DNA from: Catajapyx aquilonaris | Taxonomy: Eukaryota | NCBI GenBank assembly: GCA_000934665.2 | Contig: JYFJ02001009.1 | Span: 62,001-96,235 of the forward strand | Length of the DNA: 34,235 nt | Direction of reading: 5' to 3' | In this document: in pieces, positions 1 to 34,235 of the stretch | How the letters are laid out: each line of letters starts with the position of its first letter | Numbering within the stretch: the first letter of the stretch is position 1 | Translations under genes and position numbers: made by a program | Notes under the pieces: generated by a model | Databases searched by the model: none | Seen by the model: the letters and a program-made list of their open reading frames with translations, nothing else | Told to the model about the DNA's origin: nothing

Positions 1-548
1 TCAGTGTTTTTGACTTGTAAAATATCTCTGGAAAAACTGCGCACGGAAGTCGTAAATTTCCTAAGGGCATAAATCCATTTGCACAAAATAATGGGGGTAA
101 TTGAGTGTGGGCCTTCAGTTATAAGTGTCACGACGCTTATTCCAAAAGTAGGACTACCTTTAAAAACCATCTTTTCATTACATATAATTACGGATCATTT
201 GCTGGAGGATTGCGTGTTTAGTTAGAATAAATAATGATGAGGAGGGGGGGGGGGGGGAATTGGTCACGGTTTTTTGTCCTGTGAACAAGAATGTACGAAT
301 TGCTCGCCATGTTGACAGGTATCACTTTGAAAGACCCATCTCAGCCAGTCTGCAGCAAAACAAACACCCAAACTGACGACGTTAGCTGAGTTATTTTGGT
401 CCCTAACTACAACATGGAAGGTTACACAAGATGACGTCTGGCTCTCCACGTGTCTCCTCAGGTAGAGCATCCGGCTCAGCTGTTTCAGAATATTGCTTTT
501 ATACAGCTCAAAAAAAAAAATACAAGCCCAATTTTTTGGTGACCATCC

Positions 549-1130
549 TCTTACATAATAAAGCAGAAAGTTTGTCTGTATATCCTGCCCAGGTAGCACA
601 CTTCGTCGGCCCGACGTCGGGAAATGACACCGGGCTAATGTTGGGGAGCGATGTTGGGCCAATGTAAAACGGTTAACTTTTTGTCACATCGGGCCAACGT
701 TGGCACCTGATGTTGGGCCGATGTAGGCATACAGTGCTGACCCGATCTACATTATACCCTATATGGCGGCTACATAACCCACTTTAAGACTACTGAGTGC
801 TGCTGGTGGTGGTGGCGAGGGGGGGGGGGACTCCATGGATATTTGGATGTACTCTGTACGTCCTACGGATATCCAAATGTCCAATGTCCCTTCAGTGGAG
901 ATGTGGATATCCGTAGGATATTCCAGGGAGTTTTTGTCTGTATGTTCAGGCTACTATAACATACTTTCGGACTACTGAGAGTACTGAAACTTGACAAACT
1001 AATGGATTACGTGCTGCTGATTGATGTAAAAGTTCGAAAACCGAATTTTTTGAAATGATTTTTCAGGCATGCCTCAATTATGGCTGACTTTTACAATGGA
1101 AACAGGCGAAGAACGGGCTCTGCTGCTAAT
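549..1130 (+). mobile_element. Degenerate non-autonomous Helitron-like element, interrupted by other repeat fragments
   Basis: Starts TCTTACATAATAAA..GAAAGTTTGTCTGTAT (same 5' end at 2140 and 2184). Internal GACTACTGAGAG..TGAAACTTG motif. Ends with a GC-rich stretch GGCGAAGAACGGGC..CTAA|T resembling a decayed hairpin plus CTAG terminus. An unrelated segment starting CCCAGGTAGCACA (~588-760) interrupts it. Confidence 0.5.
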
Positions 1131-2139
1131 TTACTTTAGAATGTGTGTGTGTTTTTTTTTAAGATGGTGTTGTCAGGTATAAAGTATAGCTCTGGAAGTT
1201 TGTCCAGAAGATTGCCAAGATATTGTACCATGTTTGGCATATTTTGAGCATTGAAGTACAGCACAAGTGGCGATGATGGCAGAGTTCCCTTCCATGAGAT
1301 AAGTTCTATTTCTGAAGAATCCGGAGTGGAGATTACGTCTTAAGATTCATCCCCCCACCCTCCTTTATTTTTTATTTTTTATTTTCATAATATTCTCTGG
1401 CGAAAGCACCGTTGACGGTTCTCAAGGCCCGCGAAAAAAGACAGGGGCTCTCTGAAACAATGAGAACAAGAGAAAGGGGCCTAAGGAACGGTCCAAGGCC
1501 CTAAGCCCAGCTCTTTTTGTACAGCCTCTTATATTATATAGGTAAGGTTGGGTTACAGCTTACAGGTAGAGTAGTTCTGCAACACTGAGCTCGCCCTGTT
1601 CTGTCCAATCCATCAAGCAAGGTTCTCTCTTATTCCGTCCACTCCCATACTTCCTGCCACCGTCATGGCCAAAAAAGAGTTCCTCCACTTCTTTTTCTCG
1701 TGACGGCCTTTACCCCACGCTTGCAGCAGGAAACTTTCAACAATGTCAACCTGCTCACCACCCACGCATCATATTATATTTTTTTTGTTGTTGGCAGATT
1801 CAAGTTTTCCAGCTGATCAGGTTTCATTGGGTGTGATACTGAACAGTCAAAAACTTCTAGTTTTCATCTTGAAGCTCCACCCTATGCTGTTGGCACCCTC
1901 ATTTTTTTTTTATATACAAAAAAAAGTCTTCCCTGCATATTATCCGTGTCGAATGTCCAATGACCCTATAGTTGAGTTTGCATACGAAAAGTTCAGTGCA
2001 CCCTTCTGTTTCATATCCACCGACACAGCTTCCGAAATAAGTGCACAACATCTAATGGGTTCAAGTGGTTCAAGTCTCCTCATGTGCACGCATGTGGCCA
2101 TGATTTTTTTTCTTTTTTAAATCATTGCACTACAATCAA

Positions 2140-2395
2140 TCTTACATAATAAATCAGAAAGTTTGTCTGTATGCCTGGGGCCATCTTACATAATAAATCA
2201 GAAAGTTTGTCTGTATGTCTGGGCTACCTAACCCACTTTCAGGCTGCTGAGAGTGCTGAAACTTGGCACACCCTATATATAATCCAGACAGTTCGTCCGT
2301 ATGTTTGTATTTTCGAGCTACTTAGCCCACTTTCAGACTACTGAGAGCACTGACACTCTTGGCACACTGATGACTTAGCTACATGCTGTTGATTC
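2140..2395 (+). mobile_element. Second Helitron-like fragment with a tandemly duplicated 5' end
   Basis: A|TCTTACATAATAAATCAGAAAGTTTGTCTGTATG occurs at 2140 and 2184 (44-bp period), followed by two copies of CCCACTTTCAG.CT.CTGAGAG..CTGA..CTTGGCACAC. Clearly related to 549-1130. Confidence 0.5.
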
Positions 2396-3339
2396 AGGTA
2401 AACGTATGAAAACTGCACTTTTTTTCCCTACAAATTGTATGTGACAATATTGCTGACAGTTCTGCACACGTGTTACTTGGCTGGGCACCCGCAGTGAAAA
2501 AGCAAATTTCTTCCAGAAGAGGTCGTCCATTCAAAAAGCGGATATTAATAGCTTCCATGCATAATGTCACACGCTTACTTTCTATCACCCTTGTAATGAA
2601 CCTTGTCGCCTAATAAACTTTCAGGTCCTTTTTTAAATACGAGCTTATTATTATATCTTTAGAAAGGACCTCTAAAAAAAATGTTGTGGCAATTAAACTT
2701 TTGCAGCATGTAATCGGGCATCATCATAAGTACAGTACACCACGTGTGGCGAAAGTCCAGATAAAAACCTCCCCAACCTTGTTTGCTACACTGCCCACAT
2801 GTCTCCATGTGACGCAATGTAACAAAAAAAAAAAAGTAAAATAGCCCATGCAAGACTTCCCTTTTTAAGAGTCTCTCTTGCCCACATTTTTTTATTGGTC
2901 TTTTTTACCTTAGGAAGCACACCCACTAAATTGTTGATAGCTGTCAGTTGCCAATCATGGCTCCAATCACAAGGGGTCACAACAAAGTGTTTTGTCACGT
3001 TTGCCACCCCCTTTGGGTTTCTTAAAAATAGATGCCAATTTAGCAGACCAGTAATTAATATCAGTCAAGTGTAATCAAACGGAGGCCCCCAAGGTTACCT
3101 TTAGCTGGCTTTGGAGACAATTTTAAAGAGCCTAAACCTGCAATGCCACGCGCGACTAAATTACATGCCTGAAGCGGCAATCACCGAGGAGCATCAATTA
3201 TATATGAATCCCCCACCAGCGATTACGGAGGCTGCAGTAAAAAAAAAAAAAGTATTTGAGGATTAATCAAGATCATCAATTATATTAAGACAAGGAATAT
3301 GAGGTGCCAAATTTTTATTGTGATACCGGTACTGTATTA

Positions 3340-6300
3340 TCAGTACCGTGCTTTCTTGGGATTGAAGTTTGGTCCGCCAACACCCATCCTCTTCTTTCTC
3401 CTCACCTGCTCTCGTTTGGCCCCACGTACATCTAAGAAACTTGGTTAAGGACATATCCAAAATCTTACCATACTACCTGATACTACAGACAGGTAATATT
3501 ACATTGTTGGTTGTCAATTGGTATCCTGGCAACCAACAGACTGTATTACGTACAATTAGCTGCAAATTTTCAATCGCTTGGTGTCTGTGGTTCCAGAAGA
3601 AAATTGCCCATTGCGGAAAATATGTTTGGACTTGTCGCAAGATTGTCAATTTTTATCATACCACGCATAAAATTTTTGTAGCCTCTAATGATTTCATTGC
3701 GGACAGGTTACATTCTATCATGAAAGCAAATTCAGCGACGGACACGATGCAATTAACATATTACCTGACAAATTTGTGGCATTTAATGAGCTTGGGTCAT
3801 TATACCTCGGGGGTAATCAACCAGTAGAAAGTGGGTAATTTTCTCGACTCCGAAGTTACTACAAATTAATTAATTTTCACCGCTACTGCATACCCATTCA
3901 TTTACTTAAAACACATTACTCAATGACTAGTCGCTAACTTTCATTCTAAATTTATTCCCATTTTGGAATATGAACAGTGCCATCACTTGGGTATATTAAT
4001 AAACTAGCAGAGAGCTGCGGGCATCAAAGGAAACCACACATCCTCGGCGGAAAAAAAAAATGGGGGGCCCCTCGCGTGCAATATTTCATCCTTGCCTAAC
4101 GCTATGGGGGCTCCCCCATCTTCGCATCCCCCTCCCCACACACCCAACCCTGTTTTTGCACTTTCCAAAAATAGGATGGGCAGATTTAGGATAAGAGGGG
4201 TAGAGACGGAAAGGGGAGGAAGAGGACAACTTTCTCAGAGATGGGTTCCAACCAAAATAATCGAAATGAATGACCCAACCAAGCAGCAGGTTTGAGCTCA
4301 GCCCACCCTGAAATTAACTCCACCTGGCAGCCGCCCCCCGCTTCTCCGTAATGAAAAGGAAGCAACGGAGGAAAGGGGGGTGAAAAAAATCATGTGCAAT
4401 AAAAATCCAGGCATGCTACCAAATTTCTGTCAGCTCGCCATAAATTCCCCATCAGGATCTTATTTTAAGCCTCATCTGGCAAGAAACCCGCAGCACATAC
4501 GAAAAGAGCGAAATTATTTTAAAAAATCGTGGATGCCAGTACGTGCGCCATAGTTCATTCATTAATGAGATGAAGGTGTTCGTATGCTACAAATAAAAGC
4601 GTCTGTTTGCTGTAGCGATCCGGTGTAAATGATGGCGTGAGTCAACCCCCACTATTTGTAGCTGTGTATTAGCTATGATTCACTTGTACTGGTACTTGGC
4701 TCCAATCAAACATGAAGTAGCCAAAGAGCCTGAGAAATGGAGGAAAAAGGTCGCACGTATGCTCGGAACAAATCCTGCACAAATCGCATATATCTTGACA
4801 CCCATCCTAACAACTGGTTGCTACGTCAGGACTCGTTTTGCAGAAAATAGCCTTTGTCGCATGACACACACCAAGAGCCGTAGCAAAGACAGGCGAGGAG
4901 GAGTGCAAAAAGACCAGGAATAACTTTCCTTGGCTGCATTTGCCCCAACAATTCCTGAATGGGCACTTACAAAACCCAAATTCCTTGCTGTAACCCACAT
5001 CGAGAGAGTCTACACCTCTGCGCTCCTTTAAAAAAAGTTATTCCCTCAAGGTCTATTATTATATTTGTTGCACGGCAGCACACCTTTTTTCCCTCCGTGA
5101 GTAGGCGGAAAGAAAAACAAACTGATCCTCGGGTAAATTGCCTATACAGCAAGAAAGTAATTACGAAACAATCATCCGGAAAAATGCAACAAAAGGCGTA
5201 ACGCAATTACTAACAGATTGCCAATAATATTAATGACACGTACAATGCGATGTTAATAGGCAAAATTGAATAATAATCCCGACTGGTTTTTAAAAACTAA
5301 ATCTCTCTTGCATTGCACGGCAGCACACTTTTTCCTCCGTGAGTAGGCGGAATGAAAAACAAACTGATAAATACGCTCGTAGCATGAAAATAATTACGAA
5401 ACGATAATATCGGAAGAATGCAACATAATTACTAGTAAACATATTTCCAATCATAACAATGCAACATGAGTTAATTTGCGATTGCATAAATCTGAATAAT
5501 AATCCGGACCATTTTTACAAAACTAAATCTCGAGGGTGTAGACCTAAAAAAAATAAATGCAACTTTTTCACAAAATTCGCCCACTCCTTCGCCACGGTCG
5601 CCCACACGTCTCCGTGACTCATATGTTTTTCCTTCCACACTCCGCACACACACTTCTTCTCCCACATGACATCAGCAAACTCCAGGTCATCCTCAAATGA
5701 CAAAAGCAGTTCCCACTCATAAGAATGGGCGATGAAAAAAAATATATGAAAAGAAATTAGGACCTGAAGTACCTGGAGTATGAGGACCCTTCAAAATGCA
5801 CAGAAAAAAATTAAAGCAAAAAAAAAAGAAGGGAAGGTTGCCGTAGTAATAAAAAGTGCAAGTGAGGATGACTAGTTGGCAACACACTGTGCTAAAACCG
5901 CATATTGTAGTTTGCAGATTTTTTTTTCGAGACGGTCAAAAGGATACTGAGATCAACAGCAGGAGGGACTCGGAATCCGAAAGACCTGGCCACCTTGGCC
6001 AACTCCAGCGTGTTGATGTCAAACACCTGCTTCAAATGGTGCGAGTCATAAGCCCTCACGTACGTTTTGAACGCATCCTTCGCCGATTTGTTCAAAAAGT
6101 AATTCTTGCCAATAAGTGTTTCCAACTGCGAACAAACAAACACAGGATTCTCGTTAGCAGCTCATAAGAGTGGCAGGCCCTGGGCGTAATATCAAGGAGG
6201 GGAAAGTGATGCGGAAGGTTCTGAATGCAAGCAGCGACAGATGTCGGAAACACTCGCATTTCAATCGACCCTGTAATTACCTGATCCTGAATGTCGGCCA

Positions 6301-7946
6301 CTTTTGCCCAGGAGAACTCGTATTCGTTTAGTGGAACCTTGGCTTGCTTCAGGTAGCGAAGAAACGCTATCTCCTCGGGTCTGAGGATTAGAAGGGCATG
6401 ACCCCTTCCTCCCTCACCTCTGGCTGTACGACCCACTCGGTGGATGTACTCCTTCGGGTCATCAGGAGGATCATACTGCACTATCCAGTCTACATCTGGA
6501 ATGTCCAGGCCACGAGCTGCCACATCAGTACAAAGGAGAATGCCAGTGTCGGCGTTGCAGAACTGGAAGAATGTCGTTGTCCGCTTCACCTGCTTCTGCT
6601 GTCCCTGTAACAATAAGTAGCTACAATTAGTTACTGACAACACAAACACGAGTGGGTGAGCTATACTTACATGTATACAGGTGACAGGCAGATCAATGTA
6701 ATTGAGTAGCTCATGATGGTACTTGACGGAGAGACAAGAGCTGAAGAAAACCATTATCTTCTTCTTCCGGTTCTTCTTGAGGAATGTGAAGAGCAGCAGA
6801 AACCTCTTCTCGGACGGGCAGACAACGTAGCCCTGCTCCAAGCCTTCAACAGTCGCCGTGGCCTTAGAGTCATCAACACCCACGTAGATCGGCTCTTTCT
6901 TCAGGGCCAGCATAGCCAGGGATTCCGTCTTCTGGCTCGTCGTAGCGCTGAACAGCATCGTCTGACGTCTCTCTGTAATAAGCAAAAGCAGGTTTAAGAT
7001 GTAATGAAATTAGCAGCCGTTCCATTGTAAGTAACAAGTCGCTTTAACTTACTCGGAAGGAGTCGTATGATCTGCTTCATCTCCTCCTCAAACCCAACGT
7101 CCAAAATTCGGTCCGCCTCGTCAATCACCAAACACTGCAGATTCTTGTACAGGAATCCGGCTGTGTTCTGCATATGATCAAGCAGCCTTCCCGGAGTGGC
7201 CACCAGGATATTAACCCCTTTCGACAGCTTCATTGCCTCGGACTGCCTGTTCGCACCTCCCATAAGCAGCCCGAAAGTGTGGGTATGATGCTTCATCAGC
7301 TCTTTCAGTACACCAAAAGTCTGCATGGACAACTCCCGAGTCGGGCTGATAATAATACATCCAGCTCCATTCCGCGGCAGAAACTTCAGCTTATAGATAA
7401 GCTCAACGGCTGGGATTAGAAACGCCAATGTTTTCCCCGATCCCGTCTGTGCCGCACCCAGCAAGTCCCTGCCTTCCAGCAAATGCGGTATCGCCTTGAA
7501 CTGTATCTCGGTCATATCTGTAAATCCCATATCCGCCACAGCCTCTAGCGTCTGCGAGCAAACACGGGATTCCAAAGCGGTGAAGCTGTGCGACGACAAC
7601 ATATGAACGCCCAGCGATGAGCCTGGAACTATACGATTTCATTAACGCTTTTAATTGCGCAGTGTTAATACAAACTTACGGCTTTCTCCATTCCGGTCGT
7701 AAAGCTCCAGCTCATTTCCTATAATTTAAGTATGGTGTAATTAGTACTGCTTCAGACACTTTCAATATAATCATTACCTTGCGGTTCATCATCATGTTGC
7801 GGTCCAGCGCTGCTTCTTTGCTCCTCTTCCTCCTTTGCGATCCGGTCCAGCTCCAGCAGCTCTCTTTGCTTCAGAACAGTCAGCTTCTTCTTAACCTCCC
7901 GTTTCTTCAGCTTCCTGTTCAGAACCTGCTCGTGAACACGCTTCAT
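3340..7946 (-). CDS. DDX18: ATP-dependent DEAD-box RNA helicase DDX18/Has1/pitchoune, ~559 aa; exons complement(7778-7946, 7680-7718, 7053-7628, 6671-6972, 6281-6604, 5948-6125, 3340-3431)
   Basis: Motifs [45 protein letters not shown], plus family-typical [11 protein letters not shown] and [11 protein letters not shown]. All introns GT-AG with consistent phase. Last exon ([20 protein letters not shown]...) lies beyond a 2.5-kb intron and is followed by AATAAA at 3314-3319 (minus). Confidence 0.96.
5069..5530. repeat. Diverged direct duplication (~245-bp period) inside DDX18 intron 6
   Basis: TGCACGGCAGCACAC.TTTT.CCTCCGTGAGTAGGCGGAA.GAAAAACAAACTGAT at ~5069 and ~5314, with similarity continuing (TAATTACGAAAC, ATGCAACA, TGAATAATAATCC, AAACTAAATCTC). 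Confidence 0.8.
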
Positions 7947-8462
7947 TTTTTCCTTCAGACAAGATTCAGTAAAATCCACGCCATTAACACATGGCAACTA
8001 AGATGGCGGCCAACCTCATCCAAATTTCACCCCCGATCAAATTATAATCGCACATGTATTTAATCGCTAATTATAGGATGCACATAACGATAAAAAATTA
8101 TAATTGTGTTAAACTAATTACAGTTTGGTAGTTCATTTCCGTCAAATTTACATGTTCTAGCTGCGTTGATGTGCCGATAGGTGATTGGCTTACATAGTCA
8201 CGTGCCGCCATCTGATTGGGTTCGTATGTTCAATCCGAGTTCGTCCTTGACCTCAAAAACTTTAGAATTCGCATATGGCGAACCGAATTGTGAACAATAA
8301 GTTCTATAGAACTATCCATCCGTCTATCGCCACGTCTCATCCGGAGGCTATAACAACTATAGCCGCCTAGTAGTGCTTACCATTCAAGTTCGATGGTGGA
8401 GCCAGGCGCCAGATAAAAATCGGGCTCGAAGGAGGAAAAAAAAAGAAGGAAAACTTTAAAAA
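7947..8462. promoter_or_regulatory. Bidirectional promoter region of DDX18 and UBE2J1
   Basis: 516 bp between divergent start codons. YY1/Pho-type AAGATGGCGGC at 8000-8010 and GCCGCCATCT at ~8204-8213, E-box GTCACGTG at ~8197-8204, two reverse CCAAT boxes (GATTGG at ~8184 and ~8215). Confidence 0.7.
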
Positions 8463-10668
8463 ATGGAATTCCAAGGGAAATATAATACCAGGAGTCCAGG
8501 TAAATATGTCCCTTTTATGAATAATTATGAAAATTAATATTGGCATAAATTGAACCGGACAAGTGCTGTTCCGGAATGGTTTGAATTTTTGCACATGTTG
8601 TCAACTAGTACGCTGCGACATGTACTAGTTACGCACAAATTGAGCTTCACACTATTGTTCCGTAATGGTACGGAATTGTTGTTGTGCAGAATTTGTCGTT
8701 GCGTTCATGCCTTTTCCTGCCCTTTTCGTGCTGTAAGATTCGTGCGATTGTGAACAGCGTATTCAAGATGTTATATTCACAAGCGTATATACGGCTGCGA
8801 TACTGTTGAATCATCAACACAAAAACGTATGCATGAATTTCATGATATCGGCGAGTCTGTCAGTACAAAACATGCGCCTGCATAATGTACATGATAATTG
8901 ACTATTCCGATGGGGAAAAAAAAGGCGTCTGTTATCGGCTGCATTTTTTGCAAGGAAAGAAATTACCTCACTGTAACCATCAAAAAAACCTTCATTACCC
9001 ATGGATTTGTAGCATATCAATTATTTGGGAGTACCTATCAGAACCATTTAAAAATATGAATGATTAGTCGATATGTAAGAAAGTGCCATTGTGAAGCGGT
9101 AACTTTTTACAATTTTGTTTAAAGTAATTAGTAGGTATCGTAATATTACGCAGTTTTAATGTAATTTGGGTTGGCTAAGAAGAGTCTTGATGTTTCTTTT
9201 GTTATCTGTTTAATTGTCATGTTCCTCTTTATTCAAAGACAATATTTACTTATGCTTCTATTCTTTGCATACGGAGTATCGCTTAGGTCCTTTTACTGGG
9301 TCACATTTTCAGCTGTGAAGCGCCTGATGCGGGAAGCCTTGGAGCTGCGTGATGCGACAGAAGACTACTTTGCCCAACCATTGGAAGACAACCTATTTGA
9401 GTGGCACTTTACAGTACGAGGACCACCTGACAGCGAGTTTGAAGGCGGGTTCTACCATGGGAGGATCGTCCTTCCACCCGAATACCCGATGAAGCCGCCA
9501 AACATAATAGTCCTCACTGTAAGCACAGTGTTTTGTTGCTGTTTTTTTTCCGATTGCAAGTACTAATTGCTTGATTTCCCTGCAGCCAAACGGTCGGTTT
9601 GAAGTGAACACCAAAATTTGCCTGAGTATATCGGGCCACCACCCAGAGAGCTGGCAGCCTTCGTGGTCGATACGAACTGCTCTTCTCGCTATCATCGGAT
9701 TCATGCCTACACCTGCCAGAGGGACTGTTGGGTCCATGGACTACACCCCTGAAGAGAGGAGTTTGCTTGCCAAAAAGTACGTTGTAGTTAATACAGTTTT
9801 TATTCAGCATTTTTATCCAATTGACAACTTAACAGGAACACATGATTGTTACGAGTCTCTAGTACGACGCATTGATCATAACATTGGAAATAAACAAGTT
9901 TCAAAATGAAATGGGGAAAAACCCCCGAGACAATGACATTGTCTCCAAGTCAATTTTGTAATGCGGGAATTAACGAAAGATCATGTCTCCCCAGGAGCCA
10001 AAAGTGGAAGTGCCCGACTTGCGGACCAATACGTGATCTTCTCCTCCAGCCTGGATCTAACGCGACTGATCAGTCGGTGCAGAAGGAAGCCAAGTTGTTG
10101 GTGTCAAAGATCGACCTCAAGGTATAACATCTTGCAGTTCGCTTGAAAATTTAAAAGACTTGACATCAAAACTACGCTCTCGCAACAAGCAAGATTATTG
10201 GCTTCGGTTTAATGGCCATTTGCTTTTACTCTTTAAAATTGCAAATTACTCTTGATGAATCTATTACAATTTTACGGCAGCACTTGTTGTCTAGAAATAA
10301 GCAGATGCTTCTCACAAAAGGCAAACTTATTTGGACTGTCATCCTATTGATTTTATCCCATTAAAAAATAAATTGCCTACACTAATTAACTAATGTTTCT
10401 ACTGCCGTTTTGTTCTTTCCAGGGTGAGCCCAACACTTTAAACAATTCGGTGGAACCCGAGCAGCCGAGGATTCGGAGGCAGTTGGCAGCTTCTGAGCCC
10501 ATTCGAGAGGAGGTTCCCGCTCGGCCCATTCCCAACACGGCAGAAGAATACAACGGAACTGGAAACGCCGCCACGTCCAACGTTTTCATATTCCTGATCA
10601 TCGTGGCCATTGCGATACTTCTGTACCGAAGGGTTTTCCTTCTTCAAGAAGTTCAGAGCGGAATTTGA
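8463..10668 (+). CDS. UBE2J1: ER tail-anchored ubiquitin-conjugating enzyme E2 J1 (Ubc6 family), ~268 aa; exons 8463-8499, 9313-9518, 9586-9776, 9995-10121, 10423-10668
   Basis: Spliced N-terminus MEFQGKYNTRSPAVKRLMREALEL, PLEDNLFEWHFT, YPMKPP, catalytic TPNGRF..KICLSISGHHPESWQPSWSIRTALLAIIGFMPT, C-terminal transmembrane VFIFLIIVAIAILLYRR. Splice phases consistent. Confidence 0.96.
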
Positions 10669-11388
10669 CTTCCGAAAAAAAAAAAAAAAACATTTTAACT
10701 CTGAAAAAAAATATTGTGCCACTCTTATTCCAAAAAAATTCATTCGATAGTATTTCCATTATTTGACAATGTAAATTTTAGTAACTAGTCAGGGCTACTG
10801 ATGACATATTTTTTAAAAAAAGGGAAAATTAAAATATGGAAGAAACCAGAAACTAGTCATGGCCGGGACTTGGGAGTTGCAAAAAAAATAAATCGTGGTG
10901 AGGACTTTTATACGTGATGCAAGAAACAAGTTGCCTATTTTAATACACATAAGTGCTGCTTCTGTGTGTGTATATCCAAAAACAACTATGGTTTTATGAA
11001 CCAGTAACTCCCCACTGTATAAATAATTTTTAAAAAATGCACAAAGTATGAATGGCCTGTAGATGGTAGCGATCAAAAATCATTACTTGCAAAAATATAT
11101 ATATACATACACCGATCGCTTTTCCTATTTTGTAATAAAATCCAATTTTTCTGAACAAACCTCTTTTTTTTTTTTACTGCCAAATATGCCTCATTCTTGG
11201 TTACGACGCGATCTTGAAGCCTGCAAAGGGAAACTTTTCGTTCATGACATTTCAGCGACGATTTTTTTTTTAAAAAAGAAGATGGGTTACTAAGAGAAAA
11301 GACTTGAGTTGTGACGTCTGAGCAGCTCAGACATTGTAAAATCCCATATTTAGTTACGGCACATTTTACAAAAAAAAAATACAGAGTT

Positions 11389-11987
11389 CTAATGGCTTGA
11401 TTTTCGCACCTTTGGTGAGGCATCAGTCTTGGATCCCTTGACTTTAAGCCGCTTCTCAATCAACGTACGCATCTTCACTACGCTCTCTTGCTTGGCCAGC
11501 AGTGGCGTCACTTGAGTTGGACCACTCTCGGTCATCTCTGCAAATTTTAATAGTGTAATGAGAGAAAATCATTAAAAAGCGGTGCGGGGATTGTCGTAAA
11601 TAAAATTTGCTACTCACTGTCGATTATAAAAGGGATGTACGTAGCTTGTGGCGTGAATATGTTGCTAACAGTCGTACCAGGTGCCTGTGCATAAAGCTTT
11701 GCGGAGTTTCCTTGCTCGTCAGACAAATCGAAATCTGTTTGTTATTGTAATAATTAATAAGCCGCATTATTACCCTGCAATCATAACTTGAGTACGAACC
11801 TTTCTCTGCCAGTTCGGGTATGTTATCCAAGATAAACTCCATGAAAATCGCAGCGGCACAGTTAGTGCATGCGAGGAACTCTTGCTGATCTGCAAAAATG
11901 TTCTAGTAAAATACTGATCTCGAATTATTGGAAATACGTCTTACCTCCGTGATTGACCTTAATCCAAGCGCTTAAAGTGTGTGCCAT
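11389..11987 (-). CDS. CXorf65/C22orf15-like small protein, 132 aa; exons complement(11945-11987, 11800-11889, 11618-11734, 11389-11537)
   Basis: Four exons joined by three phase-1 GT-AG introns give MAHTLSAWIKVNHGDQQEFLACTNCAAAIFMEFILDNIPELAEKDFDLSDEQGNSAKLYAQAPGTTVSNIFTPQATYIPFIIDKMTESGPTQVTPLLAKQESVVKMRTLIEKRLKVKGSKTDASPKVRKSSH. The pattern HGD.Q.FL..TNCA..DL..E.G..TY..PLL matches my recollection of human CXorf65. Confidence 0.8.
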
Positions 11988-12125
11988 CACGACAGAACCC
12001 TATTTGCCCAAGAGAAAGTTTAAAAATATATATATTCTGCAAAATTGCAAAAAAATAGTATCCTTAACAATTAAAGATGTAACCGCGGAAACTTGTCAAT
12101 AGTTCGGCTGTTGCAGCTTGGAAGG

Positions 12126-14010
12126 ATGGAGTCTTCGGATAAGAATGTGTTGGACTTGACGGAGACGCTCGAAGTTGCCCAGGATGGTAGTAGTGATGAG
12201 TCGTTGAAGCCACGGAAGCGGCCTAATGAAACCACTTCTGAGCCGCTTTTGAAGAAGCCCCGGTTGTCAGAATCCGACCCACCAGCAGAGGAAAAGCCTT
12301 CAAGGAAGCGGCCTAATGAAGCCACTTTTGAGCCGCTTGTGAAGAAACCCCGGTTGTCAGAACCCGAACCACCAGCAGAGGAAGGTAGCAGCGAAGGGAC
12401 TGCCGAAGAGACCTCGAAGCCTTCAAGGAAGCGGCCAAAACCTGACGCCACAGAGTCCTCAACATCCGGACCGCTTTCGAAGAAGCCCCGCTTATCAGAA
12501 TCTGAACCTTCAGTACAAGAGGAGCCGACAGCCGAGGGAAGTCGTGAAGTTGGACATGTCTTGGTTATGGGTCGAGGTTATTTTGGTCAGCTTGGGCTTG
12601 GAGATGACGCGAACAAAATGGAACGGAAGAAGCCAACAGCCGTGATGGGATTGAACAGAATTGTAGAGATCGCAGCCGGCGGAGTTCATTCCGTGTGTCT
12701 CACTGAAAATGGCGAGGTTTGTCTTCATATCAATATTTGCCAGTACATTACCTGACATGATGTCATTCCAGGTGTACACATTCGGATGCAATGATGAAGG
12801 TGCGTTGGGTCATGATGATGACGAGTACCTTCCCGGTTTAGTCGACATTCCGGGTAAAGTTGTGCAGGTTTCAGCTGGCGACTCGCACAGTGCAGCACTC
12901 ACCGATGATGGGAAGGTCTTTCTATGGGGGAATTTTAAGGTGAGCTTCATTTGGCGTGTTGGCGACGTTAATTGAAGTAATTTCTTTGTAAGGACTCACA
13001 TGGCCAGTTGGGCTTGACCCTTGAAGGATCTCATCGCAAACCAGTGCAAGTAATGAAGGAATTCAGTGCAATGCGGATATCATCTGGTGCGGACCATTGC
13101 GTGATTCTGACCACGGAAGGCCAGGTGTACACTTGCGGCAACTCGGAGCAAGGTAGTCTCGGGCGCATTGAACAGGAATTGACGATTGAAGAGGAATCCT
13201 CGGAATTGAAAGGTACCGATGTGCTTATTTAGGAAATGTGTAGAAGACCTTTGCACTATGTATTATTCCAGATCTGCAGCTGACTCCTAGTAAAATCATG
13301 TTCGATCAAGACCCACAAATGGACTGTACTTGGTGCGGTGAGTTTTCAAGCTTCATGCGAACGAAGAAAGACGGCGAGATCTTCGTAACAGGTCTAAACA
13401 ACTACCACCAGCTGGGCTCTAGAGATCCACCCATGTTCTTTCATCCGTCCGCGGAGACCTGTTTCCGTGGCCACAAGTGGCTGCAAATATCAGGAGGCCG
13501 GCATCATACGGTAGCTCTTGATGACCAAGGTACAGCGTATGAAATGTCGTACGGCTGTGGCGGAGATGACTTCAAATTTTTTTCAGGTCAAGTCTACACA
13601 TTGGGACTGCCAACATACGGTGCGCTTGGCCTCGGGTCTACTCCAGATGTGGGCGAAACAGTCTGGGAGCCCACTCCCGTCCCAACACTTGAGGGCATCA
13701 GGTGCATTGAAGTGTCTGCCGGAGATGGTGTGTCTCTAGCTGTTGCGGATAATGGTACGTTGCGGTTTTATCCAGTTGCGGTTACATGTGATATTTACCA
13801 TCTTAATTTATAGGTGACTTGTACGCCTGGGGTTCCGGAACCAACTTGCAGTTGGGGAGGACTGAAGAGGTTCACTTGAACAAGCCGGATGTCGTTAAGG
13901 GCAAGCAGCTTCAGGGCTGCAGAGTCATCAGCGTCTCATGCGGTGGAACGCATGTGATCATGCTCGCCGTCGACAACTCTTGCAACGAACAACCTCCAGT
14001 GGACAACTAG
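12126..14010 (+). CDS. RCC1: RCC1-family Ran GEF (divergent RCC1/Bj1-like), ~533 aa; exons 12126-12716, 12772-12939, 12993-13212, 13272-13529, 13587-13754, 13814-14010
   Basis: RCC1 repeats with RCC1-specific strings [71 protein letters not shown]. All introns GT-AG and in phase. Orthologue versus paralogue unresolved. Confidence 0.9.
12207..12508 (+). repeat. Three coding tandem repeats (~87-90 bp core) in the RCC1 N-terminal tail
   Basis: KP(S)RKRP(x)nPL.KKPRLSE.(D/E)P occurs three times; the DNA units are visibly similar (GGAAGCGGCCTAATGAA.CCACTT.TGAGCCGCTT.TGAAGAA.CCCCGGTTGTCAGAA). Confidence 0.92.
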
Positions 14011-14624
14011 CATTGTACTGTACTCAGCAAATTATATGTGTAAGGTTTAAATTCATATAAAAATGTTTACATGAGAACATCTGTGTTTTATTTTAAAAAT
14101 TCGATTTGAATATTCCCGCCTGTTCATTCGGACACCTCCCTCAACTTAGTGTGCTTCGGATTGGCTTCGGAAGTGTGCTTTAAAGTCCACTTTGCATATT
14201 CGTACGCGGCCCGTCAGCTTTTCCAGTAAAAAGTATTCCATTTTTTTTTGGAACATGCGAAAAAATTAAGTTTTGCAGTGCAAATTACAGTTGGAGGTTT
14301 TTGCGAGAACTGTGGGGTCATGTGCAAACAATGAGAGTCATGATCACGTTGTTGTAGAGATAAAGCAGCTGCAGCAGGTCATTTGCTTCTCCAAAAAGAG
14401 ATAAGGACATTTTTTTTTATTTTCAATTATCATGTTCGGTTGTGCTGTTGGAGCAACGGGATAGTTTTCCATTTTATTTTTGCGAATTGCTGGAGGAAAT
14501 TGCGAATTTGCTAAAAACATTGCAGAGGTGTTGATGATGCGGAGTGGTTATTTTTGTATCCGTCACATGTTCTGATCTTGTGTAGCTCCAACTTTTGTTT
14601 GTTTTTGCAATGTCATTCCGCACT

Positions 14625-17600
14625 ATGAGGCTTTTTGTGGTGCTCTGGGCCGTTGTCGGCGCTTGCCATGCGCTGTCGTGCCACTACTCGCAGCCTGGGA
14701 AGGACGGAGAACGAGAGCACTACGATTTGAACAGGTAACGTACTGTCGAATAAAAGGTAGTACATTGCAATATAAACTCATTACTTTTTACAGATTAATG
14801 CTGCCTATGCCATGGACATACTTGGACAACGTAGATCCAAACAACATTACAAAGTTTTACATCCAGATTTGCCGTCCTTTGCAAGGAGTCGATCCTGCCA
14901 TTTGTCCGGACGCAACTGCTTCTGTTTGCGTGACGAGACTGTCCAACGGTAAAGAGGAGAAGTTCCTTCCAAATGCTGGGAAAGCACTTGATGGTATATA
15001 TATACGGAATGCAGGAAAACATATATATTTTCTAATGATTTTTGATGCGAATCTTGTTGTTTTTCAGAGCCAGCCATGCTAGAGAATCAATTAGCACTTG
15101 TTTACCGCGATGGTGTCAGCCCCGAGTGCATTGAAAAAGGAATGTCAACCCGTATAATATTTCAGTGCAAACCAGGTGCTATAGTACGTATCCTGAATTT
15201 TTGCTACTGATTACCTGTACTTCGATACGTCAATAGTTTTTTTAAAAACAAATTTTAAGAATCAAGGTGCGTTTACATGTGAGCTATTTCAATAGCGAAG
15301 TCGTTGCCGATGCGAAAGTCAATTGTTAATTTCAACCTCTGCAAAGATTTCGTGAGTCAAATCACGTTTAGGCCACGTGAGCGATTCGCTCAGCGATGAA
15401 ACCAATTGTTTGGGGGGACAAAAATCTATTGTTACTTTCATGCCCATTCATTGCTCAGCGATGCATCGCTCACATGTAATCACATGTAACAATATAGTTT
15501 TTTTTACTGGCCACTCCCGCTAATTAAGATTGTCAAAATTATTTTAAATTCAGTACTGTAGCGATTCCTTCATTTTTTTTTCACAGGACAGCGATCCGCA
15601 ATTGTTGAAGAAGATTTCATGCGAGTACCTGTTTCTTTGGGAAACGGAAACGGCTTGTGCTGATCGGAATGTGTCGTCCCACAATTGCTCTATAAAATTG
15701 CGTGACTCGGAGCATGTAATGGACCTTCGGCCTCTGAAGAAGTCCACTTTTTACGAAGCCAAAAATGGTGATAAAACTTACCTGCTCAACATATGCGGAG
15801 TCATTAACGGAGACAGATGCGGCAACACTACTTCATGTGAAGTTGTTGCGGATAAACCGACCATCTTCGGGTTGGCAAACAACATGACTCTTCGTTACGT
15901 AGACGATTCCTTGCGTCTCCAGTATGTGGCTGGAGTCGTCTCCTCCACGGTCGATTTCGAGTGCGATACCTCGGTAGCGGAACCCAAACTGGAGTACGTT
16001 TCAAGCTCAGAGACGAAGTTGGAATTCAAGATGAAGACACCGTTAGCTTGTGTTCCTAAACCAATGGACTGCGAAGTGTTTGATAGCAAAGGGAACCGGT
16101 ATGATCTGAGTCCTTTAGGACGTACTCTCAAGAATTGGGAAGTCGGTGACGCTAGGTCGGACCATCCCGATTTGAGGTAACCGCCAGACGTTATCGTACA
16201 CAGTCAATGTATTTCATCGTACTCAATTGTTGCTGCACATTTGTGGTTTGCGATAATGCGAACTTTTTTTTCGTAGATACCACATTAATGTATGCCGAGC
16301 ACTCAACACTGTGTCGGATTATCAGTGCCCCGGAGGTCAGATCGGAGGCTGCCAGACCAGTACGACCCACAACAGCTCCTTCAACCTGGGCTACCTTCAA
16401 GGAAAGCCGACAGTCAACCCAGACGGAACCATCGCTCTTCGTTACATGGGCGGCAGCGAATGCAGAGGGAAAAAGCATATGCGCAGTACGCTGATCAACT
16501 TTTACTGCTCGCAATTAGAGAAAAGCCCGGGTTTCCAGGACGAGACGGACGACTGCATTTACATATTCAACTGGCACACACCGTCCGCATGCCCAGTTAA
16601 AGTGAGTCGGATTTGTTTGTTGCGGAAACCACAAACTTAATGCGGACGTTGCTTATTTCAGGCCGTGTTTGGGAAGGACTGCCTAGTGACAGATCCGCTG
16701 TATGGATACCAGTTTGACCTGAATCCATTACGAGGTGCCAAAGATTACGTCGTTTCCTCGCACAAGACTGACTCGTATCATCTCAACATATGTGGCCCAT
16801 TGAAAACGCCGTGTGGGGATTACACGCAGTCAGGCGCTTGCCTCTTTTCTCCCGGATCAAAACCGATGTCTATAGGCAACCAGTCAGACCGTCCTATATA
16901 CGACGATGGTTCCTTGACCATGATGATGACCAGATCCAACAAGGACTGTCCGCAGGAGAAGCAGTTGGCTCGTGTTATATTCTTATGCGATCATGCAGTA
17001 TCCGATTCGGAGTCAAAACCTGAGTTTGTGAATCGCGGGGACAAGTGCGATCACTATTTTGTGTGGAAAACGAGACGTGCATGTCCGCCGTACAAGGAGG
17101 TGAGCTGCAAGGCAACCGATCCGGAAAACGGACATCAGTATGATCTGAGCGGACTGAGCTGGACGGCCGCCAACCACAAGGCGGAGGTGGGCAAGAAGGA
17201 GTTTGTTATCAACGTCTGCAGGTCGTTGGTGCACTCAAAAGATTCCCGATGCGAGTACGACTCCGGTGTTTGCATGGTTGAATACGACGAGGTCAAACAG
17301 GAGAAGAAGTAAGTTGGCAAATTTTTCTAAATAATACATATTAACAAATGGGGGACTATTCGCAGCTACACAAATTTGGGCGACTCCACAAAAGGCCCGT
17401 ATGTGGAGAACGGACGACTGAGGCTGAAGTACGACACAGGCGACATTTGCATGGACCCGAAAGTTCCGAATAAGCCCAACATCGAAACTATAATTGACTT
17501 CATGTGCAGCAGTCAGGTTGGAATTTCCTGTTCGTTTTAGTCATTCGCTTCGTAACTATTTCCTCGATGCATATTCAGGGAAGCGAGCCGCAATTTCTGA

Positions 17601-20600
17601 AGGATGAGAACTGTTTATACAGATTTCTTTGGGAGACTCCAGCCGCCTGCCCGTTAGCTCTGGATCCGGACAATCCGTACGTTAGTGGCGACTGTACTAT
17701 CACTGACACTCGTACCAACCACAAGTGAGTCGCATTAATTAGTCGATACCCTGCTCAGCATTATGATTTTCTCTGTCTTGTCAGATTTAACATGAGCTCG
17801 TTAAGGAATGAGAACGGAGTGACCATCACTGGCGCTGTGAATCTTTACGCCTTTACGGTCAGTGTGTGTGGTCCGTTGAAAGGCAGCCCATGCGGAGATG
17901 TTGGTAAGGATTTTTCGATGTCATCGTTTACATTGTGATTAAAATGTTCTGTTCAACAGGTTCATGCCAACTGAATAAGTCAAGTGGAGCTTATTCCTCC
18001 GGCGGGAAAGCTAATTCCCGTCTCCGTTTCGAGGACGGAATCCTCTCGCTGCGATACGAGGAAGGCGAGGCTTGCCCAGGATTTCCGGCCGTCAACCACA
18101 GCACCTTAATCCAGTTTATCTGCTCCAGGGAAGGGTCACCATGGCAAGGACCTCGGCTGGTCAGCGATGCAGATGCATGTACGCACATGATTCATTGGGA
18201 CACGCCCTTGGCTTGCGAAGTGGACGTACAGTCCCAGTGCATGGCTAGTCGGAAAGGGAAGCAGGTTGATCTTTCTCCGTTGGTTAGGGAGGTTGGGAAC
18301 TATGAGGCTTCAGGGAAGGACACATCGTACCTGATTAATGTTTGTCATGAGGTCAGTCCGGACGAGAAGGTGGCTTGTCCGGCTGGAGCCGCAGTCTGTA
18401 GTTTCAAGGCCCGCGATGGAGGATATTCGGACGTTATGGTGAGTGGAATTTACGACTGGCCGACACGGTTTTACATCGTATCTCTATTGTAGTCTTTAGG
18501 GTACGTATCCAGCAAACCAACGCTTAACGAAGACGGCTCGGTGACAATCAAGTACGCAGGTGGAAGCGATTGCTCAACTAGCAAGGACGTCAAGGCCAGT
18601 TCGACTGTAAATTTTGTATGCAGTGAGCTACACTACCCTGTAAGTAATTAATCTATCGTTAGTGATTGCGGATCCAGTTTATTTTTAATTTAATGCATTT
18701 CAGGGATCGCCTACGTTATCAGGAGTTGGGGATAATTGCGATCACACTTTTGAGTGGAAGACACGCGTCGTGTGCCCACTTCAGGAACTGCGGCAAGCGG
18801 GACCTGGACGGTGTGTGTATCATGGCGAAGGTTTCCAGGTTGATCTGTCGGCGTTGCATCAACCAGGAGGACATGAGGTCAGTATGCGTTGACCGATGGC
18901 GACTGATGTAAAGCTGATGATAATTCATATTTAAAAAAATTTCAAGGTGAAAAGTGCGGAGAGAAACTTCCGGCTGAACTTGTGCCAAAGTGATGCCCAA
19001 TGCGGCGGAGCATGCGAAAAGACTTCGAAGGGAGTAAAGTCGTACGGGAGGAGAGTACAGTCTGACTTCTACGGGAACACAATGTCAATCGCCTACGAAG
19101 GAGGTGACGTCTGCAGCAAGAAAGAGAACTACGGTGCCAAACTTCTGATCAAGTGTAACGCAACGGCAGGGAAAGGATCGCCCTCTCTTTTACTGGTAAG
19201 TCCGCTTCACTTTTTGCATGCAAACGATGGGTTTAAAAAAATTAAAAATCAGCTGGTTTGGGGCTGCCCATTTTTAAAAACTTGCAGATTTTTATTAACC
19301 GGGATTGGCTTTTTAAAAAATCAGGTAAATGCACTGGTAACACGTTGGGCACGTCACACGTAACAGTGGGGGGAAAAATGCGCAACACTTTTATAATTGT
19401 CCGAGTTTCGTTCGAAGGCAATGTAAACAGTAATATCGTCATTAGCAAAAATAGACTGAGGTCAAAACCTGCGATTGGTTCGAGATAACAGATAATTTTC
19501 GCAACAAATATCATCCACAGCATGTCGGTCATCTTAAAATACTTCACTGGATTTTTTTAAAAATTGAGCTGTACATTAATAATTAATTGTTTGAAAAATT
19601 GGTACAGTAATGACTAAACAAGTATGACTTCAAATTCGCTCACTTGTTCACCACGTTTTTTGTGTTCGCTTGGGTTCAGTACTGCATTTTTCATGCTGTT
19701 GAAGTCGAGGTCCTCGGAGACCTATTGTTCAAAATCTCGGCCCGAATAAGCTCGAGCTTGTCGTCCTTTCTGCGACCGAATGCTCCTGGCGTAGGAGGAT
19801 GCGGCATGGCGTACCTAAGCTTCTGCCAGAACCACGGGTCGTCCCACTTTAAGTAGGTGTTCATCGACACGTACGCCCTCAGTTCCTCGTCCAACTCGTC
19901 GGACGATGGAACTTCACCGTACACTATGATTATGACACGCCTCGTCTTGTCCTGAAGTGCTTGCAAATGTGCTGCCTTAAACTCCATTCGACCCCAAACA
20001 CTCTCCAGAAAGTTCTTTGATAGGACGACAATAGTGCGGCGTGACGATTCGACCGAGTTTACTATTTGATTCGGGATGAATTCGCCCGCGAGCCAGTCGC
20101 GGTAGTGGACACAGAGTTTGAACTTGGGCTGTTCGGTTTCAAGTTTCGAGACCAGTTCTGCGATGACGAATTCCTCATCCTTATGCGAGTAACTGACGAA
20201 CGCATCGTAACTCTTATCGCGATCCAACTCGCGTTCGGTCACGCACCAGAGGCACAGGTTGCGGCTGTAGAGCCACACCTGCACTAAATGTTTGTTGCGA
20301 TAGTACGCAACCGACAGGGCGGTCACCACTAATGCGATTGCAGTAAGCGTCACAGATGCAGCCACTATCATTTTAGTTTGTCCGGGGCACAACTCGTCTA
20401 TCGTCAGCGTCGACACTTGCCGCCCATTGCGATCACACTGGACTGCATTGCCGTCTACTACGCTTCGATAGCTATCCTGCAGGAATTTCTGGAGCGGAAC
20501 AGCTTCGCAGTCACAGATCCACGGATTGTTGCTTAGTGACACATGAAAATTGGTGATATTTCCCATCCGCTGCACTAGATCGGCTGGCAATATGGTCAGA

Positions 20601-23600
20601 TTGTTGCTGTCTAAATACAGTGCGTGTACTTTCGGCGGTATTGCTTCGGGTAAAATACGAGTAATGTTGTTGTGCGACAAGTGCATCTCGGTGACATTGT
20701 CGTACCCAAGCAGTGGACGATCTAAGTAACGTAAATAATTGCCTGTCATATCCATTATTGTGTGGTTCAATTTGCGGTAATGGCCATCTACCATCCTGGT
20801 GTATTGGCTTGGATCGGGTAAGTTTGGAAATTGCAAGTACCCCGCGCCAGTGCAATTTATAATTAGAGCGTAACTTGACGGTTGCAACTCGCACGTGCAG
20901 TTTTCGGGACAGCCATTTGGCGCCGAACATAACAATTCGCTAACATCAACATTCCGTACCCGACGTTGCGATAACGTTGCTGGTCCTGAACACCGAAGGT
21001 TATCAACAACAAGCGATATGTCTTTCTTAAATCCTGCTCCGAAATCCGACTTCAAAAGATGGATGAATTCGAGCACGCTGCAGTTGCAATACAAAGGATT
21101 GTAGTCCAAGTACACGGATATGTTGCGTTGCGGCGGACCATCTCCGGTTATGTGTACGACATCAATCTGCGGCTCAATCGCAACCGTTTGGATCTGGTTG
21201 CCCTGCAGCAAAATGCAGACGTCCTTCGCCAGGAAGTTGTTCATATCGTAATTAGTCACACTCTGGATTGAATTGTTGCGAAGATCCAGCTCGGTCAGTT
21301 GCAGCAAAGTGAGTGACCACTGGGTCGCAATAGAGTCCACCAGGTTGTTACGCAGCTTCAGCACCTGCGAATGATCACAATCATTAGCGACGCTGACGAA
21401 ATTAGGCCAATTGTCGGATCGCATTAAGCACTTACCTTGAGATGCTGACAGTTGTTGAACACAGATTCCCTGACCCCGTTGGAGAAATTCAGCTTGTTGT
21501 CGGATAGATCCAGATAAGTGAGGGCCGCCAGATTTGGAAATGCGTCTGGTGCAATGTAGGAAATGCGGTTGCCTTGCAGATGGAGCGAGTTCAGGTTGCG
21601 GAGATTCAGGAATAGGTTTGATGTCAGGTTGGATAGTAGGTTATGCTGCAAGGAAAGCGAGCGGAGTTTGGACATAGTTTGAAACACCTTTTGCGGCAGG
21701 AACTTCAACTGGTTGTAACTCAGGTCGAGTTCGATCATTTCCGTGGTGTTTCGGAAAGTGTCTTCTGGAATATCGGGCAGGGTGTTCGCTTGAAGAGAGA
21801 GGATCTGAAGGCTGGTGCAGTCCAACAGGAATTTCTCCGGGATCTCGCTGATCCCACTGCGGTTCAGCGATAGGGACGTTAGATTGTGAAGTCCCTGTAA
21901 CATTCCAGGCGGAAGGATGCCCAACTGACGCATGTTTCCAATCACGTTGAGCGTCTCCAGGCGTGTGTTGTTGGCAAACAGTCTGTCCGGGATGGCCTGC
22001 AGGTCGTTCTGAAACAGACGGATCCTCCGGAGATTCGGCAGGTCCTGGAACACATCTTCGGGAAGCGTCCGTATCTGGTTGTCCTGCAGCTCCAATGTCG
22101 TTAGGTTCGGCATTCCTTGAAACCACTCACGATGTAGGGTCGTGAAGCTATTACGCTCCAGATTCAGCGTATCTAACCGCGTCAGGTTCCAGAATATGTT
22201 ACGGGGTAGTGCTTCCAATTTGTTGTCGCCAAGCTCTAGGTATTCCAGCAACGGCAGCTGGAATGCGTAGTCGGGCGGAAAATGCAGTTGGTTCAGTCGC
22301 AGACTTAGGCTTCGAAGGTGCTCCATGCTGTCGAACAATGTTGGAGGGAAGGCACGGAATTGGTTTCCATCCAAGCTCAGGTACGTGAGGTTCAGTCCTG
22401 TGAAATGATTCGGTTGCAGTCTATCTCCGAGATTCTTGTACGACATGAACTGTAGGGTTTGCACGTTGGATATTCCAGCGTCTCGGAACAACTCAGCGAA
22501 TGAGGCATCGGGAAGGTTGCACGACAGGAATATGGCGTGCTTGACTGGCCCGAATCCCATTCCGCGCGCATACCGGAAATACTCGGTGTCATTCCGCTCG
22601 TAGTTGCACTGGAACCGCACAAAATCGCCTGGTTGGAACCTGATTATGAGATGTTCCGTCACCGGGCTCTTCGGACATGTGATCACAATATGCTCCGCAC
22701 CTTGGCTGCAGAAACAGTCCGCACTTTGAGGGCACTCGAAGGCATAGCTGCTGACGACAGCTAGGAGTACGATGAACACCGTAAGCGCCGCCATTGCGCA
22801 CCAGTCGTGTTCACGTCTTGTGTCCAGGCAAACGCTTGCATAACAAACACTGAAAAAAAAGAATAAGAGCGGACGATTATAATTGATGCCACGCATGCGA
22901 TACTTTTAATCAATAACCCTGCAATGCCAGTGCATATTTAGGTGGAATTCATGGAAAAAAAATGCCTGGTATTTTTATCAAGTAGTTGCAACAAGTGCAT
23001 TACAAATGAAGATAAAAGATTGGTTGCGAAATATTTCTAAGAAGCATGAATTTTTTTGATAACAATGTGCACACAACCATATAGCTTCTCTGTAAATGTC
23101 GGCCACTCCCCCCAATTATTTAGCAATACAGGCCCTTTAATGAAATTTCTACACTTTCATAATCAGACGTAATTGGCCCATAATAATTGCGGTGCGGCTG
23201 ACATTGCCAGAAAAGCATTCAGTTATGCCGTTATGTGCACATGCTATCAACATTCATGCCTCTGTAAGTGCAATAAGCATGTGAGGCAACCAATAAAAGA
23301 TTACAAAGTGTACACCCTTTCCGGAAAATGTGATAACATAACAAAAAAATGTTTATCGTCCTTGCCAAACATATCCGTTTGTAAGATGCAGACGAGCCGA
23401 ACGATCGACTTAGGCATCACTTGATGAAATGAGTTTAATCTCCTTGACTTTTGCAATATGTTTCGTACCCTATCGTTGCATTTGTATTTACCCCATCTAT
23501 TTTCTCTTTCTACAGAGTTTATCACAGCGAACAGTTACGCTAAAGCTATTATTACCTAAAAAAAAAATGCAGTTGATTTCAGATATGACAGACTTATTCA

Positions 23601-25825
23601 AAGGGGACTGCGGAAATAACCGAGGCTGCTATAACCGAGAGTTGCTTAAAGCCGAGACTCTACATCCTCATTTCCTATGCTATACTTGCGGCATTATCAT
23701 TACTAATACAGTCTTCATTTTGAATTGATAGTATAGAGTGAAGGTTATCCGCAGGTACTGTACGGCACTTTCTAGCTGCAGCATTGGCAGGTGCATCACC
23801 TGCTACCACACTCACCCACACATCCTCCATGGTGTACCCTCTGTACTGTAATTGAGAGAGAGAGAGAGCCCCTCCCAATGAAACCAACTCTCCAACAAAC
23901 CACGCGCAACTCTCTTTTTCTGAGAATCCAACACGACGTCACCCACCAACACGAGTCTAGTGGGTGGTTGGGGGGGTGAAGTTGGGCGTCCCCCAGGCAA
24001 AGGCTTTGACCACTGGTAGAGGAGGAGGAGCTCAGGAGGATCAAGGGCCCCCTTTCCCTTTTTATTTCCCCGGACACAGTGTTGCCCTGCTGTTGTAAAA
24101 GCACACAATATGTATGGCCTTGTTTTGTCCTAGGACATATTGTTTATTAATAAGCAACAGGTCGTTCAACCTGCACCTGTTTTAACACCTGTAATCATAT
24201 TTCCCCCCCATCAACAAACATCATGAAAGTACAGTAAATGTAAAAGTTGTTGAGCTCTTTTTACAAAAATATGTGGGTCATACTTTTCACTTGGTTTCAA
24301 TTGAAGATGGAAAGGTTTTCGTGGAAAGTTGTACGCAGTTGGATTTTTTAACGACCTTGAGAACATTTTTGCACGCTATAACCAACATATGTGATGTAAT
24401 TGCAATTTTTTTTTGCAGTCAGGGAAATATGTATAGATGCGCTTTAGTGCACTCTGAGAGTTATCATTTTTACAGATTTCTACAGGTGAATTCGTCAACC
24501 TTGAAGTGTGCAAAAAAAATGTGCGAATTTATTCCTGATATGACAGTGCACAGTATCATTTTTACAGATTTTTTTTTATAGGTAAATCGTCAACCTTGAA
24601 GTGTGCAAAAAAAATTTGCGAATTGTTTATCCCTGATATGACATTTTAGTGCACTGTACGAGTATCATCTGTAAAGGTAAATCGCCAACCTTGAAGTGTG
24701 CAAAAAATGGCGAATTGGTTTTTTTTGCTGATATGACATTTTAGCCAGTCCTTGACCTTTGCGGATGTAATATTTTGTGTACCCAGAATCATTTGAATTT
24801 TGCAATGAATGGAATGGCTTGTTTTTTTCTGCACAAATTTTGCGAATGGATGAAAAGACCTGTTGATGATTCATGCCACGTGTTTGGATTATCAAATTTA
24901 ATTGGAAGATTTTTTAAAACAAACTTGATCTGGCAGGGGAAAAGCCAGATGGGAAAATACGCAGTAATGTTGCTATCAATTACATTTTTTTTTTCTGCAG
25001 CTGACAAGTGTCTGTAATAAGCCGACGTACTGTACTTTCAAATGATCCAGGATGTTTACATATGACACCGGTTTGCTTATTATTTCGCAGGAGCGCTTGC
25101 GATTGAAATTGTCTAGGATGTTGCAATCATCTGTACGACACACAGAATAATAATTGCAACAAGTTTCAAGAAGGGAGATGTTCATACACACCATAAAATT
25201 CCTGTGAAAGTATTGGCATATGTCCAAGTTGTTCGCTGGAATCGACGGCAAATACCTTTTTACATAATACTAGTAGCGCTACTCAATTCAATGAGCTGTT
25301 GCTAAGTCATGCTACGTACATTACTAATTATTTACAGATTAAGCCGTTGTCGTCGACTGCAATTACCGTAACCAAGAGCTGTAACCGATTGTAACACGCT
25401 TTATTCCAGATGTACCCATGCTACGTAGTGTTCCAGTGGGAAACGGATGTCGTATGCGACATATCGACTCCAGGTGCTGCCCCCCATACGTCAGAGGCTT
25501 CCAGTCCGATCGCAGGAGCTTTGGCGGCTGTCATAATATCCGTCGGTTTAGTCGGAATGGTTATGCTGGTCTTGTGGAATCCTGATAGACGGAGGAGGAT
25601 CAACATGTGGGCAAAGAATCTGCTTGGACTCGGAAGCCGTGACACAGTCCACTACAGCAAGGTACGGTTTCCTCTCGCATGTGTCCTTCAAAAGTGATGT
25701 AACATTTCACACTTTTGCAGATTAATACGGATGACCCTGACAGTGAAGCTGCTTTGCTGTTGGGAACCAGCGAATCGCAACCGCCTCTGATTCAAGTAGA
25801 TAGCGACGATGAACTTTTAACTTAA
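14625..25825 (+). CDS. IGF2R: Cation-independent mannose-6-phosphate receptor / LERP-family type I membrane protein, ~1269 aa, 8 MRH repeats; exons 14625-14734, 14794-14993, 15068-15183, 15587-16176, 16277-16601, 16662-17308, 17366-17516, 17579-17724, 17785-17903, 17960-18438, 18493-18639, 18704-18877, 18947-19195, 25410-25661, 25721-25825
   Basis: Signal peptide MRLFVVLWAVVGACHA; repeated C..(Y/F)DL..L...IN(V/I)C...I.F.C...W.T..AC units; transmembrane IAGALAAVIISVGLVGMVMLVLW; cytosolic YSKI sorting motif and terminal DSDDELLT (DxxLL). All 14 introns GT-AG and in phase. Confidence 0.93.
15266..15490. mobile_element. MITE-like element in receptor intron 3
   Basis: Terminal inverted match TTACATGTGAGC (15273-15284) / GCTCACATGTAA (15468-15479) and internal repeated GCTCAGCGATG. 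Accounts for this intron being ~400 bp while neighbours are ~60-100 bp. Confidence 0.55.
19691..22794 (-). CDS. Toll: Toll receptor, multiple-cysteine-cluster (Toll-1-like) type, ~1010 aa; exons complement(21436-22794, 19691-21364)
   Basis: Signal peptide MAALTVFIVLLAVVSSYA, Cys cap, many LxxLxLxxN repeats, LRRCT NPLYCNC, second LRRNT CPENCTC, LRRCT NPWICDC, transmembrane helix, TIR domain ([66 protein letters not shown]). A 71-bp GT-AG intron joins the two ORFs; an acceptor at 22850-22851 implies an upstream non-coding exon. Confidence 0.96.
24465..24745. repeat. Three diverged tandem copies of a ~95-bp unit
   Basis: AGGT.AAT(T)CG.CAACCTTGAAGTGTGCAAAAAA..GCGAATT..CTGATATGACA recurs at ~24484, ~24580 and ~24675. 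Confidence 0.88.
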
Positions 25826-26699
25826 AAAAAAAAAAGGCACAGCGTCATAACTGGCCCACCGAATTTTGCTTTTTTAAAATATTTAAAAAAAAAAACTGGG
25901 TCTAGTCACGACAAATTTTGTTCAACCTCCCCTTTCTGTTCAACGAAGAAAAAAAAAAGCATCTCCAAAGATTCCCAAGCTTTATTTTTATCCGCACTTA
26001 AAAAAATAATAATAAGCACATGTTTGATAATAAAAAATAACCTATTGTTGTGATGTAAATGATGAAGTCAAAGCAGTGGGGTTGAAATGTCTTCCACTCA
26101 AGTCTGATCTCAATGCTTTAAAAGATATACCTTTGTTGCTTTGTTGTTGTTTTGGGAGGGTAATGTTGTTTTTTTTTAAAACACCCAAAAGTCAATGTTT
26201 GTAATTTTTCCTGGTTGAGGGGAAGGCTCAACTTCGGTAGAGTCTGCGAGCAATATTCAGTGTTACACGTGGTTTATATTATTCGGAGCGGAGGGGGAAA
26301 AAAAAGCTGTTATTGTATGAGAGCAATTGAGAAGACGAGAAATAAAAAATCCGCGAAGTTGTATCACCGTTTGAGAAATTATGACTAATCATTTTACAAA
26401 TCAAACGCCTGCTGAATATGGTACATCATAATTGCATGTTTCAAGAATTTGATGTTCATGCATGCCGTAAAAAAAAAATTCAAGTGAAACATTATTTGCT
26501 TTCGTAACAAGAGAAGTCAGTCGTATCGCTGGGGGTTATGATCACCCTTTGGACGGGAACTCGAGGAGCTTTTTTTCAAGCTGCGACTAAGTTCAACACG
26601 TCCAAACGTCAGCCTCGGCCTCAAGTTGTCATCATCCTTCTTTGTTACGTATCGGCAATGTTCATTCCCAAAAAGTGAAATAAGTGCAATGAAAATAAT

Positions 26700-26912
26700 A
26701 TCGGCAAATAATTATTTTCATGGAATCGGGAAATTATTATTTTCATGGCATCGGGGAATTATTATTTTCATGGCATCGGGGAATTATTTTCATGGCAACA
26801 ATTATTATTCTCATGGCATCGGGAAATGATTATTTTCATGGCATCGGTGGAATTATTTTCATGGCATGGGAAAATGATTATTTTCAAGGCATCGGGAAAT
26901 GATTATTTTCAT
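26700..26912. repeat. Minisatellite, ~25-28-bp unit TATTTTCATGGCATCGGG(G/A)AATTAT, about 8-9 copies
   Basis: Repeated TATTTTCATGGCATCGGG units visible directly; explains the repetitive ORFs at 26626-26927. Confidence 0.92.
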
Positions 26913-27503
26913 CACGGCAGTAAATAAGGGAAAATATCCAAGGGTTGGCTCAAAGAGTGAGACTTTATTCGTTTGATTCCACAAGTAATACTCAGCATTA
27001 CATTGCTATTACAGGAGGGGGAGGGGAAAAAAAAAATGCTGCCGTTACCGTATGGAAGAGCAATTGAGAACCAACAATTAAAACTACAAACTCTTTCATT
27101 ACATTGGCTGAAAAATTGACATGAGAAGGGTTCGGGGGAGCACATGGGGGACAAAAAATAAAACACACAAAAAAATAATAACTAGTGTTGCGAATATGGA
27201 CAATGACACTTAAAACCATTACGTCAGGAGAGGTGGGGGGACACAACTGATGTGCACTGCAGGAATGTTTCGCGTACTTGTAAAAAACATGAGAAAAAAT
27301 TTGTACCGAGACCATCCTGTCTTGGCATGCAATGTTGTGCTTGTCTCAAGACCTTTTTTTTTTTGGGTTGTAAATTCCAAAAAGATTTTTCTTTTTTTTT
27401 TGATCCATTATCCAAATAAACAAATGGGGGACACAGTGNGGGGGAAGTGGGGGAACATTTTTACTGCAACACAGTTGCCAGATCATACCATTGAAAAAGC
27501 GGC

Positions 27504-30860
<3,357 letters not shown>

Positions 30861-31564
30861 GGATGGAAGGAAAAGGTACGGCGCTTGGCAGGTACGCTTC
30901 GTGGGCTGTGCAGTACTTGCGAGAGGAAGGGAGGGAAGAAAAAAGGGGGGAACGCAACAAAGGGAGTCCCGCCAACTGAAGAAGGGGAGACTCCTCTTGT
31001 TGTGTGTGTGTTCGCTGGGCTGTTGTTGGGAGGGGGGGAAATGCCGGCCAAGCGCCCTCGCCAGGTGGCTCTGCCTACCCGCCACAGACGTATCCGGTCA
31101 ATTTGTTACTTAAAAATTATATTTAAAAAAAGCATGGGTTCATAAAAATGTATAGTTGAATGCCCTCTAACTATTGGCACCAGTGCACTGCCGCGATTGG
31201 CCAACTCAGGTCATGTGACCCGCATGGTTGCCAACAGTGGTCCAGTGTTGCCAACTTGAGCTTCGGTTGGATTCCGTTTGGCGTCGCTGTGGTCGGACAT
31301 TTTCTCTGGCGTCAACGTTATTTTGCGTGGTCTTCTTTTTGGGAGGGTTCTGGGCGTCTTTGGCGTCGATTTCTTCGAAGGAAAATACTGGGATTGTTGG
31401 CGTCGATGGTGGTGGAGCGTCGTGGGTTTGGGTGGTGGATTGGTAGGGTGGAATAGAAAGGGAAGGGGTTTTCTCTGTCCGGGGGTCATTCTTTGCTGAG
31501 TTGGTGAGGCGTCCATTTTAGTGCTCGGCGCCACTTTTGAACTGGGAACTTTTTGTGTGGAACA
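30861..31564. promoter_or_regulatory. Probable bidirectional promoter of RBBP4 and the THAP gene
   Basis: About 700 bp between divergent starts; GATTGG/TATTGG CCAAT-type sites at ~31172-31200, GTCATGTGAC at 31210-31219, two GTTGCCAAC at ~31227 and ~31247. Confidence 0.55.
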
Positions 31565-32584
31565 ATGCCGTCTTGCTGTGCGCTCAACTGTACTAATCAG
31601 ATGTTCAAAGGAAGCGGGAAGACATTCCATAGGTACATGCTTACAACAACTCATGTGTGTATGCAAAGTTCTTAATGAGTTCATTGCACAGGTTTCCATT
31701 GAGCCAACCGGATACGACCAAGCGGTGGTTGGCTAACCTCAGGAGACATGAGACATGGCGGCCGTCAAAGAACACCGTAGTTTGCTCAGACCATTTTGAG
31801 GAACCGTGCTTCGATCGGACGGGCCAGACAGTACGGTTGAGGCTTGGAGCAGCTCCGACCAAGTTCGACTACTCAACGAATCCGCAAGCGAAGGTACACC
31901 GTTAATTACATCGTAGCGAAACATATCAAAATTAAATATTTCCAGAAGGATGTGAAGCGAAAACGGCCGGCGGACAACCCATCCGGTGCCGAGCTGGTTG
32001 TGCCGTCACCGGAGCCGATTGTGACACCAACGAAAGTCGTAAGGGTGGCCAGAGAGCCGGAGTACATACCGCCGTCCAGACATCGACGTAATCCGCCAAT
32101 CAGGCCAAAAGGACGGCTGCCAATTGACCATAATTACCAAGCCAACCGGCCGCAAGTGAAATCTGATGTCACACTTCTAGTCCTGGAGCCTGGAAAGATG
32201 CCTAAGGTCGCCAGGCTTATTCCAGCGACCCGGCACACGCCGTTAATTGCACCACGACCCCATCTGGTCCCAGCGCCAGCACCGGTTGTGGCCGGGCCGA
32301 AGTCGCCGGATGCGCCAGACCATTCGTATCACAAGGCATCAGCACGCGATGCGATACTGAATCCGGTGAGGCGCAAGCTGGCTTCGGAGCGGGAACGTAA
32401 TAAAACGTTTCAGAAAAAAGTGAAGATGTACCAGCAGCAGATCAGGCGGTTAAAGGTCAAGTTGCAGTCAATTAAGGAAGTGGTGGACAGGCTCGTTGGG
32501 GAAGGCGTGATCAGTGAGGAGGCATCCGATGTGCTGAAGCGGTATTTCTCGCCTGCTCGGAGCGGTGCTTCACCCGTTACATGA
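31565..32584 (+). CDS. THAP-domain (C2CH zinc finger) protein, ~302 aa; exons 31565-31632, 31692-31893, 31946-32584
   Basis: MPSCCALNC..FHRFP..W..VCSDHFE..CF..LRLGAAPTKF (AVPTIF-box equivalent), proline-rich linker, DHNY and DHSY motifs, C-terminal coiled coil. Splice phases consistent. Confidence 0.92.
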
Positions 32585-33334
32585 GAAGCTCATCATCGTC
32601 AACACACAACAAATCATGTCTATCAAATTATTTGGGGCACATGTTGCACGTACAACAACCGCAGCCTTTGTGCACACTGTACAGACAATATGACAAGCGA
32701 AATACGAGGCATGAGCAGCAATATTTTGTCACGTCGTGTTTTGAATTTTTCATTCCGTGTCATAGTTGTCTGAGCTCCCCACACGTTATTGTAACGTATA
32801 AGTGCAAAAAAAATCATGTACATTTTGAACATATATTTCAGTAATCATGTAAAGAATTTGTTTAGTCCATATGCTACCATTAAAAGTGGTTTTGGGAGGT
32901 AATTTCTTATCAACTGATCATGCCTGAATCAATATTGCAATTACGAAATAATCATTGCAATTTTTTAATAATCCTGTTAAATTGCGGCATGTAAACCGCC
33001 ACATTTTTCCTGTTAATTTGCCAATTGCGTTAAAACCTAATCAACATCCGTACTCCACAGCATGAGATATATTATTTACAGTTCTTGCCACTTAAACCAT
33101 TTATTATGTGTGTATATTCTAGCCGACAAGTGTACTGTGCTATTTTGAGACCTGATAGATCATAATAAAGGTGTACTCATTCTCCAACAATTTATTCAAT
33201 TTAGCGCTGTTACAATTACCATACCATATCAACCTCAACATGTATTTAATCACGGTATTAAATGCTGTCCAACATTGGATAGGGGGCTCACTTAGTCAAT
33301 TAACTGCAGAGATTGTTTACCGCATTTTTGCTAG

Positions 33335-33680
33335 TACATCCTGTCGTAATTACTGTAAGTACTTTTAGTGGGATCCTACAAGTACTTACAGTAATTACGA
33401 CAGCATGTAGTTATATACAGTAATTAACAGCATATAACTACATGCTGTCTTAATTACTGTAAGTACTGTAATTACTATCACTGGGTGTTAATTACTGTAT
33501 ATAACTGCTGCCTTATTTATCGTAACTACATACGGTAATGACCGTATTTAAATGCTGTACGATTAGTACCGTATCTATATTCGTACATGCTGTCTTAATT
33601 ACTTTAACTGCATGCTGTCAATTACCGTAGCTACAAGTTGTATAAATTATCGTAATTACATATTACTACTGTAATTACTT
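33335..33680. mobile_element. Palindromic AT-rich repeat / MITE-like remnant
   Basis: 24-bp perfect inverted repeat (33341-33364 / 33380-33403), many dispersed TAATTACTGTA and CATGCTGTC subrepeats in both orientations, and a CTGGG end at ~33485 like the CCCAG start at ~588. Confidence 0.5.
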
Positions 33681-33729
33681 CTTTTTTTAATGAACAAAAA
33701 TATTGAACCATATATTTCGAACGATATTC

Positions 33730-33935
33730 CCGCCGCCAGTGACGTCACATCCGATCCGCTAAATAATGTCAAAAATTACCGATTATTTTTTTGGCGCTTC
33801 GGTCGTAAACAGCGCCTCTAGCGGCCACTTTGAGAATGTCTCTCTCTGGAGCCCCGCCTTCCCCCTCCTCCCGTCATCCGGGGGGGAAGAGAGAGGGGAG
33901 GGAATGACGTAGTTGGGCCAAGATGGCGCCCGTCG
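33730..33935 (+). promoter_or_regulatory. CpG-rich promoter-like segment with CRE, CTCF and YY1 motifs
   Basis: TGACGTCA at 33740-33747; CAGCGCCTCTAGCGGCCA at 33810-33827 (reverse complement TGGCCGCTAGAGGCGCTG, CTCF-like); CAAGATGGCG at 33919-33928. Confidence 0.65.
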
Positions 33936-33938
33936 TGG
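33923..33938 (+). CDS. Probable 16-bp first coding exon (MAPVV-) of a gene continuing beyond the window
   Basis: AAG-ATG-G start context inside a YY1-type motif, followed by donor G|GTAAGG at 33939. Too short to identify the product. Confidence 0.4.
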
Positions 33939-34235
33939 GTAAGGAACGAATTCTTAGTCTCTTTTTAACTCATTCAAATCCAATTAAAACAACTCGGTGT
34001 AAGTACTTACCCTGTTCCAAACCCGTGGAGGTTGCGCATGATGGATCTAGTGACAACCCGTTAGAATAAGTACCCCGGGTTCGTAACCTTATCTAGTAAA
34101 CGTTAAAGGCTTCAAGTGAATAATCCGCCTCCATTCCATTTTTTTTTTTCCGTGTATAAAGCGACGCCCTTTTGTGTGCTGAATGGCGTGGGATTTACTG
34201 CAAGATTATGTGATTTCCTTTGTCGTCATGCGTGG

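What the first reader, a model, noticed from the sequence alone, without database searches (positions are those of the whole stretch)
13161..13290. RCC1 with an apparently charge-reversed nucleosome-binding loop
Seen: after GSLGR the spliced protein reads [19 protein letters not shown], with no arginine and many acidic residues. Known: in canonical RCC1 the equivalent switchback loop is arginine-rich (recalled as human GRVPELFANRGGRQGL, fly GRLSERSISGEGRRGK) and supplies the arginine anchor that docks on the H2A-H2B acidic patch. Motifs linked to Ran exchange (GDSH, GADH, GRHH, FKDSHG wedge) remain. Inference: a Ran GEF uncoupled from, or repelled by, the acidic patch, most plausibly a specialised paralogue, for example in germ cells where nucleosomes are replaced.
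Basis: partly seen in the sequence, partly recalled or inferred. Interest (0 to 1): 0.8.

Follow-up and report, generated by a model that had tools for sequence, protein, structure and literature searches.

The report
Insect RCC1 with acidic nucleosome-docking loops
An intact insect-type RCC1 gene (the Ran exchange factor) has acidic residues in place of the arginine and lysine loops that normally clamp RCC1 to nucleosomes, so it probably cannot dock on chromatin in the usual way.

Summary
A six-exon, 533-aa RCC1 gene lies at 12126-14010 (+). After GSLGR, exon 3 reads [15 protein letters not shown], and exon 4 continues [17 protein letters not shown].

I aligned it with 120 metazoan RCC1 proteins.
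- **Arginine anchor:** the column of human R217 / fly R223 is R in 119 and K in 1. Here it is Ser322.
- **Other contacts:** human R214 is Glu. The fly contacts S214, R216, R239 and K241 are E, E, Q and D. The DNA-binding loop is shorter and acidic.
- **Charge:** the segment carries +1 to +9 in all 120 and -8 here.
- **Ran side:** most residues I checked persist (H78, D128, D182, H304, H410, wedge F/D/G), and 88 of 99 highly conserved columns are kept.
- **Splicing:** none of 7 in-frame splice alternatives gives a basic loop.
- **Placement:** the protein sits inside the insect RCC1 clade on the longest branch.

The most likely reading is a Ran exchange factor that no longer docks on nucleosomes through its propeller. 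No genome or RNA data were available, so I could not test whether it is a paralogue or the only RCC1. The germ-cell idea has no evidence.

The parts
12126..12716 (+). Exon 1: start codon, a 143-aa N-terminal tail with three RKRP...KKPRLSE modules (bipartite-NLS-like), and the first RCC1 blade
   Evidence: Pfam RCC1 repeat at residues 143-192.
12214..12383 (+). 90-bp tandem repeat, 1.9 copies, 92% matches, inside exon 1. It duplicates the NLS-like module.
12772..12939 (+). Exon 2: blade holding AGDSH (equivalent of human D128). It ends with F-K, the base of the beta-wedge.
12993..13212 (+). Exon 3: the wedge continues (DSHG), then SGADH (D182 equivalent), GSLGR (R206 equivalent) and the first 15 residues of the acidic loop
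13167..13288 (+). Equivalent of the switchback loop, residues 312-333, interrupted by intron 3 (13213-13271). Glu319 stands for human R214, Ser322 for the anchor (human R217 / fly R223), and Glu313 and Glu315 for fly S214 and R216.
   Evidence: Residue roles come from passages of PMC4750278 and PMC12448860.
13289..13324 (+). Equivalent of the DNA-binding loop, residues 334-345 ([12 protein letters not shown]). It is shorter than in most RCC1 and acidic. Gln339 and Asp340 stand for fly R239 and K241. Human R234 and R237 fall in a gap.
13272..13529 (+). Exon 4: rest of the loops, a blade with NNYHQLG (H270 equivalent) and GGRHH (H304/H305 equivalent)
13587..13754 (+). Exon 5: an RCC1 blade
13814..14010 (+). 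Exon 6: last blade with GGTH (H410 kept, Q409 changed to T) and stop codon TAG

Best explanation
This is a real, intact gene for a fast-evolving insect member of the RCC1 (Bj1) orthogroup.

**What it has lost.** Both elements on the opposite face that fasten canonical RCC1 to the nucleosome have been rebuilt with acidic or neutral residues. These are the two switchback-loop arginines, including the acidic-patch anchor, and the basic DNA-binding loop. The propeller should therefore no longer dock on the H2A-H2B acidic patch and nucleosomal DNA in the canonical way. The sequence shows the loss. The loss of binding is inferred.

**How it would work.** Three copies of the ancestral bipartite-NLS-like module in a long N-terminal tail would supply nuclear import (inferred). 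The protein would then make RanGTP as a soluble nuclear factor, or be held on chromatin only through its tail or through Ran.

**Paralogue or not.** I think it somewhat more likely than not that it is a lineage-specific duplicate working beside a canonical RCC1. I could not test this.
For: **Gene model.**
- Six exons have GT-AG borders and one open frame of 533 codons.
- The six exon translations match successive parts of Pfam's RCC1-like domain: profile positions 1-51, 52-114, 116-179, 190-263 and 266-315. The last exon matches the repeat model instead.

**Orthogroup.**
- The best solved relative of exon 3 is fly RCC1 (3mvd_K, E 6e-29). HERC2 scores 7e-22, RPGR 1e-20 and RCC2 1e-12.
- blastp matched all 120 RCC1 proteins at E up to 1e-5, and the 40 best show 38-47% identity over 385-505 aligned residues.
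- The protein sits in the hexapod set of a 45-row tree, 12 rows, SH-aLRT 98.

**Loss of docking residues.**
- The anchor column is R in 119 of 120 and K in 1, against Ser here.
- The human R214 column is R in 106 of 120, against Glu here.
- Fly S214, R216, R239 and K241 correspond to E, E, Q and D here.
- Human R234 and R237 fall in a gap.
- Segment net charge is +1 to +9 in 120 of 120, against -8 here.
- Residues 315-329 are the most deviant 15-residue window of the propeller: deficit -2.59, against a mean of -0.52 and SD 0.60.
- The pI of 4.88 is the lowest of the 121 sequences.

**Roles of these residues (from papers).** R217 is the anchor in the human cryo-EM complex (passages of PMC12448860). 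Fly R216, R223 and S214 bind histones. Fly R239, K241 and Q259, and human K232, R234 and R237, bind DNA. R217 is needed for nucleosome binding (passages of PMC4750278).

**Constraint retained.**
- 88 of 99 columns that are at least 90% conserved are kept.
- H78, D128, F146, D148, G151, D182, H183, R206, H270, H304, H305 and H410 are kept.

**Tail.** Three RKRP...KKPRLSE modules are present (two fit my pattern, the third has a longer spacer), against one bipartite basic cluster in the arthropod tails I printed. Two of the modules come from a 92%-identical 90-bp tandem repeat.

**Rate.** Propeller identity to insects is 43-48%, while the same insects share 51-68% with one another. The end branch is 1.4 against a median of 0.37.
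Against: - There is no expression evidence and no protein-level test.
- I could not fold the spliced protein with the tools, so the position of the loops rests on alignment to solved RCC1 structures alone.
- Some Ran-side positions have changed. D44 is Tyr (D in 81 of 120), R147 is Lys (R in 120 of 120) and Q409 is Thr (Q in 119 of 120). Other deviant windows at 150-164, 420-434 and 481-495 may lie on the Ran face. Exchange activity is therefore not assured.
- One DNA-contact position has gained charge. The equivalent of fly Q259 is Lys359, within R-T-K-K. The tail also carries 24 Lys/Arg. Some DNA binding may survive.
- Ran itself touches the nucleosome in the human complex (passage of PMC12448860).
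- The long branch is partly a sampling effect, since the model has no close relative to break it. Dipteran RCC1 lie 0.9-1.05 from the same node.
- Paralogue status is only a guess. No second copy lies in the window, and the rest of the genome could not be searched.
Confidence: 0.5

Rival explanations
1. It is the only RCC1 of its species. Chromatin tethering has moved from the propeller loops to the triplicated basic modules of the tail, to the R-T-K-K patch, or to Ran or another partner. The essential functions are kept by a different attachment.
For: - The gene has five introns and a normal RCC1 layout, so it is not a retrocopy.
- The tail module has been multiplied, once recently.
- Lys359 replaces fly Q259 at a DNA contact.
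- Dipteran RCC1 also evolve fast.
- No second copy lies in the 34 kb.
- In the passages I read of a survey of nuclear-transport gene duplicates in insects, RCC1 appears only in the introduction (PMC8645118).
Against: - The anchor Arg is kept in 119 of 120 metazoan RCC1, so losing it in a sole copy would be without precedent in that panel.
- The tail as a whole is acidic: net -7, pI 4.9.
- Neighbouring genes are conserved as usual. Caf1-55 matches the fly protein at 133 of 141 positions by my count of the printed alignment. DDX18 is about 80% identical to human by my count. The speed-up therefore looks specific to this gene, although those two proteins are slow everywhere.
Confidence: 0.3
2. 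It no longer works as a Ran exchange factor. It would be a duplicate that is decaying, or one that has taken on another role such as a Ran-binding regulator or a binder of basic proteins through its acidic face.
For: - It has the longest branch in the tree.
- It changes columns that are otherwise invariant or nearly so: R147K, D to H at 489, Q409T and R to H at 211.
- D44 is lost.
- The change in the loops is a charge reversal, which goes beyond simple loss.
Against: - The frame is intact over six exons with canonical splice sites.
- 88 of 99 conserved columns are kept despite about 1.4 changes per site.
- The wedge and the Asp and His residues tied to Ran binding are in place. The role of D182 comes from passages of the review PMC7522611.
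Confidence: 0.15
3. Annotation artefact: the true mRNA uses another junction or exon and encodes a normal basic loop.
For: - There is no RNA evidence for the model.
- A donor-like AAG|GTAGTC lies inside the GSLGR codons.
Against: - The acidic stretch follows the conserved GSLGR directly, with no GT in between.
- Of 7 in-frame stop-free combinations, none yields a basic loop. Four of them delete GSLGR, whose Arg is invariant in 120 of 120.
- The chosen junction gives a loop one residue longer than in relatives and restores the conserved L-x-P motif.
- The 59-nt intron leaves no room for a hidden exon.
Confidence: 0.03

Closest known systems
Canonical RCC1 / Bj1 (human RCC1: PDB 1A12, 1I2M, 8UX1; Drosophila RCC1 on the nucleosome: 3MVD)
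   Same: - Seven-blade propeller and beta-wedge F-(R/K)-D-x-x-G.
- D128, D182, H304 and H410 equivalents, and the GxLGR motifs.
- An N-terminal tail with a bipartite basic signal.
- 42-48% identity to arthropod RCC1 propellers (38-48% over the whole comparison set) and a place inside the insect clade.
   Different: - The anchor Arg, the second loop Arg and the basic residues of the DNA-binding loop are replaced by Ser, Glu, Gln and Asp, or deleted.
- The loop segment has net charge -8 against +1 to +9.
- The pI is the lowest of 121.
- The tail is about 143 aa with three signal modules and is acidic overall.
UVR8 (plant RCC1-fold UV-B receptor)
   Same: It has an RCC1-type propeller. The face that corresponds to the nucleosome-binding side is negatively charged, lacks the histone- and DNA-binding loops, and did not bind reconstituted nucleosomes (passages of PMC4750278). 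It shows what an acidic face of this kind does to chromatin binding.
   Different: UVR8 is not an RCC1 orthologue and is not a Ran exchange factor. The protein here keeps the RCC1-specific wedge and sits inside the insect RCC1 clade.
Testis-biased duplicates of nuclear-transport genes in Drosophila (Ran, Ntf-2, importin-alpha)
   Same: They are fast-evolving extra copies of Ran-cycle genes, thought to be linked to male-germline conflict (abstract and passages of PMC8645118).
   Different: Those copies are mostly intronless retrocopies and are largely confined to Drosophila. In the passages I read, RCC1 is named only in the introduction. The gene here has five introns, and its copy number is unknown.

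Membership tests
RCC1 orthogroup (Ran GEF: RCC1/Bj1/Srm1) | Propeller built of RCC1 repeats along the whole domain | tested here: met
   PF00415 is found in all six exon translations. Successive parts of PF25390 are matched.
RCC1 orthogroup (Ran GEF: RCC1/Bj1/Srm1) | Closer to RCC1 proper than to other RCC1-like-domain proteins | tested here: met
   For exon 3, fly RCC1 scores 6e-29 and human RCC1 2e-24. HERC2 scores 7e-22, RPGR 1e-20 and RCC2 1e-12. All 120 RCC1 are matched by blastp. The protein lies in the hexapod set of the tree, SH-aLRT 98. That tree held RCC1 proteins only.
RCC1 orthogroup (Ran GEF: RCC1/Bj1/Srm1) | Beta-wedge on blade 3 (human 146-153) | tested here: met
   F252, D254 and G257 are kept. 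R147 is Lys253, where the panel has R in 120 of 120. The wedge's role comes from a passage of PMC7522611.
RCC1 orthogroup (Ran GEF: RCC1/Bj1/Srm1) | Ran-side Asp and His residues (human D128, D182, H304, H410, H78, R206; D44) | tested here: met
   All are kept except D44, which is Tyr152. This list of residues is partly recalled. D182's role is in PMC7522611.
RCC1 orthogroup (Ran GEF: RCC1/Bj1/Srm1) | Arginine anchor in the switchback loop (human R217, fly R223) | tested here: not met
   Ser322 here. The panel has R in 119 of 120 and K in 1.
RCC1 orthogroup (Ran GEF: RCC1/Bj1/Srm1) | Second loop arginine (human R214; fly R216) | tested here: not met
   Glu319 and Glu315 here. The human R214 column is R in 106 of 120.
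RCC1 orthogroup (Ran GEF: RCC1/Bj1/Srm1) | Basic DNA-binding loop (human K232, R234, R237; fly R239, K241) | tested here: not met
   Gln339 and Asp340 here, with the rest in a gap. The loop reads D-Q-D-P-Q-M-D.
RCC1 orthogroup (Ran GEF: RCC1/Bj1/Srm1) | N-terminal tail with a bipartite basic signal | tested here: met
   There are three modules. Two fit the pattern KR-x(9-12)-KKxR and the third has a longer spacer.
RCC1 orthogroup (Ran GEF: RCC1/Bj1/Srm1) | Nucleotide exchange on Ran; binding to nucleosomes | not testable with these tools
   These need biochemical assays. The spliced protein could not be handed to the folding tools.

The most novel reading that the evidence does not exclude
This is the only RCC1 of an insect lineage, and its propeller has given up direct docking on the nucleosome. 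In that animal RanGTP production would no longer be fastened to chromatin by the classic arginine-anchor mechanism. The chromosome-centred Ran gradient would then be built in another way, or be dispensable.
Probability: 0.3. Interest if true: 0.8.

Novelty: new variant of a known kind. Interest (0 to 1): 0.55.

Why it matters
RCC1 is a textbook case of acidic-patch recognition through an arginine anchor. Its attachment to chromatin is the accepted basis for the RanGTP gradient around chromosomes, which guides spindle and nuclear-envelope assembly. The anchor was kept in 119 of the 120 animal RCC1 proteins I compared.

A natural RCC1 that keeps the Ran side but reverses the charge of both nucleosome-contact loops works as a natural separation-of-function allele. 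It could show what the exchange factor does when it is not bound to chromatin.
- If it is a duplicate, it points to a specialised use of the Ran cycle.
- If it is the sole copy, it challenges the view that this docking mode is indispensable in animals.

Tried and rejected
- **Whole genome:** none is held, so I could not look for a second RCC1.
- **RNA:** no RNA holder was listed for 12000-14200.
- **Exhaustive HMMER search with exon 3:** 42,235 hits. The 150 shown are all long multi-repeat proteins of 599-7235 aa, so it was useless for finding orthologues.
- **Word-index searches:** exon 3 with 'longer' gave 1 hit, a rotifer-type RCC1 at 44%. Exon 1 with 'longer' gave 6 hits, none a close relative. 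I ran no search of 'near' or 'shorter' lengths, so exon-sized gene calls from unannotated assemblies could have been missed.
- **Metagenome scan:** 11 loci at 27-55% identity, none matching beyond query residue 57.
- **Prokaryote genome scan:** 1 distant bacterial locus.
- **Alignment A1:** the exon pieces stacked on one another as repeats, so I did not use it.
- **Protein atlas:** only generic RCC1-repeat clusters.
- **Earlier findings of the scan:** nothing.
- **N-terminal methylation motif M-[SAPG]-P-K:** only 5 of 120 panel proteins have it, so its absence here says nothing.
- **Papers:** PMC3168546 and PMC2895563, the RCC1-nucleosome structure papers, are not held. Their results are quoted second-hand from PMC4750278. 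A phrase search for RCC1 paralogues or duplicates gave 20 papers, none on an animal Ran-GEF paralogue judging by titles and abstracts.
- **Folding:** the spliced protein was not folded, because the folding tools take only sequence that the window encodes contiguously.

Full report
**Gene model.** The finding lies in a six-exon gene on the + strand: 12126-12716, 12772-12939, 12993-13212, 13272-13529, 13587-13754 and 13814-14010. Every intron is GT-AG and 54-59 nt long, and the frame is open for 533 codons. The six exon translations each match Pfam's RCC1 repeat. Five of them match successive stretches of the RCC1-like domain profile (positions 1-51, 52-114, 116-179, 190-263, 266-315), which supports the order and borders of the exons. 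tblastn with three arthropod RCC1 proteins finds the same exon blocks and no second RCC1 gene in the 34 kb.

**The observation.** G-S-L-G-R (13152-13166) runs without a break into [15 protein letters not shown], all in exon 3. After a split Asp codon, exon 4 reads [17 protein letters not shown]. Residues 312-344 hold 10 acidic and 2 basic residues and no Arg, for a net charge of -8. Random draws of 33 residues from the rest of the propeller reach that value in 0.7% of 100,000 trials.

**Could another splice restore a basic loop?** I enumerated every GT from 13152 to 13261 and every AG up to 13330. Seven combinations give an intron of at least 40 nt, keep the frame into exon 5 and contain no stop.
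- Four delete G-S-L-G-R, whose Arg is invariant in 120 of 120 relatives.
- The other three keep the acidic stretch.
- None yields arginines.
- The modelled junction (13213/13271) is the one that keeps GxLGR and the conserved L-x-P motif, and it gives a loop one residue longer than in relatives.

There is no RNA evidence, because no RNA holder was listed.

**What family.**
- Exon 3 matches fly RCC1 best among solved structures (3mvd_K, 6e-29). Human RCC1 follows at 2e-24, ahead of HERC2, RPGR, UVR8 and RCC2.
- One word-index search found a rotifer-type RCC1 (P0001). Searching with its propeller returned 679 proteins, of which 120 were listed, all RCC1 of animals where named.
- blastp of the spliced model matched all 120. 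The 40 best show 38-47% identity over 385-505 residues, with Daphnia-like and hymenopteran proteins on top.
- In a 45-row tree (quick IQ-TREE, 423 columns) the model falls in a set of 12 rows whose named members are all insects (two rows are unnamed), SH-aLRT 98. Its position inside that set is unresolved.

The organism is not identified beyond that.

**The docking residues.** From papers:
- Human R217 is the acidic-patch anchor in the cryo-EM complex 8UX1 (passages of PMC12448860).
- In the fly complex, R216, R223 and S214 bind the histones, and R239, K241 and Q259 bind DNA.
- Human R217 is needed for nucleosome binding, and K232, R234 and R237 for DNA binding (passages of PMC4750278).

I carried these numbers onto the alignment through the printed PDB alignments of P0001 with human RCC1 and of a mosquito RCC1 with fly RCC1. 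Results:

| Known contact | Residue here | Panel of 120 |
|---|---|---|
| Anchor (human R217 / fly R223) | Ser322 | R 119, K 1 |
| Human R214 | Glu319 | R 106 |
| Fly S214 | Glu313 | A 45, S 41, P 31 |
| Fly R216 | Glu315 | C 33, R 33, Y 31 |
| Fly R239 / human K232 | Gln339 | K 41, R 17, gap 16, G 11 |
| Fly K241 | Asp340 | K 50, H 16, R 13, N 10 |
| Human R234, R237 | gap | variable, often gapped |
| Fly Q259 | Lys359 | D 45, E 41, N 12, K 5 |

- The whole segment from GxLGR to the next blade has net charge +1 to +9 in all 120, against -8 here.
- Residues 315-329 are the most deviant 15-residue window of the propeller, measured against what nine other arthropod RCC1 show.
- The pI of 4.88 is the lowest of the 121 sequences.

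The second nucleosome-contact loop has gone the same way.

**What is kept.**
- Of 99 columns at least 90% conserved in the panel, the model keeps 88. Full-length panel members keep at least 90.5% in a leave-one-out count, so the model is the most divergent full-length sequence, but not by much.
- H78, D128, F146, D148, G151, D182, H183, R206, H270, H304, H305 and H410 are in place.
- D44 is Tyr, R147 is Lys and Q409 is Thr.

That these residues serve Ran binding and catalysis is partly my recollection of the mutational and structural literature. The beta-wedge and D182 are mentioned in passages of PMC7522611. Retention of the exchange function is inferred and has not been shown.

**Tail.** The N-terminal 143 residues carry three RKRP...KKPRLSE modules. 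Two of them are encoded by a 90-bp tandem repeat with 92% matches (12214-12383). Other arthropod RCC1 tails I printed show a single bipartite basic cluster in a 36-63-residue tail (insects) or a longer one (Daphnia-like, centipede), and they read as basic. Here the tail as a whole is acidic: 24 K/R, 31 D/E, pI 4.9. It looks more like a multiplied import signal than a DNA clamp. That reading is an inference.

**Rate.**
- The model shares 43-48% of propeller positions with eight insects, which share 51-68% with one another.
- Its end branch is 1.4 changes per column, against a median of 0.37.
- Part of this is sampling, because the model has no close relative. Dipteran RCC1 lie 0.9-1.05 from the same node.
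- The neighbouring genes look ordinary. A Caf1-55 exon matches the fly protein at 133 of 141 positions, and the DDX18 core is about 80% identical to human, both by my count of the printed alignments.

This hints at a speed-up specific to this gene. It is weak evidence, because those two proteins are slow in all lineages.

**Explanation.** The most likely reading is a Ran exchange factor whose propeller has lost the canonical grip on the nucleosome, working either free in the nucleus or tethered by other means. UVR8, an RCC1-fold protein with a negative face that did not bind nucleosomes, shows what such a surface does (PMC4750278). I lean slightly towards a lineage-specific duplicate. I could not test this, because no genome is held and no close relative turned up in any collection. 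The rivals are:
- a sole RCC1 with relocated tethering (0.3);
- a copy that no longer exchanges nucleotide on Ran (0.15);
- an annotation artefact (0.03).

The germ-cell proposal remains speculation.

**In print?** Searches for RCC1 with 'switchback loop' and 'acidic patch', with 'arginine anchor', with 'DNA-binding loop', for Bj1/RCC1 duplication and for RCC1 paralogue phrases gave no report of an animal RCC1 lacking the anchor or of an insect RCC1 paralogue. I read only listings, abstracts and selected passages. The supplements of PMC8645118, which list the genes surveyed, were not opened.

**Verdict.** This is a real and clear-cut sequence feature: a new variant of a well-known protein. Its importance depends on a copy-number question that one genome-wide search would settle.

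Noticed in passing
window 12214-12383: A 90-bp tandem repeat (1.9 copies, 92% matches) inside exon 1 duplicates the RKRP...KKPRLSE module. A third, more diverged copy follows at about 12420-12500.
   Followed up: partly
window 13530-13586: Intron 4 is 57 nt long, in frame and free of stops. If retained it would insert 19 residues between blades. Relatives have no insert there, so it is treated as an intron.
   Followed up: partly
window 13150-13158: A donor-like AAG|GTAGTC lies inside the GSLGR codons. Used with the acceptor at 13271, it would remove GSLGR and the acidic stretch in frame (119-nt intron).
   Followed up: partly
window 12077-12082: A minimal upstream ATG-TAA lies about 45 nt before the start codon. 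Whether it is in the transcript is unknown.
   Followed up: no
window 11624-11990 (-): A gene on the other strand seems to start about 140 bp from the RCC1 start codon, head to head. The part I scanned (11073-11459) had no Pfam match.
   Followed up: no
window 6092-7638 (-): A DEAD-box helicase. Its C-terminal half is most like human DDX18 (E 1e-114), about 80% identical over about 220 residues by my count.
   Followed up: partly
window 14617-18492 (+): A multi-exon gene with a signal-peptide-like start and several cation-independent mannose-6-phosphate receptor repeats (Pfam CIMR).
   Followed up: no
window 19691-22905 (-): A Toll-like receptor (leucine-rich repeats plus a TIR domain) read as two long ORFs in different frames that overlap at 21424-21640. 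This is either a short intron or a frameshift.
   Followed up: no
window 27801-28840 (-): Caf1-55/RBBP4 histone-binding protein. One exon matches fly Caf1-55 at 133 of 141 positions.
   Followed up: partly
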